From: a virus | Lineage: Duplodnaviria; Heunggongvirae; Uroviricota; Caudoviricetes | DNA length: 11,882 nucleotides | Reading direction: 5' to 3' (one strand) | Virus record (IMG/VR): IMGVR_UViG_2548876958_000016 | Part shown: one piece after another, positions 1 through 11,882 of the stretch | Layout of the letters: the number at the start of each line of letters is the position of its first letter | Numbering within the stretch: position 1 is the stretch's first letter | Program-made: the position numbers and the translations under genes | Notes under the pieces: model-generated | The model's input: only the letters and a program-made list of their open reading frames with translations | Database searches by the model: none | What the model was told of the DNA's origin: nothing

Positions 1-609
1 TTGTCTGGAGATTCAGGGGGCCAGTCTACCAAAGAACTGGGCGAATTATTGCAGGCACTGGACAAAAAAATATTCTCCCCCTACTACATCGCGTTAATCC
101 ACCTCCTGATTGTGTTCGGATGCCGGACGGTAGAACTGAGGTTATCGGAGATCAGCGAGTGGGATTTTACCGAAATGCTCTGGACCGTGCCGAAAGAACA
201 CAGCAAAACGAAGGTGGCAATATTCCGGCCCATACCGGAAGCAATACTGCCGTTCGTCACGCAGCTGGTGGAGCAGAACAGGCACACGGGCTTATTGCTG
301 GGGGAAGTGAAACAGGAAACAAGCGTGTCGCAGTACGGCAGATTAGCGCACAGGAGGCTAAATCACCCTCACTGGTCACTACATGACATCCGGCGCACCT
401 TTACAACGATGCTGAGCGATTTAGGCGTGGATCCTCACGTCGTGGAGCAGCTTACAGGCCACCAGATGCCAGGAATGCAGCGAGTTTATAATCATTCCCG
501 TTATCTGGATGCTAAACGCAATGCGCTGGATATGTGGATGGAGCGGTTAGGGATACTGGCGGGAACACATGAAAACGTAACCGCACTACCAGCAGCCAGA
601 AGAAAATAA
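1..609 (+). CDS. Tyrosine integrase (P4/CP4-57-like), C-terminal 202 aa; 5' end lies left of the window
   Basis: Frame-1 ORF runs from window edge to TAA at 607-609. Translation carries the tyrosine-recombinase catalytic box: HDIRRTF (His-x-x-Arg) and RVYNHSRY (catalytic Tyr). Followed in the same orientation by an alpA-like gene, as in CP4-57 (intA then alpA). Confidence 0.85.
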   Translation: MSGDSGGQSTKELGELLQALDKKIFSPYYIALIHLLIVFGCRTVELRLSEISEWDFTEMLWTVPKEHSKTKVAIFRPIPEAILPFVTQLVEQNRHTGLLLGEVKQETSVSQYGRLAHRRLNHPHWSLHDIRRTFTTMLSDLGVDPHVVEQLTGHQMPGMQRVYNHSRYLDAKRNALDMWMERLGILAGTHENVTALPAARRK

Positions 610-626
610 TTTTTTTCGTGTTTTTT

Positions 627-642
627 CAGTATGCGCATACTG
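627..642. repeat. Perfect 16-bp palindrome CAGTATGCGCATACTG just downstream of the int stop
   Basis: Read directly from the sequence; both 8-bp arms are exact reverse complements. No U-tract follows, so a protein-binding site is more likely than a terminator. Confidence 0.5.
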
Positions 643-665
643 GATAAGCACACAGATACAACGGC

Positions 666-705
666 GAACAATGTGAAACAACGTGGAACAACCACGAACA
701 AGAGG
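666..705 (+). repeat. Four helically phased (10-bp period) GAACAA-type repeats in the int-alpA intergenic region
   Basis: cGAACAAtgt / gAAACAAcgt / gGAACAAcca / cGAACAAgag at 665-704; the core recurs at 666, 676, 686 and 696. Same-face phasing suggests a cooperative binding array for a regulator or recombination factor. Confidence 0.5.
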
Positions 706-974
706 CGAAAAAGTACACAGGTTTATAAGTGACTGATTTTATTTGTGTGACTGTTTTTTTATACATTAGCGAATAACGCTTTAACGCGTGAGAAAAAAGG
801 CATGAAACAATATTTTATGCCTTTGTATTAACATGAATTTAAAAGATTTTATTCTTACTGTTTCATTTTCTGTAAATCATACATCCTCAATATTTGCCAT
901 TCATCACTCTAGCGGGAACAATACGACACAATAAGACACCTGATGACTCTTTAAGAAACGAAAGGGGGGCAATA

Positions 975-1163
975 GTGTTAAGCACTGATCGGTTTATACG
1001 TGAAAAAGAATGCGAAAAACTAACCGGCCTTAGCCGTACGTGTCGCTACCGCCTGGAAAAGGCCGGACAATTCCCATCACGTCGTAAACTTGGCGGTCGT
1101 TCCGTTGGCTGGTCTTTATCCGAGGTTCTGGCCTGGAAGGATAGCTGCAAGGCAGTTCATTAA
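975..1163 (+). CDS. alpA: AlpA-family phage transcriptional regulator / excision activator (63 aa from GTG 975; the track ORF begins at ATG 894)
   Basis: Translation VLSTDRFIREKECEKLTGLSRTCRYRLEKAGQFPSRRKLGGRSVGWSLSEVLAWK resembles E. coli AlpA (recalled motif ...ATIYDWLNPKSPRYDATFPKKRMLGVKSVGW..EAEIDEWL). Strong SD AAAGGGGGG at 961-969 sits 5 nt upstream of in-frame GTG 975, so the 894 start is probably too long. Confidence 0.8.
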   Translation: MLSTDRFIREKECEKLTGLSRTCRYRLEKAGQFPSRRKLGGRSVGWSLSEVLAWKDSCKAVH

Positions 1164-1309
1164 TCACGCTGGCGGCACGCAGCCGCCACACATCAATCAT
1201 CTGAACACAGAGCTATAACCATGAAGATTGAATATACGCCAGAACGTGGGCGGGGATTCGTTCGCCCTGGTGAAACTGAAAAACAACAAAATTGGGGTTT
1301 TTCAGGCAT

Positions 1310-1337
1310 AAAAAAAGCGGCCCCGAAATGGAGCCGC
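1310..1337 (-). terminator. Candidate intrinsic terminator for the leftward RHH operon
   Basis: On the minus strand, a GCGGC/GCCGC stem (1333-1337 with 1317-1321, 11-nt loop) is followed by UUUUUUU (1316-1310). The stem is only 5 bp, so it is modest. Confidence 0.35.
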
Positions 1338-1432
1338 CTTTCTGAACAGATAACCCGCTGCGCCGTTTGTGTGTGTGATCCCAAACATAAGAACGGCAAT
1401 GATAGTCGCTATCAGGCTGGTGGGCAATGCTA

Positions 1433-1621
1433 TCAGTCTGGTTCAGTTCGTTGCCATACCTGCAATGAGCGCTTTTCCCTGTACTCTTTAAGGAATTGCT
1501 CAAGGGCAAAAGCACATGGCGCGAATCTTTCTGATTCATGCTCTATCTTTCTGCGCCGTCTTTTCCGTGCCGGTGATAATGTTTTGGTCAATTCTTTATC
1601 GGTCATTGTGTTGTCCTGCAT
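1433..1621 (-). CDS. Hypothetical small basic protein (62 aa), second gene of the leftward RHH operon
   Basis: ORF MQDNTMTDKELTKTLSPARKRRRRKIEHESERF... starts 42 nt downstream of the RHH stop on the same strand, with a candidate terminator about 100 nt beyond its end. No recognisable SD and no family recognised. Confidence 0.4.
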   Translation of the reverse strand: MQDNTMTDKELTKTLSPARKRRRRKIEHESERFAPCAFALEQFLKEYREKRSLQVWQRTEPD

Positions 1622-1663
1622 AGCAATGCGCCGTAATACCTCACACCACGGCGCTGATAGTTT

Positions 1664-1837
1664 TTATCCTTTGGGTTCTATGCCGCGTTGCTGTAATTCT
1701 TTGCGGAGAACGCGTTTAATCCAAGTGGCTAAAGATGTGTCGCCATCGGCCTTAGCTGCTTCTTCTAGCTGCGCTCTGAAGTCTTCCGGTAATCGCATTT
1801 GGTATGGAGGCGAACGTTTTTCTAATGGTGTTGACAT
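1664..1837 (-). CDS. Ribbon-helix-helix (Arc/MetJ/CopG-like) repressor, 57 aa; below the 60-aa cut-off of the ORF track
   Basis: Hand translation of the minus strand gives MSTPLEKRSPPYQMRLPEDFRAQLEEAAKADGDTSLATWIKRVLRKELQQRGIEPKG. It has the RHH layout: N-terminal beta-strand (MRLPED), helix A (FRAQLEEAAKADG), helix B (SLATWIKRVLRKEL). SD AAGGG lies 8 nt upstream of the ATG. The gene is divergent from the replication operon and its start abuts palindromic operators. Confidence 0.75.
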   Translation of the reverse strand: MSTPLEKRSPPYQMRLPEDFRAQLEEAAKADGDTSLATWIKRVLRKELQQRGIEPKG

Positions 1838-1905
1838 GGTAATTACCCTTCATTACTATACCTACATGGTAATTACCATTGTACTTGCCATTACACAAAA
1901 ATCAA
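1831..1905. promoter_or_regulatory. Back-to-back divergent promoters overlaid by two palindromic operators
   Basis: Rightward promoter: -35 TTGACA (1831-1836), 17-bp spacer, -10 TACTAT (1854-1859). Leftward promoter (minus strand): -35 TTGATT (1905-1900), 16-bp spacer, -10 TACAAT (1883-1878). ACATGGTAATTACC occurs at 1834-1847 and 1864-1877, 30 bp apart; the second copy is a perfect 14-bp palindrome ATGGTAATTACCAT (1866-1879). The operators cover the rightward spacer and +1 region and the leftward -10. Confidence 0.55.
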
Positions 1906-2158
1906 CGCCCCGCAGTGCTGGGAACACATACGGGGCGTCTAACCAACAACGTAAACTAGGAGCCGTTATGGTTGCCGTAAATCATATACCACACCTTGTA
2001 CACACACAAACGGCCTTTGTGTGGCGTTTTCTGGCACTGAGTGCCGGAGAATCTCAAATAATCCACGTAACCGCCTGGACGGAACGCGAAGCGCGTAACC
2101 GTTGCCCGTCAGGTTGTGTTGCTGTATTCGCCGCCCGTATTCGCTAGGGGGTAGGCTT

Positions 2159-2392
2159 ATGAGCCAGGAAATCACACTACAACAGGCAGCAGAACGCGCC
2201 CACCAAATCGAAGTTATTTGCGCACTGGCAGAGGATTACCCTGGCATGATGACCGACAGCGAATCAGGGGCAATCATCGGCTTACTTAAACGCCTTAGCG
2301 GTGAGGTCTGCGTATTCCTGAGCGATGAACAGGAAAGAAGAACGCTTATTTCTAACGAAAAAAAATGCGGAGGGGTACACCATGTGCAATAA
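2159..2392 (+). CDS. Hypothetical protein (77 aa), first gene of the rightward early operon
   Basis: SD AGGGGG (2145-2150) 8 nt upstream of ATG 2159. Translation MSQEITLQQAAERAHQIEVICALAEDYPGMM... No family recognised. The 2102 start in the ORF track has no SD. Confidence 0.6.
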   Translation: MSQEITLQQAAERAHQIEVICALAEDYPGMMTDSESGAIIGLLKRLSGEVCVFLSDEQERRTLISNEKKCGGVHHVQ

Positions 2393-2828
2393 CATCCGTC
2401 CGGACGCAGCCGCCGCCGCACTCACTACGCTGATGCACGCGCTTATTGATATTGAATGCACGGCAGAGCTTGCACAAAAGGAAGAACGGGAGGAATACAC
2501 ATTGTTCGCCCTGGAATGTATCCGATACACCGCCACGCGGTCGCTGAATGACGCTAAAAATATTCTTGTTGCTGATTGTGAAAATGGGGGGGTTATGCGT
2601 GATGATCGTTTTAATTCCCTGAAACAGGAATTTTCCGGCGTTCCTGATGATGCGGCTGATGCGCTTTCGTCAATGCCAGAACTTATTAGAGCGGCTTTTT
2701 TCTTACTTTCCACGAGAGAATATAAATCAACGGGGCTTGATGTACTGAATATCGCCGCCGATTATGCGGAATATGTGGCAGAGGCGCGTTATAGAAGAAA
2801 ATTTCCTGAGGATGTAAGCCATGCGTGA
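2382..2828 (+). CDS. Hypothetical protein (148 aa)
   Basis: SD GGAGGGG (2369-2375), 6-nt spacer, ATG 2382; overlaps the upstream stop by 11 nt (translational coupling). Translation MCNNIRPDAAAAALTTLMHALIDIECTAELAQKEEREEY... No family recognised. Confidence 0.65.
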   Translation: MCNNIRPDAAAAALTTLMHALIDIECTAELAQKEEREEYTLFALECIRYTATRSLNDAKNILVADCENGGVMRDDRFNSLKQEFSGVPDDAADALSSMPELIRAAFFLLSTREYKSTGLDVLNIAADYAEYVAEARYRRKFPEDVSHA

Positions 2829-3054
2829 TATTTACCACCAAACAATAGACCGCGCATTTCTTGCACTTTCTCACAGTGAAAACATGCTGGAAATATTGCG
2901 CATATGGCTTGAAACACTTGGCGACAATGAACGCGACAAACAAAAATCAAGAATTGCCACAGCATTAATAACGCTTCTTGAGCCTGTAATAATGGAACTG
3001 CAAGAAATAGATCTATTGCACGACAGATATAAAGAACAGCACACCGGAGAATAA
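2821..3054 (+). CDS. Hypothetical protein (77 aa)
   Basis: ATG 2821 overlaps the upstream TGA (2826-2828), giving ATGCGTGA coupling. Translation MRDIYHQTIDRAFLALSHSENMLEILRIWLETLGDNERDKQK... No family recognised. Confidence 0.6.
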   Translation: MRDIYHQTIDRAFLALSHSENMLEILRIWLETLGDNERDKQKSRIATALITLLEPVIMELQEIDLLHDRYKEQHTGE

Positions 3055-3059
3055 AAATA

Positions 3060-3359
3060 ATGAAACTTAAATATTCTGGCTTAACTGCCAGTGGCAACAC
3101 TCACCCTAAATTTACGCGCGGTGATATTTACCGCGACCAGTACGGCGGCACGGTAATGATTAAGGACGTGGAAGAACGGCGCGTAACCTACCGCCGTGAA
3201 GGTTACGAATATGATTGCGTGATGCCTGTTTATCAGTTCCGGCGTGATTTTTCTCTGGTACAGACCGCGCCGCATAACGTGCCCACCAGCAACGCCAGGG
3301 CACGGGCAAACATCCAGAAGCTGAAAACCATGGTTAACGGATTCAGGGGCAAGAAATGA
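3060..3359 (+). CDS. Hypothetical protein (99 aa)
   Basis: GGAGA SD upstream of ATG 3060; its stop overlaps the helicase start (ATGA at 3356-3359). Translation MKLKYSGLTASGNTHPKFTRGDIYRDQYGGTVMIKDVEERR... No family recognised. Confidence 0.65.
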   Translation: MKLKYSGLTASGNTHPKFTRGDIYRDQYGGTVMIKDVEERRVTYRREGYEYDCVMPVYQFRRDFSLVQTAPHNVPTSNARARANIQKLKTMVNGFRGKK

Positions 3360-4756
3360 AAAGCGCACCGAACTTAAAAAAACAGCCTTACGACAAGATG
3401 ACCGAAGTCATTATTTTTGCGGGTAGTGATGCCTGGGCACATGCGAAACAGTGGCAGGAACAGGACGGGCGACTGGCTGGCGATAATGTGCCTCCCGTTG
3501 TGCTGGCTGATGATCAACTGGATGAACTGGCAGACCTGAGAATCATCGACGAGGGGCGCTATTGTGTCCGGCTGTACAAGGCAGGCCACATCAGGCCATC
3601 AAATATTAATGCCATTGCGCACAAGCTGGCGGCGGCGGGTGTAACTGATGCGAATTATTACCCCGAAGGGATGCACAGCCATATGCGGGAGAACTGGCGC
3701 GAATACCTGGAACGGGTGCGCGGGAAAGAGCCGGCGGAAGAAAAAAACCACCAGCGAAAAACCACGCTACCGATGAGCGTTGGATCTACCGGATACGACA
3801 CGCAACTGGATTACGTGGTTAAGGGGATTATTCCGGCGGTATCGCTATGCAGCATATACGGGGCTAGCGGGTCCTATAAATCATTCCTTGCCGGATCGTG
3901 GGCGTGCCATGTTGCCACTGGTCGCCAGTGGGGAGGCCGCAGGGTTGCACATGGTGCGGTTCTCTATGTGGTTGGTGAAGGCGGTATAGGTGTTCCGCGT
4001 CGTGTAAAAGCCTGGGAGGTTGTGCACGATGAGCAGGTGAAAAATCTGTATCTGGTAAACCGCCCCATCTTTCCGGCTGCCCCGCTTGATGTTGATGAAA
4101 TGGTTATCGCTGCCCGTCAGGTGGAGCGGGAAACGGGTAAACCTGTACGCATGATTATTCTGGATACGCTGGCGCGTTGCTTTGGTGGGAATGATGAAAA
4201 TGATTCCCGTGATATGGGGGCGTTTATCCGTGGTTGTGACGAACTGAAACGACGCACAGGGGCCACGGTGCTGGTGGTTCACCATTCCGGCAAGGATGAG
4301 ACGAAAGGCGCGCGCGGTTCCAGTGCATTTCGTGCTTCGCTGGATGCTGAATACCGGATACGCAGGGAGGACGCAGGAAGCGAAGCGCTGGTTATCTCAT
4401 GCACCAAAATGAAGGACGCGGAGGAACTCAAAGAAGCCGCATATGACTTACGCGTGGTGGAGCTTTTTACCGACGCTGACGGTGAATTAATCACGTCGCT
4501 GGTGGTGGTGGATGATCCGCGCCCTCCTGTTGAACTGGAGCGCATCGAGGAGGCAGGGAACAAGACGGAAAACCATACCGCGCTATGGGGGTGCATCCGT
4601 TCACGCACACAGAACGGCGACAAGTGCACGATCCCGCTGTTACGTGATGACATGAAAAAGCTGGGGTATGAAATGAAAAACTTCCGGCGCTGGCTGTACA
4701 AGCTGGAAAAAGATGGGGTTATTCGTATCGATGGGGATGATGTAGCGCCGCTATAA
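3356..4756 (+). CDS. Replication initiator/helicase, RecA-fold AAA ATPase (RepA/DnaB-like, PICI Rep-type), 466 aa
   Basis: Walker A GASGSYKS (within IYGASGSYKSFLAG), Walker B-like hhhhD (RMIILDTLARCFGG) and a VLVVHHSGKD motif typical of RepA/DnaB-family helicase domains. N-terminal ~150 aa is a separate domain, possibly origin-binding. Last gene of a coupled operon and immediately followed by an iteron array. Confidence 0.85.
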   Translation: MKSAPNLKKQPYDKMTEVIIFAGSDAWAHAKQWQEQDGRLAGDNVPPVVLADDQLDELADLRIIDEGRYCVRLYKAGHIRPSNINAIAHKLAAAGVTDANYYPEGMHSHMRENWREYLERVRGKEPAEEKNHQRKTTLPMSVGSTGYDTQLDYVVKGIIPAVSLCSIYGASGSYKSFLAGSWACHVATGRQWGGRRVAHGAVLYVVGEGGIGVPRRVKAWEVVHDEQVKNLYLVNRPIFPAAPLDVDEMVIAARQVERETGKPVRMIILDTLARCFGGNDENDSRDMGAFIRGCDELKRRTGATVLVVHHSGKDETKGARGSSAFRASLDAEYRIRREDAGSEALVISCTKMKDAEELKEAAYDLRVVELFTDADGELITSLVVVDDPRPPVELERIEEAGNKTENHTALWGCIRSRTQNGDKCTIPLLRDDMKKLGYEMKNFRRWLYKLEKDGVIRIDGDDVAPL

Positions 4757-4946
4757 AAGTGAGGAGCAAAAGCGAGGGGGATAGAAAGAGGGCCAAAATT
4801 AGCCCGCTCTCCCTCACTTTTCGACCTGTATACATCCTCAAAAGTGAGGGGTAAAAAAATACTTATGAAACACACACATAGAAAAACCGAAAATCCCAAC
4901 TGCGACGAAGTGAGACGCTTGAAAAAGTGAGGCGAAAAAGTGAGAG
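4755..4946. repeat. Iteron array (candidate satellite replication origin): repeated AAAAGTGAG(G/A)
   Basis: Direct copies at 4755-4764, 4840-4849, 4923-4932 and 4937-4946 (the last two 14 bp apart); a degenerate copy GAAGTGAGAC at 4908-4917; an inverted copy CCTCACTTTT at 4812-4821. All lie in the intergenic region directly downstream of the rep-like gene, the usual ori position in PICIs. Confidence 0.6.
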
Positions 4947-4956
4947 GTTGCGAGAA

Positions 4957-5208
4957 ATGACCCAAAAACGCAGAGACAGAACAGAGCCAAAATATAAAGC
5001 GTTAGACATGACTGAGCACACCTTAAAGGTGGCAATCAGAACGATAGACCGCCACACGCGGGAAGGATACGCGAAGGAACATCCCGACCTGATAAGCGCA
5101 TTCATGACCACGGCGGCGGCAAACTTTGCCACGCTGACAGAACGGGAGATTGCCGAAGCGGAACAGGTAACAACCATCAACGTTAAAACCGGAGAGGTGG
5201 AATTATGA
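4957..5208 (+). CDS. Hypothetical protein (~83 aa; track ORF starts at 4927 inside the iterons)
   Basis: ATG 4957 is the first in-frame start after the iterons; GAGG at 4943-4946 could serve as SD. The stop overlaps the ssb start (ATGA 5205-5208). Translation MTQKRRDRTEPKYKALDMTEHTLKVAIRTIDRHTREGYAKEHPDLISAF... An alternative start is ATG 5008. Confidence 0.5.
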   Translation: MTQKRRDRTEPKYKALDMTEHTLKVAIRTIDRHTREGYAKEHPDLISAFMTTAAANFATLTEREIAEAEQVTTINVKTGEVEL

Positions 5209-5615
5209 CGGCACAGATAGCCGCTTACGGGCGGCTGGTGGACGACCCGCAGGTAAAACAGACCAGCAAGGGCACACCGATGACGCTGGCGCGTATGGCG
5301 GTATCTTTGCCATGCAGCCAGGCACAGGACGGACAGGCGACGTTATGGTTATCGGTCATCGCATTTGGCAAACAGGCCGACTTCCTGGCTAAACATCAAA
5401 AAGGCGATGTTGCCAGCGTATCCGGCACGATGCAGGTAAGCCAGTGGACCGGACAGAACGGAGAAACGCGGCAGGGCTGGCAGGTTATCGCAGACAGCGT
5501 AATCAGTGCCCGCGCGGCACGTCCAGGCGGGAACAGACGCAAAACCACAGGCACACAGGGTAATCAGCCACCAGCGGGAGGCGATGACCCTTACGGTGAT
5601 GATATTTCGTTCTGA
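5205..5615 (+). CDS. ssb: Single-stranded DNA-binding protein (SSB-like OB-fold), 136 aa
   Basis: SD GGAGAGGTGG with 4-nt spacer. N-terminal GRLVDDPQV...LWLSVIAFGKQADFLAKHQKGDVASVSGTMQVSQWTGQNGETRQGWQVIAD follows the SSB OB-fold pattern (compare E. coli SSB GNLGQDPEV...[50 protein letters not shown]). A Gly/Pro-rich linker and acidic tail DDPYGDDISF resemble the canonical DFDDDIPF tail. Confidence 0.75.
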   Translation: MTAQIAAYGRLVDDPQVKQTSKGTPMTLARMAVSLPCSQAQDGQATLWLSVIAFGKQADFLAKHQKGDVASVSGTMQVSQWTGQNGETRQGWQVIADSVISARAARPGGNRRKTTGTQGNQPPAGGDDPYGDDISF

Positions 5616-5625
5616 GGGGGTGACG

Positions 5626-5898
5626 ATGGTACATGACCGCATAGCGGAGGAACTGGAGGCGAAAGGCTTTTACCGGAGGGCGGCGGCGCGATGGGGTGAA
5701 GTCATGCAGCTGGTGGAGACAGACAAGGAACGGCATCACATCACGATGCGACGGCTGGAATGTTCAAGGAAGGCACAGAGGGCACCGGAGCCGCCGGATA
5801 ATTTCGGAGACCTGAAAAAGGCAGTCGATCGCACTTATGCCGAAATGGGTATAGATGGTGCTGGTGATGAAATATGGCGCAATTACCAGGACAGCTAA
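5626..5898 (+). CDS. PerC-family transcriptional regulator-like protein (90 aa)
   Basis: SD GAGGGGG (5614-5620), 5-nt spacer, ATG 5626. Translation MVHDRIAEELEAKGFYRRAAARWGEVMQLVETDKERHHITMRRLECSRKAQ... matches the PerC-like motif (AEELEAKG-Y/W-RRAA-RW) as I recall it from prophage PerC homologues. The longer 5506 ORF in the track is an upstream extension overlapping ssb in another frame. Confidence 0.7.
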   Translation: MVHDRIAEELEAKGFYRRAAARWGEVMQLVETDKERHHITMRRLECSRKAQRAPEPPDNFGDLKKAVDRTYAEMGIDGAGDEIWRNYQDS

Positions 5899-5904
5899 TC
5901 AAAC

Positions 5905-5928
5905 AGCCGGAGAAATCCGGCTTTTTTT
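5905..5928 (+). terminator. Intrinsic terminator (copy 1 of a thrice-repeated GNRA-loop hairpin)
   Basis: AGCCGGA (5905-5911), loop GAAA, TCCGGCT (5916-5922), then a T-run ending at 5928; 6 nt after the perC-like stop. Confidence 0.7.
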
Positions 5929-6024
5929 GCACCAGTTGAAACGGTATGGCGCATTACCGGGTTTTCGTCACGGTCAGGCATAGTTACTATCTGAAACAAA
6001 CAGACACAACAGAGGAAAAAAACA

Positions 6025-6249
6025 ATGCCGATGAAATTTGATGAGATATTAAAACAGCGTGATAAATACCATGCTGACAACATGGAGACGATGAGCATCA
6101 ATGATTACCGCGCATTCCTGGAGACGGGCGCACTGATTGAAAAGGATCAGCATGGTTTTGTGAGATGTGCTCTATCCGGTGAAATGCTGGCGGTAAATCC
6201 TGAACAGATAGATGCATTGATAGAATTTCTGAAAGAGATCAGAGACTGA
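6025..6249 (+). CDS. Hypothetical protein (74 aa), monocistronic between terminators
   Basis: SD AGAGGA (6011-6016), 8-nt spacer, ATG 6025. Translation MPMKFDEILKQRDKYHADNMETMSINDYRAFLETGALIEKDQHGFVRCALSGEMLAVNPEQIDALIEFLKEIRD. No family recognised. Confidence 0.55.
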   Translation: MPMKFDEILKQRDKYHADNMETMSINDYRAFLETGALIEKDQHGFVRCALSGEMLAVNPEQIDALIEFLKEIRD

Positions 6250-6268
6250 GCCAGCACACAGCACACAT

Positions 6269-6291
6269 AGCCGGAGCAATCCGGCTTTTTT
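6269..6291 (+). terminator. Intrinsic terminator (copy 2 of the repeated hairpin)
   Basis: AGCCGGA (6269-6275), loop GCAA, TCCGGCT (6280-6286), T-run to 6291. Confidence 0.7.
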
Positions 6292-6300
6292 GCGCCCAAA

Positions 6301-6339
6301 AAAAGCCCGATAAGGTCAGAGGGTTCTTATCGGGCTTTT
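6301..6339. terminator. Bidirectional terminator-like hairpin (14-bp perfect stem)
   Basis: AAAAGCCCGATAAG (6301-6314) pairs perfectly with CTTATCGGGCTTTT (6326-6339) across an 11-nt loop. The A-run on one side and T-run on the other make it usable from either strand. Sits in tandem after copy 2. Confidence 0.6.
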
Positions 6340-6416
6340 GCATATGAGGTTTTTGGATGCACTGGCGTTCGTGATCGAGATAATCATTTCATAATTTGCA
6401 ACATAACTAAATATCA

Positions 6417-6477
6417 TTGCATAAAATGCAATTCTTATTATAATCAGGACTGGATAAACATCCAGTCCTGATTTTTT
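6417..6477 (+). promoter_or_regulatory. Candidate late (capsid-operon) promoter with a promoter-proximal hairpin plus T-run
   Basis: Perfect -10 TATAAT (6439-6444) with possible -35 TTGCAT (6417-6422, 16-bp spacer). An 11-bp inverted repeat TCAGGACTGGA/TCCAGTCCTGA (6443-6453 and 6460-6470) followed by TTTTTTT (6471-6477) lies between the -10 and the first late gene (ATG 6501). Confidence 0.45.
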
Positions 6478-6500
6478 TAGTCGAAGAGGAATTTCTTACT

Positions 6501-6707
6501 ATGGCTGAAGAGAAAAAAGGCGGTGTTTCGGTGTACATAAGCCCCGAAATCGTGGAGGTGCTCAAGCAGCGCCACAAAAAAAACTATGAAGCTGGCGTTG
6601 CGGCTGGACTGGATCCGCTGATGACGCCGGAGCCGTCGATAGGTTCACTTGTACGCTCTTATTTACTTGCGGCGCTTGGGATGCATAAAAATTATGGGGG
6701 TGAATAA
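6501..6707 (+). CDS. Small protein (68 aa), first gene of the capsid operon; possible RHH/CopG-like fold
   Basis: Translation MAEEKKGGVSVYISPEIVEVLKQRHKKNYEAGVAAGLDPLMTPEPSIGSLVRSYLLAALG...: a beta-strand (VSVYIS) followed by two helices resembles a ribbon-helix-helix, but this is tentative. Stop overlaps the capsid start (TAATG at 6705-6709). Confidence 0.5.
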   Translation: MAEEKKGGVSVYISPEIVEVLKQRHKKNYEAGVAAGLDPLMTPEPSIGSLVRSYLLAALGMHKNYGGE

Positions 6708-7762
6708 TGGCAGGCAAAGCAACGGCACTTAACACTAACCAGCTTTTCATGTACCTGAATCGCGGGGATATTGCGGATTTTAAATTCAGCCCTCTGTTTA
6801 CCACGCTGTTTTTCCCGAACGTGGCGACATTCAACACGCAGGACATCATGTTAGATAACCTGGATATTGAAGAAGTCACTATGTCGGCGTTTTGTTCGCC
6901 TATGGTTGGCAGCCAGGTTCAGCGCGATAAAGGGTACGAAACCAGCATTATCCGCCCTGGCTACATGAAGCCAAAACACGAAATCGATCCATTAAAAACA
7001 ATAATGCGCATGGCTGGAGAAGATCCGGCACAGCTTAACGATCCTACCTACCGCCGTATGCGCCTGATTACTGGCAACATGCGCCGCCAGATAAACGCCA
7101 TTAAGGCACGCGTTGAATGGCTGGCGGTGAATGCGGTAACGACCGGAAAAAACATCATTGAGGGCGAAGGCATAGAACGCTATGAAATCGACTGGAAGAT
7201 ACCGGAAAAAAACATCATAGAGCAGGCCGACGGTAAAAAATGGTCTGAGCAGGATAAAGACATACACGACCCAATATATGACATTGAACTATACGCAGAT
7301 CAGGCAGGTTGCCCCGCCAACGTCATGATTATGGGCGTTGATGTATGGCGCATGTTACGCAGCTTTAAAAAATTCCGTGAACTGTACGATCTCTCCCGTG
7401 GTTCAGAATCCGCCGCAGAGCTGGCATGTAAAAACCTGGGCGAAGTGGTGAGCTTTAAAGGCTATCTTGGTGATCTGGCCCTTATCGTCTATTCCGGCAA
7501 ATACACTGACAGCGACGGCACAGAAAAATATTTCCTTGAGCCTGATTTGCTTGTCCTGGGCAACACCAACAATAAAGGGCTGGTGGCCTATGGTGCGATT
7601 ATGGATCAGGACGCAGTAAGAACGGGGGCAACGCAAAACATGTACTACCCGAAAAACTGGATTGAGGACGGAGATCCGGCGATTGAGTACGTGCAGACGC
7701 ACAGCGCACCGCAGCCGGTTCCGGCAGATATTCGCAAATTTGTTACTGTCAAAATTGCTTAA
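6707..7762 (+). CDS. Major capsid protein, lambda gpE family (351 aa)
   Basis: SD GGGGG 6 nt upstream. Extended similarity to lambda E as I recall it: FKFSPLFTTLFF (lambda FKFDPLFLRLFF), RPGYMKPKHEIDP (TPGYVKPKHEVNP), DPTYRRMRLI (DPAYRRRRII), VSFKGYLGDLALIVYSGKY (VSYKGMYGDVAIVVYSGQY), LGNTNNKGLVAYGAIMDQDA (LGNTQARGLRTYGCIQDADA), YPKNWIEDGDPA (YPKNWVTTGDPA); length is close to lambda E (341 aa). Confidence 0.9.
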   Translation: MAGKATALNTNQLFMYLNRGDIADFKFSPLFTTLFFPNVATFNTQDIMLDNLDIEEVTMSAFCSPMVGSQVQRDKGYETSIIRPGYMKPKHEIDPLKTIMRMAGEDPAQLNDPTYRRMRLITGNMRRQINAIKARVEWLAVNAVTTGKNIIEGEGIERYEIDWKIPEKNIIEQADGKKWSEQDKDIHDPIYDIELYADQAGCPANVMIMGVDVWRMLRSFKKFRELYDLSRGSESAAELACKNLGEVVSFKGYLGDLALIVYSGKYTDSDGTEKYFLEPDLLVLGNTNNKGLVAYGAIMDQDAVRTGATQNMYYPKNWIEDGDPAIEYVQTHSAPQPVPADIRKFVTVKIA

Positions 7763-7773
7763 CGGGGGATTCT

Positions 7774-8109
7774 ATGGACACTCCATACATTGAGTTATTT
7801 GCAGGCAGTCAGCAGGTCGCCACGACGCTGGTACATTTTGCCGCTGATGCTGGCGTTATTCAGGAATTTACCCCGCTGATGCTGGCGGACAATGGCGAGT
7901 TTAAGCCGTGGGATGGTCAGGAATCTGGCAAGGCTGTTTATCTGACTTCGTATCCTGTGGACACGTCAAAGCAGAAATCAGCACAGTGTTACAAGACGGG
8001 GATATTCAATATTGCCGCCGTTAACTGGCCTGAGAGCGTCGACACCGATGCGAAAAAATGCGCCGCCTTTGCGGGTTCCGGCGTATCCGTTCAGCCGCTG
8101 GCCCGATAA
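7774..8109 (+). CDS. Head decoration protein, lambda gpD family (111 aa)
   Basis: SD GGGGGA upstream. TPLMLADNGEFKPWDGQ (lambda TPLMLDTSSRKLVAWDG), YKTGIFNIAAVNWPE (YKSGTFRYEDVLWPE), KKCAAFAGSGVSV (KKRTAFAGTAISIV); length matches gpD (110 aa). Gene order is E then D, the reverse of lambda. Confidence 0.85.
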   Translation: MDTPYIELFAGSQQVATTLVHFAADAGVIQEFTPLMLADNGEFKPWDGQESGKAVYLTSYPVDTSKQKSAQCYKTGIFNIAAVNWPESVDTDAKKCAAFAGSGVSVQPLAR

Positions 8110-8121
8110 GCAGGGGGAACG

Positions 8122-8535
8122 ATGGCAACGAATGAAAGCATCATGACGCTACCGCTGGCGAGTAAATTTAAAGCCGAAGCGCGGGCAATGGCTGACAGAG
8201 GTTTATCAACCTATGAGGCCGTATATCAACTAAACAAACTGGAAGAGCAGGACAAGCCGCGCGCTGATGCGATTATGGCGCTTCATGAGCATAAAGACTA
8301 TCAGCCGCTGTTACGTGCAATGGCAAACGTGCCATGTATTAGCGTCGATAATGCTCGTGAAATCCTGAACATGACCATAGAGCAGGAGCGCCCAAAGGTT
8401 GCACCAGAGCTTACCGCAGCCTTTGAAAACTTTATGGACATGCACAGCCCGCAAGCCGTATCAGCTGGCATGGCATACGATGGCAGAAACCAGGGCGATG
8501 ACGGCGACATCGATCGCATACTGAAAACCATCTGA
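8122..8535 (+). CDS. Hypothetical protein (137 aa), last gene of the capsid operon
   Basis: SD AGGGGGA (8112-8118), ATG 8122. Translation MATNESIMTLPLASKFKAEARAMADRGLSTYEAVYQLNKLEEQDKPRADAIMALHEHKDYQPLL... No family recognised. Its position after the capsid and decoration genes suggests a morphogenesis or packaging accessory role. Confidence 0.6.
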   Translation: MATNESIMTLPLASKFKAEARAMADRGLSTYEAVYQLNKLEEQDKPRADAIMALHEHKDYQPLLRAMANVPCISVDNAREILNMTIEQERPKVAPELTAAFENFMDMHSPQAVSAGMAYDGRNQGDDGDIDRILKTI

Positions 8536-8540
8536 GACAA

Positions 8541-8564
8541 GGCCGGAGAAATCCGGCTTTTTTT
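8541..8564 (+). terminator. Intrinsic terminator (copy 3 of the repeated hairpin)
   Basis: GCCGGA (8542-8547), loop GAAA, TCCGGC (8552-8557), T-run 8558-8564; almost base-for-base identical to copy 1. A second hairpin ACGGGTCC/GGACCCGT (8566-8573 and 8584-8591) follows and overlaps the start of cos. Confidence 0.7.
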
Positions 8565-8581
8565 ACGGGTCCTTTCCGGCA

Positions 8582-8640
8582 TATGGACCCGTTACGGGGC
8601 GGCGACCTCGCGGTTTTTCGCTATTTATGAGCCTTTTCAG
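8582..8640 (+). other. cos site 1: lambda-type cosN with a divergent cosB-side flank, oriented toward the small terminase gene
   Basis: GTTACGGGGCGGCGACCTCGCGGTTTTTCGCTATTTATGA (8591-8630) matches, with one mismatch, my recollection of the lambda cohesive-end region (GGGCGGCGACCT then CGCGGGTTTTCGCTATTTATGA); the 12-nt cohesive-end sequence sits at 8597-8608. After TTTATGA the sequence diverges from lambda cosB. Confidence 0.75.
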
Positions 8641-8702
8641 GGGGGTGGTGGTGGTTTTGTTGTTTGCTCTATCTTTATGAATGAAAAGGGAAAGATGCAA
8701 AC

Positions 8703-8740
8703 AATACACCAACCTGAAGCAGTAATTAAGTTGGTGTATT
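8703..8740. repeat. 11-bp inverted repeat immediately upstream of the small terminase start codon
   Basis: AATACACCAAC (8703-8713) and GTTGGTGTATT (8730-8740) separated by a 16-nt loop, ending 1 nt before ATG 8742. Candidate island-specific TerS-binding or translational control element. Confidence 0.45.
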
Positions 8741-8741
8741 A

Positions 8742-9284
8742 ATGAAATCGCACCTGATGAACAAAAAAAACATGGCGAAAAGCTGCCGTGTAAGTGCGAC
8801 AGCGTTCGACAAGTGGGGAGTGACTCCCGTTGAACGTAAAGGCCGTGAGGCGTTTTACGATGTTGCCAGCGTGATAGACAATAGGGTTAACAATGCAATT
8901 AGCCAGCTTACAAACGACAAAGGCGATATTGATGATGATGAACTCTTACGAGTCAGGATCAGATTACTGACAGCACAGGCGGAGGCGCAGGAACTTAAAA
9001 ACGAGCGCGATCGCGGTGACGTGATTGATACTGAGTTTTGCCTGTACGCGCTTTCAAAGCTGGCGAGTCAGATTTCATCAATCATGGACAGCCTCCCGCT
9101 TACTATGCAAAGGAGCTTCCCACAGATTACCCACGCCATGCTGGATAGGCTTAAAAGGGAAGTGGTTAAAGCCTGTAATGCCAGTGCCAGAGTTGCCGAC
9201 AACCTCCCACAGATACTGGCTGATTACTTGAAAGAAACAACCGGAAACGTACCGGAAAAGTTGCTACAGAAGAAAGGCGAGTAA
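8742..9284 (+). CDS. Terminase small subunit, lambda Nu1 family (180 aa; true start may be ATG 8757)
   Basis: Strong similarity to lambda Nu1 as recalled: LLTAQAEAQELKNERDRGDVIDTEFCLYALSKLASQISSIMDSLPLTMQRSFP (lambda LTRAQADAQELKNARDSAEVVETAFCTFVLSRIAGEIASILDGLPLSVQRRFP) and N-terminal MNKKNMAKS...FDKW (lambda MEVNKKQLADIFGASIRTIQNW). The C-terminal region that interacts with the large subunit in lambda looks conserved; the N-terminal DNA-recognition region is more diverged. Confidence 0.85.
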   Translation: MKSHLMNKKNMAKSCRVSATAFDKWGVTPVERKGREAFYDVASVIDNRVNNAISQLTNDKGDIDDDELLRVRIRLLTAQAEAQELKNERDRGDVIDTEFCLYALSKLASQISSIMDSLPLTMQRSFPQITHAMLDRLKREVVKACNASARVADNLPQILADYLKETTGNVPEKLLQKKGE

Positions 9285-9299
9285 CAGACGCGCAATTAT

Positions 9300-9489
9300 T
9301 GAACAAAACTGAGAAACGACATGAAAGCGTCATAAATCGCCATTTTAGATGATTACCGTGTCGTTTCTTTTTATTGTGTATCTATTTAAAAACAAATAGT
9401 TATGTTCGAGAAGTACCGACATGCTTTTTCCAGAAAAATTTTCATAAACAGATAAAAACCGCGAGGTCGCCGCCCCGTAACGGGCCATA
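9300..9489 (-). other. cos site 2: inverted lambda-like cos (cosN plus cosB-like flank) on the minus strand, pointing back toward terS
   Basis: Reverse complement of 9454-9489 equals the site-1 core. Read on the minus strand it continues GGGCGGCGACCTCGCGGTTTTTATCTGTTTATGAAAATTTTTCTGG..., then CATAACTATTTGTTTTTAAATAGATAC, AAAAGAAACGACA and GTCGTTTCTC. These resemble lambda TTTATGAAAATTTTCCGG, the I1-region CATAACTTAATGTTTTTATTTAAAATAC and R-site-like GTCGTTTCC elements, from memory. Confidence 0.75.
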
Positions 9490-9539
9490 ATTCCAGGAAG
9501 GACCCGACGACACCAGACTATCAGAGCGATGGGGGCACA

Positions 9540-9821
9540 ATGACAGAAGCCGAACTACTGGGATTAATCCGCCGCGTCGCCGGAATCAGCCAGCAGCATG
9601 ACGAACAGGCCACACAGCCGGACAGCGTGACCGCTGAAAATTATGTGCGTGTTGTAGCGGAAGTGATGCGCCGTGATGGTATAGAACTTAATGGCGTTGA
9701 TATGCGCAACATACGGAACCGCGTTCTTGAAATGCTGGCCTACAATCGCCGCGTTGAACTGTATCGGGAGAAAGAAAAAATAACGTACCACTGGAAGAAG
9801 CCGGAATGGCTGCGGCGGTAA
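9540..9821 (+). CDS. Hypothetical protein (93 aa) in the terminal accessory position of the island
   Basis: SD GGGGG (9531-9535), 4-nt spacer. Translation MTEAELLGLIRRVAGISQQHDEQATQPDSVTAENYVRVVAEVMRRDGIELNGVDMRNIRNRVLEMLAYNRRVELYREKEKITYHWKKPEWLRR. No family recognised. Confidence 0.5.
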   Translation: MTEAELLGLIRRVAGISQQHDEQATQPDSVTAENYVRVVAEVMRRDGIELNGVDMRNIRNRVLEMLAYNRRVELYREKEKITYHWKKPEWLRR

Positions 9822-10421
9822 CTTGCTGATATTCCCGATAACGCAAAATTGCGCTGGCTACATCCCTCACATCTGAGGACTGTTAACCAGAAGGCCGGAA
9901 TATATTCACAAACTACGAAATTTTCGTAGTTTAATTAATGGTCAGATTAATCGCTAACCCGCTGATATTTTCGGAAACCTCAATTTGAGGAAGTCGGAAG
10001 CGTCACCCTTCATATTCTGAATGGTCATAATGACCACGCAGACCATCAAGGCAACCACAACGAACATCGTTACGGTTGGAGCTTTTACCCCACTGGGGGA
10101 AAGGTATTACGATAATCATAACACCTACCGAACAGGTAAAACCCACCAGCCTGATTAACAGTTAACCGGAAAAAAATCCGGTAGCCCCGTTATGGGGATC
10201 CCCATATCGACATTAACGCCCCTCATGAATTGGTGCGCTTCCCCCTGGAAAGATTACCCGCCTGTATATTTCTTGTGTCTATTTGTTCCACGTTGTTTCA
10301 TACAGTGCACCGAACGGTGTAGTTAATGGTGTAGTCAATTTGCTGTTTTTAGCACTTTTTGCAGTGTGGGTTGTTTAATTAAATCAATGGTTTGCCTTGC
10401 TGTGGTGATAAAAGGACATAT

Positions 10422-11882
10422 TTATTCATCTTTCGGCGCAGAATGCTGGCGACCAAAAATCACCTCCATCCGCGCACCGCCCAGCATGCTCTCTCCGGCG
10501 ACGATTTTACCCTCATATTGCTCGGTGATTTCGCGGGCTACCGCCAGCCCTACACCTTGCCCAGGGCGTAAAGTATCAACCCGTTGACCACGGTCGAAAA
10601 TGACCTCTCGCTTGCTTAATGGAATACCGGGGCCATCATCCTCGACCACAATATAGAGATGCTCGTCGGTTTGCCTTGCAGAAATTTCGACAAACTCGAG
10701 GCAATATTTACAGGCATTATCCAGCACGTTGCCCATCACCTCGACAAAATCGTTCTGCTCACCGACAAAGCTGATCTCTGGCGAAATATCGAGAGAGATA
10801 TTGACCCCTTTGCGTTGATACACTTTGTTCAGCGCTGAGGTGAGATTGTCCAGCAGTGGGGCGACCGGATGCAGCTCGCGGCTGAGCAATGTCCCGCCGC
10901 GCATACTGGCACGATGCAGGTAGTAGCCAATTTGCTGTGAAATGCGGCTGATTTGCTCCAGCATTACCGGCTCAGCATCACTGACGCTCATCTTTTCACT
11001 ACGCAGAGAACGCAGCGTACTTTGCAGCACCGCCAGTGGCGTTTTCAGACTATGGGTCAGGTCGGTGAGCGTCGTACGGTATTTGTCGTAACGTTCGCGT
11101 TCACTTTTTAACAATCGGTTCAGGTTTCGTACCAGACTGGTCAGTTCTCGCGTTGTGGCTGGATTGAGCAATTCGCGGTTATGTTCTTCCAGTTCGCGGA
11201 CTTCTTTTGCCAGGGCTTCGATGGGGCGTAAACTCCACCAGGCGGCGACCCACAGCAGCGGGATCACTAACAGCAGATTGGCTGAGAGCACATAGATAAA
11301 CCAGCTCCAGACCATATAGGAACTTTTTAGCTCCACCGGAATGGTATCCACCACCACAATGGTTAATTTTGGCATCCGCGATGTTGCCGGGTAGACGTTT
11401 ACTGCCACCGAGTGGGTCATCTCCGCGTCGTCATCATCTTCCCGCACTTCCTGCAACTGTTGCTGTATCGAATGATCTCCACTCAGCAAGAGGCTGGTAT
11501 CGTTAACATCCGCTTCAATTTCATGAAAACCATTCGATTTCAGCCAGTCAGGCTGGATCATCTTCATCAGCCAGGGCACGTCACGTTGCGCCCATAAAAG
11601 CTGCCCGTTCTCATCATAAATTAGCGTCATGGTGGGGCTTTGCTTGTCGATATTTTCGGGTAACTCGACATGCAACTTATTGTTTTCCCACTTCGCAAGG
11701 GTATAGAACAGATTGCTCTCGCCACGTAACAGCCGAAACGTAGTTTTATCGAAACTGACGCTATAACCGATCAGCGCGACCATTCCGTAGGCAAGCGAAA
11801 GCACCAGTACTACCGCAGCCGTTGCCAACAGAAAACGTACCCGCAGTGAGAGCGGGAAAAAAAGACGCAGTAATTTTTTCAT
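10422..11882 (-). CDS. phoQ: Sensor histidine kinase PhoQ of the PhoP/PhoQ two-component system (486 aa, complete)
   Basis: Translation begins [40 protein letters not shown]..., has the acidic periplasmic patch EDDDDAE, the phospho-acceptor His box ([12 protein letters not shown]) and G-box motifs (DDGPGIP, GQGVGL). It matches E. coli PhoQ as I recall it in length and sequence. The window ends exactly at its start codon. Confidence 0.97.

Follow-up and report, generated by a model that had tools for sequence, protein, structure and literature searches.

[quoted passage not shown] The literature thus agrees with the first-pass annotation, according to which these islands are generally described as lacking a dedicated Stl-type repressor. 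The locus presented here raises the question of whether a 57-aa ribbon-helix-helix (RHH) protein, encoded opposite the replication operon of one such island, could be that repressor.

A module between alpA and the replication genes

Our analysis covered a stretch of 11,882 nucleotides, hereafter the window. It is a PICI of the EcCICFT073 family, inserted between roxA and phoQ. The window and the 99.9% identical island of NCTC9112 share the gene content of this family, i.e., int-alpA, a primase/helicase replication module and capsid/terS genes, with a dedicated att site and without tail or lysis genes. The roxA-phoQ site and the gene order of the window's island were also found in CFT073. The features discussed below are the following:

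975..1163, + strand: alpA, AlpA-family regulator (Pfam Phage_AlpA, E=1.5e-16; RefSeq CDS in NCTC9112), reading towards the leftward operon (convergent)
1310..1345, - strand: predicted intrinsic terminator closing the leftward RHH-ORF62 transcript (12-bp stem and U7; -22.4 kcal/mol, z=-4.2, 1/200 shuffles as good)
1433..1606, - strand: ORF62, second leftward gene, 57 aa from the sixth codon (1606), or 62 aa if started at 1621 (1433..1621)
1664..1837, - strand: 57-aa Arc-like RHH protein, putative repressor (homologues, codon statistics, PHROG, hhalign, AF2)
1831..1859, + strand: P_R, predicted strong rightward promoter of the early/replication operon, TTGACA (1831-1836), 17-bp spacer, TACTAT (1854-1859), 10/12 consensus matches; the -35 overlaps RHH codons 1-3
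1834..1847, unstranded: O1, candidate operator with core GGTAATTACC at 1838-1847, located within the P_R spacer and directly adjoining the RHH start codon
1864..1879, unstranded: O2, candidate operator with the perfect palindrome ATGGTAATTACCAT at 1866-1879, covering the P_R start site as well as the P_L -10/start site
1878..1905, - strand: P_L, predicted weaker leftward promoter of the RHH operon, TTGATT (1905-1900), 16-bp spacer, TACAAT (1883-1878), 9/12 consensus matches
1893..1945, - strand: conserved hairpin and U-tract, putative leftward terminator of a candidate antisense RNA and also a 5'-UTR stem of the rightward mRNA (folding and compensatory changes)
1946..2009, - strand: candidate antisense RNA body and promoter (-10 TATGAT, 1986..1981; -35 TTGTGT, 2009..2004; start ~1974)
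1968..2147, + strand: Icd-like leader gene, first of the rightward operon (NCBIfam phage_ICD_like, E=1.6e-17; RefSeq annotation)

The context of the RHH gene was always that of a satellite, with int and alpA on one side and rightward small genes followed by primase/helicase on the other, and alpA was convergent on it in every context examined. In the window, downstream of the Icd-like leader come small genes, DUF4222 and then a RepA/AAA_25 helicase at 3356-4756 (Pfam AAA_25 and DUF4222 matches; RefSeq); in other loci the first controlled gene encodes a primase, a Bro-like protein or a protein of unknown function. For a possible link, at present no more than a lead, between the AlpA of the window and the P. 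aeruginosa AlpA antiterminator (PMC7969949), a PDB search returned only 8c3t, an 'AlpA family phage regulatory protein'. The 10-mer GTAAATCATA, shared by the region upstream of the alpA promoter and the Icd-like start, was considered as an AlpA site and set aside, being at the estimated chance level for a region of such size.

There are exactly two copies of ACATGGTAATTACC, at 1834-1847 and 1864-1877, with a spacing of 30 bp. When up to three mismatches were allowed, seven matches were found against 1.0 expected from shuffles, and this number was reached in 0/200 shuffles. Each copy includes GGTAATTACC, a perfect palindrome of 10 bp. The perfect palindrome of 14 bp is offset by 2 nt from the repeat unit, and the start of the RHH ORF lies within the first copy. 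P_R and P_L were obtained from a promoter scan as consensus matches, with start sites (~1866 rightward and ~1871 leftward) inferred rather than mapped. On these coordinates, O1 fills the P_R spacer and overlaps both the P_R -35 and the RHH ATG, while O2 covers the P_R start site and abuts the P_L -10. The earlier proposal of twin palindromes lying over the rightward -35/-10 spacer and the leftward -10 stands; its picture of divergent promoters needs correction, as the two are not back to back but interleaved face to face, and each lies inside DNA transcribed from the other. In a set of 49 distinct loci, 40 keep a perfect P_R TTGACA at an unchanged offset, with a total promoter score of 9-11 of 12, and in 24 the end of the P_L -10 falls at -40/-41 relative to the ATG. 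O1 has a counterpart in ~43/57 loci, where a perfect 10-bp palindrome reaches to -1/-2 of the ATG, and a second copy stands 30-35 bp upstream of it in most loci, as a perfect palindrome in ~24/57 (O2).

From this comparison of sequences, the RHH protein is most likely an autoregulated repressor of the early/replication operon; it might also be the master switch of the island, as put forward in the first-pass annotation. We also consider it probable that the whole forms a compact immunity-type module between alpA and the replication genes, in which the repressor on O1 and O2 silences P_R and the replication operon, limits itself via O2 and constitutes a two-state switch. The weak P_L would drive synthesis of the RHH protein, which would bind both palindromic operators and block RNA polymerase at P_R. 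The Icd-like leader gene and the replication operon would thus be held silent in the integrated island, and occupancy of O2 would limit the repressor's own synthesis. Judging from the promoter coordinates, the polymerase footprints at P_R and P_L should overlap, and since the promoters are interleaved face to face, two states would be expected: P_R off in the presence of repressor and, once repressor is lost, P_L occluded by P_R. Two routes of induction can be envisaged, both speculative. AlpA-driven rightward transcription might traverse the repressor operon in the antisense direction and continue into the early genes; alternatively, the repressor might be inactivated by a helper protein.

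A further element may adjoin the repressor module. The hairpin at 1893..1945 folds with -24.9 kcal/mol on the minus strand vs -18.4 kcal/mol on the plus strand. In the alignment, 12/18 pairs are compensatory leftward (-23.4 kcal/mol) and 8/11 rightward (-14.8 kcal/mol), and the leftward strand gives the more stable fold in 23/28 loci. The RNA that this hairpin would terminate would be complementary to the first early gene at its SD and start codon. Its putative -10 corresponds to a conserved TAnnAT (1.7 bits at T1, A2 and T6) ~10 nt from the complement of the start codon, found among 23 non-redundant loci with unrelated first genes. We regard an antisense RNA directed at the first early gene as a candidate neighbour of the module; if made constitutively, it might, speculatively, act as a second lock on translation. 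An Rfam search on both strands, covering the whole window and, with lax filters, 1150-2200, returned no family and no C4/isrK immunity RNA, only terminator-like noise. A terminator-like hairpin at 2003-2023 inside the Icd-like ORF was discarded, as it did not surpass shuffles (z=-0.4).

It may be, on the other hand, that the RHH repressor is not the decisive control, because published induction needs only AlpA, which alone induces EcCICFT073 excision and replication (PMC6092414), and read-through from the alpA promoter could transcribe the replication genes independently of P_R. The RHH protein would then still bind the palindromes but serve as a superinfection-immunity or housekeeping regulator, silencing P_R on incoming or resident copies of the same allele, and induction would proceed wholly by AlpA-dependent read-through. 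In line with this, alpA is always directed towards the module, the intervening terminator is strong for leftward transcripts only, and the allelic diversity with clean cassette replacement described below has the look of immunity groups. However, a near-consensus and conserved P_R would be hard to explain if it were unused for the early operon, and the distance between P_R and the start of the first rightward gene is constant in nearly all loci, this start lying ~130 nt from the RHH start codon. On balance, this alternative seems rather unlikely to us, and we prefer a repressor that keeps the early operon silent in the resident island. Were the RHH protein such a maintenance repressor, it would account for the silence of the near-consensus early promoter, predict immunity groups among satellites and offer a handle for engineering PICI-based delivery vehicles.

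Pairing of candidate operators with the RHH protein

Across lineages, the operator sequence was found to track the class of the RHH beta-strand. Strands of the type SP[QP][YF]QMRL pair with the palindrome GGTAATTACC, SPQFPMRL with GGTATATACC, TDQYQ[IL]RL with TGTAATTACA and NPPFQFRL with GTGTAATTACAC, while SPQFRMRI, the strand of the EDL933 island, pairs with two copies of GTGGTCACC. The latter island is especially informative. It shares 98-100% identity with the window over 899-1690 and 1925-2125, but only ~45% over 1690-1925; as judged by alignment, exactly the repressor-operator segment has been replaced by another allele in an otherwise 98-100% identical island. The fixed positions of the palindromes, their co-variation with the beta-strand and their joint swap with the protein between near-identical islands support the view that they behave as operators of the RHH protein. 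Part of the co-variation could stem from linkage, i.e., joint inheritance of protein and operator, and the independent changes of specificity are few (~5).

One MetJ dimer binds an 8-bp site, and the 10-bp dyad seen here is of the same order. It is improbable that the palindromes serve another protein, be it AlpA, integrase/Xis or a host factor, with the small ORF being unrelated to them or not expressed. AlpA-family proteins do bind DNA near their targets, and the link between RHH protein and palindromes is indirect. Nevertheless, the palindrome sequence changes with the class of the RHH beta-strand but not with the alpA and int alleles, which vary independently, and identical alpA genes in the window and EDL933 go with different operators. 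Furthermore, O1 overlaps the ribosome-binding site and start codon of the RHH gene itself in all lineages.

The leftward genes and the frame opposite them

RHH proteins begin with a strand in which polar and hydrophobic residues alternate, followed by a helix, a G-x-S/T/N turn and a second helix, all within ~45-50 residues; their dimers contact dyad-symmetric sites by placing a two-stranded sheet in the major groove. The 57-aa protein has this strand-helix-turn-helix layout, with alternating polar and hydrophobic residues in the strand, in ~45-50 residues. AF2 predicts an extended N-terminus and helices at 18-31 and 36-50 (helix pLDDT 85-89), a Y-Q-M-R-L motif is present in the N-terminal strand, and an invariant D-G-D-(T/S) turn (D31-G32, then D-T/S) separates the helices. 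The domain takes ~50 aa and no other domain is present. PHROG 228, 'Arc-like repressor', was matched by the window protein (E=1.5e-6) and by the EDL933 allele (5e-7). With hhalign, P22 Arc gave a probability of 71% (E=3.8e-5), PQFNLRWPREV being aligned with PPYQMRLPEDF, and P22 Mnt a weak 14%. The Pfam Arc score of 14.3 bits (E=0.038) falls under the curated threshold of 20.4 bits. The top Foldseek matches in the PDB were nearly all RHH proteins (Arc, AmrZ, ParG, NikR, ParD), every E-value being >1 and none significant, and a PDB sequence search with the family profile yielded no RHH match, only designed helical repeat proteins that we consider spurious. Membership in the YlcI/YnfO family (NCBIfam NF041551) was rejected, since the score of 18.7 bits (E=0.0014) lies under the cut-off of 30 and the hhalign comparison with the EcCICFT073 member was not significant; the latter is a positional analogue only. 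We conclude that the 57-aa protein is most probably a distant Arc-like RHH protein, the RHH assignment having been made in the first-pass annotation.

The second leftward gene, ORF62, most likely starts at its sixth codon, as in most homologues. It belongs to phrog_21027 (function category unknown), and AF2 predicts a disordered basic N-terminus and one long helix (residues 29-59). Its 36 homologue clusters, which contain in-frame indels, are all from E. coli/Shigella, a comparison of 66 loci in other genera revealed no homologue next to the RHH gene, and a 100% identical copy stands in EcCICFT073 behind a repressor of a different family. Such a distribution, together with the single predicted helix, argues against the suggestion that this ORF is a co-repressor or a toxin-like partner. 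The order of the two genes, RHH first and small partner second, with a palindromic operator at the promoter, is admittedly that of a type II toxin-antitoxin pair, in which an RHH antitoxin would autoregulate via the palindromes and the small basic protein would be the toxin; in addition, among the labels that RHH homologues carry in their sources (hypothetical, Arc-family or HicB-family protein), some read HicB-family antitoxin. Yet the RHH gene stands alone outside E. coli/Shigella (in Xenorhabdus ~170 bp separate it from the convergent alpA), the RHH protein lacks a C-terminal extension with which to bind a toxin, and ORF62 matches no toxin family (Pfam, PHROG). We have thus discarded the toxin-antitoxin reading as very improbable, on account of the range of ORF62, the partner missing in other genera and the identical copy behind an unrelated repressor.

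With regard to the RHH gene itself, 93 homologue clusters were identified, with length constant at 56-58 aa, and the 66 genome loci belong to ~25 genera of Gammaproteobacteria. The gene with its intergenic region (at least 80% covered) is present in 536/5426 complete E. coli genomes (~10%). Differences by codon position (12.3/6.2/27.5) reveal strong third-position periodicity. Codon differences amount to 7345 synonymous vs 4130 non-synonymous in the RHH frame and to 4731 vs 7150, respectively, in the antisense plus-strand frame, so that a synonymous excess exists in the RHH frame only; the antisense frame also has stops in 28/57 related loci. By these sequence statistics the ORF is a real gene, encoded opposite the replication operon as originally reported. 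It is also indeed unannotated in the window's lineage: in the NCTC9112 island RefSeq has neither minus-strand ORF and calls an Icd-like pseudogene at 1221-1814 (+) instead. That the real gene is the 308-aa plus-strand ORF 1221-2147 and the minus-strand ORFs are artefacts is hardly credible, for although in the window this frame extends over 927 nt without a stop and its strand carries RefSeq annotation (a 247-aa 'hypothetical protein' in EDL933), the stops and the non-synonymous excess mark it as a shadow ORF, it has no family match (Pfam, NCBIfam) but for its C-terminal Icd-like part, and its third codon positions fall on those of the RHH frame, the classic shadow-ORF arrangement. A systematic annotation error is thereby exposed, in which a shadow ORF replaces two real small genes.

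Significance and comparison with known systems

The RHH module is a concrete candidate for the repressor that Gram-negative PICIs were thought to lack. It occurs in ~10% of complete E. coli genomes, it is allelic in the EDL933 island at the same site, and a YlcI/YnfO-type counterpart occupies the same place in the prototype EcCICFT073. Our literature search, which covered few subscription journals, found no description of an RHH, Arc or YlcI repressor in PICIs or satellites, and an earlier description is possible. As a tentative proposal, which we hold with less than even confidence, the module could represent a portable, allele-swapping cassette of P22 immI type common to Gram-negative satellites (classical PICIs, capsid-forming PICIs and P4-like elements), made up of a single small RHH repressor, two operators on promoters interleaved face to face, and a cis-antisense RNA directed at the translation start of the first early gene. 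The cassette rather than AlpA alone would set quiescence and define immunity groups, AlpA would induce by transcribing through the repressor gene, and the arrangement would have been missed as gene callers drop the 57-aa gene or annotate the shadow ORF.

In P22 immI, small RHH repressors act on dyad operators located in the spacer of a strong promoter and at its start site, and a weak repressor promoter opposes the strong one. The same layout was found in the window with consensus-match promoters, conserved in 40/49 (P_R) and 24/49 (P_L) distinct loci, and the window's beta-strand PPYQMRL resembles PQFNLRW of Arc, although the family is only marginally related to Arc and below the Pfam threshold. 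P22 immI comprises mnt, arc, sar RNA and ant, with the antisense RNA acting on the translation start of the first downstream gene (PMC2629481). The region studied here resembles it also because a candidate antisense RNA, with a corresponding predicted target, adjoins the repressor module. The systems differ in that P22 has two repressor genes and the window one, and P22 controls an antirepressor; no antirepressor was found as the first controlled gene of the window, where the Icd-like leader and then replication genes would be controlled.

Closer to hand is the YlcI/YnfO protein of EcCICFT073 (WP_000190587.1). It is encoded at the same position between alpA and the Icd-like gene and followed by the identical ORF62, and twin GTGGGCCACACCT repeats lie over a rightward TTGACG-17-TATAGT, with the same hairpin and leader. 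It nevertheless belongs to another protein family, as already mentioned, its operator sequence is different, and its start codon does not overlap the -35.

Stl proteins of the SaPIs are large helix-turn-helix proteins inactivated by helper-phage proteins. As in the SaPI Stl/Rpr systems, the repressor gene of the window is set against the satellite replication operon, beside the integration genes, and would be expected to silence the island (PMC6092414). Unlike Stl, the window protein is a 57-aa RHH protein without an extra ligand domain, coexists with the activator AlpA and has no known helper interaction.

CopG, the RHH copy-number repressor of plasmid pMV158, acts on a dyad site at the replication-gene promoter and is autoregulated. 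The window protein is similar in size (~45-57 aa) and would likewise repress a replication-gene promoter via a dyad, but CopG is co-transcribed with repB from the repressed promoter, whereas the putative repressor of the window has its own opposed promoter and resides in an integrated satellite. Finally, in the immunity systems of P1 immI and P4 (c4 or CI RNA, icd-led operon) an Icd-like leader also heads the controlled operon, and control of translation at the RNA level is suspected in the window as well. The window differs from these in having no Rfam C4 or isrK match on either strand; its candidate RNA is cis-antisense, and primary control would be exerted by a protein repressor.

The island and its leftward genes

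Gene content, location in the roxA-phoQ interval and a gene order matching that of E. coli CFT073 identify the window as a phage-inducible chromosomal island (PICI) of the EcCICFT073 family. An island 99.9% identical to it occupies the roxA-phoQ interval of E. coli NCTC9112, and the CFT073 island lies at the same site. ORF calling and family scans, together with the two leftward ORFs, gave the following features.

1-609, partial tyrosine integrase
975-1163, plus strand, alpA
1621..1433, minus strand, second leftward ORF of 62 aa (ORF62)
1837..1664, minus strand, 57-aa ribbon-helix-helix (RHH) ORF
1968-2147, plus strand, Icd-like gene, followed by small genes and DUF4222
3356-4756, RepA/AAA_25 helicase
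elsewhere in the window, ssb, PerC, major capsid protein, decoration protein, small terminase and phoQ

At 6707-9284 lie the island's own genes for a major capsid protein, a decoration protein and a small terminase, with no portal, protease or large terminase gene among them; at the terS position CFT073 carries a different small ORF.

Both minus-strand ORFs were found as the first-pass annotation had described them. Judged from its pattern of substitution, the 57-aa RHH ORF is a gene: in pairwise comparisons of 27 distinct 57-codon sequences, codon positions 1, 2 and 3 showed on average 12.3, 6.2 and 27.5 differences, and synonymous codon differences outnumbered non-synonymous ones (7345 vs 4130). 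Its protein has 93 homologue clusters, nearly all of 56-58 aa, in Enterobacterales, Pasteurellaceae, Orbaceae, Aeromonas and Oceanimonas, and a genome scan located the gene at 66 loci from about 25 genera. Of 5426 complete E. coli genomes, 536 contain at least 80% of the gene with its intergenic region. The protein family is a small one, with 37 representatives at the 50% identity level in a set of 1.84 billion proteins. The competing 308-aa plus-strand ORF (1221-2147) shares its third positions with the RHH frame, which is the usual arrangement of a shadow ORF. It was rejected as a gene, since its frame shows an excess of non-synonymous over synonymous changes (7150 vs 4731) and is broken by stop codons in 28 of 57 loci. 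RefSeq nevertheless calls an 'Icd-like pseudogene' in NCTC9112 at window 1221-1814 (L001 8822-9415) and a 247-aa 'hypothetical protein', WP_001304194.1, on the shadow ORF in EDL933 (L069 3304-4047), while leaving out both leftward genes in each record, an error that is likely to spread.

The protein missed the curated thresholds of Pfam Arc (14.3 vs 20.4 bits) and NCBIfam YlcI/YnfO (18.7 vs 30). The RHH assignment of the first-pass annotation is favoured by a match to PHROG 228 'Arc-like repressor' (E=1.5e-6) and by alignment of the family profile to P22 Arc (71% probability), which places PPYQMRLPEDF on PQFNLRWPREV. In addition, in the AF2 model the N-terminus is extended and helices span 18-31 and 36-50, the turn D-G-D-(T/S) between the helices is invariant, and the top Foldseek matches, none of them significant, are almost all RHH proteins. 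We regard the protein as a divergent Arc-like RHH protein.

ORF62, with 36 homologue clusters differing by in-frame indels and a match to phrog_21027, is on comparative grounds a real small gene, predicted to have a disordered, basic N-terminus followed by one helix. Its proposed role as a co-repressor or toxin-like partner found nothing in its support: homologues are restricted to E. coli/Shigella, outside which it is absent beside the RHH gene, and it is independent of the repressor allele, being identical in EcCICFT073.

Putative operators and interleaved promoters

The sequence ACATGGTAATTACC occurs exactly twice in the window, at 1834-1847 and 1864-1877 with a spacing of 30 bp, and both copies contain the perfect dyad GGTAATTACC; the second dyad is enclosed by the perfect 14-bp palindrome ATGGTAATTACCAT at 1866-1879. 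Seven matches to ACATGGTAATTACC with up to 3 mismatches were observed against 1.0 expected, a number reached in 0/200 shuffles. A promoter scan revealed a near-consensus rightward promoter (P_R), TTGACA(1831)-17-TACTAT(1859), and a weaker leftward one (P_L), TTGATT(1905)-16-TACAAT(1878). The first putative operator (O1, 1834-1847) fills the P_R spacer and overlaps the RHH start codon, while the second (O2, 1864-1879) covers the rightward start site and adjoins the leftward -10. The earlier description of twin palindromes over divergent promoters was thus correct as to the repeats and their positions; the promoters themselves are interleaved face to face, since transcription would start at ~1866 rightward and ~1871 leftward, coordinates that should exclude simultaneous binding of two polymerases. 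The leftward unit consists of two genes and is closed by a strong intrinsic terminator (1345..1310; -22.4 kcal/mol, z=-4.2).

With few exceptions, a locus has one 10-bp dyad whose end coincides with the RHH start codon and another 30-35 bp further upstream. P_R is likewise conserved: a perfect TTGACA overlaps repressor codons 1-3 in 40 of 49 distinct loci, with a total score of 9-11/12. The dyad is perfect at O1 in ~43/57 loci versus ~24/57 at O2, which suggests that O1 is the primary site. Furthermore, the dyad varies together with residues of the predicted DNA-reading strand.

Predicted beta-strand of the RHH protein and the dyad accompanying it
SP[QP][YF]QMRL, dyad GGTAATTACC
SPQFPMRL, dyad GGTATATACC
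TDQYQ[IL]RL, dyad TGTAATTACA
NPPFQFRL, dyad GTGTAATTACAC

The corresponding island of O157:H7 EDL933, which shares the insertion site, matches the window exactly in alpA, ORF62 and the Icd-like gene. Its RHH allele has 46% identity, carries the strand SPQFRMRI and is accompanied by two copies of GTGGTCACC on a matching promoter frame. Identity between the islands is 98-100% over 899-1690 and 1925-2125 versus ~45% over 1690-1925, the segment that encodes the DNA-binding region of the protein and includes the two operators and two promoters; such a mosaic is expected of an immunity region. Position, co-variation and the EDL933 swap support the earlier proposal of an RHH repressor with its operators as a module, from which we infer binding and repression. 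The reading is well supported by this comparative evidence and is, in our judgment, quite probably correct. The module may in addition act as the island's master switch, the role suggested in the first-pass annotation.

Exchange of cassettes and the shared leader

The repressor module is a portable cassette, since its placement is the same in Pasteurella, Oceanimonas, Gilliamella and E. coli while the first rightward gene differs (Icd-like, primase, Bro-like or of no assigned identity). The order is int...alpA, the leftward repressor gene and a rightward small-gene operon ending in primase/helicase, with ~130 nt from the repressor ATG to the first rightward gene. The Pasteurella locus is a capsid-forming PICI deposited as 'phage Pmp8', and that of Gilliamella a P4-like element with Ash. 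At this position the prototype EcCICFT073 has a leftward gene for a small protein of YlcI/YnfO type, RHH-like in its sequence pattern, followed by an ORF62 100% identical to that of the window; twin GTGGGCCACACCT repeats lie over a rightward TTGACG-17-TATAGT, and the same hairpin and leader follow (CFT073, NC_004431.1; L078 5743-6353). Both EcCICFT073 genes bear late-added locus tags. Strain 88-3493 carries the two cassette types in tandem (L070 2740-4050), an Arc-like one with GGTAATTACC operators followed by a YlcI/YnfO-like one with GTGTTnAACAC repeats, and the second repressor operon lies in the path of the first cassette's rightward promoter. In many E. coli genomes the match is confined to the hairpin and leader (query 232-304; window 1895-1967), the RHH gene being absent, so the leader is common to cassettes with different repressors.

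Conservation of the hairpin at 1906-1945 includes compensatory changes in 8 of 11 pairs rightward and 12 of 18 leftward; in 23 of 28 loci the leftward RNA forms the stabler hairpin (mean -21.6 vs -17.3 kcal/mol), and a U-rich tract follows it on that strand. When 23 non-redundant loci were aligned at the complement of the start codon of the first rightward gene, a TAnnAT hexamer was conserved ~10 nt away (1.7 bits at T1, A2 and T6), even though the first genes encode unrelated proteins. Its window counterpart is TATGAT (1986..1981) with TTGTGT (2009..2004) on the minus strand. The simplest reading would be a leftward antisense RNA of ~80 nt, from ~1974 to ~1893, spanning the Icd-like gene's SD and start codon, with the hairpin (1945..1906) as its terminator; a -10 conserved across unrelated first genes would explain their shared 'MAN/MAK/MAD' N-termini. 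An Rfam search of the candidate region gave no family match. On the rightward strand, the leader (1946-1967), like related loci, retains a small stem whose loop displays the SD, with the conserved linker TCT(A/G)ACCA ahead of the stem; the variants CGTTA..TAACG, CATTA..TAATG and TCTTA..TAAGA are compensatory changes. A perfect 15-nt inverted repeat, GCCGTTTGTGTGTGT / ACACACACAAACGGC (1362-1376 and 2000-2014, 623 nt between), flanks the entire leftward module and leader, its right arm overlapping the candidate antisense -35. The EDL933 island has the identical repeat and 88-3493 a degenerate form; it may reflect RNA pairing, a recombination scar or chance.

Proposed switch and related systems

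RHH dimers at O1 and O2 would occlude P_R and keep the early/replication operon silent, and O2 occupancy would also limit P_L. Since P_R and P_L would be mutually exclusive, the module should become locked in the on state once repressor is lost. Published work names AlpA, an activator, as the inducer and calls a global repressor in Gram-negative PICIs unclear (Fillol-Salom et al. 2018, PMC6092414). In every context examined alpA converges on the repressor operon, so read-through from it could disturb repressor synthesis and continue into the early genes; a second route to induction might be inactivation of the repressor by a helper protein. The 10-mer GTAAATCATA, common to 867-881 (upstream of the alpA promoter) and 1972-1986 (just inside the Icd-like gene), was not counted as an AlpA site because, by our estimate, chance alone would give one such match in a region of this size.

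In later surveys these satellites are essentially unidirectional and have a variable 'Bro zone', or 'YlcI/YnfO' and 'HicB' are listed as accessory genes with no function assigned. The literature searched, which omits most subscription journals, yielded no report of a PICI or satellite repressor of the RHH, Arc or YlcI kind. The module is widespread and mis-annotated, swaps alleles, and is a candidate for the repressor that Gram-negative phage satellites have seemed to lack. It belongs with the Arc/Mnt-type repressor-operator modules. The immunity I region of P22 comprises mnt, arc and the sar antisense RNA (PMC2629481), and the window, with its RHH repressor, twin operators and candidate antisense RNA, would appear to resemble it.

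Follow-up and report, generated by a model that had tools for sequence, protein, structure and literature searches.

Between a helicase gene and the following open reading frame lies an intergenic stretch of about 200 bp that, judged from its repeats and by analogy with a sibling island, is in all likelihood the origin of vegetative replication of a phage-inducible chromosomal island (PICI). The island is integrated and belongs to the EcCIRM12579/EcCICFT073 type. The finding is largely ordinary, since the layout has already been described for PICIs.

The window, i.e. the whole stretch of 11,882 nucleotides that was analyzed, is a PICI integrated at roxA/ycfD-phoQ; it belongs to the EcCIRM12579 type and has EcCICFT073 as a sibling. 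Gram-negative PICIs are islands of ~10–15 kb at a specific att site, and the window indeed possesses an att site, int as its leftmost island gene, a regulator of the AlpA type and unidirectional genes running rightward, while its set of phage structural and lysis genes is incomplete. The gene content, which was taken from RefSeq tables of identical or near-identical islands and from Pfam, reads int, AlpA-type HTH, Icd-like, DUF4222, helicase, the iteron array, a hypothetical gene, SSB, PerC, capsid E, decoration protein and TerS. The island is flanked by roxA and phoQ, and the att core GGACATATTT is located at 10414–10423. An identical helicase is encoded by EcCIRM12579, an island type listed in Table S1 of Fillol-Salom 2018 (PMC6092414). 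The island also encodes a regulator of the PerC family. Megablast against phages returned only short matches to the cos region. A capsid-forming PICI like EcCIEDL933 was considered and dropped: only a capsid-E homolog, a decoration protein and a Nu1-like TerS were detected by Pfam and RefSeq, but no portal, protease or TerL, and the island matches the EcCICFT073/EcCIRM12579 type instead. Identity with the published EcCIRM13514 was likewise rejected, as that element resides at yicC-dinD. The present island is nevertheless found in strain RM13514 as well, at roxA-phoQ.

Iteron array and start of the next gene

The 8-mer AAAGTGAG occurs five times in the 11.9-kb window, where 0.26 copies are expected, and all five copies lie within 4756–4944. 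Exact copies of the 10-mer AAAAGTGAGG, one of them inverted, are accompanied by the variant AAAAGTGAGA and by two degenerate copies (Table 1). The sequence-only reading had counted a single degenerate copy; the repeats that it described are otherwise confirmed. The copies form two sets, 4755–4849 and 4908–4945, with an AT-rich stretch in between, where GC content reaches the minimum of the profiled stretch 4300–5400 (0.32 at 4840–4899). Three direct copies and one inverted copy are present on the left side, while the right side is direct throughout. The iterons measure 8–10 bp and are spaced by 12–17 bp, and the first copy overlaps the stop codon of the helicase gene (TAA, 4754–4756). In the divergent pair, 9.5 bp separate the dyad centre from the inner end of either iteron. 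A search of 4700–5000 for DnaA boxes, with one mismatch allowed, found none. Scanning of 4600–5100 revealed no sigma-70 promoter consensus and no terminator consensus on the plus strand, but one non-significant hairpin on the minus strand. No other candidate origin was found in the island, and the 8-mer is absent elsewhere in the window. A full-text literature search with the iteron sequence returned only unrelated primer or sequence matches; iterons of several E. coli PICIs are listed in Fig. 2a of PMC6092414.

Table 1. Features of the rep-ori region and of the genes and segments downstream.
Feature	Position	Strand	Evidence or remark
rep, 466-aa RepA/DnaB-type RecA-fold (Pfam AAA_25) helicase, presumed self-loading initiator	3356..4756	+	ORF, Pfam, RefSeq
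N-terminal module, Rep residues 1–122	3356..3721	+	common to EcCICFT073 SF3-type Pri-Rep, unrelated beyond
Exchangeable rep-ori cassette: helicase motor, C-terminal domain, whole iteron region	3722..4954	+	comparison with sister island L082
C-terminal winged-helix domain (predicted), residues 401–466	4556..4753	+	AlphaFold2, Foldseek
Codon AAC of N442, preceding helix 3 (F443–K452) of the C-terminal domain	4679..4681
Candidate replication origin, whole (~200 bp, intergenic between rep and next ORF)	4754..4955	.	repeats, GC, conserved layout
Left iteron set: AAAAGTGAGG 4755–4764 (+), AAAAGCGAGG 4768–4777	4755..4777	+	repeat search
Divergent iteron pair: CCTCACTTTT 4812–4821 (minus-strand copy of the 10-mer), AAAAGTGAGG 4840–4849 (+)	4812..4849	.	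repeat search
Palindrome TGTATACA, iterons symmetric on both sides	4827..4834		centre of divergent pair
AT-rich spacer, GC ~0.32, candidate unwinding region	4850..4905	.	composition profile and published PICI/SaPI layout
Right iteron set: AAGTGAG 4908–4914, AAAAGTGAGG 4923–4932 (+), AAAAGTGAGA 4936–4945 (+)	4908..4945	+	
Next gene, 83 aa, PHROG 1231, function unassigned	4957..5208	+	RefSeq, PHROG profile, homology boundary 4955
ssb, follows the 83-aa gene	5205..5615		SSB Pfam match
Nu1-like TerS	8742..9284		Pfam
Phage-21 cos-like segment, adjoining terS	9388..9481		megablast

It had also been claimed that the last iterons overlap the start of the next gene. This does not hold: the start at GTG 4927 merely reflects the mechanically longest ORF and coincides with the GTG of the iteron consensus in the copy at 4923–4932, whereas the real start is the ATG at 4957. 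RefSeq places the start of the gene in this island at the latter codon, downstream of every iteron; the PHROG profile (83 positions) aligns over positions 1–82 from residue 1 of the corresponding protein; and allele L089 carries an in-frame TGA 9 nt upstream of the equivalent ATG. From these observations and the homology boundary it follows that the right set ends 11 nt before the start codon, covering only the untranslated leader and the likely ribosome-binding region. A coupling of replication initiation to expression of the ssb block, as suggested in the sequence-only reading, is not supported.

The array is found 3' of the helicase gene in ~70 of 88 homologous loci of Enterobacterales. In 80 loci of other Enterobacterales, the motif AGTGNGG reaches a density of 10.6 per kb in the 365 bp past the helicase stop, as compared to 0.37 per kb elsewhere. 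The order of the elements is conserved: direct copies at the stop codon, the first one again overlapping it, are followed by the inverted copy, a TATA spacer, a direct copy, a further spacer and direct copies. The left and right sets comprise 2–4 and 2–5 direct copies, respectively, at the same places, and this layout is kept across genera while the iteron sequence varies. The divergent pair is present in 69 of the 88 loci with a spacer of mostly 20 nt (n = 60; 22 nt, n = 7; 18 nt and 21 nt, n = 1 each), and every one of these spacers contains TATA. The core array is missing from five related loci (L022, L070, L071, L075 and L081), which look like decayed copies. Within E. coli, the 221-bp origin region is at least 99% identical in 369 genomes, and the matches listed of that band are 100% identical.

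Rep domains, cassette exchange and iteron specificity

A Pfam scan of Rep detected AAA_25 only (residues 148–315, E = 2.4e-43). Among solved structures, the RSF1010 RepA helicase (1G8Y, E = 6e-5) is the closest relative of the ATPase core, and to it the protein owes its RefSeq designation 'helicase RepA family protein' (WP_000833618.1). The domains D5_N, DUF5906 and Pox_D5 of SF3 ATPase cores, which occur in the CFT073 Pri-Rep, were not found in Rep. Residues 1–122 are 62% identical to residues 1–125 of the CFT073 Pri-Rep with no match beyond (BLASTP), and residues 3–129 match PHROG 864, 'DNA primase'. The isolated N- and C-terminal pieces gave no Pfam match. For the C-terminal domain, a domain-only AlphaFold2 model (pLDDT 89–90) predicts three helices and a β-hairpin, and the top Foldseek matches in the PDB are all winged-helix domains (probability 0.9–0.99, TM 0.55–0.67, with weak E values of 0.025–0.15). 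Full-length Rep was modelled poorly (mean pLDDT 60), and for this reason Foldseek returned only weak matches of the RecA/Rad51/KaiC type.

Comparison with sister island L082 delimits the segment to which the array belongs. L082 is otherwise 89–95% identical to the present island, but there is no similarity over 3722–4954: blastn aligns 2595–3721 at 89%, then breaks off, and homology resumes at 4955. At this position, L082 carries a D5_N/DUF5906 Pri-Rep together with GGTAGAYA iterons, which is the same cassette as in EcCICFT073. By this alignment, motor, C-terminal domain and iterons form a single cassette that is exchanged as a whole, with breakpoints at 3721 and 4955. The array also accompanies the helicase in L085, L086, L090 and L092 despite different downstream genes.

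Residue 442 of the C-terminal domain tracks base 7 of the iteron in 67 of 68 distinct C-terminal domains (N-A 28/28, H-G 10/10, K-G 20/21, S-C 8/8, G-C 1/1), counts that are phylogenetically non-independent and reflect few independent switches, at least one of them within near-identical E. coli C-terminal domains. In their last 45 residues, proteins P0007 (locus L089) and P0015 are distinguished by S/A, V/M and H/N alone, and their iterons are AAAGTGGGG and AAAGTGAGG, respectively. When the rule was stated in advance, it correctly predicted the iterons of all four newly fetched E. coli alleles. The sequence-only reading had assigned DNA recognition to the N-terminal domain of Rep. However, this domain cannot set specificity, because it is common to the CFT073 Pri-Rep, whose iterons are different. 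Conversely, Xenorhabdus homologs with an unrelated primase N-terminus, comprising Zn-ribbon and Toprim domains, have the same AAAGTGAGG iterons; specificity follows the residue in the C-terminal winged helix. On the basis of covariation and the structural model, the iterons are almost certainly read by the C-terminal rather than the N-terminal domain of the adjacent helicase. As far as computation goes, the model, the co-exchange, the residue-base link and the prediction fit a helicase initiator with an iteron-reading C-terminal winged helix and a cognate origin.

We lean towards a broader interpretation, in which the C-terminal winged helix and the iterons constitute a simple code that is readable from sequence: Asn at residue 442 would specify A, His or Lys would specify G, and Ser or Gly would specify C at base 7, with other positions setting the 3' flank. 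Under such a code there would be many rep-ori cassettes that are mutually orthogonal, are swapped as a whole among satellite islands of Enterobacterales and are grafted onto differing N-terminal modules, either a Zn-ribbon/Toprim primase or the 122-residue domain that also occurs in SF3-type Pri-Reps. The fixed TATA-centred dyad would then be a universal site of helicase assembly and melting.

Known origins and a proposed mechanism

Origins of Gram-negative PICIs are located directly 3' of rep and consist of two iteron sets around an AT-rich region (Fillol-Salom 2018, ISME J, PMC6092414). According to the same paper, which also discusses satellite phage P4, autonomous replication through rep and ori has been tested for EcCICFT073, SaPIs and EfCIV583; rep and ori of EcCICFT073 maintained a temperature-sensitive plasmid, and deletion of the ori region reduced maintenance of the replicon. 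The present island shares with EcCICFT073 the integration site, the att core and the gene order, an intergenic origin directly 3' of rep that is followed by a hypothetical gene, ssb and perC, the two iteron sets with an AT-rich stretch in between, and homology in the first 122 residues of Rep. In contrast, Rep of EcCICFT073 is an SF3-type D5_N/DUF5906/Pox_D5 primase-helicase with ~12 GGTAGAYA iterons in 289 bp, whereas a RecA-fold AAA_25 motor and AAAGTGAG iterons in 200 bp are found here, and the experiment concerned the EcCICFT073 cassette only. Replication function is thus extrapolated from a sibling with unrelated Rep and iterons. That an iteron-type origin directly follows the helicase gene and that the array is the cognate binding array of this helicase, as had been proposed, is supported by the comparison of loci, by the paradigm established for PICI origins and by the experiment on EcCICFT073.

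Rep proteins of SaPIs are self-loading helicase-initiators, whose C-terminal winged helix reads 5–6-bp iterons directly downstream of rep (Ubeda et al.; Qiao et al. 2022, PMC9371898). Their origins have an AT-rich centre, and cognate Rep-ori pairs differ between islands (PMC9371898). The same arrangement is predicted here: a helicase-initiator with a C-terminal winged helix, iterons directly 3' of rep and an AT-rich centre. However, SaPI Reps belong to the SF3 clade of AAA+ proteins (PMC9371898), while the present Rep has a RecA fold of the RepA/DnaB type. No sequence homology was detected between them, the iterons are longer here (8–10 bp), and an inverted copy is missing from the right set.

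The iterons of IncQ/RSF1010 are bound by the separate initiator RepC, and priming is carried out by RepB'. RSF1010 RepA (279 aa) is not known to have a DNA-reading domain, whereas the island Rep possesses an extra N-terminal domain and the predicted C-terminal winged helix. The earlier label 'RepA-like' is apt for the ATPase fold, but not beyond it. When ten island proteins were scanned against Pfam, neither a RepC or RepB homolog nor a primase family was found, and the IncQ combination of RepA, separate RepC and RepB' primase with ssi sites is not represented. The alpha protein of P4 is a multidomain satellite protein that combines helicase and origin recognition, with a C-terminal DNA-binding domain reading octamer repeats; this primase-helicase belongs to SF3 and depends on two sites, ori and crr, that lie apart. 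A satellite-encoded helicase joined to an origin-reading C-terminal domain is likewise predicted here, but with one compact origin, an SF4-like motor and no recognisable primase domain. Iteron plasmids of the Rep_3/RepA type (pPS10, F, R6K, P1) have 17–22-bp iterons in helical register, a non-helicase WH1-WH2 initiator and a requirement for DnaA boxes and DnaB/DnaC loading. Repeated initiator sites beside an AT-rich region and a winged-helix reader, predicted in our case, are common to both, but the iteron core of 8–10 bp, the spacing, the helicase as initiator and the lack of a DnaA box set the island apart from classical iteron plasmid origins.

These comparisons suggest the following scenario. 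Upon induction, the rightward operon would produce the 466-aa Rep, whose C-terminal winged helix may read the iterons AAAGTGAG(G), the N-cap residue N442 of the recognition helix contacting the A at iteron position 7. Rep would bind at three places, namely the left direct set, the divergent pair on TGTATACA and the right direct set, with the divergent pair as the putative core site of assembly and melting. Melting could take place at the TATA-centred dyad, in the AT-rich stretch 4850–4905 or in both, and the RecA-fold helicase, which resembles RSF1010 RepA and DnaB, would load itself without a separate initiator. As no Pfam primase was detected among the scanned proteins and a DnaA box is lacking, priming is presumably performed by host DnaG, helped by the island SSB encoded just downstream.

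Other readings of the array and its implications

The repeats could bind Rep mainly for autoregulation, for copy control by handcuffing or as a transcriptional roadblock to the ssb block, while initiation occurs elsewhere or through the helper phage. Plasmid iterons commonly serve both replication and regulatory roles, the array is situated in the leader of the next gene with its last copy ending shortly before the ATG, and, no separate promoter having been found, transcription from upstream must cross it. On the other hand, the conserved TATA-centred dyad and the AT-rich spacer are origin-like and needless for a pure operator, the island offers no alternative candidate origin or further 8-mer copies, and deletion of the equivalent region in EcCICFT073 lowered replicon maintenance (PMC6092414); a mainly regulatory role is thus improbable. 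Even less likely is an operator or promoter of the ssb-perC block at which some other regulator, such as AlpA or PerC, binds in place of the helicase. An intergenic position upstream of a gene block and an inverted pair among the repeats would suit many operators, but the repeats are exchanged along with the motor and the C-terminal domain of the helicase, with AlpA and the downstream genes unchanged, they are retained where other genes follow downstream, an iteron base can be predicted from a residue of the helicase, and no sigma-70 consensus was found in 4600–5100.

We give hardly any credence to a packaging (cos/pac) site for the small terminase of the island. Small terminase subunits bind repeated sites and a Nu1-like TerS is encoded, but the phage-21 cos-like segment is located elsewhere, next to terS, and the array stays with the helicase in L085 and L086, whose packaging and capsid modules are quite different or not visible at all. 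A chance cluster, or purine-rich low-complexity sequence without function, is just as implausible. With two mismatches allowed, the 10-mer matches 18 times in the window against 10.5 expected, i.e. without enrichment; however, exact and one-mismatch copies are all confined to 190 bp, none of 200 shuffled windows contained five or more 8-mers, and the layout persists across genera although the iteron sequence changes. Copy statistics, AGTGNGG density and the conserved dyad already refute this explanation.

Interpreted as a replication origin, the array has a modest general implication: PICI-type origins can use a helicase of the RepA/DnaB fold with a winged helix of its own, and not only SF3-type Reps. 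Several hundred sequenced E. coli genomes, among them O157:H7, O55:H7, O145 and O111 strains, carry this island type next to phoQ, and knowledge of its origin and cognate initiator helps to explain how the island is amplified following induction of a helper phage. If the proposed code is true, these proteins would represent a family of self-loading SF4-type helicase-initiators whose mechanism has converged with that of SaPI and viral SF3 initiators, and the specificity of Rep would be reprogrammable through a single residue.

The iteron array and the island carrying it

Repeats are really present behind the gene of the 466-aa helicase (Rep), and the stop codon of this ORF (3356-4756) is overlapped by the first of them. 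Direct reading confirmed the direct and inverted copies listed in the sequence-only reading, and there is one more degenerate copy than it had counted. Five copies of the 8-mer AAAGTGAG are present in the 11,882-base window, all of them within 4756-4944; 0.26 copies would be expected, and none of 200 shuffles gave five. The GC profile of 4300-5400 has its minimum (0.32 at 4840-4899) between the two repeat groups. The inverted copy and the direct copy following it are exactly symmetric around a palindrome.

Repeats of the array and the right att core, with positions in the window
Feature	Sequence	Position	Strand	Basis
Iteron, exact copy	AAAAGTGAGG	4755-4764	+	direct sequence reading
Degenerate iteron	AAAAGCGAGG	4768-4777
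Iteron, exact copy	AAAAGTGAGG	4812-4821	-	direct sequence reading
Palindrome at symmetry centre	TGTATACA	4827-4834
Iteron, exact copy	AAAAGTGAGG	4840-4849	+	direct sequence reading
Degenerate iteron	core AAGTGAG	4908-4914
Iteron, exact copy	AAAAGTGAGG	4923-4932	+	direct sequence reading
Iteron variant	AAAAGTGAGA	4936-4945
att core	GGACATATTT	10414-10423

Several hundred E. coli chromosomes, including O157:H7, O55:H7, O111 and O145 strains, match at least 80% of the window, with best identities of ~97-98%. Between roxA (ycfD) and phoQ, the genes encode a tyrosine integrase, an AlpA-type HTH regulator, Icd-like and small hypothetical proteins, a DUF4222 protein, a "helicase RepA family protein", an 83-aa hypothetical protein, SSB, PerC, a lambda-E-type major capsid protein, a head decoration protein and a Nu1-like small terminase, in this order. 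The phage-inducible chromosomal islands (PICIs) EcCICFT073 and EcCIRM12579 occupy the ycfD-phoQ site with the att core GGACATATTT (Table S1, Fillol-Salom et al. 2018, PMC6092414). In the window, this core lies over the 3' end of phoQ and marks the right island end, and a protein identical to the helicase (WP_000833618.1) is encoded by the RM12579 island. Because of gene order, insertion site, identical helicase and att core, the window is a catalogued PICI of EcCIRM12579 type. The only matches to phage-collection DNA were segments 9388-9481 (90% identity to the phage 21 cos/terminase-IHF region) and 8559-8630 (96% to a PhiR5_1 segment); the former, just downstream of the Nu1-like terS, is probably the cos site of the island. 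A 308-aa ORF (1221-2147) spans the truncated Icd-like pseudogene of RefSeq plus an intergenic gap and had no match in a Pfam search.

Conservation of the array and its exchange together with rep

Helicase homologs were collected and aligned (alignment A1, 14 homologs), and 80 loci from other Enterobacterales were fetched. In most of the 80, at least three copies of one 8-mer are found in the 350 bp past the helicase stop, and the generic core AGTGNGG reaches 10.6 per kb in post-stop segments versus 0.37 per kb in the remainder of these loci. Although the iteron sequence varies, the layout is kept. Two to four copies in direct orientation, located at the stop codon or overlapping it, come first; an inverted copy and, across a spacer, a direct one follow, and a further 55-70 bp separate these from a last group of two to five direct copies. 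The divergent pair is present in 69/88 loci, with TATA at the spacer centre in all 69; of these spacers, 60 are 20 nt long, seven (E. coli group) 22 nt, one 18 nt and one 21 nt. The core array is absent from L022, L070, L071, L075 and L081. These five loci look like decayed copies, and in L081 the helicase is truncated.

In the AAGTGGGGGA class (L044, L064, L074 and others), an iteron lies inside the last rep codons, encoding ...KVGD and the stop, and thus the C-terminal tail of the protein and a predicted Rep-binding site use the same bases. Several iteron classes have a non-iteron motif, GAAACCC..CATTACTGG, just past the central direct iteron (+87 to +99, counted from the helicase stop, in L032, L034, L035, L037, L038, L046 and L074). 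This motif may serve priming or the binding of a host factor. The EcCICFT073 origin, whose Rep is unrelated, has it too (about 14184 of locus L088), and the window's origin lacks it.

The window and a sister island, L082, share 89-95% identity on both flanks, with no similarity across 3722-4954. At this position L082 carries a D5_N/DUF5906 primase-helicase followed by ~12 GGTAGAYA repeats, and the EcCICFT073 cassette is the same. Therefore, helicase motor, C-terminal domain and iterons are swapped as one cassette. In four further loci (L085, L086, L090, L092), the downstream genes differ and the array still comes after the helicase. By these comparisons, the array belongs to the helicase and not to neighbouring genes.

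Predicted recognition of the iterons by Rep

Binding of the iterons had initially been assigned to the N-terminal domain of the helicase. However, residues 1-122 share 62% identity with the N-terminus of the EcCICFT073 initiator Pri-Rep, a Rep with different iterons, and Xenorhabdus homologs possess an unrelated Zn-ribbon/Toprim primase N-terminus, yet AAAGTGAGGA iterons. Since the domain is common to a Rep with other iterons and is replaced in homologs that keep AAAGTGAGGA, it does not set specificity, and the assignment was abandoned. The domain (3356-3721; L088 12242-12616) matches PHROG 864 'DNA primase' and had no Pfam match; being common to a RecA-fold helicase and the SF3-type Pri-Rep, it is one module attached to two unrelated motors, and may act as an adaptor or be a degenerate part of a primase. 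In this helicase family, the Walker A-like motif (residues 169-176, 3860-3883) reads GASGSYKS, with tyrosine replacing the second glycine of GxxxxGK[ST], and is unchanged in 14/14 aligned homologs.

The iterons are likely read by the C-terminal domain. AlphaFold2 predicts three helices and a beta-hairpin for residues 401-466 (pLDDT 73-82 when modelled within the full protein and 89-90 when modelled alone), and every top Foldseek match in the PDB was a winged-helix domain, including DNA-bound IdeR/DtxR, MarR-/IclR-type regulators, MCM winged-helix domains and the DnaD N-terminal domain (probability 0.9-0.99, TM 0.55-0.67, E-values only 0.025-0.15). Iteron base 7 is tracked by the residue preceding the aromatic that opens helix 3 (N442 in the window's Rep). 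Among 68 distinct C-terminal domains, which are not phylogenetically independent, base 7 is A with N (28/28), G with H (10/10) or K (20/21), and C with S (8/8) or G (1/1). The prediction, set beforehand from these counts, that E. coli alleles with KHF for KNF have AAAGTGGGG iterons held in 4/4 newly fetched, previously unexamined alleles. The H alleles P0007, P0091 and P0111 go with AAAGTGGG(G) and the N allele P0015 with AAAGTGAGG; in the last 45 residues, P0015 and P0007 differ solely by S/A, V/M and H/N. The classes cut across host taxonomy: a single Pantoea dispersa genome contains two (L034 and L046, contigs of one assembly), and both are also found inside Rosenbergiella and inside Kluyvera. 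A second residue-base pairing is suggested by L007, L015, L025 and L079 (from Xenorhabdus and a metagenome-assembled Enterobacteriaceae genome). In these alleles, helix 3 is followed by ...KLENDG..., with N replacing Q or H, and base 5 of the iterons (AAATGAGGAA) is A rather than G.

Probable origin function and relation to known replicons

Conserved layout, co-exchange of the cassette and the residue-442 rule make it very likely that the repeats are the island's origin and the binding array of the helicase, as originally proposed. The supposed overlap with the next ORF did not hold. The GTG at 4927, where this ORF begins in a mechanical ORF list, is the GTG within iteron 4923-4932. The real start is ATG 4957, because RefSeq places it there in identical islands, the alignment of its product with the PHROG 1231 profile (83 positions) begins at residue 1, sister-island similarity picks up again at 4955, and in the L089 allele the equivalent ATG is preceded, at a distance of 9 nt, by an in-frame TGA. 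An 11-nt gap separates the last iteron from ATG 4957, and the coding sequence is free of iterons.

Upon induction, the rightward operon would yield Rep, whose winged helix would bind the iterons. Assembly may be nucleated by the divergent pair at the TATA-centred dyad, followed by melting of the dyad, of the AT-rich stretch 4850-4905 or of both, and by self-loading of the RecA-fold helicase, the core of which is Pfam AAA_25 with RSF1010 RepA as closest solved relative. As there is no DnaA box in the origin and Pfam detected no primase domain among the island proteins scanned, host DnaG is the likely primase. Scanning 4600-5100 revealed no promoter or + strand terminator consensus, and hence transcription from upstream probably crosses the origin. 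SSB is encoded by the second gene downstream; coupling of replication to ssb expression is speculation.

In IncQ replicons, a separate RepC protein reads the iterons, and therefore the window's origin is not of this type. Nor is it a classical iteron plasmid origin, given its 8-10 bp iterons, helicase initiator and absent DnaA box. Rep is no member of the SaPI/P4/D5 helicase-initiator family, because its ATPase is AAA_25 and not SF3. The origin has the architecture of PICI/SaPI origins and is proposed to work like one. In SaPIs, the Rep helicase loads itself and has a C-terminal winged helix that recognises 5-6-bp iterons directly downstream of rep (PMC9371898). For PICIs, two iteron sets flanking an AT-rich region immediately 3' of rep are a published rule (PMC6092414), and thus the sequence-only reading restates known architecture; the array is possibly depicted already in a published figure. 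The replication experiment it suggested has been performed on the sibling island: with EcCICFT073 rep and ori in a temperature-sensitive plasmid, rep was required for maintenance and ori deletion lowered it (PMC6092414). The origin is a further example of the known PICI type; what the follow-up gained, besides correcting ORF overlap and binding domain, is a testable residue-to-base specificity rule.

Follow-up and report, generated by a model that had tools for sequence, protein, structure and literature searches.

Does a satellite-borne SSB (a protein that binds single-stranded DNA) with an altered acidic tail recruit partners of its own, and does the PerC-like gene beside it connect island induction to host gene regulation? 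Both ideas came from a first-pass annotation of a stretch of DNA of 11,882 nucleotides (hereafter, the window). Our analysis placed this region of the window at the far end of the replication module in a phage-inducible chromosomal island (PICI) that resembles EcCICFT073 and is inserted between roxA and phoQ. The genes run in the order RepA-family helicase, putative iteron origin, 83-amino-acid open reading frame (ORF), ssb, perC (a pchE allele), and terminator, at the following positions.

3356 to 4756, plus strand: RepA-family (AAA_25) replicative helicase (Pfam AAA_25, 2.4e-43; PHROG 2850, 5.7e-267)
4755 to 4947, no strand assigned: iteron cluster of the AAAAGTGAGG type (repeat families D1-D3 and I1-I5), with copies facing both ways about an A+T-rich core
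4957 to 5208, plus strand: conserved 83-amino-acid protein (PHROG 1231, 4.9e-53), a 252-nt coding sequence annotated in identical islands
5205 to 5615, plus strand: ssb, 136 amino acids, ATG start (Pfam PF00436, TIGR00621, PHROG 44)
5607 to 5609, plus strand: TCG codon for Ser135 (CCG, Pro, in the family), the penultimate residue, equivalent to host Pro176
5626 to 5898, plus strand: perC-family gene (PchE allele), 90 amino acids, 273 nt (Pfam PerC PF06069; RefSeq annotation)
5905 to 5929, plus strand: terminator-like hairpin AGCCGGAGAAATCCGGCT followed by T7, 7 nt past the perC stop

The attribution of the SSB to a satellite stands. The gene set is that of a satellite, with an integrase, an AlpA-like gene, the replication module, and lambda-type gpE-, gpD-, and Nu1-like head genes, and no tail or lysis genes were found in the window by gene calls or by Pfam and PHROG profiles. 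The layout is the one set out for Gram-negative PICIs by Fillol-Salom 2018: int and alpA lie in the same orientation, then comes a replication gene whose 3' side carries the origin, and the whole element measures about 10 to 15 kb and lacks tail and lysis genes. The integrase gene is cut by the window edge; complete copies are found in O157:H7 EC4115 and in strain 042, where the island architecture is identical. The roxA/phoQ insertion site is that of OI-51/CP-933C/Sp7. At least 80% of the window is covered in 357 genomes, and RefSeq already annotates identical DNA in hundreds of E. coli genomes. Lambda is the helper phage of EcCICFT073. For that island and for EcCIEDL933, experiments have shown that excision, replication, and packaging depend on a helper phage (PMC6092414). 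OI-51 was described in 2012 as carrying PchE and a putative ssDNA-binding gene (PMC3378721), and PerC variants on E. coli PICIs were described in 2018 (PMC6092414) and 2025 (PMC11773190). Because the genes, their pairing, the satellite setting, and the regulatory activity of PchE are already known from annotation and the literature, the locus matters little as a discovery. Only one detail is unreported: a single-base substitution through which the SSB acquires the tail tip of ssb-113.

How is the replication module organized around ssb? The helicase gene, which carries the RefSeq name 'helicase RepA family protein' in identical islands, heads the module that ssb and perC close. Directly 3' of it, the iteron cluster at 4755 to 4947 is likely the replication origin, as suggested by its repeats: the motif AARYGAGRS has seven matches in the window against 1.35 expected, six of them inside the cluster, and seven were reached in 0 of 200 shuffles. 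In Fillol-Salom 2018, too, the origin of PICIs is located 3' of rep (PMC6092414). The TGA stop of the 83-amino-acid ORF shares the sequence ATGA at positions 5205 to 5208 with the start of ssb, an overlap that suggests translational coupling, and the ssb start is served by a good ribosome-binding site. At the distal end, the hairpin at 5905 to 5929 is predicted to close the transcription unit of the replication genes, ssb, and perC. A scan of positions 4700 to 6750 found nine terminator-like sites versus 2.4 expected, and between perC and the capsid genes lie three hairpins of this kind.

The ssb product belongs to the bacterial SSB family, of which it is a short representative, with matches to PF00436 (60.6 bits versus a cutoff of 26) and TIGR00621 (57.3 bits versus a cutoff of 53.95). 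Its AF2 model has pLDDT values above 90 over residues 1 to 100 and disorder at residues 104 to 127, and the top Foldseek matches to the model were solved bacterial SSBs (E = 6e-9; TM on target, 0.7 to 0.8). The protein can be divided into an OB fold (residues 1 to 101), a short basic disordered linker (about 102 to 126), and the acidic tip DDPYGDDISF, so that its C terminus reads ...GGDDPYGDDISF. The E. coli SSB contacts ssDNA through the aromatic residues W40, W54, F60, and W88. The alignment with the host protein proposed in the first-pass annotation, run here with MAFFT against the K-12 SSB, gave 31% identity and confirmed that the host protein ends in ...MDFDDDIPF. Three of the four contact aromatics align (W48/W54, F54/F60, and W81/W88), the W40 position is occupied by Cys37, and the equivalent of host His55, a tetramer-interface residue, is Leu49.

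Where else is such an SSB found? A scan with a seven-sequence SSB alignment gave 29 loci in Enterobacterales where the SSB homologue is full length (L005-L032 and L036); in 28 of them a P4-alpha-like primase or helicase gene stands immediately 5' of it. A phage origin of the SSB was rejected, as in tblastn against 50,697 phage records no match exceeded 35% identity and none came from an enterobacterial phage. In Enterobacterales the protein almost always accompanies the replication gene of the satellite, and it has no close relative in the phage collection searched. In the literature searched, we found nothing on a role for SSB in PICIs, including any experiment showing that it is needed.

The tail does differ from the DFDDDIPF end of the host protein, as had been claimed. 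To call it an altered acidic tail, however, is only partly right: the tip does carry Ser, but it lies one base from the family consensus and its Asp count is that of the host, four in the last ten residues of each, with the D-D-I-x-F tip retained. The family consensus, DDPYGDDIPF, ends 63 of 120 close cluster representatives, and its tip, DDIPF, is the canonical one. Relative to this consensus, Pro135Ser is a single C-to-T transition at position 5607 (CCG to TCG; the pair of tail peptides is ...GGDDPYGDDISF with Ser and ...GGDDPYGDDIPF with Pro). The island tip, which follows the disordered stretch at residues 104 to 127, therefore has Ser (TCG at 5607 to 5609) in place of the penultimate Pro of D-D-I-P-F, the feature that defines the ssb-113 type of tail. 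The ssb-113 mutation (P176S) impairs chi binding and makes replication temperature sensitive (PMC3045619). By this likeness, weakened partner binding is the most that the DDISF tip would suggest, and weaker binding rather than new partners would be expected. The proposed retargeting of partner interactions finds no such footing: the tip is DDIPF both in the family and in EcCICFT073, the Ser is a lineage-specific SNP, and we found no evidence for new partners.

How common is the Ser allele? Exact 66-mer counts gave 324 genomes with the TCG version and 37 with the CCG version; the former corresponds to about 324 of 5426 complete genomes (about 6%). The abundant occurrences all lie on one near-clonal block, at least 99% identical in about 356 genomes, which is present at two integration sites and in several serotypes; Ser also occurs on a few other OB-domain backgrounds (P0003, P0022, and P0023). 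Given one near-clonal block, a single mutation followed by hitch-hiking suffices to explain the frequency of Ser, and the lineage may look successful in part because clones of Shiga-toxin-producing E. coli (STEC) have been sampled so heavily.

Could the Ser instead have been selected? One possibility is that it allows island ssDNA to be covered without recruiting ExoI, RecJ, RecQ, PriA, or chi. The change hits a conserved and functionally critical residue: among the 67 cluster representatives of 136 amino acids, Pro135 is found in 64, and variability is lower at the tip than in the OB domain (0.12 versus 0.25 bits). It is also the very change known from ssb-113 to impair chi binding (PMC3045619), and the allele is common, with the spread over sites, serotypes, and backgrounds given above. 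Since Ser occupies a position otherwise conserved in the subfamily, its status as a tolerated hitch-hiker is assumed here and not demonstrated. Against selection, however, the abundant occurrences trace to the single near-clonal block, and the transfer-proficient prototype EcCICFT073 carries Pro. In addition, other lineages differ at the -4 position instead (N, G, or E) without pattern, and natural variation at the penultimate residue (P, G, N, A, S, D, E, or T) is seen across the wider family. We therefore regard selection for nonrecruitment as unlikely, and just as unlikely the alternative form of the idea, in which a poorly recruiting SSB competes with the host SSB and biases replication or repair during helper infection. 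That a natural ssb-113-like tip is adaptive, shifting replication or repair to the island's favor or against the helper, appears decidedly improbable on this analysis; if true, it would account for the presence of the island lineage in about 6% of complete E. coli genomes.

A tie between the tail and satellite replication, also part of the earlier proposal, was not upheld, since Ser sits on one near-clonal block and the tip does not covary with the type of replication protein. One version of this tie would make the tail a handle for the island's own replication protein and not for host proteins. The SSB does adjoin the island primase or helicase in nearly all relatives, and there is a precedent in the PolA-SSB pairs of mobile elements, for which contacts are predicted via variable SSB C-terminal tails (PMC10061031). 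The first five to eight islands also paired Ser with the RepA helicase and Pro with a primase. Yet SSBs that are ~98% identical serve islands with the RepA helicase, a 584-amino-acid primase, or a 710-amino-acid primase, and the tip matches the host-type consensus, making such a handle very improbable. A link between the Ser tail and the RepA-type helicase was itself rejected on wider sampling, in which diverged RepA-helicase islands carry GIPF, DIPF, and NIPF; the primase islands examined carry IPF tails.

Alternatively, the SSB gene may be a decaying passenger whose loss began with the Ser. The substitution resembles one that impairs function in the host gene, and the host SSB is available, but the ORF is intact throughout the block of about 356 genomes, the family is kept beside the replication gene across many genera, and the tip is visibly constrained. 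A start that is coupled to the upstream ORF and preceded by a good ribosome-binding site is likewise hard to reconcile with decay, which we consider the most improbable of the explanations for the tip.

Is the downstream gene a PerC-family regulator? Its product matches PF06069 over the full length (146.1 bits versus a cutoff of 22.6; 3.9e-43; residues 1 to 89 on profile positions 1 to 89 of 90) and is identical at 82 of 90 residues (91%) to PchE (ECs_1588) of E. coli O157 Sakai, which confirms the family assignment; the RefSeq name is 'PerC family transcriptional regulator.' The overlap with ssb that had been described is absent. The ssb stop (TGA) occupies 5613 to 5615 and the perC ATG lies at 5626, leaving a gap of 10 nt, with a GAGGGGG ribosome-binding site 5 nt upstream of the ATG. 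RefSeq calls the same 273-nt gene, and the Pfam match begins at residue 1. The reading of overlapping genes was rejected because the overlap belongs only to a mechanical ORF that opens at GTG 5506. The AF2 model of the protein is confident at residues 1 to 50, where it has three helices, and PchE is modeled as a small all-helical regulator. Compared with the PDB by Foldseek, this model had no match better than E = 2.7, and searching PDB sequences with a profile yielded 0.5 as the best E; no helix-turn-helix or other DNA-binding fold was recognized in the model. The match to the ANR (AraC negative regulator) family NF033650 (20.4 bits, residues 7 to 52) falls below the cutoff of 32, and this likeness is a resemblance only, to be taken as a lead.

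Does the regulator connect island induction to the host? Overexpression and deletion of PchE have little effect on LEE, the virulence island named the locus of enterocyte effacement, whereas csgD and curli are repressed and flhDC and fliC are activated (PMC6265319, PMC7369912). The expression check proposed for the PerC-like gene has thus largely been done. A regulatory effect on the host is therefore on record for PchE (csgD and flhDC), with the qualification that most of the phenotypes were seen when the Sakai-type allele, 91% identical to the present one, was overexpressed from a plasmid (PMC6265319, PMC7369912). Expression of pchE is basal in uninduced cells and falls under SOS or prophage-inducing conditions (PMC6265319, PMC7369912), which argues against a simple link in which induction drives host regulation through PerC. 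One could suppose instead that ssb and perC form a functional pair for the island, with PerC acting mainly internally and its host effects secondary. In E. coli islands, both classical and capsid forming, perC follows ssb by about 10 to 20 nt, and of the 29 loci from other Enterobacterales genera whose SSB homologue is full length, 10 have a PerC homologue no more than 90 nt downstream and three others have one elsewhere. PchD and PchE barely affect LEE, and the three hairpins that part perC from the capsid genes would suit a PerC that switches on the head and packaging operon just beyond them. On the other hand, ssb occurs without perC in many related islands (L051 and L052; 16 of the 29 loci), the response of pchE to SOS runs the wrong way, AlpA is the known PICI activator (PMC6092414), and no promoter or operator was identified. 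An internal pair is consequently rather unlikely, as is the packaging switch offered as an example of it.

Taken together, the account that we think probably correct as a whole is that of an EcCICFT073-like PICI module with an SSB acting on island ssDNA, a hitch-hiking Ser tip, and a PchE allele. A helper phage would induce the island, and the SSB would then coat ssDNA exposed at the origin by the island helicase or primase. Its acidic D-D-I-x-F tip would dock on host SSB-interacting proteins, much as the host tip does. The C-to-T change from DDIPF to DDISF most likely lowers affinity for these partners, a cost that may be tolerated because the host SSB is still present; the Ser would have traveled with a successful island lineage, and the protein would not have been redesigned. 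The PchE allele would lower csgD and curli and raise flhDC and fliC with LEE barely affected, as judged from work on the 91%-identical allele. The DDISF tip offers a natural experiment, with Ser and Pro versions in otherwise near-identical islands, and such a pair could show whether SSB-tip contacts matter for satellite replication.

How does this locus compare with known systems? EcCICFT073 (C_RS06995/C_RS07000), the prototype Gram-negative PICI, occupies the same roxA/phoQ site and shares the order int, alpA, Icd-like, DUF4222/RgdR, replication gene, small ORF, ssb, perC, gpE-like capsid, and gpD-like decoration. Its SSB differs from the present one at 3 of 136 residues. EcCICFT073 has a primase, a DDIPF tip, and an 82-amino-acid PerC with a shorter, diverged C terminus, whereas the present island has a RepA-family helicase and DDISF. 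The same cassette is found at the same site as ECs_1587/ECs_1588 in Sp7/OI-51/CP-933C (EcCIEDL933) of O157:H7 Sakai/EDL933 (Flockhart et al.). The ECs_1587 SSB shares 133 of 136 residues and ECs_1588 PchE shares 82 of 90. Sp7 differs in being a capsid-forming PICI (HK97-type capsid, protease, portal, and TerS/TerL) with a large primase and the SSB tip DGIPF.

The last five residues of SSB-113 (ssb-113, P176S), DDISF, are those of the present tip and result from a change of the same penultimate residue; the corresponding peptide, SSB-Ct113, reads WMDFDDDISF. SSB-113 is a laboratory mutant of an essential host protein of 178 amino acids with a long Gly/Gln/Pro linker. The present SSB, in contrast, is a natural allele of an accessory protein of 136 amino acids, 31% identical to the host SSB, in cells where the host SSB is present.

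Activation of LEE1/ler is the function for which the PerC family was named. EPEC PerC and the EHEC group 1 Pch proteins (PchA, PchB, and PchC) belong to the same family, PF06069, and are likewise small regulators borne by mobile elements. An E. coli PICI protein of this family, EcCIMP1_025 of EcCIMP1 (Pick et al. 2025), has been tested on host virulence genes; it is about 40% identical to the PerC-like proteins of EcCICFT073 and EcCIEDL933 and silences LEE1, whereas those two are reported to have no effect on LEE1 fusions (PMC11773190). Group 1 Pch proteins activate ler and LEE and are SOS induced, whereas the group 3 protein PchE barely affects LEE, acts as a repressor of csgD and an activator of flagellar genes, and declines upon SOS (PMC6265319, PMC7369912).

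The window is a phage satellite. Its layout and its roxA/phoQ chromosomal site match those of EcCICFT073, the prototype Gram-negative phage-inducible chromosomal island (PICI), and the single-strand binding protein (SSB) gene sits within this island, so that the SSB is satellite-borne, as the first-pass annotation had proposed. Positions 5205-5898 run exactly from the ssb start codon to the perC stop, and the surrounding features are as follows.

1-609: integrase, 3' end
following the integrase: AlpA-like gene
3060-3359: DUF4222 protein, 99 aa, RGD motif (FTRGDIY); RgdR of Flockhart et al. (PMC3378721), ECs1581
3356-4756: RepA-family AAA_25 helicase
4755-4947: iteron cluster, AAAAGTGAGG-type iterons on both sides of an A+T-rich core
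between the iterons and ssb: 83-aa ORF, PHROG-1231, its stop overlapping the ssb start (ATGA)
5205-5615, + strand: ssb, ATG 5205 to TGA 5615, 136 aa, C-terminus ...GGDDPYGDDISF
5626-5898, + strand: perC, ATG 5626, 90 aa, Pfam PerC end to end
5905-5929: terminator-like hairpin plus T7, 3' of perC
beyond the perC terminators: lambda-type head genes (gpE-like capsid, gpD-like decoration protein, scaffold-like protein, Nu1-like small terminase)
opposite strand: phoQ

The iterons, six or seven in both orientations, occupy the interval from the helicase gene to the 83-aa ORF. Six of the seven window matches to the iteron motif fall inside 4755-4947 (1.35 expected), and this cluster is probably the island's replication origin. 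The stop of the DUF4222 gene overlaps the helicase start; RgdR/ECs1581 is a published activator of type III secretion from the enterocyte effacement locus (LEE). From perC to the capsid operon, 570 nt hold three terminator-like hairpins (5905-5922, 6269-6286, and 6442-6473, the last with a 14-bp stem), which may control whether transcription continues into the packaging genes. The first two share a near-identical stem, AGCCGGAG[A/C]AATCCGGCT plus a T-run, and the same hairpin also trails perC in CFT073.

Among the 5426 complete E. coli genomes searched, 357 contain 80% or more of the window. The island of O157:H7 EC4115 is identical to the window's, and the copy in strain 042 lies inside tqsA. 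The roxA/phoQ satellite differs among O157:H7 strains: Sakai carries Sp7, whereas EC4115 carries the window-type, EcCICFT073-like island with lambda head genes. The ssb-pchE cassette is common to both.

The ssb product matched Pfam SSB (60.6 bits; cutoff, 26), TIGR00621 (57.3 bits; cutoff, 53.95), and PHROG 44 (single strand DNA binding protein). An AlphaFold2 model built from 15 relatives (mean pLDDT, 80.6) revealed a confident OB fold at residues 1-101 and disorder at 104-127, and solved bacterial SSBs superpose with it (Foldseek E ~6e-9; TM on target, 0.7-0.8). Identity to K-12 SSB is 31%; host W54/F60/W88 are kept as W48/F54/W81, with Cys and Leu at the positions of host W40 and H55, and the linker spans ~25 residues versus ~55 in the host. 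Directly after the OB fold, at residues 101-112 (window 5505-5540), lies a basic motif, S-A-R-x-x-R-P-G-G-x-[RK]-[RK], shared by satellite SSB family members with as little as 45% identity and without a counterpart in host SSB.

The satellite tail does differ from the host tail, as first annotated, although both have four Asp among their last ten residues. Within its family, the window SSB departs at the penultimate position, Pro135Ser. Among the 120 closest protein clusters, the C-terminus was DDPYGDDIPF in 63, DDPYGDNIPF in 23, and DDPYGDDISF in only 5; the tip is DDIPF in EcCICFT073 and DGIPF in Sakai. A single transition, CCG to TCG at 5607, separates window ssb from the consensus; the family therefore has the canonical D-D-I-P-F tip. 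Across 67 cluster representatives of 136 aa, variability per site was 0.12 bits in the tip versus 0.25 in the OB domain, and 64 of the 67 have Pro135. The tip is therefore constrained in this subfamily, and Ser is a departure from it. In the wider family (50%-identity representatives), the terminal Phe and preceding acidic residues are general, and Pro is the usual penultimate residue, with Gly, Asn, Ala, Ser, Asp, Glu, and Thr found as well; Ser thus falls within the natural range for mobile-element SSBs. Satellite SSB tips in other Enterobacterales genera include DDETPF, DDEAPF, DDEDPF, DDQIPF, YDDDF, HEDDF, and DDESGF; they differ widely from genus to genus, probably far more than chromosomal SSB tips do.

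Pro135Ser falls at the same SSB position as the host mutation ssb-113 (P176S). The ssb-113 mutant fails to replicate DNA at temperatures over 30 degrees C, shows hypersensitivity to DNA damage, and has a defect in binding the chi subunit (PMC3045619); the corresponding SSB-Ct113 peptide, WMDFDDDISF, is a standard control.

How widespread is the Ser allele? Of 5426 complete genomes, 324 had an exact tail-spanning 66-mer with TCG, among them O157:H7, O55:H7, O145:H28, O103:H2, O111:H8, and strain 042; the CCG form of this 66-mer was present in 37. The abundant Ser copies are all on one helicase-to-ssb block, which 356 genomes share at 99% identity or more. The simplest account of how frequent Ser is in E. 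coli is a single mutation that rode along with a successful island lineage, one heavily sampled in Shiga-toxin-producing E. coli. The first islands compared had paired Ser with the RepA helicase and Pro with a primase, a rule that did not hold once more islands were sampled. Tails in diverged RepA-helicase islands are GIPF, DIPF, and NIPF, and ~98%-identical SSBs were found in islands with three unrelated replication proteins; tail and replication protein therefore do not covary. Evidence for the proposed retargeting of the tail is absent.

The gene after ssb belongs, as annotated, to the PerC family (Pfam PerC, 146 bits over the full length; cutoff, 22.6). The two genes had been described as overlapping; the perC ATG at 5626, preceded by a GAGGGGG ribosome-binding site, comes 10 nt after the stop of ssb, and they therefore do not overlap. 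RefSeq has this 273-nt version, and the sole overlapping ORF is a mechanical one from GTG 5506. A RefSeq 42-aa hypothetical protein at 5855-5983, overlapping the perC 3' end and crossing the terminator hairpin, is probably a spurious call. RefSeq names for SSB and PerC are present in hundreds of genomes. The window PerC is identical to the proteins of strains 042 and EC4115 and matches Sakai PchE at 82 of 90 residues. Its AlphaFold2 model consists of helices only, three of which make up a confidently predicted N-terminal half; we saw no recognizable DNA-binding fold in the model and no significant PDB relatives by structure or sequence, and its score against the ANR (AraC negative regulator) family fell below cutoff (20.4 versus 32 bits).

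Published phenotypes are the best guide to how PerC acts on transcription. PerC variants occur on E. coli PICIs (Fillol-Salom et al., PMC6092414), and PerC-family regulators are common in Gram-negative PICIs; on LEE1 fusions, the EcCIEDL933 and EcCICFT073 proteins had no effect and EcCIMP1_025 silenced expression (Pick et al. 2025). The "group 3" perC homologue pchE little affects LEE, strongly represses csgD and curli, and raises flhDC, fliC, and motility; its basal expression drops under SOS-inducing treatment (Andreozzi, Uhlich and colleagues; PMC6265319, PMC7369912). The suggested check of PerC has therefore largely been done, on a 91%-identical allele, and the proposed link to host regulation is already published.

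The E. coli ssb-perC pair occurs in classical and capsid-forming PICIs alike, and some islands have ssb without perC. Our homologue scan (one genome per species) gave 41 loci, of which 29 were from Enterobacterales and encoded a full-length SSB homologue. All but one of these 29 have the SSB immediately 3' of a P4-alpha-like primase or helicase, and no close relative was found among 50,697 deposited phage records; the satellite replication module therefore includes this SSB almost constantly. Downstream of ssb, 10 of the 29 loci have a PerC homologue within 90 nt and another three have one elsewhere, the remainder having other small genes after ssb: perC is a frequent but optional neighbor. 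In some genera (loci L013, L017, L027), ssb is followed, in place of perC, by a ~155-aa protein that looks ProQ/FinO-like from its ...LELLxxxWPxAFxLxxPRPLxxG... sequence.

Upon helper induction, the satellite SSB would coat single-stranded DNA made at the origin of the island, and the SSB tip would engage host SSB-interacting proteins. Binding to these partners is probably weaker for the Ser allele, which may be tolerated because host SSB is present.

The ssb-perC pair of such satellites has been described before: Flockhart et al. (PMC3378721) reported a putative ssDNA-binding gene together with PchE on OI-51. Sp7/OI-51/CP-933C (EcCIEDL933) of O157 Sakai/EDL933 occupies the same site with the same ssb-pchE cassette but is a capsid-forming PICI. 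That the ssb-113 tip is natural to a widespread island lineage was the single point for which we found no published account; it is a neat experimental handle, not a new kind of system.

Follow-up and report, generated by a model that had tools for sequence, protein, structure and literature searches.

A repeated terminator-like hairpin at gene-block ends of an EcCICFT073-type PICI of E. coli

Three near-identical hairpins lie within 2.7 kb of one small phage satellite, which raises the question of what they do and how they came to share a sequence. The stretch of DNA analyzed here (the window) spans 11,882 nucleotides and is an EcCICFT073-type cos PICI of E. coli, situated beside phoQ. It is small and carries an integrase, AlpA, a primase/replication gene and a cos site with a TerS/Rpp-like gene; all genes from alpA onward run the same way, except for one small leftward ORF (1664-1837). 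Pfam matches in the island are to Phage_integrase, Phage_AlpA, AAA_25, SSB, Phage_cap_E, HDPD and Phage_Nu1. EcCICFT073-type cos PICIs (Fillol-Salom et al. 2018, PMC6092414; Fillol-Salom et al. 2019, PMC6739421; PMC9026076) share with the window the integrase, AlpA, primase/replication, gpE-like and gpD-like genes and the lambda-like cosQ/cosN, as well as the Nu1-like (Rpp/TerS-type) gene and one-way transcription, such islands having been called unidirectional (PMC6092414). The word "terminator" does not appear in the PICI papers PMC6092414 and PMC9026076. The 16-mer of the hairpin was not found on either strand in the searchable literature, and neither was any publication pairing EcCICFT073 with RNA-seq.

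Copy 1 (5905-5928, plus strand) pairs 5906-5911 with 5916-5921, adds an A-U closing pair, and has a GAAA loop and seven T. Copy 2 (6269-6291, plus strand) has the same stem, a GCAA loop and six T, while copy 3 (8541-8564, plus strand) combines this stem with a GAAA loop, seven T and G rather than A as its first base. The sequence AGCCGGAG(A/C)AATCCGGCTTTTTT is present twice without change, at 5905-5927 and 6269-6291, and a third time at 8541-8563 with a single mismatch at its 5' end. Searching the whole window with the pattern AGCCGGAGMAATCCGGCTTTTTT at up to 3 mismatches returned 5905-5927 (0 mismatches), 6269-6291 (0) and 8541-8563 (1, G for A at base 1), and no further degenerate copies at this threshold; the 16-nt core identified the identical three sites. 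None of 200 dinucleotide-preserving shuffles reached three matches. The original prediction of three recurring, near-identical sites is therefore real, and the identity that it called unusually high is far beyond chance. It placed the sites correctly, with end coordinates wrong by no more than one base (the T-runs reach 5928, 6291 and 8564), and its GNRA loops are confirmed as GAAA, GCAA and GAAA. When the three copies were aligned with 40 nt of flank, identity was limited to the hairpin and T-run, and the flanks were unrelated.

Each copy closely follows a stop codon. Copy 1 begins 6 nt past the stop (TAA, 5896-5898) of perC (5626-5898, plus strand), a PerC-family regulator gene (Pfam PerC, E = 3.9e-43). 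Copy 2 begins 19 nt past the stop (TGA, 6247-6249) of a 74-aa gene (6025-6249, plus strand; PHROG 1957, function unknown), which is held in a cassette between copies 1 and 2 (5929-6268, plus strand). Copy 3 begins 5 nt past the stop (TGA, 8533-8535) of the last gene of the capsid operon (6501-8535, plus strand). This operon comprises a 68-aa gene, a lambda gpE-like major capsid gene (6707-7762, plus strand; Phage_cap_E, 1.7e-49), a gpD-like decoration gene (7774-8109, plus strand; HDPD, 1.3e-17) and a scaffold-like gene (8122-8535, plus strand; PHROG 1999, with a weaker match to the C-terminal part of a head maturation protease family).

Canonical Rho-independent terminators have a GC-rich stem abutting a U-tract, with GNRA or UUCG tetraloops in E. 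coli. All three copies have this anatomy, with a stable GC-rich stem-loop, a U-tract of at least 5 and a same-strand gene end just upstream. Minimum free energies of 38-nt windows were −13.2, −15.9 and −16.2 kcal/mol for copies 1, 2 and 3, with folding z-scores of −4.3, −4.4 and −4.0, and none of 200 shuffles folded as well. The plus strand has 7, 6 and 7 T right after the stem, whereas the minus strand lacks a comparable T-run. A terminator scan reported copies 1 and 2 and missed copy 3, a scanner artefact in which greedy stem extension consumes part of the T-run. The proposal that terminator-like sites end three gene blocks is borne out by this anatomy, and Rho-independent transcription termination is the most likely role of the three sites, as judged from their sequence. 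A second hairpin of unrelated sequence lies directly 3' of copy 2 (6298-6339) and consists of an A-run, the stem GCCCGATAAG/CTTATCGGGC, an 11-nt variable loop and a T-run. In relatives its stem is kept and its loop varies. An 87-nt stretch containing it folds at −37.6 kcal/mol on the plus strand and −40.1 kcal/mol on the minus strand, and it looks like a bidirectional terminator that would be stronger for leftward transcription.

Conservation was assessed in protein-anchored samples that were selected regardless of the hairpin and contain only close relatives (74-100% amino-acid identity). Of 78 loci, 72 have the exact stem after perC, and each of the remaining 6 has one stem substitution with no compensatory change. 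Missing covariation is expected in so shallow a family: the sampled relatives have perC DNA that is 82-100% identical to that of the window. Across 59 unique scaffold/cos contexts, 16 of 16 core columns are invariant and the adjacent coding columns are variable. Recurrent variation after perC falls at the N of GNAA (GAAA, GCAA, GTAA and GGAA), with the G, A and A fixed. The hairpin thus has the Watson-Crick stem, four-base loop and variable N position of a GNRA tetraloop hairpin, and the concentration of variation at N is more in keeping with an RNA tetraloop than with a DNA palindrome. After SSB, one sublineage carries a hairpin with a GAAAA pentaloop. In a separate sample of IMG/VR contigs, selected for carrying the hairpin, islands across the family have two or three copies.

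The shared sequence could reflect independent convergence, in which each gene end separately reached the same near-optimal short terminator; identity would then be uninformative on origin or recombination. The distribution of the sequence speaks to this. In at least 120 unrelated species, ranging from Bacteroidota to Bacillota, the 21-mer GCCGGAGNAATCCGGCTTTTT occurs once, as a hairpin at a gene end. Among the listed genome-contig matches no locus resembles the window and none is enterobacterial, and in 85 of 111 listed loci an ORF on the same strand ends no more than 80 nt upstream, compared to 11% of random positions. The 21-mer is thus a solution that terminators reach commonly. However, the listed loci have exactly one copy each, whereas the window has three in 2.7 kb and islands of the family have two or three. 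Convergence also does not account for the indel that, as described below, has copies 1 and 2 as its exact limits, nor for the restricted occurrence in E. coli, where the GAAA form is found in only 934 of 5426 complete genomes (median of 1 place per genome, maximum 6) and the sequence was observed at no other E. coli gene end. Convergence is thus a very improbable source of the three copies.

These E. coli counts also show that the hairpin is not a core E. coli terminator, and they do not match a REP/BIME-type repeat or a ubiquitous host terminator. Within E. coli the hairpin appears restricted to PICIs, with both of the spot-checked matches lying inside such islands. A search of 50,697 phage records gave nothing longer than an 18-nt partial match in E. 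coli or lambdoid phages.

Comparison of related islands indicates how blocks between hairpins may be exchanged. In two related loci (L203 and L201), window positions 5500-5927 and 6269-6686 both align onto one 23-nt hairpin. As these loci keep a single hairpin, the 364-bp stretch that carries the 74-aa gene is an indel whose limits coincide exactly with copies 1 and 2; relatives either have it whole or lack it whole. A search anchored on SSB, whose best 80 matches were window-like relatives only, recovered architectures in which ssb and perC are followed by hairpin, 74-aa gene and hairpin, by a hairpin alone, or by others. Flanks of the hairpins fall into 19 upstream and 20 downstream clusters that are joined combinatorially. 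Homology endpoints occur at the edge of copy 1 (5926-5929) in 21 of 94 loci and at copy 2 (6269/6270, 6290 and 6299) in 35 of 94, and megablast breakpoints in E. coli genomes fall at query positions 327, 691 and 700, corresponding to window 5926, 6290 and 6299. With the three copies pooled, endpoint density is 0.64 per nt versus 0.18 per nt in intergenic DNA, although the pooled value includes 28 artefacts from cos2.

These 28 endpoints, at 8566, were considered as a hot spot at copy 3 and rejected, as all are opposite-orientation alignments to the inverted cos2 paralogue; they were excluded from the breakpoint reading. At copy 3, 41 loci continue straight across, and this copy appears to be mostly a fixed boundary beside cos. 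The idea of module shuffling at a conserved terminator cassette is supported for copies 1 and 2, with their bounded indel, combinatorial flanks and endpoints, and is weakened for copy 3. Likewise, the expected coincidence of synteny breakpoints with the cassette was found at copies 1 and 2, whereas breakpoints at copy 3 are rare. Other mosaic junctions exist, too: the island has about 10 junction hot spots, of which the hairpins are only some. Where a conserved element is surrounded by divergent DNA, a junction can appear to lie at the element though the crossover was nearby, and 23 nt is at or below the length usually deemed sufficient for efficient RecA- or Red-mediated exchange. We infer that exchanges take place within the hairpin rather than merely beside it. 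Together, these alignments suggest that related islands gain, lose and swap gene blocks at hairpin copies, a process that is real but fairly ordinary for mosaic mobile elements.

Copy 3 is positioned differently from the others with respect to packaging. A lambda-type cos site (8566-8640, plus strand) starts where copy 3 ends, and the T-run stops 2 nt upstream of the cosQ-like GGGTCCT (8567-8573); the lambda-type cohesive-end sequence GGGCGGCGACCT forms cosN at 8597-8608. Copy 3 had been predicted to abut cos, and in 77 of 77 relatives, too, the hairpin follows the scaffold-like gene and touches cosQ. In lambda-like phages the alignment to the window begins at 8560-8562, with no hairpin at that place. 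Derivation of the hairpin from a helper cos region was considered and rejected, since lambda and its relatives are unrelated 5' of cosQ and the lambdoid records lack the hairpin.

Another reading is that of a specific recognition element, an RNA hairpin or a GCCGGA/TCCGGC DNA palindrome bound by an island or helper factor for processing, for antitermination, as an operator or, at copy 3, as a cosQ extension for packaging. Contact with cosQ in every relative is consistent with such a role, as is the finding that the sequence itself is conserved and not structure alone, no compensatory stem change having been seen. The hairpin also lies upstream of a second cos type, after SSB, in other islands, and a cos-like flank follows 74 of 163 hairpin occurrences. 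However, copies 1 and 2 are far from any cos, and helper phages package from cos sites that have no hairpin. The T-run is always 3' and on one strand only, as a terminator predicts, and the loop variation after perC is that predicted for an RNA tetraloop and not for a DNA palindrome. Unrelated bacteria use this sequence as a plain hairpin at gene ends; its single-copy presence in so many species means that no special recognition function is needed. An Rfam search over 5500-9900, with E up to 1, gave no match. The shared protein- or RNA-recognition function that had been offered as an alternative thus gains no support from the species distribution or from Rfam, and we regard it as highly improbable.

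If the copies are terminators, they may act as conditional barriers that separate perC, the accessory gene, the capsid operon and the cos/rpp block at quiescence. A helper Q or N antiterminator would then read through them after induction and tie late island expression to the helper. Lambdoid helper phages encode antiterminators. No good sigma-70 promoter lies directly 3' of copy 1 or copy 3, and the one-way arrangement of genes from alpA on, the small leftward ORF excepted, is as expected and agrees with PMC6092414. Multiple internal terminators are typical of processive-antitermination operons (PMC8955417). On the other hand, no nut-like or qut-like element was identified in the window, and the capsid operon is preceded by its own promoter-like region (6388-6444). 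The island AlpA is a 62-aa Phage_AlpA protein, and in the PDB its sequence matches only 8c3t ("AlpA family phage regulatory protein"). It has no relation to the Q-like AlpA antiterminator of Pseudomonas (PMC9371919). A role for AlpA itself as the processive antiterminator of the hairpins was rejected, as it shares only the name with that Q-like, multi-helix protein (PMC9371919). We consider conditional read-through unlikely; it extends the explanation that we favor and does not exclude it.

The explanation that we favor, with a probability of roughly 70%, is that the hairpins are terminators belonging to one family-specific gene-end cassette of EcCICFT073-type PICIs, present as paralogous copies that provide short homology for block recombination. 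In the RNA of each copy, a GC-rich stem of 6-7 bp would carry a GNAA tetraloop and run into 6-7 U, and transcription would stop after perC at copy 1, after the 74-aa accessory gene at copy 2 and after the capsid operon, just before cos, at copy 3. The copies would share a single origin and not have arisen independently, with the short stem held unchanged by purifying selection. The 22-23 bases repeated at block ends, both within and across islands, could then serve as short homology, and recombination between hairpins would delete, insert or swap the intervening blocks. Phage recombinases that are active during replication of the island with its helper may take part. A more specialized version holds that the hairpin is a dedicated exchange site of a Gram-negative PICI cassette system, at which perC, the 74-aa gene and the hairpin-cos-rpp block are swapped during helper co-replication, and that the cosQ-side hairpin might aid satellite-specific packaging or insulate cos from transcription. 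We find this version improbable.

Islands of this type carry virulence regulators and interfere with helper phages, and PerC/Pch homologues activate the LEE pathogenicity island in some strains (PMC6092414). The reused terminator would mark points of cargo insertion and loss and fix the left edge of the cos packaging block. In practice, it may provide a landmark for delimiting modules in satellite annotation, a predicted hot spot of satellite mosaic evolution and a natural insulated site of insertion in engineered PICI delivery vehicles.

The island hairpins resemble canonical Rho-independent terminators in their GC-rich stem abutting a U-tract, their stable tetraloop and their position just past a stop codon. 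They differ in that ordinary terminators of non-homologous genes vary in sequence, whereas the island reuses one at three or more kinds of gene end, and this one, unlike ordinary terminators, is as conserved across the family as cosN. Work by Juhala et al. in 2000 and Clark et al. in 2001 is said to have described lambdoid morons as accessory genes inserted as units with their own terminator, and reportedly proposed short conserved gene-boundary sequences as recombination points in mosaic genomes. Those boundaries belong to phages and have other sequences, whereas the island hairpin belongs to a satellite, and no lambdoid phage record contains it. The nearest parallel is the PeSL (promoter-early stem-loop) cassette of T4-like phages (Arbiol et al. 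2010, PMC2839356; Comeau et al. 2014, PMC4122927). PeSL is a composite of a strong sigma-70-like early promoter and a stem-loop, whereas the island motif is a terminator only, and no promoter-like site was found beside any of the three copies in a consensus scan. PeSL is present in dozens of copies in the hyperplastic regions of lytic myoviruses, compared to one to three hairpins per satellite of about 10 kb, and its mini-circle products have been shown physically, whereas recombination in the island is read from sequence comparison. In both systems, a short conserved motif with a terminator stem-loop is repeated at the borders of small accessory blocks, and motif-bounded indels or replacements between related genomes, here the 364-bp block absent from L203 and L201, are read as recombination driving modular shuffling. 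The island hairpin would entail no new mechanism and would extend to phage satellites a principle demonstrated in T4-like phages.

The window carries a cos-packaged phage-inducible chromosomal island of the EcCICFT073 type beside phoQ (10422–11882, minus strand), a gene we recognised by reading its translation. The island carries an integrase fragment (1–609), AlpA (975–1163), an AAA_25 primase/replication gene (3356–4756), SSB (5205–5615), PerC (5626–5898), a 74-aa gene (6025–6249), a capsid operon of gpE-like, gpD-like and scaffold-like genes (6501–8535), a lambda-type cos (cosQ-like 8567–8573, cosN 8597–8608) and a Nu1-like small-terminase/Rpp-type gene (8742–9284). This island type, with capsid and decoration homologues, an AlpA activator and unidirectional transcription, has been described (PMC6092414), as has the cos/Rpp system of EcCICFT073-type islands (PMC6739421, PMC9026076). 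The word "terminator" is absent from PMC6092414 and PMC9026076, and the 16-mer hairpin core discussed below had no match in the searched literature.

The sequence AGCCGGAGMAATCCGGCTTTTTT occurs exactly at 5905–5927 (copy 1) and 6269–6291 (copy 2); copy 3, at 8541–8563, differs at a single position, having G as its first base, and all three lie on the plus strand. No further copy was found elsewhere in the window with up to three mismatches allowed, and none of 200 dinucleotide-preserving shuffles held three matches, confirming the predicted recurrence of a near-identical hairpin at three block ends. Each copy has the stem GCCGGA/UCCGGC, lengthened by an A–U or G–U pair. Copy 1 starts 6 nt after the perC stop codon and has a GAAA loop and seven U; copy 2 starts 19 nt after the stop codon of the 74-aa gene, with a GCAA loop and six U; copy 3, again with GAAA and seven U, lies 5 nt past the stop of the last capsid-operon gene. 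Folded in 38-nt windows, all three have minimum free energies between −13 and −16 kcal/mol and z-scores near −4. A terminator consensus scan of the window listed copies 1 and 2 and missed copy 3 only because greedy stem extension consumes part of its T-run. By sequence, the three hairpins look like intrinsic terminators of ordinary design. Alignment of the three sites with 40-nt flanks showed identity confined to the hairpin and T-run, the flanks being unrelated, so the sites are not leftovers of a larger duplication. The CCGGA/TCCGG core recurs at 10164–10185, towards the right end of the island, in AACCGGAAAAAAATCCGGT, a weaker hairpin that has no T-run.

Conservation was assessed in IMG/VR contigs picked by protein homology, regardless of the hairpin. 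After perC, the exact stem is present in 72 of 78 loci, and the other six have one stem base changed without a compensatory change. Missing covariation is expected in so shallow a family, with perC DNA 82–100% identical to that of the window. After the scaffold-like gene, the hairpin is found in all 77 loci, always with a GAAA loop and always touching cosQ, as predicted for copy 3; the loci differ only in having a T-run of 6 to 9. Comparison of 59 unique scaffold/hairpin/cos sequences showed no change in any of the 16 core columns, which equals the conservation of cosN, while neighbouring coding columns vary. The recurrent variation in the post-perC hairpins affects the N of GNAA, at which each of the four bases is found, and after SSB the loop is a GAAAA pentaloop in one sublineage. 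Variation confined to this loop position fits selection on an RNA hairpin better than selection on a DNA palindrome.

The original prediction also proposed that modules are shuffled by recombination at the cassette. In two relatives (L203 and L201), window segments 5500–5927 and 6269–6686 both align and overlap on one 23-nt hairpin, so that the 364-bp block bearing the 74-aa gene is an indel whose ends coincide exactly with two direct hairpin repeats. Among SSB-anchored loci, SSB, perC and a hairpin are followed by the 74-aa gene, a hairpin, an unrelated second hairpin (6298–6339 in the window) and the capsid operon in 19; by the second hairpin and capsid operon directly in 17; by other sequence in 15; and by the 74-aa gene, a hairpin and then other sequence in 12. 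A further architecture runs from SSB through the pentaloop hairpin to the second hairpin and capsid operon. In 120 contigs selected for having the hairpin, its 163 occurrences join 19 upstream and 20 downstream flank clusters combinatorially, the perC end alone being joined to five different downstream sequences. Sharp internal homology endpoints between the window and contigs fall at 5926–5929 in 21 loci (copy 1), and 35 loci have them at 6269/6270, 6290 or 6299 (copy 2), in agreement with E. coli megablast breakpoints at query 327, 691 and 700 (window 5926, 6290 and 6299). Pooled over the three hairpins, a value that includes copy-3 artefacts, endpoint density is 0.64 per nt versus 0.18 per nt for intergenic DNA overall, and further junction hot spots lie elsewhere in the island. 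A set of 28 endpoints at 8566 was rejected as copy-3 junctions, these being alignments to an inverted second cos copy. Shuffling is thus supported at copies 1 and 2 by the indel, the combined flanks and the endpoints, but not at copy 3, which 41 loci cross without a break. These comparisons support the hairpin as a probable place where accessory genes between SSB and the capsid operon are exchanged as modules, or at least as a marker of such exchange.

Whichever of several genes lies upstream, and in at least two cos types, the hairpin and T-run always border cosQ on the left, and a cos-like flank follows 74 of the 163 hairpin occurrences. Helper phages have no hairpin at cos. Lambda-like phages align to the window cos only from 8560–8562 on, just beyond the hairpin, and in lambda itself the sequence 5′ of cosQ is unrelated to it. 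On the simplest reading, copy 3 would be a terminator that closes the capsid operon and insulates cos and the rpp block, and the same cos-side hairpin in other islands would close the replication block. Nothing in the present analysis favours a possible further role of copy 3 in packaging. The second cos, partial, lambda-type and inverted, follows the Nu1-like gene at 9455–9510 on the minus strand (cosN complement 9464–9475, cosQ complement 9499–9505) and has no hairpin; its similarity to the first cos begins exactly at 8566, the second base past the copy 3 T-run. In some relatives, this sequence variant is located at the position of the first cos. In other islands of the family, at 1060–1140 of L441 (the E. 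coli Nissle island) and 3500–3580 of L440, an SSB–hairpin unit leads straight into a cos-like site whose cosQ is normal but whose cosN differs (GGGCGGGAGGCG or GGGCGGCGGGGC). The Nissle island also has a lambda-type hairpin–cos after its capsid operon, so it seems to hold two cos types, perhaps for different helpers.

Within E. coli the hairpin is an accessory feature and not a ubiquitous host terminator: a 34-nt query around copy 1 matched 934 of 5426 complete genomes (median 1 place, maximum 6). This count is a minimum, since copies with a GCAA loop score close to the cut-off for reporting. The whole 3.1-kb region was found in 1533 E. coli genomes. Two spot-checked matches both lie within phage-inducible islands. 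One hairpin stands after SSB, ahead of a different cos type and a protease/capsid-fusion gene; the second is in the Nissle island, whose gene content leads us to regard it as CFT073-like. Among 50,697 phage records, E. coli and lambdoid phages gave no match beyond an 18-nt partial one. In several O157:H7 genomes among the RefSeq records matched by the query (e.g. NZ_CP038342.1, NZ_CP022279.1), the feature under the post-perC hairpin is labelled "trigger factor", which looks like a mis-annotation of a short island ORF. At least 120 species genomes, from many phyla, contain the 21-mer GCCGGAGNAATCCGGCTTTTT as a single copy, and none of these listed loci resembles the window. A same-strand ORF ends no more than 80 nt before the 21-mer (median 24 nt) in 85 of 111 listed loci, compared with 11% of random positions. 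The 21-mer is, by its sequence distribution, apparently a generic terminator solution reached repeatedly by evolution and not special to satellites. A common protein- or RNA-recognition function, the other explanation first offered for the sequence identity, is therefore not needed, as the identical 21-mer stands at gene ends in unrelated species.

The window has several other repeats of note. Just upstream of the capsid operon (ATG 6501), a perfect 14-bp inverted repeat, AATCAGGACTGGAT-AAAC-ATCCAGTCCTGATT (6442–6473), is followed by seven T and begins within TATAAT (6439–6444). Its core, CTG-N10-CAG, is LexA-box-like; in relatives the inner CTGGAT/ATCCAG is constant and the outer arms change on both sides (e.g. 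TAACTGGAT...ATCCAGTTA). This repeat might serve as a leader terminator or as an operator for the promoter of the capsid operon. TTGCA motifs at 6396–6431 include ATTTGCAAC (about 6396–6404) and the palindrome ATTGCAT-AAA-ATGCAAT (about 6415–6431), which overlaps a candidate −35. This region, also conserved in the Nissle island (L441, 1350–1400), may bind a regulator. At 1840–1880, the 13-mer CATGGTAATTACC, which includes GGTAATTACC, a perfect palindrome, is present in two copies 19 nt apart, directly upstream of the sole leftward ORF of the island proper (1664–1837, 57 aa) and overlapping the best promoter-like site of the window (1831–1859). The two copies resemble paired operators in a divergent control region. 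Short GAACAA/GTGGAACAAC-type repeats lie just past the integrase fragment (655–700), with the related TTGTTCCACGTTGTTTCA near the right end of the island (10268–10300); the reverse complement of this sequence comes immediately after the perC hairpin in other islands (flank cluster D5). These repeats might act as attachment-site sequences or as arm sites for recombination.

This satellite family is unusual in using a single, strictly conserved sequence repeatedly as its gene-end cassette. The nearest described analogue is the promoter-early stem-loop (PeSL) cassette of T4-like phages (PMC2839356, PMC4122927). Compared with it, the island hairpin is missing the promoter half, and exchange is proposed here from sequence comparison rather than from physical recombination products.

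Follow-up and report, generated by a model that had tools for sequence, protein, structure and literature searches.

The stretch of DNA analysed here, called the window in the following, is 11,882 nucleotides long and covers, from within the integrase gene onwards, a 10.6-kb island. The island is inserted between the genes roxA and phoQ, where EcCICFT073 (O-island 51) is also found. Gene absences and borders were checked on the complete island of NCTC9112, which is 97-98% identical to the window. In that island, the first gene past roxA encodes the integrase, phoQ comes after the last gene, and direct att repeats at 7257-7331 and 17880-17954 (coordinates of that locus), with a spacing of 10,623 bp, bound the element. 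In the window, phoQ adjoins the right end of the island on the minus strand. The backbone features, in window coordinates, are as follows.

1..609, plus strand: C-terminal part of a tyrosine integrase, from the ORF list (the whole gene lies at 7353-8582 in NCTC9112, directly after roxA)
975..1163, plus strand: AlpA-family regulator, a PICI hallmark (Pfam Phage_AlpA, 1.5e-16; coordinates mapped from the NCTC9112 annotation)
3060-3359: DUF4222 gene, just before the helicase gene (Pfam DUF4222, 8.4e-24)
3356..4756, plus strand: RepA-like helicase/replication initiator (Pfam AAA_25, 2.4e-43; phrog_2850)
5205..5615, plus strand: single-stranded-DNA-binding protein, SSB (Pfam SSB, 1.7e-16)
5623..5898, plus strand: PerC-family transcriptional regulator (Pfam PerC, 4e-43)
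9540..9821, plus strand: p93, the last gene of the island, conserved and with no assigned function (phrog_1561, 3.3e-57)
10266..10340, plus strand: attR, the right end of the island, mapped from the NCTC9112 repeat, with the core GGTGTAGTTAATGGTGTAGTCAATT at 10316-10340

The p93 gene is found in CFT073, IHE3034 and NCTC9112, with a dN/dS of about 0.15.

A previous sequence-only reading had proposed a satellite with integrase, alpA and a replication module, and all of these are indeed present in the window or in the NCTC9112 island. The integrase lies at the left end in the same orientation as alpA, the replication module (AAA_25 helicase and SSB) is the island's own, the size falls in the 10-20 kb range, and the element is bounded by att repeats. 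Tail and lysis families were found neither among the scanned proteins of 2159-9821 (Pfam, phrog) nor in the annotation of the whole NCTC9112 island. Together with near-identity to published PICIs, seen here for the capsid protein and the small terminase (see below), these are the features of a classical Gram-negative PICI.

Family searches of the window and the complete NCTC9112 annotation also revealed no portal, protease or large terminase (TerL) between attL and attR. The sequence-only reading had noted this absence, and had considered that the three genes might lie just outside the window, as in a conventional capsid-forming satellite. The check to the left of the window, by means of the NCTC9112 island, shows none of them up to the borders.

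The capsid operon

Downstream of the PerC gene lies a group of four genes with the following control elements.

6416..6442, plus strand: palindrome ATTGCAT-AAA-ATGCAAT (6416-6432) and, after it, a perfect TATAAT (6437-6442); may be a regulated promoter for the capsid operon
6442..6473, plus strand: hairpin with a 14-bp stem and a T-run, overlapping the -10 element (terminator scan)
6501..6707, plus strand: p68, 68 aa, no assigned function (phrog_3255, 8.5e-46), with a stop codon overlapping the start of the capsid gene
6707..7762, plus strand: gpE-like major capsid protein (MCP), HK97 fold, 351 aa (Pfam PF03864, Phage_cap_E, 1.7e-49; phrog_29, 9e-107)
7774..8109, plus strand: gpD-like head decoration protein (Dec), 111 aa (Pfam PF02924, HDPD, 1.3e-17)
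8122..8535, plus strand: p137, all-helical, 137 aa
8542..8564, plus strand: terminator-like hairpin GCCGG-AGAAAT-CCGGC followed by T7, closing the capsid operon (from the sequence)

MCP scores 169 bits against PF03864 (cut-off 22.9) over residues 28-349, which places it in the gpE family. Its identity to lambda gpE is 44% over 327 aa, and that to c1499 of CFT073, whose structure has been solved (PDB 3BQW), is about 95%. Dec is likewise a member of the gpD family, with 64.5 bits against PF02924 (cut-off 29.1) and 36% identity to lambda gpD, and it also matches the gpD/SHP structures PDB 1TD0 and 1C5E.

Residues 49-131 of p137 are similar to the C-terminus of a protease/scaffold protein of lambdoid phages (gpC/Nu3-type). 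The protein is 39% identical to residues 416-493 of the S49 peptidase (501 aa) of the CFT073 icd prophage (E 3e-11), and matches positions 495-567 of the 583 of phrog_53 (1.7e-10). Its AF2 model is helical, with a pLDDT of 52, and the family is narrow, being found in E. coli alone. For p68, the AF2 model (pLDDT 74) has an extended N-terminus and two helices, and a fold comparison of this predicted model gave no significant match.

One copy of the palindrome per locus, some 280 bp before the capsid gene, is present in the window, in NCTC9112 and at five further loci; by chance, 0.07 copies would be expected in the window. The stem of the hairpin at 6442..6473 shows compensatory changes (CAGGAC/GTCCTG in the window versus CATAAC/GTTATG in CFT073), and this element probably blocks read-through from upstream. 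The terminator-like element at 8542..8564 recurs in NCTC9112.

The small terminase and the two cos sites

The remaining part of the late region, between the capsid operon and p93, consists of the following features.

8567..8741, plus strand: cos1, with a cosQ-like flank, cosN and a unique cosB running into the small terminase gene (exact cosN match; alignments and identity table)
8742..9284, plus strand: full-length Nu1-family small terminase (TerS), 180 aa (Pfam PF07471, Phage_Nu1, 84 bits, cut-off 30)
9285..9535, minus strand: cos2, inverted, with an exact cosN at 9464-9475 and a helper-type (phage-21-like) cosB with R3, I1, R2 and R1-like elements

By sequence, TerS belongs to the Nu1 family, as indicated by the profile score, by its location downstream of cosN-cosB, and by an end-to-end alignment with lambda Nu1 (35% identity). 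It is 46% identical to N15 gp1, with which it also aligns from end to end, and 99.4% identical to the TerS of EcCIIHE3034. The alignment shows an N15-type domain for DNA binding, followed by a C-terminal half peculiar to PICIs, within which lies the predicted TerL-binding region. Compared with N15 gp1 and lambda Nu1, there is an extra C-terminal extension of 12 aa, common only to PICI TerS proteins. The gpE-, gpD- and Nu1-like assignments of the sequence-only reading are thus all upheld by Pfam matches and by the identities to the lambda proteins. Within its own coordinates, that reading had overlooked the p68 and p137 ORFs and two inverted cosN 12-mers.

In cos1, the cosN is GGGCGGCGACCT at 8597-8608 on the plus strand, a perfect lambda 12-mer located 134 bp upstream of TerS. 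The adjoining cosB holds TTGTTGTTT, which is similar to the N15 R3 element, but is otherwise unlike phage cosBs. In cos2, base pairs 45-90 share 85% identity with the cos of the icd helper prophage in CFT073 and 65% with that of lambda. TerS is in this way flanked by two perfect lambda cosN in inverted orientation. The window and CFT073 are near-identical until about 25 bp inside each cosN; beyond these points the two are unrelated, with TerS in the one and RppA in the other, and a comparison of these two proteins detected no similarity (E 1.3). On this alignment, the inverted cosN pair bounds a swappable TerS/Rpp cassette. A satellite-specific packaging specificity conferred by TerS is plausible.

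Comparison with known satellites and phages

The closest relatives are two E. coli phage satellites: EcCICFT073, the prototype Gram-negative cos-PICI (Fillol-Salom 2018, 2019), and EcCIIHE3034, which is classed as a TerS-encoding PICI; both were described in 2018 (Fillol-Salom et al., ISME J; PMC6092414). EcCICFT073 shares the roxA-phoQ site and the gene order with the window, having in common int, alpA, helicase, SSB, PerC, p68, MCP (95%), Dec, p137, p93 and two inverted cosN at matching positions. It differs in carrying RppA (144 aa) and other cosB sequences between the cosN sites, where the window has the full-length TerS; RppA is without the TerL-binding end and depends on the helper TerS. 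EcCIIHE3034, on the other hand, has the same late module in the same order (p68, MCP, Dec, p137, cos, Nu1-like TerS, inverted cos, p93), with amino-acid identities of 100% for Dec, 94% for MCP and 99.4% for TerS, but is located at the cspD-clpS site and has another integrase and a D5/primase-type replication protein in place of the RepA-like helicase.

The gene set is thus not new. The sequence-only reading had taken it to be unusual, whereas classical Gram-negative PICIs have it as their standard late region (PMC6092414), and a capsid gene, dispensable for transfer, is present in 21 of 29 reference islands (PMC10111431).

Three other assignments were considered, the published PICI, cf-PICI and P4-like gene sets having been compared as the sequence-only reading had suggested. 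An Rpp-type cos-PICI was rejected: the hallmark of Rpp proteins (139-154 aa) is a TerS-like DNA-binding domain without the TerL-binding C-terminus, while the protein in the rpp slot of the window has 180 aa and, unlike RppA, a full-length Nu1 alignment. The cf-PICIs (EcCIEDL933; Alqurainy et al. 2023) resemble the window in having an int-alpA-rep backbone and their own capsid protein and TerS, but they carry the full set of portal, protease, head-tail connectors, TerL and HNH, and form their own small capsids. None of these five lies between attL and attR, p137 having only a short similarity to a protease/scaffold C-terminus, and this class was also rejected. The same holds for a P4-like satellite, as no Sid, Psu or alpha primase family matches were found and the cosN is lambda-type, not P2-type.

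Phages N15 and lambda have the same cosQ-cosN-cosB-terS layout, and the 12-nt cosN is identical to that of lambda, but in the window no terL follows TerS. The likeness to the SaPIs is conceptual, the sequences being unrelated. Their TerS(S) steers the helper TerL to satellite DNA, their CpmB shares a capsid-binding C-terminus with the helper scaffold (compare p137), and Ccm of SaPIbov5 is a satellite capsid homologue like the gpE-like protein here. SaPI1, however, packages by pac (headful) and the present island by cos, and SaPIs have a demonstrated effect on capsid size, which EcCICFT073 did not show.

Proposed working

Our main reading, to which we assign a probability of roughly 0.8, is that the window holds a classical, non-capsid-forming Gram-negative PICI of the cos type, with an already catalogued late module, and that it works in the following way. 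A lambdoid helper would induce alpA, leading to excision and replication into concatemers, as in the published work on the family. The island TerS is predicted from homology to use its N15-type domain to bind the island-specific cosB of cos1, and its conserved C-terminal half to recruit the helper TerL, which would cut at the lambda-identical cosN. The helper-type cosB of cos2 could also allow the island to be packaged by unmodified helper terminase. Phage-sized heads built by the helper would then take concatemers of about four units (4 x 10.6 = 42.5 kb), as proposed from EcCICFT073. The gpE-like, gpD-like and p137 genes, which are conserved and under purifying selection, would constitute a separately promoted operon.

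It should be noted that helper identity, head size and the choice between cos1 and cos2 are set by analogy with EcCICFT073, an Rpp-type island, since that is where the experiments come from; EcCIIHE3034, the TerS-type relative, was barely transferred by its own resident prophages (PMC6092414, Table 1). In EcCICFT073, neither transfer nor interference depended on the gpE-like and gpD-like genes with the helpers that were tried, and the role of these genes is therefore taken to be accessory; most likely, they supply head subunits with particular helpers or under particular conditions only.

Alternative roles of the capsid genes

A dispensable role is hard to reconcile with the purifying selection on these genes (dN/dS 0.10-0.22 for MCP and 0.05-0.15 for Dec) and with the strict pairing of MCP with its own Dec. 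The PICI capsid proteins form a clade of their own across Enterobacterales, with 50-95% identity within it and 38-46% to phage E. The MCP and Dec core is also present in PICIs of Salmonella, Edwardsiella and Serratia, and 592 of the 5426 complete genomes of E. coli carry the cassette.

One alternative is that MCP, Dec and p137 form a satellite shell, possibly a smaller one, on the helper portal with the helper protease, filled by TerS-directed helper TerL and fitted with helper tails. The selection on both genes and the MCP-Dec pairing argue for it; lambda gpD binds expanded, filled shells only. The age and separateness of the capsid clade, the conserved candidate promoter and operator of the operon, the resemblance of p137 to the capsid-binding end of a helper scaffold, analogous to SaPI CpmB, and the fit of a small head to a 10.6-kb genome that has a cos and a TerS of its own point the same way. 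Against it stand the experiments on EcCICFT073, with its 95% identical capsid protein: deletion of c1499 (capsid) or c1500 (decoration) left transfer and interference unchanged, replacement of c1499 by a cat marker raised transfer, an insertion in c1501 (the p137 homologue) still permitted it, and the DNA in virions was phage-sized only (PMC6092414). These results contradict the hybrid particle and small capsid proposed in the sequence-only reading. For a TerS-type island this idea is disfavoured but no more than that, because the experiments were made with the Rpp-type variant and no more than three helpers (PMC6092414). We consider it unlikely, with a chance of about one in six or seven.

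Somewhat less probable still is an anti-phage function, in which the three proteins would co-assemble with, or titrate, the head proteins of an invading lambdoid phage and spoil its assembly. Genes that are conserved yet dispensable for transfer would fit such a role, as would the 38-46% identity to phage E, at which co-assembly is probably defective, and a precedent exists in SaPIbov5 Ccm, which interferes with the helper (cited in PMC6092414). Nevertheless, interference with lambda persisted after deletion of c1499 or c1500, although RppA would mask an effect, and it is not evident why a poison subunit should require a decoration protein to match.

Finally, the view that the E, D and Nu1 genes are decaying lambdoid prophage head remnants, beside an integrase by chance, draws on the incompleteness of the head module but is refuted by intact ORFs in every island examined, a dN/dS of about 0.1, the clean att repeats around the 10.6-kb element, and the regular linkage of the E/D homologues to int, alpA and rep across many genomes, where the same core is tied to differing integrases, att sites and replicases in several genera; the sequence-only reading had named a missing linkage as a possible refutation.

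Implications

There is a small chance that TerS-type islands, with their natural helper, may build their own shell from the gpE-like, gpD-like and p137 proteins on the helper portal. If so, the null phenotype of EcCICFT073 would be due to its Rpp variant or to the helpers used, and the TerS-type islands would be a class between the classical PICIs, which steal whole heads, and the cf-PICIs, which steal tails only.

Island Layout and Gene Content

The window opens within an integrase gene and ends with phoQ, and its genes, several of which were assigned to families by profile, are listed below. A block of small ORFs is also found between integrase and phoQ.

Features of the window
1-609: tyrosine integrase, 3′ part, at the left end
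975-1163: AlpA regulator (assigned by profile)
3356-4756: RepA-like AAA_25 helicase, preceded by a DUF4222 gene (assigned by profile)
5205-5615: SSB (assigned by profile)
5623-5898: PerC-family regulator (assigned by profile)
6025-6249: 74-aa ORF, phrog_1957, with its own terminator
6501-6707: p68
6707-7762: gpE-family major capsid protein (MCP)
7774-8109: gpD-family decoration protein (Dec)
8122-8535: p137
8597-8608, plus strand: cosN of cos1
8742-9284: Nu1-family small terminase (TerS)
9464-9475, minus strand: cosN of cos2
9540-9821: p93, the last island gene
10422-11882, minus strand: phoQ, at the right end

The whole element is visible in E. coli NCTC9112 (L001), where the integrase gene directly follows roxA and phoQ comes after the last island gene. 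The attL and attR sites are a 75-nt direct repeat with the core GGTGTAGTTAATGGTGTAGT, and the two copies are 10,623 bp apart. By this gene order and the repeats, the island measures 10.6 kb, with nothing concealed beyond the left edge of the window. Neither the Rfam scan nor the tRNA scan of the window gave a hit.

The three head and packaging genes proposed in the sequence-only reading are borne out. The capsid protein scores 169 bits against Pfam PF03864; its identity is 44% with lambda E and 46% with its counterpart in the icd prophage of CFT073, the helper of the related island in that strain. The decoration protein belongs to PF02924, has 36% identity with lambda D and is matched by the solved gpD and SHP structures. 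TerS scores 84 bits against PF07471, and its alignment to lambda Nu1 spans residues 6 to 166, the C-terminal part included, which in lambda-like TerS proteins contains the TerL-binding domain according to Murialdo and Feiss (PMC9026076). The proposed lack of portal, protease and large terminase was likewise confirmed: Pfam and PHROG scans of the window proteins and the annotation of the NCTC9112 island contain no portal, protease, TerL, HNH or connector gene, and the DNA corresponding to the left of the window, inspected in the NCTC9112 copy, has no portal, protease or TerL. The element is an island with att sites, two cos sites, a full-length TerS and a capsid/decoration/p137 operon.

NCBIfam has no family for any of the late proteins. 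PDB sequence searches with TerS, p93 and p137 gave no matches, which means that, at the phmmer level, the solved RppC and Nu1 domains are not close relatives of TerS.

The 74-aa ORF is missing from the NCTC9112 island, which is otherwise 97-98% identical, and this accounts for the two-piece alignments of the window with E. coli genomes. Two minus-strand ORFs oppose the rightward operon, one of 57 aa (1664-1837; YlcI/YnfO-type and weakly Arc-like) and one of 62 aa (1433-1621). Homologous stretches of NCTC9112 carry an Icd-like cell-division-inhibitor annotation, one of them as a pseudogene. This part of the window (1433-1837, minus strand, and 1221-2392), with its facing ORFs, may be the regulatory switch of the island.

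A Catalogued Gene Set

PDB 3BQW, the "putative capsid protein of prophage" of E. coli CFT073, has about 95% identity with the capsid protein of the window, and the chromosome of this strain (L002) has an island of the same kind at the identical roxA-phoQ site. That island goes by the names EcCICFT073 and O-island 51 and is the prototype Gram-negative PICI; in it, c1499 is a putative capsid protein and c1500 a head decoration protein (PMC6092414). A second published element, EcCIIHE3034, appears in the 2018 listing as a TerS-encoding PICI (PMC6092414). Its late module is identical in make-up, with TerS 99.4%, Dec 100% and MCP 94% identical to those of the window, whereas its attachment site, integrase and replicase are different. 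Of the 29 reference Gram-negative PICIs, 21 have a major capsid gene, which transfer does not require (PMC10111431).

At least 80% of the whole window was found in 357 of 5426 complete E. coli genomes; the capsid cassette is present in 592 of these genomes and the TerS cassette in 594. The supposed rarity of the gene set can therefore not be upheld, as EcCICFT073, EcCIIHE3034 and most of the reference elements carry the capsid gene. The combination of E, D and TerS genes is already known and catalogued, and the finding as first stated is a rediscovery that leaves the state of knowledge unchanged.

Selection and Lineage of the Capsid and Decoration Genes

All ORFs are intact across the five islands compared. 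Among these, dN/dS is 0.10-0.22 for MCP (dS up to 0.28), 0.05-0.15 for Dec, 0.04-0.31 for p137 and 0.15-0.18 for TerS. The capsid and decoration genes are not junk, but are under purifying selection.

Exact-protein look-ups placed all MCP homologues at 52-69% identity in PICI-like contexts, with int, alpA and a primase or helicase followed by MCP and Dec and, in some but not all cases, a Nu1-like gene. The hosts are Salmonella, Edwardsiella, Serratia and other E. coli lineages, and an own portal or TerL was never present in these contexts. A scan of genome contigs with the capsid protein gave no confirmed locus. The view that the E, D and Nu1 genes are remnants of a decaying prophage is excluded by the intact ORFs, the purifying selection and this association with int, alpA and replicase genes, which is seen in relatives from several genera.

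The PICI capsid proteins share 50-95% identity with each other and 38-46% with phage E proteins, which are 59-81% identical among themselves. This pattern indicates that the capsid/decoration pair is an old satellite-specific lineage rather than a recent capture from a helper.

Some relatives sit within prophage late genes, namely those at the comparison loci L011 (1511-1786, 12309-13073), L012 (1-625, 10908-11681) and L014. One of them splits a lambdoid capsid E gene and the Edwardsiella one a lambdoid portal gene. The Salmonella relative lies in the tail region of a P2-like prophage, which is odd for an element with a lambda-type capsid gene.

p137, p68 and Control of the Capsid Operon

Residues 49-131 of p137 resemble the C-terminal 85 residues of a 501-aa S49 protease/scaffold fusion encoded by the CFT073 helper prophage (39% identity, E 3e-11), and also an internal repeat of that fusion. 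In the PHROG head-maturation-protease profile, it is likewise the C-terminal end that p137 matches. In lambda gpC, the corresponding part is the nested scaffold Nu3, and a nested nu3 CDS is annotated in lambda. p137 belongs to a narrow family found in E. coli alone, and its AlphaFold model is helical and of low confidence (pLDDT 52). The SaPI protein CpmB has a capsid-binding C-terminus in common with the scaffold of its helper, and p137 may be likened to it by analogy only. The NCBI name of p137 homologues, "phage head-tail connector protein", has no supporting Pfam, PHROGs or NCBIfam profile, and the similarity to the scaffold C-terminus was preferred.

Upstream of the capsid gene, p68 overlaps its start codon. 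The p68 model (AlphaFold pLDDT 74) has no significant fold match in the PDB (best E 1.8); a ribbon-helix-helix protein is only a guess. Two p68 alleles of about 69% identity occur, one in the window and IHE3034 and the other in CFT073, NCTC9112 and 2014C-3338. Identity in the adjoining capsid gene is 94-97%, and this split beside a conserved gene implies that the late module is mosaic at a fine scale.

The conserved palindrome ATTGCAT-AAA-ATGCAAT is found upstream of p68 (6416-6473 region), adjoining a perfect TATAAT; next come a 14-bp hairpin, in which islands differ by compensatory changes, and a T-run. Each of seven loci (the window, L001, L004, L006, L008, L009 and L012), Edwardsiella included, has the palindrome once, at the same position. 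These elements are candidates for the operator, promoter and read-through stop of the capsid operon. With three terminator-like hairpins between the operon and the upstream genes, the capsid genes look like a separately regulated unit.

Inverted cos Sites and the TerS/Rpp Cassette

The packaging gene is flanked by two perfect lambda cosN 12-mers (GGGCGGCGACCT) in inverted orientation, cos1 and cos2. The window and CFT073 are almost identical through both cosN sites and unrelated from about 25 bp inside each. Comparable inverted positions are found at 2559 and 3309 in L002, at 11097 and 11867 in the sister island L004, and at 15000 and 15878 in the related locus L006. The gene between the sites encodes TerS in the window, IHE3034 and NCTC9112; in CFT073 and 2014C-3338 it encodes RppA or an Rpp-like protein of 146 aa. 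EcCICFT073 thus differs from the window in having RppA (c1503, 144 aa) in place of the 180-aa TerS. RppA is without the TerL-binding end and acts by capturing the helper TerS (PMC6739421, PMC9026076), and a comparison of TerS with RppA detected no sequence similarity. By these alignments, the inverted cos pair is the border of a swappable packaging-specificity cassette, of which we found no description in the PICI literature cited.

Directly upstream of TerS, as in phages, lies the cosB of cos1, which compared in register resembles neither those of lambda and N15 nor that of the CFT073 helper. It includes TTGTTGTTT, the core of the N15 R3 element, shifted by about 9 bp; in one cos site of L004, an exact N15 R3 (AGGTTGTTGTTTAAT) occupies bp 49-63. 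In the cosB of cos2 (9285-9463, minus strand), on the other hand, bp 45-90 have 85% identity with the cos of the CFT073 icd prophage (L002 39745-39885); the R3-like CATGTCGGTACTTCTCG is common to both, and I1, R2 and R1-like elements come after it. The island may accordingly hold both a satellite-specific and a helper-type packaging site. We infer that the island TerS has cos1 as its cognate site, while cos2 could be a helper-type site usable by the unmodified helper terminase, or be left over from an arrangement such as that of L008, a related locus in which a TerS with a 21-like DNA-binding domain adjoins a cosB of the cos2 type (21-like). L008 as a plain inversion of the window's cassette was rejected, given its other cosN type and its 21-like TerS domain beside a 21-like cosB.

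The DNA-binding domain of the island TerS is of the N15 type, with two deletions relative to lambda Nu1 in common with N15, whose gp1 is the nearest phage TerS (46% identity). Its C-terminal half has a 12-aa extension that is common only to other PICI TerS proteins (L008, L010) and absent from those of lambda, N15 and the phage-21 type. This half reads SSIMDSLPLTMQR...ADNLPxILxDYLxETTGNVPEKL (window 8742-9284; L008 11138-11722, minus strand; L010 10948-11490), and is joined to an N15-like DNA-binding domain in the window and L010 and to a 21-like one in L008. One C-terminal half with differing DNA-binding domains suggests domain shuffling among PICI TerS proteins.

Proposed Working and Alternatives

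On the basis of published work on the family and of homology, the helper would induce alpA, upon which excision and replication would follow. The island TerS would then bind cos1 and recruit the helper TerL, and heads built by the helper would be filled with concatemers of about 4 units, 42.5 kb or 88% of the lambda length. EcCICFT073 depends on the helper TerS for its transfer; the present island is predicted to do without it by means of its own TerS and cos1. The capsid, decoration and p137 proteins most likely have a conserved accessory role.

The main alternative is that of the sequence-only reading, a hybrid particle whose shell is made of the satellite capsid proteins. A capsid/decoration pair under selection would most naturally be read in this way, but the sole direct experiments, performed on the 95%-identical capsid protein of EcCICFT073, speak against it. 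Deletion of c1499 or c1500 left both the interference with lambda and transfer by the resident helper unchanged, a cat marker in place of c1499 was tolerated with higher transfer, transfer persisted after insertion in c1501, the p137 homologue, and the packaged DNA was all phage-sized (PMC6092414). We consider the hybrid shell unlikely for this reason, and its small-capsid version as well. As a second alternative, the capsid proteins could act against phages as a "poison subunit". Our literature searches turned up no subsequent functional studies of the capsid or decoration genes of PICIs or of the TerS of cos-PICIs.

From the sequence-only reading, the gene content thus stands, and so, probably, does the packaging specificity based on the satellite TerS; the rarity and the small hybrid capsid do not.

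A real loose end in satellite biology is a capsid/decoration pair that purifying selection maintains in hundreds of E. coli genomes and in several Enterobacterales genera, yet that lacks a phenotype in the sole system tested. The interest of the island lies in the role of this widely conserved capsid module and in its cos-bounded TerS/Rpp cassette. That cassette, the scaffold-tail-like p137 and the dedicated operator proposed for the capsid operon are the details that open the question of this role to testing.

Follow-up and report, generated by a model that had tools for sequence, protein, structure and literature searches.

A consensus -10 hexamer that runs directly into a hairpin and a run of T residues, just ahead of a group of capsid-like genes, raises the question of how transcription of these genes is started and what the hairpin does to it. 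The element lies in a stretch of viral DNA of 11,882 nucleotides (IMG/VR record IMGVR_UViG_2548876958_000016), which is referred to as the window. An earlier note on this DNA offered two readings, either the promoter, terminator and antiterminator logic of lambdoid late operons or an operator for an activator such as the PerC-like protein encoded upstream, and expected the downstream genes to be conditionally gated in both cases. Our analysis points to a different arrangement, in which the palindrome may carry an operator for LexA and may also act as a terminator on RNA arriving from upstream.

Gene context of the element

The window is a phage-inducible chromosomal island (PICI) of the EcCICFT073 type, inserted beside phoQ. 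The order is int, alpA, an icd-like gene, DUF4222/RgdR, a RepA-type helicase gene, ssb, perC and a 74-aa ORF, followed by the TATAAT/hairpin element. From there the 68-aa ORF, a lambda E-like capsid homologue, a D-like homologue and a 137-aa ORF lead to a cosN, and beyond it lie the Nu1-like rpp gene, an inverted cosN, a 93-aa ORF and phoQ. The four genes 3' of the hairpin match c1498-c1501 of EcCICFT073 in strain CFT073, and they form the putative controlled transcription unit (Table 1). The lambda cosN sequence was found at 8597 and 9464, which ruled out the hairpin as part of cos.

These genes had been described in the earlier note as a capsid operon. They include homologues of lambda E, D and scaffold proteins, and the label needs qualifying. 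A phenotype was looked for in the capsid homologue c1499 of the prototype island and none was found, and engineered islands that carry cargo in place of c1498-c1501 still transfer. Phage interference was not relieved when c1499 or c1500 was deleted; in EcCICFT073 it is c1503/rpp that serves interference and packaging.

Promoter, palindrome and leader

The hairpin and the TATAAT form a real, conserved and non-random feature. The -10 is a perfect TATAAT and a TTTTTTT precedes the first gene, just as the earlier note said, with the T7 run ending about 23 nt before that gene. The inverted repeat, which had been described as 11 bp long and placed directly after TATAAT, is indeed there, but its arms are 14 bp; it takes in the final 3 nt of the -10 and, at its other end, continues into the T7. 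Position 6417, from which the element had been counted, coincides with a -35-like TTGCAT.

Table 1. Positions of the regulatory features and of the genes of the putative transcription unit in the window.
Feature	Position	Strand	Remarks
Upstream hairpin, 14-bp arms AAAAGCCCGATAAG / CTTATCGGGCTTTT	6301..6339	.	A7 at 6294-6300 on one side, T4 ending the other
Direct repeat 1, ATCATTTCATAATTTGCAA	6383..6401	+	Imperfect TTNCA-N5-TGCAA dyad; kept in E. coli and Salmonella cassettes
Direct repeat 2, ATCATTGCATAAAATGCAA	6413..6431	+	Perfect dyad TTGCA-N5-TGCAA; near-invariant; overlaps the -35
-35-like TTGCAT	6417-6422	+	TTGC kept; 16-bp spacer to the -10
Consensus -10 TATAAT	6439-6444	+	In 40/42 E. 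coli haplotypes, also in Salmonella
Perfect inverted repeat, 14-nt arms, 4-nt loop AAAC	6442..6473	+	Left arm 6442-6455, AATCAGGACTGGAT; right arm 6460-6473, ATCCAGTCCTGATT
LexA/SOS-box-like 20-mer GACTGGATAAACATCCAGTC, CTG-N10-CAG	6448..6467	.	Core of the repeat; from about -3 to about +17 relative to the predicted start
T7 run, U-tract of the terminator-like hairpin	6472-6478	+	T5-T7 in relatives
Shine-Dalgarno AAGAGG (6484-6489) and ATG (6501-6503) of the 68-aa ORF	6484..6503	+	Invariant across E. coli haplotypes
Putative controlled transcription unit	6501..8535	+	Four genes, equivalents of CFT073 c1498-c1501
68-aa ORF, first gene of the unit	6501-6707	+	
Lambda E-like capsid homologue	6707-7762	+	
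D-like decoration homologue	7774-8109	+	
137-aa ORF	8122-8535	+	C-terminal scaffold/protease similarity

As RNA, the inverted repeat folds into a hairpin of -21.7 kcal/mol with 14 pairs, 6 of them G-C. The fold of RNA 6400-6480 has an energy of -27.1 kcal/mol, compared with -7.2 ± 2.3 kcal/mol for shuffled sequences (z = -8.75, 0/200), and a terminator scan ranked the hairpin first among 9 sites (2.9 expected). The whole window matched no Rfam family at E <= 1, and a search of 6200-6560 at E <= 10 returned sub-threshold noise only (MicC at 26.7 bits against a gathering score of 90; AsxR/AgvB at 16-18 against 56-63). A sensitive blastn comparison of the promoter region with 50,697 phage records gave no match, and a phage origin of the region was therefore rejected.

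Where transcription starts

The TTGC of the -35 and the TATAAT, at a fixed spacing of 16 bp, are essentially invariant in 42 E. coli haplotypes and in Salmonella, and TTGCnn-16-TATAAT is the only promoter conserved in all haplotypes. The other upstream promoter-like site from the scan, TTCATA-18-TATCAT (6388-6417), is weak, and its -10 (TATCAT, 6412-6417) is not conserved, being CATCAT or TTTTAT in several relatives. Transcription is predicted to start at about 6449-6453, within the left arm, and hence the promoter's own transcripts would be unable to build the terminator hairpin. No more than 5-7 nt of the 14-nt arm would be left in them, and only a 5-bp hairpin is predicted there, which ends 7 nt before the U-run and is not a terminator. 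The predicted partner of the T7 in these transcripts is the purine-rich beginning of the ORF.

In published RNA-seq data from CFT073 shifted from 23 to 37°C, with no phage-inducing treatment, c1498, c1499, c1500 and c1501 rose significantly (log2 of 2.2, 2.1, 1.5 and 1.2, respectively). The upstream primase, c1496 and ssb (log2 of 0.2-0.4) and the downstream c1503/rpp (log2 of 0.33) did not change significantly in the same shift. The data agree with regulation of c1498-c1501 as a discrete unit, which fits an independent promoter at this position. The four genes are expressed at 37°C in CFT073 without an inducer, so any repression of this promoter would be leaky.

The palindrome as a terminator

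The hairpin and U-tract have the anatomy of an intrinsic (Rho-independent) terminator, and this is kept in all haplotypes, with hairpin energies from -9.4 to -21.7 kcal/mol and T5-T7. Three stem pairs carry compensatory changes (C-G/U-A; U-A/G-C/C-G by way of a U-G intermediate; A-U/G-C), and the covariation score is above that of 500/500 shuffles. Since some of the compensating positions fall outside the 20-bp LexA-like box, selection on pairing is favoured. Against a strong constraint, 8/14 pairs never vary, and a stem with all 14 bp intact is found in a minority haplotype, with at least one outer-stem mismatch in 54 of the 91 loci, the common O157 haplotype included. The Salmonella version takes up its 1-nt insertion in an internal loop and keeps the lower stem and U5 (-14.1 kcal/mol). 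With the predicted start of the local promoter inside the hairpin, the terminator could form only in transcripts from upstream, and a role as an insulating terminator for such transcripts is plausible but secondary.

The LexA-box match

From 18 published E. coli LexA boxes (PMC3009722 Table 4) we derived a symmetric weight matrix together with a heterology index of the Lewis type. The 20-mer at the core of the palindrome scored 18.7 bits with a heterology index of 7.4, the top 20-mer in the window, and both values lie within the ranges of the 18 published boxes in leave-one-out scoring (3.9-28 bits, index 0.6-12.8). In 20 Mb of first-order Markov sequence, a single site reached such a score. 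For perfect palindromes drawn at random around a 4-nt loop, the probability is 1.6-4.3e-4, so that being a hairpin does not explain the LexA match. The dyad has an A/T-rich centre, its half-sites CTGGAT/ATCCAG are the same as those of the ruvA operator, CGCTGGATATCTATCCAGCA, and the 20-mer begins 4 nt past TATAAT, a position that would cover the start of the predicted promoter.

Conservation was followed in 91 loci with 22 distinct haplotypes, taken from an E. coli genome collection and IMG/VR. CTG-N10-CAG is present in 22/22 haplotypes, with 16.2-22.4 bits and an index of 5.2-9.2. The Salmonella cassettes have the box GACTGGATGAAAATCCAGTA, which scores 20.3 bits, though their flanks are unalignable. 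In the per-position footprint, the half-sites, the -10, the -35 with direct repeat 2, the T-run and the Shine-Dalgarno sequence are invariant. Variation sits in the centre of the box (the loop), in the box flanks and in the outer stem (6445-6449 and 6467-6470), the last being the most variable part of the region. Variants in which ATCCAG is changed to ATACAG lose a stem pair, yet they are nearer the LexA consensus and reach up to 21.9 bits. Such conservation of the half-sites is the pattern that would be expected for a LexA site. Since the whole cassette is conserved and not the box alone, CTGGAT-N4-ATCCAG could also be read by another protein, an alternative that is weighed below.

LexA-like 20-mers in the int-alpA spacer (638 and 749) were considered as well and rejected, as one is missing from CFT073 and the other has CAT/CAC instead of the essential CAG. 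The PICI literature searched contained no start-site mapping, LexA-binding or SOS expression data for this island type, and no account of the regulation, terminator or LexA site of this operon. The ciprofloxacin and multi-condition transcriptomes of EDL933 were considered as evidence against SOS induction and set aside as inapplicable, because the island there, CP-933C, is a different one. It is an HK97-type capsid-forming island (HK97 capsid, protease and portal) whose upstream region is without this promoter and palindrome and has an inverted copy of the GAACAAC iterons of the int-alpA spacer. As its promoter and leader differ, the EDL933 data do not bear on the element.

Upstream elements and the mobile cassette

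The upstream gene has its own terminator at 6269-6291, followed by the second hairpin listed in Table 1. With two such hairpins already behind that gene, the palindrome as the mere terminator of the upstream gene was rejected. The second hairpin, by its stem and its flanking A and T runs, is a bidirectional terminator-like element. It is unchanged in 10/10 aligned variants, and it marks the left edge of a mobile regulatory cassette. A minus-strand promoter for a small RNA that would end at this hairpin was also considered and rejected; no convincing -35/-10 was seen by eye and none was returned by the scan.

A mosaic breakpoint at about 6291-6299 shows in the blast coverage: part of the genomes match the perC side alone, and others match just the sequence that begins at 6299. 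The latter part is a mobile unit that is exchanged between island types, and it comprises the hairpin, two direct repeats, the promoter, the palindrome and the T-run. The direct repeats are 19 nt each and 30 bp apart, with 2 copies compared with 0.02 expected, and TTGCA-N5-TGCAA repeats were found nowhere else in the 11.9-kb window. Direct repeat 1 is a candidate regulator site. The cassette is present in 602/5426 complete E. coli genomes, and also in Salmonella enterica islands with unrelated flanks. CFT073, Nissle 1917 and ATCC 25922 are among the strains with the island. One recombinant locus (L010) has the promoter up to the CTGG in the left arm and continues from there with a leader that belongs to a capsid-forming PICI of the HK97 type, and the right half of the box is gone. 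Capsid protein and DNA pattern scans of GTDB representatives gave nothing relevant, the 81 pattern matches being chance hits in unrelated taxa.

A model for the element and its alternatives

The explanation that we favour, and in which we place about as much belief as doubt, is a LexA operator set inside an insulating, terminator-like palindrome. A sigma-70 promoter, TTGCAT-16-TATAAT, would fire from about 6449-6453, and a 20-bp LexA operator with ruvA-like half-sites would cover the start. LexA would dampen the promoter in undamaged cells and the SOS response would release it, SOS being the same signal that induces lambdoid helper prophages. In RNA that comes from the upstream replication/perC module, the palindrome would fold as an intrinsic terminator and insulate the operon, and transcripts from the local promoter, which would be without most of the 5' arm, would pass through. 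We infer the start site, the LexA binding, the SOS inducibility and the termination of upstream transcripts from the features described above. The fuller statement, that one 32-bp palindrome has two jobs, as a LexA operator on the DNA and as a terminator in upstream RNA, such that the capsid-like operon is insulated from the replication module and tied to the host SOS response, is put forward more tentatively, and we would not be surprised to see it fail. Several points count against the combined model. CTGG-type boxes such as that of ruvA are weak operators, any repression would be leaky, and the conservation, which extends to the whole cassette, does not single out LexA. The 210 bp upstream already contain a further two terminator-like hairpins (6269-6291 and 6301-6339). 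Constraint on a terminator role is weak, as the mismatched loci and the highly variable outer stem show, and L010 retains the promoter but not the right half of the box.

The palindrome might instead be a plain terminator or insulator, in which the LexA-like sequence is non-functional and the promoter is either unregulated or run via the upstream direct repeats. The canonical terminator anatomy, the compensatory changes at three stem pairs, the lower stem and U-tract that Salmonella keeps despite its insertion, and the expression of c1498-c1501 without an SOS inducer are all in line with such an element, and if LexA does not bind, an ordinary insulating terminator is what it would be. However, a palindrome would match the LexA matrix this well by chance with a probability of only about 2-4e-4, and the half-sites never vary, whereas elsewhere in the stem variation is free and mismatches are frequent. 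That the stem-breaking ATACAG variants are better LexA matches, and that two terminators already stand upstream, also argues against this account, which we consider rather doubtful. A further alternative is that the palindrome is the operator of some other dimeric protein, such as PerC, RgdR/DUF4222, the 68-aa product in an autoregulatory role, or a protein of the helper phage or the host, and that the same or another protein may bind TTGCA-N5-TGCAA. The invariance of CTGGAT-N4-ATCCAG and the two conserved dyad repeats that the cassette has besides would suit such a protein, and the 68-aa protein is modelled as an extended N-terminus and two helices, a shape that might fit a small DNA binder of the beta-alpha-alpha kind. 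It has no Pfam match, however, and its single-sequence model (pLDDT 74.5) had no significant fold match in the PDB (best E = 1.8), and the 68-aa product as a ribbon-helix-helix autoregulator was rejected on these grounds. The 1-nt insertion in the right arm of Salmonella shifts the outer half-sites relative to the core, which speaks against recognition of all 32 bp of the palindrome by one protein, and the invariant core is already accounted for by LexA. We regard an operator for another protein as unlikely. The PerC version in the earlier note is also unlikely, since islands without perC carry the same cassette; several E. coli islands run from ssb straight to the cassette, and the Salmonella islands are also without perC.

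Antitermination would require a start upstream of the hairpin and a stop at the U-tract, unless a Q-like protein of a helper phage or the island AlpA modified RNA polymerase. A terminator near a promoter is the lambdoid pR'-tR' layout and also that of the AlpA targets of P. aeruginosa, and the weak TTCATA-18-TATCAT could supply the upstream start. Its -10 is not conserved, however, and essentially no variation is seen in the TATAAT adjoining the hairpin; no similar phage DNA and no Rfam family were found in the searches described above, and c1498-c1501 respond as a unit in CFT073 without phage-inducing treatment. The island AlpA matched only 8c3t, an 'AlpA family phage regulatory protein' (PDB sequence search, E = 2e-6), an entry that is silent on antitermination. 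We consider this mechanism very improbable. The lambda-style logic of the earlier note is thus unsupported, because the terminator is absent from the promoter's own predicted transcript and an override by a helper lacks support. What is supported of the expected conditional gating is control through an operator, for which the high-scoring LexA/SOS-like box over the predicted start is a candidate, and not the antitermination or PerC versions of it.

Comparison with known systems

Colicin and other mobile-element SOS promoters have LexA boxes just downstream of the -10. The element in the window resembles them in that a mobile element has a promoter that looks strong and whose start is overlapped by a LexA box, here a predicted one. 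Unlike them, it has a single box of the weak type and not tandem boxes, and it has a terminator-like architecture in addition. The LexA operators of E. coli ruvAB (and cho) share with it the CTG-N10-CAG dyad, half-sites that are identical in the case of ruvA, a similar range of score and index, and a position adjoining the -10. The uncontacted central 4 nt are ATCT in the ruvA box and AAAC/GAAC here. The present box also differs from the ruvAB/cho operators in being nested in a palindrome with 14-bp arms and a T-run, on a mobile island, and in that its LexA binding is predicted.

The lambdoid pR'-tR'-Q arrangement is similar in its strong -10, in the nearby hairpin and U-tract, and in the structural-type genes downstream. 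In the window, however, the hairpin starts about 2 nt before the -10 ends, the predicted start is inside it, and there is no similarity to phage late regions. The AlpA targets of P. aeruginosa have a binding element between the -35 and the -10, with terminators that begin 26 or 54 nt downstream of the start; the 26/54-nt geometry from start to terminator is not seen here.

Packaging/interference operon I of the staphylococcal SaPIs is reported to be LexA-controlled (Ubeda et al. 2007). As in operon I, a morphogenesis-type operon of a phage satellite would have its own SOS-box promoter, here a predicted one, and would be coupled to the signal that induces the helper prophage. The two differ in phylum and in LexA motif, and LexA control of the E. 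coli unit is inferred. They differ also in that c1498-c1501 can be replaced by cargo, that no phenotype was found for c1499, and that the unit is not co-regulated with rpp/c1503 in CFT073. Because c1498-c1501 are not a packaging operon, the need of operon I for packaging/interference in transfer does not carry over to them.

Implications for PICI regulation

In the current view, helper-induced AlpA is the sole switch of Gram-negative PICIs, and alpA has been reported to be insensitive to DNA damage. If the promoter before c1498-c1501 is LexA-controlled, it would be a second, host-driven input, parallel to that of SaPI operon I. An SOS-gated promoter cassette common to E. coli and Salmonella PICIs, as proposed here, is undescribed in the literature searched. 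If real, it would give a handle on the role of the c1498-c1501 genes in the prototype island. The cargo of engineered PICI 'drones' goes into the c1498-c1501 region, so its regulation matters for those designs. The occurrence of the cassette in about 11% of complete E. coli genomes, where it is swapped between island types, is part of why this regulation matters.

Exchange of the promoter cassette

Comparison of the related island loci showed that the promoter cassette is exchanged as a module. The locus L010 (1640-1700, compared with window positions 6436-6455) is a natural recombinant, in which the promoter cassette is followed by a leader from a capsid-forming PICI of the HK97 type. L010 keeps the cassette as far as CTGG within the left arm of the palindrome, and this one crossover lies inside the palindrome. 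A further mosaic junction was found at window positions 6291-6299.

Two direct repeats were observed at the promoter (see table), both with the dyad TTNCA-N5-TGCAA, and the second of them overlaps the -35. No further copy was found within the window, and the repeats are kept from E. coli to Salmonella. Candidates for the protein binding them are RgdR/DUF4222, AlpA or a helper protein.

Positions of the features in the window
Feature	Position	Strand	Remark
LexA-like 20-mer, int-alpA spacer	638-657		15.2 bits
Iteron block GAACAACGTGGAACAACCACGAACAA, int-alpA spacer	672-701
LexA-like 20-mer, int-alpA spacer	749-768		16.5 bits
First direct repeat	6383-6401		19 nt; spacing 30 bp
Second direct repeat	6413-6431		19 nt
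Predicted leader pairing	6472-6513		-10.9 kcal/mol, z about -2.5
137-aa ORF	8122-8535
Lambda cosN cohesive-end sequence GGGCGGCGACCT, exact copy	8597-8608	+
Nu1-like rpp/terS-like gene	8742-9284
Lambda cosN cohesive-end sequence GGGCGGCGACCT, exact copy	9464-9475	-

LexA-like boxes and iterons

LexA-like 20-mers scoring at least 15 bits are expected by chance at 0.02 per window, and two were found in the int-alpA spacer. They are probably not LexA sites, since the first is missing in CFT073 and the second, part of the conserved motif CTG[GT]TTTTTTTATACA[CT]T, has CAT or CAC at the position where LexA requires CAG. Another LexA-like box, AGCTGTACAGAAAACCAGTA (17 bits; variant AACTGTACAAAAAACCAGTA, 19.6 bits), was found in 16 loci (L019, L052, L068 and 13 others) from islands with a different integrase, where it precedes the palindrome by about 6 kb. 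A TATAAT follows about 60 nt further on, and AAAACC repeats adjoin the box. The box overlaps a TAG, possibly the stop codon of int, and may belong to an arm-type site region rather than being an operator.

In the capsid-forming island of the EcCIEDL933 type, the iteron block of the int-alpA spacer was found again, inverted, at L187:3190-3220, immediately before the HK97 capsid operon. The late operon of that island type may be driven via the protein binding these iterons, possibly AlpA. The island type of the window has a different cassette.

Leader RNA and proteins of the operon

The folding prediction for RNA that starts at the local promoter pairs the U-run and UUUCUU with the Shine-Dalgarno sequence AAGAGG and the purine-rich first codons, and this leader block is invariant in E. 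coli. Since the mRNA of CFT073 c1498-c1501 is 2- to 5-fold higher at 37 °C than at 23 °C, a thermosensor-like leader is conceivable here, as is temperature-dependent silencing.

The 137-aa ORF showed similarity to head maturation protease families (phrog_53, E = 1.7e-10). The similarity covers their C-terminal part, which in lambda C/Nu3 acts as the scaffold. Judged by sequence, the island therefore has a scaffold-like gene besides the E-like and D-like genes, although its packaging reportedly takes place in helper capsids of full size. The two cosN copies, inverted relative to each other, lie one on each side of rpp and are the counterpart of the cos1/cos2 pair described for EcCICFT073.

The left-arm sequence GGACTGGAT (6447-6455) is exactly repeated within the 68-aa ORF at 6606-6614, and therefore the right arm of the palindrome could pair there too; the recurrence is probably due to chance. 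The same ORF matches P0023, an E. coli protein of 79 aa with a PerC family annotation (PF06069), with 58% identity over 78% of the ORF. This match points to an island variant in which the two are fused or an ORF has been mis-called.

Follow-up and report, generated by a model that had tools for sequence, protein, structure and literature searches.

What do two small genes do that encode proteins of 68 and 137 amino acids (orf68 and orf137) and flank the major capsid and decoration genes of an E. coli phage satellite? The preliminary description of this locus saw no obvious lambda counterpart for either protein by eye and offered both as candidates for satellite-specific capsid size determination, scaffolding or helper interference. 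The window, by which we mean the whole 11,882-nt stretch of DNA that was analysed, is, judged from its genes and attachment site, an EcCICFT073-type cos PICI. It has the same phoQ-side attachment site and gene order as EcCICFT073 (Fillol-Salom 2018, 2019), and the orthologues of the two elements are 68–99% identical (c1498, 68%; c1501, 93%; capsid protein, 95%; decoration protein, 99%). The hallmarks of a cos PICI were found, namely an int/alpA/pri-rep backbone, cos site(s), a capsid E/D module, an ~11-kb island and a fixed site. The backbone genes in the window comprise an integrase fragment, an AlpA-like ORF, an AAA_25 pri-rep, SSB and PerC, and ~11.3 kb is the span of one relative that is near-identical over the 2.4-kb capsid module. 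Of 5426 complete E. coli genomes, 595 carry at least 80% of the length of this 2.4-kb block.

Two cos sites have been reported for EcCICFT073 (PMC6739421). In the window, cos1 (8566..8640, + strand) is a lambda/phage 21-like cosQ–cosN with the lambda cohesive end GGGCGGCGACCT, identified by comparison with the lambda left end; it lies immediately 5′ of terS, and its megablast matches are coliphage cos regions, that of phage 21 among them. A second, inverted cos-like site (cos2) was found at 9430..9515 on the − strand. The small terminase gene (TerS; 8742..9284, + strand) encodes a full-length Nu1-like protein (Pfam Phage_Nu1, E 1.2e-23) that is 35% identical to lambda Nu1 across residues 3–180. 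It sits where EcCICFT073 has RppA and gave no match to the Rpp structures in the PDB; this gene and a different allele of orf68 distinguish the window from EcCICFT073. Rfam produced no match on the window, and PADLOC none for orf68 or orf137.

Both small ORFs are present on the + strand in the positions first described, orf68 at 6501–6707 and orf137 at 8122–8535, on either side of the gpE-like and gpD-like genes. The predicted operon runs from a promoter/palindrome and hairpin through orf68, the gpE-like gene, the gpD-like gene and orf137 to a terminator. The gpE-like major capsid protein (6707–7762, + strand; Pfam Phage_cap_E, E 1.7e-49) is the orthologue of c1499; it is 95% identical to that protein and 44% identical to lambda E, and it matches the crystal structure of c1499 (PDB 3BQW) at E 2e-228. 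The gpD-like head decoration protein (7774–8109, + strand; Pfam HDPD, E 1.3e-17) is 99% identical to its orthologue c1500 and 36% identical to lambda D. The operon ends in a terminator hairpin (8542..8568, + strand), a GCCGGAGNAATCCGGC-T-run cassette that is repeated at 5906 and 6270.

Homology, operon anatomy, conservation and selection are what the sequences show, and both orf68 and orf137 are genuine genes, conserved and subject to purifying selection. The dN/dS ratio is 0.22–0.47 for orf68 and 0.29 for orf137, and none of the four operon genes reaches 0.5. In CFT073, c1498–c1501 rise jointly upon a temperature upshift from 23 to 37 °C (PMC12890032). The capsid protein E is 67–68% identical to satellite E in the other satellite lineages examined (Salmonella satellites and satellites nested in prophage genes), and in 50,697 phage records no E protein exceeds 48% identity with it. 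The retention of E across satellites at this level and the lack of any closer phage E together point to a long-lived, satellite-specific module.

The 137-residue protein, the orthologue of c1501 (93% identity), does have a lambda counterpart, contrary to what was first thought: it corresponds to Nu3, the C-terminal part of gpC. It belongs to phrog_1999 (E 3.7e-65), and its residues ~48–131 show homology to the scaffold part at the C-terminus of lambdoid gpC/Nu3 of the phage 21 gp5/gp6 type. The match to phrog_53 ('head maturation protease') is confined to positions 495–567 of 583 (E 1.7e-10), and BLASTP aligned the protein to residues 411–480 of the 498 of Gifsy-1 gpC (E 2e-9), whose record names phage 21 'Head-tail preconnector GP5 [contains scaffold GP6]' as similar. 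It is likewise 38.6% identical to residues 416–493 of the 501-residue gpC of the icd-adjacent lambdoid prophage of CFT073 (E 3e-10). In hhalign, comparison with the phage 21-type gp6 gave a probability of 97.4% (E 1.5e-11), and with relaxed settings residues 9–134 aligned to gpC residues 358–498. The match to lambda-type Nu3 itself is colinear but weak (E 5.5e-4, probability 30%) and direct BLASTP against lambda Nu3 is not significant, the relationship becoming visible only with profiles and with proteins of the phage 21/Gifsy type.

The repeat IMALDEAKG...PGMTVE.AR.ILAA is present in the protein as a full copy and a degenerate one, and the sequence ends in a tail of the form F..FM..HSP..V.GG. 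Its AF2 model is all-helical (helices at residues 14–25, 30–52, 58–68, 75–89, 95–108 and 127–136), with pLDDT above 80 at residues 21–90 and low values in the flexible C-terminal tail. No match was returned by a fold search of the model against BFVD, by PDB sequence searches with the protein and the scaffold profile, or by Pfam and NCBIfam. With lambda gpNu3 and phage 21 gp6, orf137 has in common the C-terminal ~90 residues including the repeat and the tail, which in those scaffolds are the capsid-targeting end, a helical character and D-like and E-like gene neighbours. Unlike them, it is a gene of its own that follows the D-like gene, whereas theirs lie in frame inside a protease gene; no S49 domain was found in it or elsewhere in the window. 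It also differs in its number of repeats (~1.5 versus three in the phage 21 type), in its length (137 versus 199 residues for phage 21-type gp6), in its unique N-terminal ~45 residues and in the order of the genes, which is E–D–scaffold in the satellite and C/Nu3–D–E in lambdoid phages. On these homologies, we identify orf137 as a lambdoid scaffolding domain that stands alone, without a protease, and the scaffolding role suggested at the outset is borne out as far as homology and the helical prediction reach. Scaffolds of this class attach to capsid protein and portal, are required to assemble procapsids and are eliminated by the protease. Lambda Nu3 is a scaffold whose partners are E, B, C and Nu3 itself (PMC3224144).

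As to the proposed translational linkage of orf137 to the capsid genes, the spacing is tight: the gene starts 12 nt past the stop codon of the decoration gene and is preceded by a GGGGGA Shine–Dalgarno sequence, although the two genes do not overlap. The gene is missing from more divergent lineages that keep orf68–E–D (L010–L014), and at least four close relatives have lost it by deletion; these absences speak against the scaffold reading or limit it. A 77-residue ORF after D in a Salmonella satellite (L007), which by eye resembled a miniature Nu3 tail, was rejected by hhalign.

A different role, in head completion or as connectors of the W, FI or FII type, has been considered for both proteins, and similarity to such proteins was named in the preliminary description as evidence that would count against its proposals. 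None was seen for either family: BLASTP against lambda W, FI and FII gave no alignment, the hhalign probability was at most 0.4%, and NCBIfam models did not match. All that speaks for this role is that NCBI calls the 137-residue family 'phage head-tail connector protein'. The name probably goes back to 'Head-tail preconnector protein GP5 [contains scaffold GP6]', the title of phage 21 gp5 in UniProt, and is a misleading label that the scaffold homology corrects. We attach almost no probability to a head-completion function.

The product of orf68, the orthologue of c1498 (phrog_3255, E 8.5e-46), is 68% identical to that protein and represents a different allele of the 68-residue gene. Its translational linkage to the capsid gene was confirmed: a strong ribosome-binding site precedes orf68, its stop codon shares one base with the capsid start (TAATG), and this overlap is exact in all 77 IMG/VR loci in which both ends could be scored. 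The family is small, enterobacterial and satellite-only; a deep HMM profile search of 1.84 billion representatives recovered 16 matches, all small enterobacterial relatives with no annotated family among them. No match was obtained by tblastn against the 50,697 phage records or by Pfam, NCBIfam and PDB sequence searches, and no relatives were found in a scan of genome contigs. The gene is the first of the operon in all six lineages examined, and it is retained with E and D in the divergent lineages from which orf137 is missing. In one lineage (L009) the operon under the orf68 homologue encodes an unrelated capsid protein family, with two small ORFs between the orf68 homologue and the capsid gene.

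A possible ribbon-helix-helix (RHH)-like pattern had been noticed in this protein, and it is weakly supported. The AF2 model consists of an extended N-terminus followed by two helices, and the best family matches to RHH_1 (E 0.15) and BrnA_antitoxin (E 0.017), seen in 3–4 of 13 members, cover residues ~4–24, which correspond to the predicted strand and the start of helix A. However, these matches fall below the gathering score, no RHH profile exceeds threshold for the family, the window protein itself has no Pfam match and Foldseek with the model returned nothing. In size, in strand–helix–loop–helix order, in an N-terminal strand of alternating hydrophobic and polar residues, in operon-first position and in the palindrome at its promoter, orf68 resembles RHH repressors (CopG, Arc, Mnt and the TraM N-domain). 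It departs from them in a conserved inter-helix insertion of ~12 residues, forming a long loop (AG.AAGLDPL...EPS) that is atypical for RHH proteins, and in giving no significant profile or fold match. We conclude that orf68 may encode a small DNA-binding regulator.

A candidate target lies directly upstream. The regulatory region (6383..6444, + strand) contains a 19-nt direct repeat (6383–6401 and 6413–6431), a palindrome TTGCAT-AAA-ATGCAA (6417–6431) and a perfect TATAAT (6439–6444) located 16 nt past TTGCAT, which we read in the sequence as the operon promoter with TTGCAT as its −35 element. Each satellite locus has the pattern TTGC-N5-ATGCAA a single time, and the rest of the window lacks it, against a chance expectation of 0.07 matches, and its spacing to the orf68 ATG ranges from −79 to −98 overall and is −84/−85 in 75 of 80 IMG/VR loci. 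The palindrome is followed by an intrinsic-terminator-like hairpin (6442..6480, + strand) with a 14-bp stem and a T7 run, which ends shortly ahead of the ribosome-binding site of orf68. The 5′ arm of the hairpin shares bases with TATAAT, the predicted stability is about −22 kcal/mol (z = −4.9), and the stem is retained in 20 variants, with G–U wobbles and a few compensatory changes. That this leader is a copy of a lambdoid pR′/qut/tR′ unit read by the helper Q is speculative, there being no similarity to the post-quuD region of the CFT073 prophage. Most likely, an RHH-type dimer of orf68 would bind TTGCAT-N3-ATGCAA across the −35/spacer and tune expression of the operon. The palindrome could equally serve AlpA, another factor or only the −35 element, and co-variation between operator variants and the two orf68 alleles was looked for and is absent.

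Instead of a regulator, the same gene could encode a small protein that assists assembly of the satellite capsid protein, such as a helix-loop-helix mini-scaffold or chaperone resembling the P22 scaffold at its coat-binding end. The invariant one-base overlap with the capsid gene, the strong ribosome-binding site, the constant company of E and D even where orf137 is missing, the helix-loop-helix in the model and the sub-significant evidence for an RHH fold all suit such a role. Less easily accommodated are the L009 homologue, which leads an operon for an unrelated capsid family and is separated from the capsid gene, the similarity of the N-terminal strand–helix motif to RHH profiles and the conserved palindrome at the orf68 promoter. 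We regard an assembly factor as unlikely, if worth keeping in mind, and retain the RHH-type regulator as the preferred reading of orf68.

The published genetics of EcCICFT073 constrain what the module as a whole can do. The entire c1498–c1501 block has been swapped for cas9 or melA cargo with retention of island transfer (PMC10530653, PMC10460865), and packaged EcCICFT073 DNA is phage-sized (PMC6092414), so that an essential role in packaging or size determination is not supported. Neither is helper interference, since among post-ori EcCICFT073 genes expressed singly c1503 (RppA) alone inhibited lambda (PMC6739421); together, these results make essential packaging or interference roles unlikely. 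An island marked c1501::tetA still transfers, from which it follows that orf137 is dispensable. In this published work c1498 and c1501 served as marker or cargo sites without an assigned function, no phenotype was found for c1499, and all size and transfer assays used islands marked c1501::tetA or c1499::cat. The module is accessory, being unneeded for helper-mediated transfer in laboratory conditions.

The dispensable block could simply be what is left of phage genes that were captured and are now in decay, an 'adaptable cargo module' in which neither ORF has a function; this would explain why cargo can replace c1498–c1501 with transfer unaffected and why orf137 is occasionally deleted in nature. 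We consider this very unlikely in view of the purifying selection on all four genes, the hundreds of genomes in which the block is intact, the conserved regulatory region and the co-expression of the operon genes in CFT073. In addition, satellite E, D and orf68 are far from every phage and yet conserved across E. coli and Salmonella satellites. The reading we prefer, and hold to be probable by a small measure only, is that of a capsid operon of an EcCICFT073-type cos PICI in which orf137 is the scaffold for a satellite shell and orf68 an RHH-type regulator of the operon. By analogy with Nu3, orf137 would bind the inside of the satellite E shell and aid its nucleation or shaping, and the cognate D-like protein would then stabilize the shell. 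A lambdoid helper would provide the portal, protease, large terminase, head-completion proteins and tail. These partners, the regulation by orf68 and any benefit to the satellite are what we infer for the module.

A scaffold of this kind could also act on the helper, as a competitor like the CpmB protein of SaPIs. It would bind helper E and, being shorter than gp6/Nu3, lead to smaller capsids or poison helper assembly. The precedent of CpmB, the C-terminal domain common to orf137 and the helper scaffold, the unique N-terminal ~45 residues and the reduced length (137 versus 199 residues) make this conceivable, as does the fact that the islands used in size assays all lacked an intact module. 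Against it, packaged DNA was phage-sized, single expression of post-ori genes other than c1503 gave no inhibition of lambda, and a pure redirector would have no need of its own E and D. The 32–39% identity between orf137 and helper scaffolds moreover parallels the 44–48% identity between satellite and phage E, which fits a cognate satellite pair better than a competitor, and we consider competition with the helper scaffold improbable. Within the preferred reading of a satellite scaffold, an intact orf68–E–D–orf137 set might go so far as to build its own head shell around a helper portal and protease, perhaps of a lower T number with room for one or two ~11-kb genomes. We think this doubtful; such a shell may have been missed because the published derivatives were marked in the scaffold gene (c1501) or had the capsid gene (c1499) replaced.

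The system is already known, and what is gained here is an increment in its annotation. Capsid and decoration genes are common among Gram-negative PICIs, a capsid gene being present in 21 of 29 reference elements according to a preprint. If orf137/c1501 is the matching scaffold domain, these genes form a coherent shell-building kit of capsid, decoration and scaffold rather than a stray capsid homologue. The islands on which the lack of a phenotype and the phage-sized capsids were reported carried their markers within this set of genes. For its expression, orf68 and the palindrome are a candidate regulator and operator.

Like orf137, SaPI CpmB is a short helical satellite protein that carries the capsid-binding end of the helper scaffold, although the two are unrelated in sequence and CpmB targets the helper capsid protein. 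The present satellite, by contrast, brings capsid and decoration proteins of its own, and no small capsids have been observed for EcCICFT073. The cf-PICI EcCIEDL933 and the window element both have the E. coli PICI backbone (int, alpA, pri-rep) and head shell proteins of their own. The cf-PICI carries a full HK97-type head and packaging set of capsid, protease, portal, connectors, HNH, TerS and TerL, whereas the window element has capsid, decoration, scaffold domain and TerS only and would need the portal, protease and TerL of a helper. Should the module indeed build its own shell, satellites of this type would constitute a 'partial capsid-forming' class, intermediate between classical PICIs and cf-PICIs.

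The 68-residue ORF (orf68, 6501–6707) and the 137-residue ORF (orf137, 8122–8535), both on the + strand, were confirmed at these positions flanking the gpE-like capsid gene (E, 6707–7762) and the gpD-like decoration gene (D, 7774–8109). The proposed translational linkage of orf68 to the capsid gene was likewise borne out, in that stop and start codons share one base (TAATG), and this overlap is the same in each of the 77 related IMG/VR loci. The start of orf137 lies 12 nt past the decoration gene with a Shine-Dalgarno sequence in front. Both are genes and not chance ORFs, since each has one PHROG family of its own, dN/dS is 0.22–0.47 for orf68 and 0.29 for orf137, the 2.4-kb block is covered at ≥80% in 595 of 5,426 complete E. 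coli genomes, and the orthologues c1498–c1501 of E. coli CFT073 rise together upon a temperature upshift from 23 to 37 °C, without phage induction (PMC12890032).

The preliminary description saw no obvious lambda counterpart for either protein by eye and listed scaffolding among the candidate functions of both. Beyond its own family, orf137 matches PHROG 53 ('head maturation protease', E 1.7e-10), the match being confined to the very C-terminal end of the profile (positions 495–567 of 583). A tblastn search against phages gave the C-terminal end of the Gifsy-1 homologue of gpC, the lambdoid protease-scaffold protein, and BLASTP aligned orf137 residues 49–119 with Gifsy-1 gpC 411–480 of 498. 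The gpC of the icd-adjacent lambdoid prophage in CFT073 is 38.6% identical over its residues 416–493 of 501; the EcCICFT073 helper, called 'prophage #4' in a 2018 paper, may be the same prophage. Profile–profile comparison with phage 21-type gp6 scaffolds gave a probability of 97.4% (E 1.5e-11), relaxed settings align nearly the whole of orf137 with the final ∼140 residues of gpC, and for lambda-type Nu3 the match, though colinear, is weak (E 5.5e-4). The scaffold repeat 'IMALDEAKG..LA..PGMTVE.AR.ILAA' and the tail 'F..FM..HSP..V.GG...D.D..L' are both visible in the orf137 alignment; phage 21-type proteins have three repeats and lambda one, whereas orf137 has one and a degenerate copy. The AlphaFold model is all-helical with a floppy tail. 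No protease domain was found in orf137, nor any similarity to the head-completion proteins W, FI and FII.

Because of the PHROG 53, gpC and gp6 matches, the absence of a lambda counterpart can no longer be maintained for the 137-residue protein, which is homologous to the C-terminal scaffold end of gpC/Nu3. Thus orf137 is predicted to be a stand-alone Nu3/gp6-type scaffold domain, in support of the scaffolding role. Nu3 is the scaffolding protein of lambda, with contacts to E, B, C and itself (PMC3224144). The NCBI name of the 137-residue family, 'phage head-tail connector protein', probably goes back to UniProt, where phage 21 gp5 is titled 'Head-tail preconnector protein GP5 [contains scaffold GP6]'. 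A 174-residue E. coli protein, P0111, appears to be a chimera whose N-terminus resembles, by eye, a different (HK97-type) prohead protease and whose C-terminus is the same scaffold tail, which hints that this tail is a portable capsid-targeting module.

No match to orf68 was found in Pfam, NCBIfam, PADLOC or PDB sequence searches, and none of 50,697 phage records encodes it. Searching 1.84 billion representatives with its profile gave 16 matches; those examined were small enterobacterial proteins, three long repeat-containing ones being left out. The gene stands first in the capsid operon, directly against the E-like gene, in the window, in CFT073 and in a Salmonella satellite, and likewise in 80 IMG/VR loci and in two kinds of satellite that sit within E or portal genes of prophages. 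In a distant relative (L009), the homologue heads an operon whose capsid protein belongs to another family and which includes a tailspike gene. This PICI-like fragment (1–4468, Logan ERR11525680 contig) carries, in order, the pri-rep C-terminus, GTGAGGAG iterons, the orf68 homologue, two small ORFs, a phrog_617 capsid protein and a 644-residue tailspike-like gene; a tailspike of its own would be unusual in a satellite.

The RHH (ribbon-helix-helix) character suggested earlier for orf68 is possible. The structural evidence for this fold is suggestive only: the AF2 monomer combines an extended N-terminus with two helices, in some members sub-threshold RHH_1 and BrnA matches map to the strand and helix A, and Foldseek returned no match. 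The capsid operon has a conserved leader (6383–6480) with one palindrome per locus, TTGCAT-N3-ATGCAA, mostly at −84 upstream of orf68, a perfect TATAAT 16 nt past TTGCAT, and a strong hairpin with a T-run, the TATAAT being overlapped by the 5′ arm of the hairpin. Transcription arriving from upstream would end at the hairpin, and transcripts begun at the putative leader promoter would lack its 5′ arm. Co-tracking of operator variants with the two orf68 alleles was not found. We propose that orf68 is most likely a candidate RHH-type regulator of the capsid operon, the main rival being that this gene encodes a small capsid-assembly factor.

No phage E in the collection exceeds 48% identity to the satellite E, which is 67–68% identical in the other satellite lineages examined (Salmonella; satellites nested in prophage genes), and D and the scaffold domain are about as divergent from their phage relatives. 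Hence E, D and scaffold look like an old, satellite-specific, co-adapted set and not like a recent capture from a helper. Together orf68, E and D make up the conserved core; orf137 occurs only in the E. coli lineage and has been lost by deletion in at least four close relatives. A solved structure already exists for this satellite capsid protein family, PDB 3BQW ('putative capsid protein of prophage') being nearly identical to the window protein. Satellites with orf68-E-D also lie inside the E gene (L010) or portal gene (L012–L014) of lambdoid prophages, lack orf137, and agree with the 'helper-embedded satellites' preprint.

Deletion of c1499 or c1500 leaves interference and transfer unaffected (PMC6092414), only c1503 (RppA) blocks lambda among post-ori genes expressed singly (PMC6739421), and islands with c1498–c1501 replaced by cas9 or melA retain transfer with phi80. 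Neither transfer nor lambda interference therefore requires the capsid module. The first interpretation is partly right in that scaffolding is supported for orf137; helper interference and an essential part in size determination are not supported. The marked islands used throughout carried c1501::tetA or c1499::cat; judging from these strain names, the published view that EcCICFT073 has no capsid-morphogenesis functions and relies on phage-sized heads came from islands in which the scaffold-like or the capsid gene was interrupted.

The window is an EcCICFT073-type phage satellite. Read on the + strand, it carries an integrase fragment, an AlpA-like ORF, an AAA_25 primase-replicase, an SSB, a PerC-family transcriptional activator gene (5626–5898; Pfam E 3.9e-43) just 5′ of the capsid operon, and, after the orf68–orf137 region, a Nu1-like small terminase gene (terS, 8742–9284) and a 93-residue ORF, with phoQ at the end on the opposite strand. 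The terminator cassette GCCGGAGNAATCCGGCTTTTT occurs three times (5906–5926, 6270–6290 and 8542–8562; none expected by chance), 3′ of PerC, of a 74-residue ORF and of orf137. The element and its genes are already known; what is added is modest, namely the annotation of c1501/orf137 as a scaffold domain and a description of the regulatory region linked to orf68, neither of which was found in the published work located.

EcCICFT073, carried by E. coli CFT073, shares the phoQ-side site and the gene order of the window, with identities of 68% (c1498), 95% (capsid, c1499), 99% (decoration, c1500), 93% (c1501) and 87% (93-residue protein). It carries the 144-residue RppA where the window has instead a 180-residue Nu1-like TerS, which shares 35% identity with lambda Nu1 across residues 3–180, nearly full length. 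Behind the same capsid operon, TerS is the type carried by at least 30 of the IMG/VR relatives scored, and RppA by at least 18. A lambda/phage 21-like cos1 (8566–8640, +) lies between orf137 and terS, and an inverted cos2 (9430–9515, −) lies 3′ of terS; the two are convergent about terS, both contain the exact lambda cohesive end GGGCGGCGACCT, and cos2 is nearer to lambda than cos1 in the bases past cosN. Two cos sites are also reported for EcCICFT073 (PMC6739421), which the window resembles in this respect.

Follow-up and report, generated by a model that had tools for sequence, protein, structure and literature searches.

The closest described system is EcCICFT073, the prototype Gram-negative cos-type phage-inducible chromosomal island (PICI), whose two packaging sites, cos1 and cos2, were published in 2018 and 2019 (Fillol-Salom et al., PMC6092414, ISME J; PMC6739421, Mol Cell). 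Either site, when cloned, makes a plasmid transferable by lambda and phi80. In the island itself, deletion of cos1 lowers transfer, deletion of cos2 raises it, and the double deletion abolishes it (PMC6092414). The island protein RppA binds the helper TerS, and together they recognise the cosB of cos1 but neither the cosB of cos2 nor that of the phage; RppA boosts the cosB of cos1 only (PMC6739421). According to PMC6092414, SaPIbov4 likewise has two putative cos sites. How cos1 and cos2 of EcCICFT073 are oriented to each other is not mentioned in the text of PMC6092414 or PMC6739421 or in the 2022 review by Murialdo and Feiss. A bracket of two cos sites is thus not new in itself: it is a published feature of EcCICFT073-type satellites.

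The window that we analysed is a whole stretch of 11,882 nucleotides, IMG/VR virus record IMGVR_UViG_2548876958_000016. When it was compared with complete Escherichia coli genomes, islands located between roxA (ycfD) and phoQ in 357 genomes matched it at about 97-98% identity, including those of O55:H7 RM12579, O157:H7 and O111. It is about 97.5% identical to the listed island EcCIRM12579, and the supplementary table of Fillol-Salom et al. 2018 places both EcCIRM12579 (NC_017656.1, 1438155-1449376) and EcCICFT073 at ycfD-phoQ (PMC6092414). The RefSeq annotation of one matching roxA-phoQ island begins with an integrase, an AlpA-like regulator (HTH), Icd-like proteins, a RepA-family helicase, SSB and PerC, and continues with a major capsid protein, a head decoration protein, a hypothetical protein, a small terminase and another hypothetical protein, after which phoQ follows. 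The gene content by which EcCICFT073-type PICIs are recognised was found, namely int, an alpA-type regulator, pri/rep, perC and a PICI att site, without lysis or tail genes. Because of its identity to the roxA-phoQ islands and the listing of EcCIRM12579 and EcCICFT073 at the same site, the window is an EcCICFT073-family PICI, and the region studied here is its packaging-specificity module. The features of this region, numbered from the first letter of the window, are as follows.

8122..8535, plus strand: gene for a 137-aa protein upstream of cos1 (ORF list; RefSeq annotation of homologues; conserved in EcCICFT073)
8542..8564, plus strand: hairpin resembling a terminator, GCCGGA-GAAA-TCCGGC with T7 after it, just ahead of cosQ1 (read from the sequence)
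8562..8577, plus strand: cosQ1, TTTACGGGTCCTTTCC, identical to lambda cosQ and at the lambda spacing from cosN (alignment with the lambda right end)
8566..8637, plus strand: left arm of the inverted repeat, comprising cosQ1, cosN1 and the proximal cosB (repeat search; alignment to the lambda ends)
8597..8608, plus strand: cosN1, GGGCGGCGACCT, the lambda cohesive-end sequence (exact match)
8609..8741, plus strand: cosB1, satellite-specific, with R-like boxes GGTGGTGGTT at 8647-8656, ATACACCAAC at 8704-8713 (inverted) and GTTGGTGTAT at 8730-8739
8639..9428, no strand: exchangeable cassette of cosB1, specificity gene and cosB2 (blastn of the window against the CFT073 island)
8742..9284, plus strand: terS, gpNu1-family small terminase, 180 aa (Pfam, PHROG, BLASTP)
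9285..9463, minus strand: cosB2, phage-type, with R3 at 9412-9421, R2 at 9359-9368 (inverted) and R1 at 9312-9321 (alignment; inverted repeat)
9435..9506, minus strand: right arm of the inverted repeat (repeat search)
9464..9475, minus strand: cosN2, GGGCGGCGACCT (exact match)
9495..9510, minus strand: cosQ2, TCGTCGGGTCCTTCCT (alignment; the flank is the same as that of the published EcCICFT073 cos2)
9540..9821, plus strand: gene for a conserved 93-aa protein downstream of cos2 (ORF list; PHROG 1561 at 3.3e-57; present in EcCICFT073 and relatives)

To compare the sites with known ones, both were aligned with the ends of lambda (NC_001416) and with phage PhiR5_1. The 12-mer GGGCGGCGACCT is identical to lambda bases 1-12, the left end of NC_001416, and two exact matches to it occurred in none of 200 dinucleotide shuffles of the window. 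It is clear that two inverted lambda-type cosN do flank a small terminase gene, as an earlier note on this DNA had claimed, and that the lambda cos sequence given in that note was correct. The repeat that it described is real; its extent, a 36-bp core, was understated, since a repeat search of the window returned arms of 72 nt (8566-8637 and 9435-9506) that are 82% complementary. With cosQ taken as defined in the supplement of PMC6092414, cosQ1 and cosQ2 each lie 19 nt upstream of their cosN, which is the lambda spacing. Both arms have in common a cosQ-like block, CGGGTCCTTYC, and the first ~25 nt of cosB, ending in TTTATGA. The possibility that the pair are unrelated palindromic terminators is ruled out because the lambda ends are matched by the 12-mer and also by both flanks; a terminator scan flagged the cosN palindromes solely owing to the T-run after them. 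The hairpin at 8542..8564 was absent from the list of a consensus terminator scan, and a consensus promoter scan of 8400-9700 found no promoter belonging to terS itself.

In the CFT073 island, cosN occurs on the plus strand at 11059 and on the minus strand at 11798, around rppA (11160-11594). The cos1 and cos2 of EcCICFT073 are likewise inverted and have the same layout as in the window. The opinion of the earlier note that cos-type satellites do not normally have convergent cos sites was therefore wrong. The two islands belong to the same family, occupy the same roxA(ycfD)-phoQ site and share the flanking genes for a gpE-like, a gpD-like, a 137-aa and a 93-aa protein. In each, two inverted lambda-type cosN surround a specificity gene, and cos1 has a non-phage cosB beside the 5' end of that gene. 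The 137-aa protein matched PHROG 1999 at 3.7e-65 and PHROG 53 at 1.7e-10, and its match to head maturation protease families was weak and fell in their C-terminal (scaffold-like) part.

When the window was compared with the CFT073 island by blastn, identity was about 90% up to 8638 and again from 9429, and no homology was found between these positions. As the breakpoints fall at the cos cores, cosB1, the specificity gene and cosB2 together form an exchangeable unit. The contents of this unit differ in two respects. EcCICFT073 has a 144-aa Rpp that borrows the helper TerS, whereas the window has a 180-aa gpNu1 homologue with a TerL-binding half; and no phage cosB was found by the authors in either EcCICFT073 site, whereas cos2 of the window is clearly alignable with phage cosB. 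The comparison suggests that the satellite family redirects packaging in two ways at the same position, either by an Rpp that hijacks the helper TerS or by a complete Nu1-type TerS.

The assignment of the bracketed gene was examined in several ways. TerS matched Pfam PF07471 at 1.2e-23 with 84 bits against a curated cut-off of 30, a match that begins only at residue 33, and PHROG 57 at 1.7e-52 with residues 1-174 covered. In BLASTP it was 35% identical to lambda Nu1 over 179 aa (E 5e-35), the alignment spanning residues 6-166, so that what had been called a Nu1-like gene is a true gpNu1 homologue. As the lambda Nu1 alignment begins at Met6, the true start may be the ATG at 8757, which would give a protein of 175 aa. 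The C-terminal half is conserved and the N-terminal DNA-binding part is divergent with respect to Nu1; the N-terminus aligned with gaps to lambda Nu1 residues 3-50, and a PDB sequence search with TerS returned no match to the Nu1 DBD structure. An Rpp identity is ruled out, with a BLASTP E value of 1.3 against RppA and no RppC match at E<=1 in the PDB search. The C-terminal half of Nu1 is responsible for self-association and TerL binding (PMC9026076). TerS appears to retain this region, and judging from its similarity of 35-46% it would be expected to bind the helper TerL.

The best phage relative of TerS was gp1 of phage N15 (45.7%). This likeness does not extend to the site, as there is only one R3 in N15 and its cosN (GGGCGGCGTCCG) is not the same. 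An N15-type cos1 with a single R3 was rejected because the cosN differs, the R3 similarity is loose and cos1 has an R3/R2/R1 triplet.

R boxes were searched for as two direct copies of a box, one near bp 40-70 and the other near bp 120-190 from cosN, with an inverted copy between them. On lambda this search recovered R3, R2 and R1 at bp 53-55, 109-111 and 155-157. The boxes of cos2 are TGTCGGTACT, AGAAACGACA (inverted) and TGTCGTTTCT, at bp 55/108/155, where the register agrees with lambda and the box does not. On the minus strand, site 2 matched the cosB of lambda at 75% and that of PhiR5_1 at 83% over about 150 nt. Between R3 and R2 of cos2 lies an AT-rich I1-like block, and cos2 could be aligned with the lambda I1 region; cos1 gave no alignment to that region.

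Site 1 departs from lambda after TTTATGA (8630). It had been taken as a non-lambda flank beside a cosB-like site 2, and this contrast stands in that site 1 diverges and site 2 resembles lambda cosB. Site 1 is not structureless, however, and has an R3/R2/R1-like triplet of its own at bp 51/108/134, with 3 mismatches in all; an equally good triplet appeared in 2 of 300 shuffles. The box sequences are GKTGGTG in cos1 and TGTCGKT in cos2 of the window, and CGTTTCC in lambda. The cosB1 motifs upstream of terS were conserved across the IMG/VR relatives. Since each site has an R-box triplet and the boxes differ, cos1 and cos2 both have the appearance of complete cos sites that differ in small-subunit specificity.

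A survey of GTDB genomes with the 137-aa protein gave no confirmed loci, and an IMG/VR scan based on TerS was used instead. It yielded 80 loci with 81-100% protein identity, in 68 of which cos2 could be scored. A cos1 about 160 nt upstream of terS was present in nearly all 80, with conserved cosB1 boxes. A spacer of 250-269 nt that contains a complete, inverted cos2 was found in 37 of the 68 scorable loci. The second site was truncated in 9, leaving a 70-nt scar of half of cosN plus cosQ2 with cosB2 deleted, and absent from 22, where terS abuts the next gene. No second cos in direct orientation was seen in this survey (80 loci, 68 scorable). As cos2 is absent or truncated in 31 of 68 terS-type relatives, any benefit that it brings must be conditional. 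About 9% of complete E. coli genomes, those of O157:H7, O55:H7 and Nissle 1917 among them, have an island of the terS type.

Islands with a common terS and cos1 differ in cosB2, for which at least three R-box classes were distinguished, each of them in the lambda register: TGTCGKT (window), CAGATCC (O157 island) and a phi4/21-like ATGTCGG. Some further cos2 variants carried a different cosN. The cos sites of prophages, with which the earlier note had proposed a comparison, gave a divided answer. A cos situated immediately upstream of Nu1 and A in a lambdoid prophage of O157:H7 86-24 shows 89.5% identity to bp 1-76 of cos2 in the window. The O157 island's own cos2, of the CAGATCC class, did not match the one O157 prophage cos compared, and this class had a single weak match in the phage collection. 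The idea that cos2 matches the cos of a resident prophage is only partly supported: cos2 of the window resembles an O157 prophage cos, and the cos2 of the O157 island is of another class.

The survey also bears on whether cos2 is a non-functional by-product, a scar of recombination with the phage that delivered or exchanged the cassette. Cassette breakpoints at the cos cores, and a cos2 that is dispensable and truncated or missing in many relatives, would agree with such an origin. Where cos2 is present, however, cosQ, cosN and three R boxes at the exact lambda register are intact in several independent sequence classes, which speaks for a cos2 that is maintained or renewed again and again, not for one in decay, and the cloned EcCICFT073 cos2 is functional (PMC6092414). 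We regard this origin as rather unlikely.

The same segment was then searched for in the opposite orientation. As the flipped query we used the window with 8597-9475 reverse-complemented, and at least 80% of the query had to be covered for a match. Islands of the terS type were in the native orientation in 489 of 5426 complete genomes and flipped in 5 (5/494), each as a single full-length alignment. For the rppA type (CFT073), 64 complete E. coli genomes had the native and 15 the flipped arrangement (15/79). In PM4-5 (island at tqsA/mdtJ) and 2014C-4587 (island near yejO), both annotation and alignment place terS on the strand opposite to the capsid genes. At the roxA-phoQ site of WP4-S17-ESBL-08, rppA lies on the minus strand and its product (WP_000565609.1) is the identical protein. 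An assembly artefact is unlikely, as the genomes are complete, three integration sites are involved, the alignments are single and full-length, and the perfect repeat core is only 31 bp. At the flip junctions the cosQ flanks have not moved and the cosB flanks are exchanged, which places the crossover inside the shared core GTTACGGGGCGGCGACCTCGCGGTTTTT.

The suggestion that the cassette is invertible was thus borne out to the extent that both orientations exist in natural genomes. It could be taken further: the bracket might be a programmed switch in which a flip alters terS expression or the direction of packaging. Flips confirmed by annotation and alignment, among them one with an identical RppA at the same att site, would be expected of such a device. 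The ORF list and RefSeq annotations, however, show no invertase or recombinase in or beside the cassette, where the specificity gene is the one gene inside, the sole recombinase being the island integrase about 8 kb away; none of the 80 IMG/VR loci was flipped; and both sites are still complete cos after a flip, so that no on/off state would result. The nearest unflipped relative of the flipped PM4-5 region is only 96% identical, which does not support recent or ongoing inversion in terS-type islands. A programmed switch is in our opinion very improbable. Given the missing invertase and the distance of PM4-5 from its closest unflipped relative, the inversions look like occasional homologous recombination across the repeat. 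Gene conversion between the arms is suggested by the O157 island, where cos1 bears cos2-type sequence on its cosQ side.

Cleavage at cos might itself, beside homologous recombination, drive inversion and swapping, the inverted pair acting as a cassette that terminase can excise. Cutting at both cosN would release a fragment with the same 12-nt overhang at both ends and leave a backbone with two complementary overhangs. The fragment could then re-anneal either way or be replaced by the equivalent fragment of a co-resident island or phage. We consider this addition improbable.

Taken together, we think it fairly probable that the module holds two packaging signals, cos1 for the satellite TerS with the helper TerL and cos2 for the native helper terminase. 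That both sites work in EcCICFT073 is known from the literature; for the window, the pairing of proteins with sites, the packaging directions and the argument on stability are proposed here. The dual specificity offered in the earlier note agrees with the anatomy, with the comparisons and with the EcCICFT073 experiments in the literature, and likewise stays a proposal. The common cosQ and cosN would make both sites nickable by a lambda-type TerL, and the differing cosB would call for a different small subunit. The island TerS probably binds the boxes of cosB1 and brings in the helper TerL at cos1, from where island concatemers would be packaged rightward. The Nu1-type TerS and cos1 would then be an essential, co-inherited unit that stands in place of the EcCICFT073 trick of combining Rpp with the helper TerS. 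The second site would be accessory, a renewable full copy of a helper-type cos (R3-I1-R2-R1) at which the native helper terminase could start leftward packaging.

Lambda-type termination is established to need cosQ-cosN in the direction of translocation (restated in PMC6739421). For this reason packaging begun at cos1 would end only at the next cos1, and packaging begun at cos2 only at the next cos2. Each particle would receive whole island units, in opposite directions from the two sites. In a direct layout, packaging from cos2 to cos1 or recombination between the repeats would delete the cassette, so the inverted layout may be the only stable one, and this argument fits the complete absence of direct cos pairs from the survey. 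The shared 31-bp core would at the same time serve as a homology handle for cassette swaps, for replacement of cosB2 by that of other phage types and for the occasional inversion.

The effect of deleting cos2 in EcCICFT073 indicates that this site is not needed, and is potentially costly, in the laboratory. The same result (PMC6092414) is what would be expected if cos2 were mainly an interference device, a phage-mimic site that titrates or misdirects the native helper terminase and lowers the helper yield. That cos2 is a faithful copy of a phage cos would also agree, and PICIs are known to interfere with helper packaging (PMC6739421). The decoy site that the earlier note had envisaged has this much in its favour; it fits less well with the double deletion, since the loss of residual transfer means that cos2 does package EcCICFT073. 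In addition, cos2 is often lost in relatives. A start at cos2 would still package island DNA, and the effects of a decoy and of a second signal are hard to separate. That interference is the main role of cos2 seems to us unlikely.

A division of labour between two packaging signals, the reading that we prefer, can also be set against other known systems. With lambda cos and Nu1 the module shares an identical cosN, a near-identical cosQ and the R3/R2/R1 architecture and register, and terS follows cos1 just as Nu1 follows cos; it differs from lambda in having two opposed sites and no terL after terS. In the pac-type SaPIs (SaPI1, SaPIbov1) an island-encoded TerS similarly pairs with the helper large terminase and a satellite-specific site is used (PMC6739421). 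Those islands, however, rely on headful pac packaging and a separate inhibitor, Ppi, whereas the window is of the cos type and has a second, phage-type cos.

As far as the searched literature shows, the replacement of rpp by terS, the canonical phage layout of cos2 and its modular diversity, the exclusively inverted position of the second cos and the natural inversions have not been described. The comparisons suggest why these islands have two sites: cos1 travels with the specificity protein of the island, and cos2 would be a renewable copy of a helper cos, a proposal that is testable. It matters for the range of helpers open to islands by which virulence and defence genes are moved, and for the use of PICIs as delivery vehicles.

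When relatives of the island were compared, the cosN of cos1, the site that precedes terS, was found to vary in some of them (L050, L066, L082 and L084), where it reads GGGCGGAAGGCG, GGGCGTCAGGCG, GGGCGGCAGACG or GGGCGGCTGACG. In these relatives both terS and cosB1, the cosB of this site, were unchanged in type, and the variant lies as follows:
near position 2841, about 160 nt upstream of terS: variant cosN of cos1 in these relatives.
This suggests that the cosN variants are an adaptation to helpers whose TerL cuts another cohesive-end sequence. A change of another kind was seen in the island of O157:H7 strain NE 1092-2 (L090), in which the cosQ side of cos1 (652-708) carries GGGTCCTTCCTGGAATTATGGCCC, a sequence typical of cos2, so that the perfect inverted repeat is longer there; we regard this as evidence for gene conversion between the repeat arms.

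The downstream site varies as well. In L076-L079, L082, L084, L087 and L088, the spacer downstream of terS holds a different cos-like element in place of cos2, with a cosQ-like GGGTCCTCC and a cosN-like GGGCGGGAGCAT; this element has no lambda-type R boxes. In the same islands, the conserved 93-aa gene downstream has, in its initial part, a variable (ATGACC)n repeat of 2 to 5 copies.

We also compared the proposed R3 position of cosB in the terS-type cos1 (window 8645-8660, GGTGGTGGTGG) with the sequence at an equal distance from cosN in the Rpp-type cos1 of the CFT073 island (L005 11106-11123, CACCACCACCAC). The same motif is present in both, but in CFT073 it lies on the opposite strand; the likeness may be a coincidence, or the two recognition systems may share ancestry.

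Upstream of terS, the window contains the following features:
6707-7762: major capsid protein, lambda gpE-like (PF03864, 1.7e-49).
7774-8109: decoration protein, gpD-like (PF02924, 1.3e-17).
8122-8535: 137-aa protein, possibly scaffold-like (in PHROG it weakly matches head maturation proteases, in their scaffold-like C-terminal part).
8542-8564: strong terminator-like hairpin, GCCGGA-GAAA-TCCGGC then T7, directly preceding cosQ1.
No sigma-70 consensus promoter was found from the hairpin to terS. Deletion of c1499 and c1500, the EcCICFT073 counterparts of the gpE-like and gpD-like genes, gave no phenotype (Fillol-Salom et al., 2018; PMC6092414); that paper does not take up the gene that may be scaffold-like.

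At the other end, a 58-nt stretch (window 10283-10340) shares 81% identity with the DNA that adjoins the integrase gene on its left in the islands of CFT073 and NCTC9112. This stretch is probably the attR copy marking the right end of the island. The chromosomal gene follows:
10422-11882, minus strand: phoQ, about 80 nt past the putative attR.
In strain NCTC9112 (L001, and NZ_LR134079.1 around 1793851-1795620), a second island of the terS type is present elsewhere in the chromosome, besides the one at phoQ, and therefore one genome can hold two related satellites of the same specificity type.

Follow-up and report, generated by a model that had tools for sequence, protein, structure and literature searches.

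What does a small terminase gene do in a satellite that encodes no large terminase, and which packaging site does its product read? The gene at 8742-9284 of the 11,882-nt stretch of Caudoviricetes DNA analysed here (the window) raises both questions. A sequence-only reading had taken it for a satellite small terminase (TerS) that recruits the helper large terminase (TerL) to the satellite's own site.

A Nu1-family terminase gene in an EcCICFT073-type island

Comparison of gene content, flanks and phoQ-side site confirms the satellite context and identifies the window as an EcCICFT073-type phage-inducible chromosomal island (PICI) of E. coli, beside phoQ. Besides the integrase, AlpA and primase-helicase genes (Table 1), it carries SSB, gpE-like, gpD-like and Nu3-like genes, and has the gene content of a classical Gram-negative PICI, with int, alpA and pri-rep in one direction. 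Genes for tail, lysis, portal and TerL are absent from the ORF list and the Pfam matches, and the annotation of sister islands agrees. Both the site and the flanks are those of EcCICFT073, whose induction and mobilisation by a helper phage have been demonstrated (PMC6092414). We rejected a capsid-forming PICI (cf-PICI), which requires its own portal, protease, head-tail connectors, HNH, TerS and TerL; the head set here consists of the gpE-like, gpD-like and Nu3-like proteins and TerS only.

Sequence comparison places the product of this real gene in the lambda Nu1 small-terminase family, as the earlier reading had done. It matches Pfam Phage_Nu1 (PF07471) with 84 bits (E 1.2e-23), above the curated family threshold of 30 bits, and PHROG 57 'terminase small subunit' over residues 1-174 (E 1.7e-52). 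Over the whole protein, identity is 46% to N15 gp1 and 35% to lambda Nu1 (35.2% by tblastn against lambda records), the alignment with Nu1 running up to the protein end. An AF2 model (pLDDT 74.7 overall, 77-86 for residues 1-50) built from an alignment that included lambda-like sequences gives the N-terminus a beta-alpha-alpha-beta-beta-alpha winged helix-turn-helix (HTH), in line with the winged helix named earlier. Foldseek alone found no significant match to this model and phmmer of the protein against the PDB found nothing relevant; a profile of satellite TerS alone retrieved lambda TerS (6hn7_B) from the PDB, weakly (E 0.005).

The gene is under purifying selection, with a dN/dS of 0.11 overall, 0.02 in the DNA-binding domain (DBD) and 0.33 at the C-terminus. 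A promoter scan found no sigma-70-like promoter within 8450-9600. In the window no terL follows terS, the downstream order being cos2, a 93-aa ORF and phoQ; it is the lack of a cognate gpA-type terL behind it that marks the gene as belonging to a satellite and not to a phage. Such isolation could also mark a decaying prophage terminase remnant with no present function, and RefSeq in places labels such islands cryptic prophage (CP-933C / O-island 51, PMC3378721). However, the conservation data effectively refute this explanation: besides the low dN/dS, the frame is intact in hundreds of genomes and in several genera, and in the satellites examined terS always lies directly after a cos site.

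Table 1. Features of the island, of the two cos sites and of the terS product.
Feature	Position	Strand	Remarks
Integrase gene	1-609		ORF list and Pfam
AlpA gene	894-1163		ORF list and Pfam
AAA_25 primase-helicase gene	3356-4756		ORF list and Pfam
Terminator-like hairpin and T-run	8543..8565	+	sequence reading; RNA fold -14.2 kcal/mol, z -3.3
cos1 core	8562..8630	+	near-identical to lambda and EcCICFT073 cos1
cosQ-like sequence of cos1	8562-8577	+	TTTACGGGTCCTTTCC
cosN of cos1, 12-nt cohesive end	8597-8608	+	GGGCGGCGACCT, lambda-identical
I2-like sequence	inside cos1 core	+	CGCTATTTATGA
Exchangeable cassette (cosB1, adaptor gene, cosB2)	8632..9430	.	between two inverted cos cores
R3-like element of private cosB	8644..8667	+	GGTGGTGGTGGTTTTGTTGTTTGC; bp 48-71 from cohesive end
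Second conserved cosB element	8702..8713	-	CAATACACCAAC (reverse complement GTTGGTGTATTG); R-like, inverted orientation
Right arm of 11-bp inverted repeat	8730..8740	+	ends 1 nt before start codon
Satellite small terminase gene	8742..9284	+	180 aa
N15-type winged-HTH DBD	residues ~1-47		followed by a short acidic linker
Nu1-like central helical domain	residues ~71-125
Satellite-type C-terminal domain	residues 126-167		followed by a 13-aa tail
cos2	9296..9510	-	convergent with cos1
R1-like element of cos2	9309-9325	-
R2-like element of cos2	9356-9372	-
I1-like AT-rich segment of cos2	~9376-9406	-
R3 of cos2	9409-9424	-	21-type, GCATGTCGGTACTTCT
cosN of cos2	9464-9475	-
cosQ-like sequence of cos2	9496-9510	-

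An N15-type DNA-binding domain and a diverged tail

Identity to lambda Nu1 differs strongly between regions: 41% in the DBD (residues 1-47), 9% in the linker (48-70), 55% in the central region (71-125) and 31% in residues 126-167. The earlier reading had the central and C-terminal parts close to lambda and the N-terminal region diverged. This holds for the central region, the part best conserved relative to lambda and 21 TerS (49-55%), but not for residues 126-167, the gpA-binding tail in lambda, whose identity is 31% to lambda, to N15 and to the lambda-type helper of an embedded relative. The tail is thus less conserved than the DBD, and the most divergent of the structured parts. The N-terminal RVSATAFDKW does align with lambda GASIRTIQNW, but this domain is closer to N15 gp1, with 61% identity, the same indels relative to lambda and a near-identical recognition helix (S-A/V-T/Q-A-F-D-K-W-G). 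By these alignments it is an N15-type domain, neither an orphan nor a novel specificity. The proposed 'specificity switch' with a diverged N-terminus is better replaced by an exchangeable cassette of cosB, adaptor gene and second cosB.

Among the satellite proteins themselves, conservation is highest in the DBD (74-96%) and lowest in the C-terminal tail (26-81%). The C-terminal half forms a lineage apart, for which no phage TerS in our collection exceeds 56% identity (31-40% for N15), and hence points to no particular matching helper TerL. The segment corresponding to the TerL-binding one of Nu1-type TerS (the C-terminal ~40 residues) keeps the helical pattern at 29-31% identity to lambda, N15 and 21, and the domain keeps a few Nu1-family invariant positions (K138, A144, N146, P156 and Y162). 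A tail divergence of this size (31% identity) is about the distance between lambda and phage 21, two phages between which TerS and TerL are not functionally interchangeable (PMC9026076). As a consequence, recruitment of the helper TerL is not readable from a tail that is equally distant from lambda, N15 and the helper. Similarity to helper TerS is greatest in the central oligomerisation region (55%), so that mixed oligomers are conceivable.

Such mixed oligomers are the basis of an alternative in which the protein is an Rpp-like adaptor: it would co-assemble with helper TerS through its central domain and bind no TerL of its own, the helper subunits giving the TerL-binding tails and the satellite subunits the DNA specificity, and helper packaging would be poisoned. 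The contrast between a conserved central region (49-55% to lambda and 21 TerS) and a diverged gpA-binding tail (29-31%) fits this scheme, as does the location of terS in the exact rpp slot of a swappable cassette. Rpp is itself thought to be TerS-derived and acts through TerS heteromers (PMC6739421), and the RppA N-terminus still matches the PHROG 57 profile. Yet Rpps are tail-less, whereas here the entire helical C-terminal domain is retained, with its invariant positions and a dN/dS of 0.33. Moreover, the lambda DBD residues that contact Rpp (Y50, E65) fall in a segment deleted from this N15-type protein. Finally, the satellite-type C-terminal half was kept in a relative whose N-terminal half was replaced (see below), which argues for a function of its own. 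We regard the adaptor scheme as unlikely.

A private cosB before terS and a phage-type cosB after it

The two sites are named cos1 and cos2 as in EcCICFT073, where they were tested functionally (PMC6092414, PMC6739421). The hairpin at 8543..8565, which a pattern scan did not list, closes the capsid/decoration/scaffold-like operon and abuts the cosQ of cos1. From there a lambda-like cosQ/cosN/I2 core reaches ~8630; past this point all relation to lambda cosB is lost, in keeping with the difference from lambda cosB noted in the earlier reading. The cosN is of the lambda type and not of the N15 type (GGGCGGCGACCT versus GGGCGGCGTCCG). terS follows cosQ-cosN-cosB directly, its start codon being bp 146 from the cohesive end.

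Two elements stand out in this private cosB. The columns of the R3-like pattern, GGTGGTGGT(T)TTGTTGTT, are invariant in every examined satellite with this TerS type, and the motif occurs once in the window (0.01 expected by chance). It has the TTGTTGTT core in common with N15 R3 and overlaps the position of the latter (bp 48-60; PMC9026076), although it is longer and offset by 9 bp. The second element is conserved in the window, in O157 islands, in the L013 satellite and in Enterobacter-type satellites (L010-L012), more weakly in L006-L009, and overlaps the left arm of an 11-bp inverted repeat (8703-8713/8730-8740). This repeat, reported in the earlier reading, is present and perfect, but its right arm is lost outside the close subgroup (in L013 and the Enterobacter types) and its hairpin is only modestly unusual (-14.7 kcal/mol, z -2.3). 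On these grounds we rejected it as a conserved operator or hairpin; the right arm may be a subgroup-specific R1-like site or translational hairpin.

The likeness to N15 could also mean that there is no switch at all, the island copying the specificity of N15-like helpers and its TerS being a redundant paralogue that reads the same site. The DBD at 61% identity, the near-identical recognition helix and the core shared with N15 R3 agree with this, and there are Enterobacter prophages with N15-identical TerS and cos, and in one of them (L021) an integrase has inserted behind the D gene. Nevertheless, the lambda-type cosN, the satellite's distinct C-terminal half, the longer and offset R3-like element and the lambda-type helper of the sole fully readable embedded pair make this account very improbable.

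On the other side of the gene, the cos2 elements form a complete lambdoid phage-type cosB (R3-I1-R2-R1) that ends at the terS stop codon. The cos cores flanking terS are convergent and lambda-identical, and the inverted arms (8566-8637 / 9435-9506) are 82% complementary. In O157 islands all three cos2 R elements are switched jointly to the CAGATCC type, while the L013 and L005 satellites and those of the Enterobacter type have cos1 and terS without cos2. Neither this second, inverted cos site nor the N15 gp1-like N-terminal domain had appeared in the sequence-only reading.

With a complete lambdoid cosB co-varying as a set among island variants, the helper terminase could package the island through cos2 without the satellite TerS. 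The protein would then be mainly an interference decoy that titrates or misdirects helper TerL, packaging being left to cos2 and helper TerS; SaPIs and EcCICFT073 do link packaging redirection to interference (PMC6739421). However, this does not explain the satellites with cos1 and terS that lack cos2. A pure decoy would also have no need of a DBD that is the most constrained part of the protein (dN/dS 0.02) or of the R3-like element conserved alongside it, and EcCICFT073 transfer needs cos1, not cos2 (PMC6092414). We give this explanation a low probability, below that of the adaptor scheme.

Cassette exchange, prevalence and a natural chimera

When the island is aligned with EcCICFT073 and compared with that of E. 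coli 042, terS falls directly downstream of cos1, exactly in the rppA slot: the same cassette position holds rpp in EcCICFT073 (rppA) and in 042. Islands of the O157 terS type and of the 042 rpp type share 98-100% identity up to the cassette borders, but their cassettes are unrelated. In support of the earlier reading, the product is a full-length TerS and not an Rpp, since BLASTP against RppA gives E 1.3 and tblastn of RppA and of the RppC N-terminus against the window gives nothing below E 1.

Relatives came from two sources, the protein database and the E. coli genomes; a scan of genome contigs with the protein gave no confirmed relative. Of the 5426 complete E. coli genomes, 595 carry the cassette at a coverage of at least 80%, and only 53 carry the EcCICFT073 rppA cassette at comparable coverage, in a count restricted to the RppA type, without RppB and RppC. 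All relatives down to 57% identity with examined genomic context (P0102, P0109) lie inside such satellites, some of which are embedded in lambdoid prophage late genes. For example, the L013 relative (87% identical) belongs to a satellite embedded in a prophage with lambda-identical cos, Nu1 and gpA, a natural satellite-helper pair. We searched for more embedded pairs to assess co-variation between the TerS C-terminus and helper TerL: two loci were chromosomal islands with no adjacent helper, and metagenomic loci end before the helper terminase genes.

One relative from sister islands (P0144) is a natural chimera. Its residues 1-102 are 97% identical to a 21-like phage TerS, its C-terminal half is of the same satellite type as here, and the cos1 of its islands bears 21/lambda-type R elements. 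Since a 21-type N-terminal half comes with 21/lambda-type R elements and the C-terminal half is unchanged, DBD and cosB swap together; the C-terminal half is, by this comparison, a constant satellite module. Across three cassette types, DBD type and cosB type change in step, as would be expected if the TerS recognises the site of the satellite itself. This co-variation lends good, if indirect, support to the earlier claim of such recognition. The DBD and cosB of the P0144 islands are helper-like, so there must be more to the possession of a satellite TerS than a private address. In surveys the 'small terminase' figures among the core components of PICIs (PMC10085698), and the literature accessible without subscription yielded no experimental work on Nu1-type TerS from classical PICIs.

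Proposed mechanism and implications

We lean, with modest confidence, towards a small terminase of the lambda Nu1 family that is encoded by the satellite, is functional and works as follows. A lambdoid helper would induce the island, which would excise and replicate. Dimers of TerS would bind the private cosB through the N15-type winged-helix domain, at the R3-like element (bp 48-71 of cos1) and probably also at the inverted R-like element (bp 106-117). The C-terminal half would recruit the helper's gpA-type large terminase, which would nick the lambda-identical cosN at 8597-8608; island concatemers would then be packaged rightward into helper-built heads, with the conserved cosQ used for termination. 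Since a lambda-type TerS needs R3 and R2 of its own kind, helper TerS should ignore cos1, which would make it a private address. Reading of its own cos site by the satellite TerS is the well-supported part of this scheme, from sequence; we infer direct recruitment of the helper large terminase, and likewise DNA binding at the named cosB element, the direction and unit number of packaging, and helper interference. Engineered 21/lambda chimeric TerS owe their cosB specificity to the N-terminal half and their TerL specificity to the C-terminal half (PMC9026076). N15 terminase packages lambda DNA, but lambda cannot package N15 DNA (PMC9026076). Like that of N15, the DBD of the satellite TerS may recognise lambda R3 as well, so specificity may be one-directional only.

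A broader reading of all these patterns is possible but tentative. E. coli cos-type PICIs would carry an exchangeable packaging-address cassette between convergent cos cores. One side would hold a private cosB and an adaptor, either Rpp or a full-length TerS with a swappable N15- or 21-type DNA-binding half; the other would hold a cosB of the phage type (R3-I1-R2-R1), co-varying to suit different helpers. The constant C-terminal half of TerS would be the module that captures the large terminases of several lambdoid helper types or enters helper TerS oligomers. If so, hijacking of the TerS type, and not by Rpp, would be prevalent in E. coli, including the O-island-51-type islands of O157:H7 and Nissle 1917.

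Rpp is the only packaging-hijack mechanism worked out so far for E. coli cos-type PICIs, and judging from the sequence comparisons terS probably marks a candidate second, common way for these islands to enter helper heads. If TerS works as proposed, it would explain the spread of many E. coli islands, such as the ones in O157:H7 strains and in Nissle 1917. Domain swaps that arose in nature offer a ready system to map the DNA-reading and TerL-engaging halves of a cos TerS. Paired private and public cos sites also bear on why some PICIs have two cos sites, an open question in PMC6739421.

Comparison with known systems

The satellite protein shares with lambda gpNu1 and N15 gp1 (PF07471) the order of winged-HTH DBD, helical oligomerisation region and C-terminal domain, and its gene likewise lies just downstream of cosQ-cosN-cosB; N15 is nearest in DBD and R3-like site. 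Unlike in these phages, no terL lies behind the gene, the C-terminal half is a separate lineage with a 13-aa C-terminal tail, and a lambda-type cosN is combined with an N15-like DBD and cosB. The engineered lambda-21 chimeric TerS of the Feiss laboratory (PMC9026076) has a natural equivalent in P0144, with its 21-type N-terminal half and satellite-type C-terminal half, but is a laboratory construct of two phages and no satellite gene.

With RppA, RppB and RppC (Fillol-Salom 2019, PMC6739421) the protein shares the island family, the slot after cos1, the swappable cassette and the presumed job of directing the helper terminase to the island's private cosB. In the cosB of both, GGT/ACC triplets are repeated at bp 48-65, but the strand is the opposite one. 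However, Rpps are 135-153 aa long (PMC9026076), have no TerL-binding tail and act only as heteromers with helper TerS, and EcCICFT073 transfer strictly needs the helper's own TerS; the satellite TerS is full-length, at 180 aa. In concept the closest parallel is the SaPI TerS_S, a satellite TerS that works with helper TerL and reads the satellite's own packaging site. By description SaPI TerS is set apart by pac-type headful packaging, an unrelated TerS family and the aid of Ppi. If it works as proposed, the protein would be the equivalent, for cos phages, of the small terminase of SaPIs, in a system that keeps the helper cosN and cosQ and alters only cosB.

An exchangeable cassette between facing cos cores

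The island in the window encodes an integrase fragment, AlpA, an AAA_25 primase-helicase, an SSB, a gpE-like capsid protein and a gpD-like decoration protein, followed by phoQ. We found no large terminase, portal, tail or lysis genes in the window's ORF list or with Pfam. EcCICFT073 in E. coli CFT073 occupies the same phoQ-side site and has the same gene order. Direct alignment showed that the two islands are near-identical up to ~8631, just past cosN/I2, and again from ~9430 on. Between these points they are unrelated: CFT073 has rppA (144 aa) and the window has a Nu1-like ORF, here terS. The same contrast is seen between an O157 island of terS type and the rpp-type island of E. coli 042: their DNA agrees at 98-100% on either side of the cassette and shows no relation within it, and RefSeq lists their capsid and decoration proteins under identical accessions. 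RppA did not match the ORF (BLASTP, E 1.3), and tblastn searches with RppA and the RppC N-terminus found no Rpp in the window. The breakpoints of the exchange coincide with the arms of a 72-nt inverted repeat, which are two complete, facing cos cores (cosQ-cosN-I2) on either side of terS. The terS cassette is common: 595 of 5426 complete genomes, Nissle 1917 and many O157:H7 strains among them, carry it at a coverage of at least 80%. For the rppA cassette the number at this coverage is 53, and 297 genomes show a match of any kind (RppB and RppC are uncounted here).

Coordinates of the cassette, its cos sites and the parts of the satellite TerS
Feature	Position	Strand	Description
cosQ-like	8562-8577		TTTACGGGTCCTTTCC; lambda-type cos upstream of terS (cos1)
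Cohesive end	8597-8608		GGGCGGCGACCT, identical to lambda's; cosN of cos1
I2-like stretch of cos1	to ~8630
terS ORF	8742-9284	+	180 aa
DNA-binding domain (DBD)	residues 1-47
Linker	residues 48-70
Central helical region	residues 71-125
C-terminal region	residues 126-167
cos2	9296-9475	-	cosN, then a full lambdoid cosB: 21-type R3, I1-like AT-rich block, R2-like and R1-like in turn; cosQ precedes cosN
Inverted repeat around cassette	8566-8637 / 9435-9506		72 nt, 82% complementary

Three features flank the cassette. An ORF of 137 aa (8122-8535) separates the decoration gene from cos1. Pfam gives no match to it; its similarity is to PHROG 53 'head maturation protease', in the C-terminal portion of that family (positions 495-567 of 583, E 1.7e-10). 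This stretch corresponds to the lambda Nu3 scaffold region; hence the island may encode capsid, decoration and scaffold-like proteins. A strong hairpin followed by seven T residues (8543-8565; -14.2 kcal/mol, z -3.3) closes the capsid operon and abuts cosQ, and a promoter scan found no sigma-70-like promoter between it and terS. Downstream of the cassette, all island variants examined, rpp- or terS-type, with or without cos2, have an ORF of 93 aa with no assigned function (9540-9821; PHROG 1561, E 3e-57).

A Nu1-type small terminase under selection

Pfam Phage_Nu1 matches the ORF with 84 bits (cutoff 30), PHROG 57 'terminase small subunit' covers its residues 1-174 (E 1.7e-52) and RefSeq already labels the protein 'terminase small subunit'. 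BLASTP gave 35% identity with lambda Nu1 (E 5e-35). Among 50,697 records the top phage match is N15 gp1 (46%), and lambda-like phages range from 31 to 36%. The sequence-only reading had described central and C-terminal parts close to lambda and a diverged N-terminus. This holds for the central region (55% identity to lambda Nu1) and fails for the C-terminal region (31%), the counterpart of the ~40 C-terminal residues of lambda TerS that bind gpA (PMC9026076). The DBD, at 41%, is less diverged than the latter, and the linker stands at 9%. The N-terminal domain is also no orphan: it is 61% identical to that of N15 gp1, and the two have three indels relative to lambda in common. The closest phage in the collection to the C-terminal half is PhiR5_1 (56%), with N15 and lambda-like phages at ~40%.

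The dN/dS between terS of the window and the 87%-identical gene of the satellite L013 is 0.11 overall, which by this measure clearly marks a functional gene. The tightest constraint lies on the DNA-binding part (DBD 0.02, central region 0.06, C-terminus 0.33). Between the E. coli (180 aa) and Enterobacter/Citrobacter (168-170 aa) forms, the DBD is the best-kept part (74-79%) and the C-terminal tail the least kept (26-38%). Such conservation excludes a dead remnant, to which we give almost no credence. The E. coli satellite TerS have in common a 13-residue tail (GNVPEKLLQKKGE and variants; residues 168-180, 9243-9281; dN/dS 0.42), absent from lambda, N15, 21 and Enterobacter-type satellite TerS.

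AlphaFold gave a pLDDT of 57 on a shallow alignment and 74.7 on a broader one, with residues 1-50 at 77-86. The latter predicts a winged-helix-type topology for the N-terminal domain, as the earlier reading assumed: beta, alpha1, alpha2, a beta-beta wing and alpha3, then long helices. Foldseek searches of PDB with this model returned no significant match, the weak top matches being MerR-like winged-helix domains. Since the underlying alignment took in lambda-like sequences, the model is supportive and not independent evidence.

The DNA-binding half and cosB change together

Beyond ~8630, cos1 has nothing in common with lambda cosB, from which the sequence-only reading had noticed it to differ; the terS start codon is at bp 146 from the cohesive end. 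Our comparison of cos regions took in eight satellites of TerS type together with N15. All satellites that encode this kind of TerS contain GGTGGTGGT(G or TT)TTGTTGTT at ~bp 48-70, counted from the cohesive end. This is the R3 position of lambda (bp 50-65) and N15 (bp 48-60, GAGGTTGTTGTTT) (PMC9026076), and the TTGTTGTT core is invariant across the satellites compared and N15. The motif occurs once in the window (8647-8664; chance expectation 0.01 matches). A second element, CAATACACC(A/C)AC at bp 106-117, reads as a related R-like sequence on the opposite strand and is kept in the E. coli types and one Enterobacter type. The 11-bp perfect inverted repeat reported earlier (8703-8713/8730-8740) exists; its right arm, which may be a third, subgroup-specific copy, is degenerate in L013 and absent in Enterobacter types. 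In the Rpp-type EcCICFT073 (L002), cos1 bp 54-64 read ACCACCACCAC, the reverse complement of GGTGGTGGTGG at bp 48-58 of the window (8644-8654). ACCACCACCAC has been proposed as the R3 to which Rpp binds in PICI-A, and it and GGTGGTGGTGG lie nearly equally far from cosN. The degenerate cos2 of L018, an island with a chimeric TerS (below), likewise carries ACACCACCAC.

A Nu1-family profile search revealed P0144, a chimeric TerS of 194 aa. It is encoded by islands of EcCICFT073 type (L018-L020; gene at L018:6001-6585) that occupy this phoQ-side slot too. Over residues 1-102 it matches the 21-like TerS of CFT073 prophage 4 with 97% identity. The rest, starting at residue 103, is satellite-type: its central region is 89% and its C-terminus 62% identical to the window's. 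Its cos1 has 21/lambda-type R elements (GCATGTCAG..., AGAAACGACAT, TTCATGTCGT) in place of the GGT/GTT element. Hence, the DNA-binding half and cosB are swapped together, as expected if TerS reads the neighbouring site, and the C-terminal half is the constant, satellite-specific module. This co-variation favours the earlier proposal that the satellite TerS recognises its own site. The P0144 islands also have a one-base cosN variant in cos1, GGGCGTCGACCT.

A second, phage-type cos

Read in its own orientation (bp 1 at 9475, leftward), cos2 has a 21-type R3, GCATGTCGGTACTTCT, near-identical to that of CFT073 prophage 4, and its R array reaches precisely to the terS stop codon. O157 islands (L014:2145-2400) have all three R elements jointly swapped for a CAGATCC type, at unchanged positions. 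This concerted change indicates a real phage-type TerS-binding array, and suggests that cos2 is a 'public' cos that suits certain helper phages. By this reading of the elements, terS is sandwiched between a private cos and a facing public, phage-type one. Some relatives lack cos2 (L005/L013, Enterobacter types). Between the R2-like and R1-like elements of cos2, GCGATTTATGACGCTTT (9324-9340, -) resembles the cos1 I2 segment CGCTATTTATGAGCCTTT (82% inverted pair) and could be left over from an additional cos fragment. The two sites admit an interference decoy, in which the satellite TerS mainly blocks the helper and the island is packaged via cos2; we regard this as improbable.

Proposed packaging mechanism and candidate helpers

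The most likely reading, which we hold slightly above even, is that the satellite TerS would use its N15-type DBD to bind the private cosB of cos1 and its C-terminal half to bring in the gpA-type TerL of a helper. TerL would then cleave the shared cosN and package island concatemers. N15 terminase packages lambda DNA, and N15-type cos is not packaged by lambda (PMC9026076). By analogy with the latter, the cos1 address would be private with respect to lambda-type TerS. TerL recruitment is where the mechanism is weakest: the satellite tail is as distant from lambda's as that of phage 21, and lambda and 21 TerS/TerL do not cross-function. An unlikely but weightier alternative than the decoy is an Rpp-like adaptor: the satellite TerS would enter helper TerS oligomers through its conserved central domain and borrow the tails of the helper subunits.

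The lambda-type cosN of the island argues for gpA-type nucleases of lambda/21/80-like helpers. The L013 satellite (NZ_CP032892.1, 13168-22764) sits within the portal gene of a lambdoid prophage with cos and Nu1 essentially lambda's, then a gpA-type TerL; its TerS is 37% identical to that of this helper. Enterobacter/Citrobacter satellites (L006-L012) lie inside capsid gene E of lambdoid prophages. Together with L013 they form a helper-embedded arrangement among close relatives of the window island. Some Enterobacter prophages have TerS and cos identical to those of N15, and one of these (L021) carries an integrase inserted after its D gene. That the satellite TerS is a copy of N15-type helper specificity seems to us quite improbable.

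Relation to known systems

Satellite-encoded small terminases are an established idea from SaPI TerS, and 'small terminase' is given as a PICI core component (PMC10085698). For E. coli cos-type PICIs, open-access papers describe Rpp only, and EcCICFT073 and the 042 island are stated to be without TerS. A 2018 paper names strains IHE3034 and 18098 as having TerS-encoding islands. Our search of the open-access literature turned up no experiments on a TerS of the Nu1 type in any classical PICI. In engineered 21/lambda chimeric TerS, specificity for cosB comes from the N-terminal half and specificity for TerL from the C-terminal half (PMC9026076). The natural chimera P0144 mirrors this laboratory one.

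Follow-up and report, generated by a model that had tools for sequence, protein, structure and literature searches.

The DNA between the last gene of the island and phoQ (positions 9822-10413 of the 11,882-nucleotide stretch analysed here, IMG/VR record IMGVR_UViG_2548876958_000016, which we call the window) is recognisable as the right end of a PICI-type satellite that parasitises lambda-like phages. With slightly more belief than doubt, we read this satellite end as an attP arm joined to an array of repeats derived from phage roi genes, an array that would bind IHF together with a Roi-type protein of the helper phage and so act as an operator mimic. The features on which this reading is built are collected in the table.

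Features of the right end of the satellite (window coordinates)
Feature	Position	Strand	Remarks
Last satellite gene, 93 aa, PHROG 1561	9540..9821	+	PHROG match 3.3e-57
Repeat unit 1	9819..9860	-	IHF consensus TATCAGCAAGTTA 9819-9831, then palindrome CGCAA-AA-TTGCG 9842-9853
Hairpin CCTCA-CATC-TGAGG	9865..9878		Part of a composite ~135-nt unit; recurs in related arrays
Palindrome AAACTACGAAA-T-TTTCGTAGTTT, 11-nt arms	9910..9932		Extends the palindrome 9913-9929
Palindrome CTACGAAA-T-TTTCGTAG	9913-9929		Read from sequence
Repeat unit 2 (48-nt class)	9955..10002	-	IHF consensus TATCAGCGGGTTA 9955-9967; palindrome CCTCAATTTGAGG 9978-9990
Four hairpins	10007-10051 (with TGGTCATAATGACCA), 10052-10078, 10088-10098, 10102-10126		
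Palindrome TGGTCATAATGACCA	10022-10036		Within a 22-nt imperfect inverted repeat, 10007-10051
Conserved block	10133..10221		CCCACCAGCCTGATTAA at 10142-10158, ACCGGA-A6-TCCGGT hairpin, 22-bp palindrome
Hairpin ACCGGA-A6-TCCGGT	10165-10182		Read from sequence
22-bp palindrome CGTTATGGGGA/TCCCCATATCG	10188-10209		Read from sequence
Integrase-specific arm segment	10262..10345	+	Direct-orientation repeat ~40 nt upstream of int
Arm-type site GGTGTAGTTAAT	10316-10327	+	First of tandem pair
Arm-type site GGTGTAGTCAAT	10328-10339	+	Second of tandem pair
IHF consensus AATCAATGGTTTG	10382..10394	+	~20 bp from core; kept in the attP of a sister satellite
att core GGACATATTT (attR), 10 bp	10414-10423		Direct repeat, recurs at left junction
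phoQ, host gene convergent with satellite late operon	10422..11882 (window end)	-	

The junction was mapped by alignment of the roxA-phoQ spacer of an island-free strain to the left and right junctions of a strain that carries the island. The phoQ side was matched by all 5426 complete E. coli genomes, and in the island-free genomes the match began only at window position 10414 or 10417; at least 80% of positions 9700-10600 was carried by 468 of the 5426. A preliminary description of this DNA had placed a probable island-chromosome junction between 9822 and 10421 and had proposed that alignment with island-free E. coli would uncover a direct repeat. The junction does lie in that interval, at its extreme right edge, and the alignment revealed the repeat, shared with the left junction. 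The core was found in the window, at the left junction of locus L001 and once in the island-free locus L002. Positions 9822-10421 as a whole are not identical to the island-free chromosome, and the palindromes within them are features of the island. Two bases of the phoQ stop codon (TAA, minus strand, 10422-10424) fall within the core; PhoQ is unchanged by the insertion, and its protein accession is the same in strains that have the island and in those that lack it. The junction is in itself routine and sets the right boundary of the satellite. Strains without the island have phoQ and roxA in the same orientation with 75 bp between them (L002 2934-3008), and neither a promoter nor a terminator was predicted in this spacer. 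The satellite leaves ~60 bp of native sequence (~62-67 by count) upstream of roxA and puts ~11 kb between roxA and phoPQ, and expression of roxA may be affected more than that of phoQ.

The genes in the window include those for a helicase/RepA, SSB, PerC, a lambda gpE-like major capsid protein, a gpD-like decoration protein, a Nu3/protease-C-terminal-like protein as Nu3-like scaffold, a Nu1-like small terminase (TerS) and the 93-aa PHROG-1561 protein. The best-matching complete genome has the same element in the roxA-phoQ interval, where its left end carries genes for a tyrosine integrase and an AlpA-like regulator. The element is thereby identified as a PICI-type phage satellite of lambda-like helpers. 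The window begins within the integrase gene (window 1-609 corresponds to aa 216-409 of the L001 Int), and the partial Int gives a 99% match to the L001 protein. No complete E. coli genome matches the window above ~98% overall, indicating that the window represents a mosaic variant. A 308-aa ORF (1221-2147) had no Pfam match, but its C-terminal 50 residues gave matches to PHROGs of the phage 'transcriptional repressor' kind. In described PICIs, the ori adjoins the pri-rep gene (PMC6092414). Two exact copies of lambda cosN, GGGCGGCGACCT, are present at 8597-8608 (+) and 9464-9475 (-), inverted around the Nu1-like terS; a 33-nt core is identical in the two, with similar flanks on the cosQ side and divergent ones on the cosB side. 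Two functional cos sites have been described in EcCICFT073 (PMC6092414). A cos site within the 600-bp interval was rejected, both lambda cosN matches being located outside it.

The 93-aa gene was always the last gene before the array, across satellites with differing packaging modules and att sites, and its TAA stop codon (9819-9821) forms the opening three bases of repeat unit 1. The protein was modelled as a three-helix bundle (pLDDT 75). It showed no sequence match in Pfam, NCBIfam or the PDB and no fold match, it was absent from the phage database, and its homologues were all close E. coli 'hypothetical proteins'. We considered it as the binding partner of the array and dropped this idea for want of any sequence or fold match.

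The proximal ~160 bp of the satellite end (10262-10423) is, as far as its sequence allows it to be assigned, an ordinary attP arm of a tyrosine integrase, and the att machinery is apparently limited to these last ~160 bp of the interval. The segment 10262-10345 is ~75-80% identical to a segment just upstream of int, and both contain the tandem pair GGTGTAGTTAAT GGTGTAGT(C/T)AAT. Co-variation of arm and integrase was followed in ~80 related loci, with the L001 Int as reference. The GGTGTAGT pair was found in every locus whose Int was at least 78% identical to the L001 Int, and was missing at Int identities of 24-45% or 69%, the 69% locus having only ~200 nt after the conserved 17-mer. Where the left end of a locus was available, the pair was also present ~40 nt upstream of int. 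An IMG/VR contig (L036) proved to be a circularly permuted sister satellite in which the right arm, a core of the tqsA type (ATAACAGCA) and the left arm are contiguous and constitute attP. This attP spans positions 1-310 and the last 330 nt of the contig, with terminal overlap, and int follows the left arm. Such an intact attP implies that an excised or packaged form was present in a metagenome.

The characterisation of the interval as non-coding in the preliminary description holds, and the four palindromes that it named are all found where it had placed them. No conserved ORF was seen on either strand among 50 distinct relatives, no Rfam family was detected at gathering or permissive thresholds in the window and seven relatives, and the stretch contained no tRNA or tmRNA. 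A 47-codon ORF had been reported at 10021..10164; its start is correct, and it ends earlier and is shorter than reported (10021-10158, 45 codons and a stop). A plus-strand His-rich ORF and the hydrophobic minus-strand ORFs were rejected as unconserved, and the lengths of the repeat units are not consistently multiples of three. RNA folding of 9900-10230 gave z values of -5.85 for the minus strand and -5.71 for the plus strand against dinucleotide shuffles, none of 100 shuffles folding as well. The asymmetry of wobble pairs between the strands (42 vs 49) favoured neither strand as the RNA. Between 9500 and 10700 there were no intrinsic-terminator-like sites on either strand, the A/T run of the A7 hairpin being in the loop, and no sigma-70-like promoter was detected in the 600-bp interval. 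The preliminary description had further suggested that the insertion could alter phoPQ transcript termination or bring island read-through antisense to phoQ. A CsrA-type GGA sponge was rejected, since GGA was not notably enriched. An RfaH ops-like motif noticed by eye at unit boundaries, GGCGGTAAC, is one position off the ops consensus, and was dropped. The EHEC sRNA Esr41 was rejected as an identity for the stretch, as Esr41 sits in OI-43, and none of the Hfq-bound sRNAs listed for EHEC adjoins phoQ. The phoQ mRNA of EHEC Sakai (ECs1601) ranks 74 among Hfq-crosslinked mRNAs (PMC4104026 supplement).

Positions 9819-10006 can be recognised as part of a variable, degenerate tandem array, in which each unit pairs an IHF consensus with a palindrome at constant spacing. 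The commonest unit, of 48 nt, reads TAAC-NNN-YTGAT-ATTYYCG-RAAAC, followed by the palindrome and GRAGYCGG(CGCGG), and its conserved head is the IHF consensus WATCARNNNNTTR on the minus strand. Later units repeat the gene-end motif of unit 1. Five matches to the IHF consensus were present in the window, against 1.09 expected, and three of these lay within the 600 bp; across 50 distinct arrays there were 99 matches, all in a single orientation, where shuffled sequences gave about one. When 16 units were aligned, the invariant columns were exactly the positions of the IHF consensus, and its N positions varied. The units were picked by eye from one length class and the structure was taken from the same sequences, so that the following figures are indicative: 96% of palindrome cells were paired, compared with 75% in shuffles and 22-48% in slid controls; and double-sided changes were seen in 24 cells, compared with 7.8 in shuffles, a number reached by none of 500 shuffles. 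A perfect stem of at least 5 bp followed 83% of distinct IHF sites, compared with 12% in shuffles. The sequence of the palindrome thus appears to drift with its symmetry held by compensatory changes, and both the IHF consensus and the palindromes bear what look to be the marks of selection.

The units are evidently homologous to a segment of ~45 bp within roi/Rha/Ant-family genes of lambdoid phages. Unit 2 matched ~190 phage records (91% over 35 nt), always within roi, 'DNA-binding protein Roi' or 'anti-repressor' genes, and the phages included HK620, H-19B, HK75, P27 and many Stx phages. The unit reproduces nt ~120-165 of roi in HK620, H-19B and Stx phages almost exactly: 31 of 32 bases are identical in HK620 roi, palindrome CCTCAAATTGAGG included, the IHF consensus is at the same spacing, and the segment there encodes ...RLPQIEVSERINNL... 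An exact 16-mer of the repeat unit also matches inside the anti-repressor gene of phage D6, a member of the Rha/Roi/Ant family. The CCCCCATTGGGGG unit matches the roi allele of HK629, PA11 and Stx2-II, the TTTCCACAGACTGTGGAA unit matches a Roi-family gene of an Stx1a phage, and the CCTGCAATGCAGG unit, along with the IHF consensus, was found inside Roi-family genes of 36 viral contigs. The palindrome at 9910-9932 shares 24-26 identical nt with KilAC-antirepressor/Roi-like genes of Hafnia, Salmonella and Klebsiella phages, in which its counterpart encodes NYENFVV. The alleles of the phage palindrome are CCTCAAATTGAGG, CCTCCAATGGAGG and CCCCCAATGGTGG, and different units match different phage alleles. 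One common unit type, CAGCCAACGGCTG, had no roi or other phage counterpart in the collections searched. The copies in the satellite are non-coding and in tandem, and are not within a Roi/Rha/Ant coding sequence; no match to a roi-family gene was obtained among the window ORFs scanned against Pfam and PHROGs. In the phage genes themselves (roi/ant of HK620, L130; HK629, L131; and D6, L094; nt ~120-165), compensatory changes in the palindrome alter the peptide (PQIEV, PPMEV, PPMVV), and the cis element there evidently evolves together with the protein segment that it encodes.

The array was present in 1295 of the 5426 complete E. coli genomes (~24%), including O157:H7, O55:H7 and O111, and was never annotated. 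It occurred in satellites only, at a median of one and a maximum of six places per genome; the array as a whole was absent from the phage database, and one scan of genome contigs returned a single Shigella locus as the only relative outside E. coli. The 93-aa gene and the non-coding DNA that follows it recurred at the right ends of differing satellites, with packaging modules either of the lambda type or of capsid-forming PICIs with HNH, TerS and TerL, and integrated at phoQ, at tqsA, upstream of clpS or inside a prophage portal gene. The number of units ranged from 0 to 6 or more, and the satellites without any unit indicate that the array is dispensable for the basic life cycle. Nor is the array strictly bound to the 93-aa gene: in L127, a different element that bears AlpA and GGTTCA iterons, five IHF-consensus/palindrome units (oriented, ~440-1080) are present without the PHROG-1561 gene, flanked by the end of a host gene on one side and a gene of the PerC family on the other.

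The block at 10133-10221 was the most conserved piece of the interval, and was kept regardless of integrase type, even beside an unrelated integrase arm. The gap between the 93-aa gene and this block varied from 162 to 731 nt among 50 distinct versions. The hairpins of 10007-10126 are mosaic between satellites, and some of their stems need G:U pairs, on the minus strand only. Comparison of 10003-10270 with phage DNA gave borderline or chance matches only. The 22-bp palindrome (10187-10209) has a 23-nt exact match in unannotated intergenic DNA of the ~44-kb Escherichia/Shigella phages B2, Pubbukkers and StarDew (E = 0.07), which may be due to chance.

In the mechanism that we propose, the array would bind host IHF on the satellite DNA and, in the presence of an active helper phage, would also bind the Roi-type DNA-binding protein of that helper, making the array a multi-allele operator mimic adjoining attP. 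As a consequence, the array could titrate the helper regulator or, along with IHF, block transcription or bend the DNA at the end of the satellite. Binding of IHF to the array is likely, and binding of Roi is plausible; titration of IHF itself by the array is implausible because IHF is abundant. Roi is said to bind a site within its own gene beside an IHF site, with IHF stabilising the binding, and we take the segment internal to roi (nt ~120-165) to be this site. In hosts that lack IHF, phage growth is inhibited by Rha and Roi, and rha is under the control of IHF (PMC4936722, and the title of a 1996 paper by Clerget and Boccard cited in PMC3430580). A more ambitious version of the proposal, that the array is a set of operator mimics, copied from the self-binding IHF/Roi sites of many helper roi/Rha/Ant alleles, which captures or senses the early regulator of any induced lambdoid helper, is tentative, and we would sooner doubt it than believe it; such a set would interfere with the helper, or would time the excision or transcription of the satellite itself. 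An interface of this kind between satellite and helper is not known to have been described. The block at 10133-10221 and the hairpins of 10007-10126 travel with the array, and would not be explained by an operator mimic.

Other explanations of the stretch can be considered against the same data. There is practically no chance that it is, wholly or for the most part, host chromosome with the true junction at or before 9822: we found no point in support, the island-free genomes that match only from 10414 refute it, and the same sequence recurs at tqsA, upstream of clpS and in the prophage portal gene, always attached to a satellite. The array could instead be debris, a roi fragment that recombination with a helper captured a single time and that slippage and homologous recombination later multiplied and rearranged, in which case the hairpins, lying between the late operon, attP and the convergent host gene, would at most serve as generic insulators or 3'-end structures. 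The number and order of units do vary freely, with some satellites having none, unit 1 begins with the stop codon of the last gene, whose end motif returns in later units, and some minus-strand units score as terminator-like in a relative. However, the units match at least four different roi-family alleles, which a single capture does not explain, and neutral decay would have erased the IHF consensus and the palindromes, where invariant positions and compensatory stems are seen instead; the retention of the array in so many genomes also speaks against debris, which we consider unlikely.

Somewhat less probable again is a role as antisense RNA, in which the array would be the 3' tail of the late operon transcript and would pair with the roi/ant mRNAs of several helper alleles, silencing or destabilising them. 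All 99 units are in one orientation, antisense to roi along the late operon, in this window no predicted terminator separates the last gene from the array, complementarity to HK620-type roi is uninterrupted over 26-31 nt, and different alleles are matched by different units. The uniform orientation could nevertheless be explained by tandem duplication alone, and conservation within the units tracks the IHF DNA consensus, with its N positions free, rather than the target sequence. That the units never represent more than a single short segment of the gene speaks for a site rather than a target, and many relatives carry, as judged by eye, a canonical-looking plus-strand terminator hairpin in or beside the repeats. 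It is very unlikely that the minus strand of the stretch encodes a small hydrophobic protein such as a type I toxin. Hydrophobic minus-strand ORFs exist, the candidates being 9954-10067 (MFVVVALMVCVVIMTIQ...) and 10003-10146, and in some relatives an ORF of 23-49 aa ending in ...TIQP(M/V)TLIRIFR lies between promoter-like and minus-strand terminator-like sites. Against this, the relatives do not agree in reading frame, start or C-terminus, entire subfamilies have early stops, the hydrophobic stretch is a translation of the TGGTCATAATGACCA palindrome, there was no PHROG match and no Rfam toxin or antitoxin family, and the window has no terminator and poor promoter-like spacing. A type I toxin-antitoxin locus was accordingly rejected, the ORF being unconserved and Rfam giving no match.

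The operator mimic that we favour can be set beside several known arrangements. Like the att arms of lambda, P4-like elements and the Gram-negative PICI EcCICFT073, the satellite end has a short core at both junctions, arm-type Int sites on both arms, an IHF consensus by the core, 3'-end integration that leaves the product unchanged and, in a sister satellite, a recoverable circular attP. Unlike in those arms, the arm-type pair lies within a ~75-bp segment duplicated on both arms, and the non-coding end runs ~450 bp further past the arm. The repeat unit resembles the intragenic element of HK022 Roi and of the phi80 and P22 Rha genes, with the same ~45-bp sequence, IHF-palindrome spacing and shared palindrome alleles; the phage element, however, is a single copy in coding sequence (aa ~39-55), whereas the satellite has 0-6 or more non-coding tandem copies of mixed alleles. 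RIP/RIB elements (BIME-1; an IHF site flanked by REP palindromes) similarly combine an IHF consensus with palindromes, are extragenic at operon 3' ends and are mosaic and variable in copy number. In contrast to these, the satellite array is undispersed (median one place per genome, maximum six), and its palindromes are short, mutually different, derived from phage genes, and present as one per IHF site, all direct. The likeness to ICP1 PexA, which directs PLE excision (PMC6002521), is in concept only, that of a helper protein at or near the satellite att site reporting an active helper; the array is distal to the arm-type sites and variable. A CRISPR array was rejected, because it is the palindromes that vary here and all units trace back to one and the same gene segment; neither the annotated gene tables nor the scanned window ORFs contained a cas gene.

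No earlier description of the roi-derived array seems to exist: full-text searches for satellite, att-site or repeat literature and a reading of satellite or EHEC papers found no mention of it. About a quarter of complete E. coli genomes bear an unannotated array at a satellite att site, built from a regulatory segment of helper roi/antirepressor genes. If the array does bind the Roi-type proteins of helpers, satellites would have a new way of reading or disarming these phages, the repertoire of units would be a record of helper range and hence a sequence-based predictor of the phages that a satellite can exploit, and the array would offer a way into the Roi/Rha-IHF circuit of lambdoid phages, which is poorly understood.

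Two further structures were observed in related satellites. In many relatives (for example L006, 3570-3640 and 3775-3802), a small hydrophobic ORF (...VCVVIMTVQPVTLIRIFR) is enclosed by convergent terminator-like hairpins and a promoter-like site on the minus strand, TTTACA-16-AATGAT; the terminators are missing from the window. An extra insert of ~200 nt, also absent from the window, was present at 3290-3490 of L003 and at the equivalent positions of L008, L009 and L012, all of them capsid-forming PICIs. This insert is dense in hairpins with the mutually exclusive pairings AAACTACGG / CCGTAGTTT / GGGTAGT, and may be a structured RNA.
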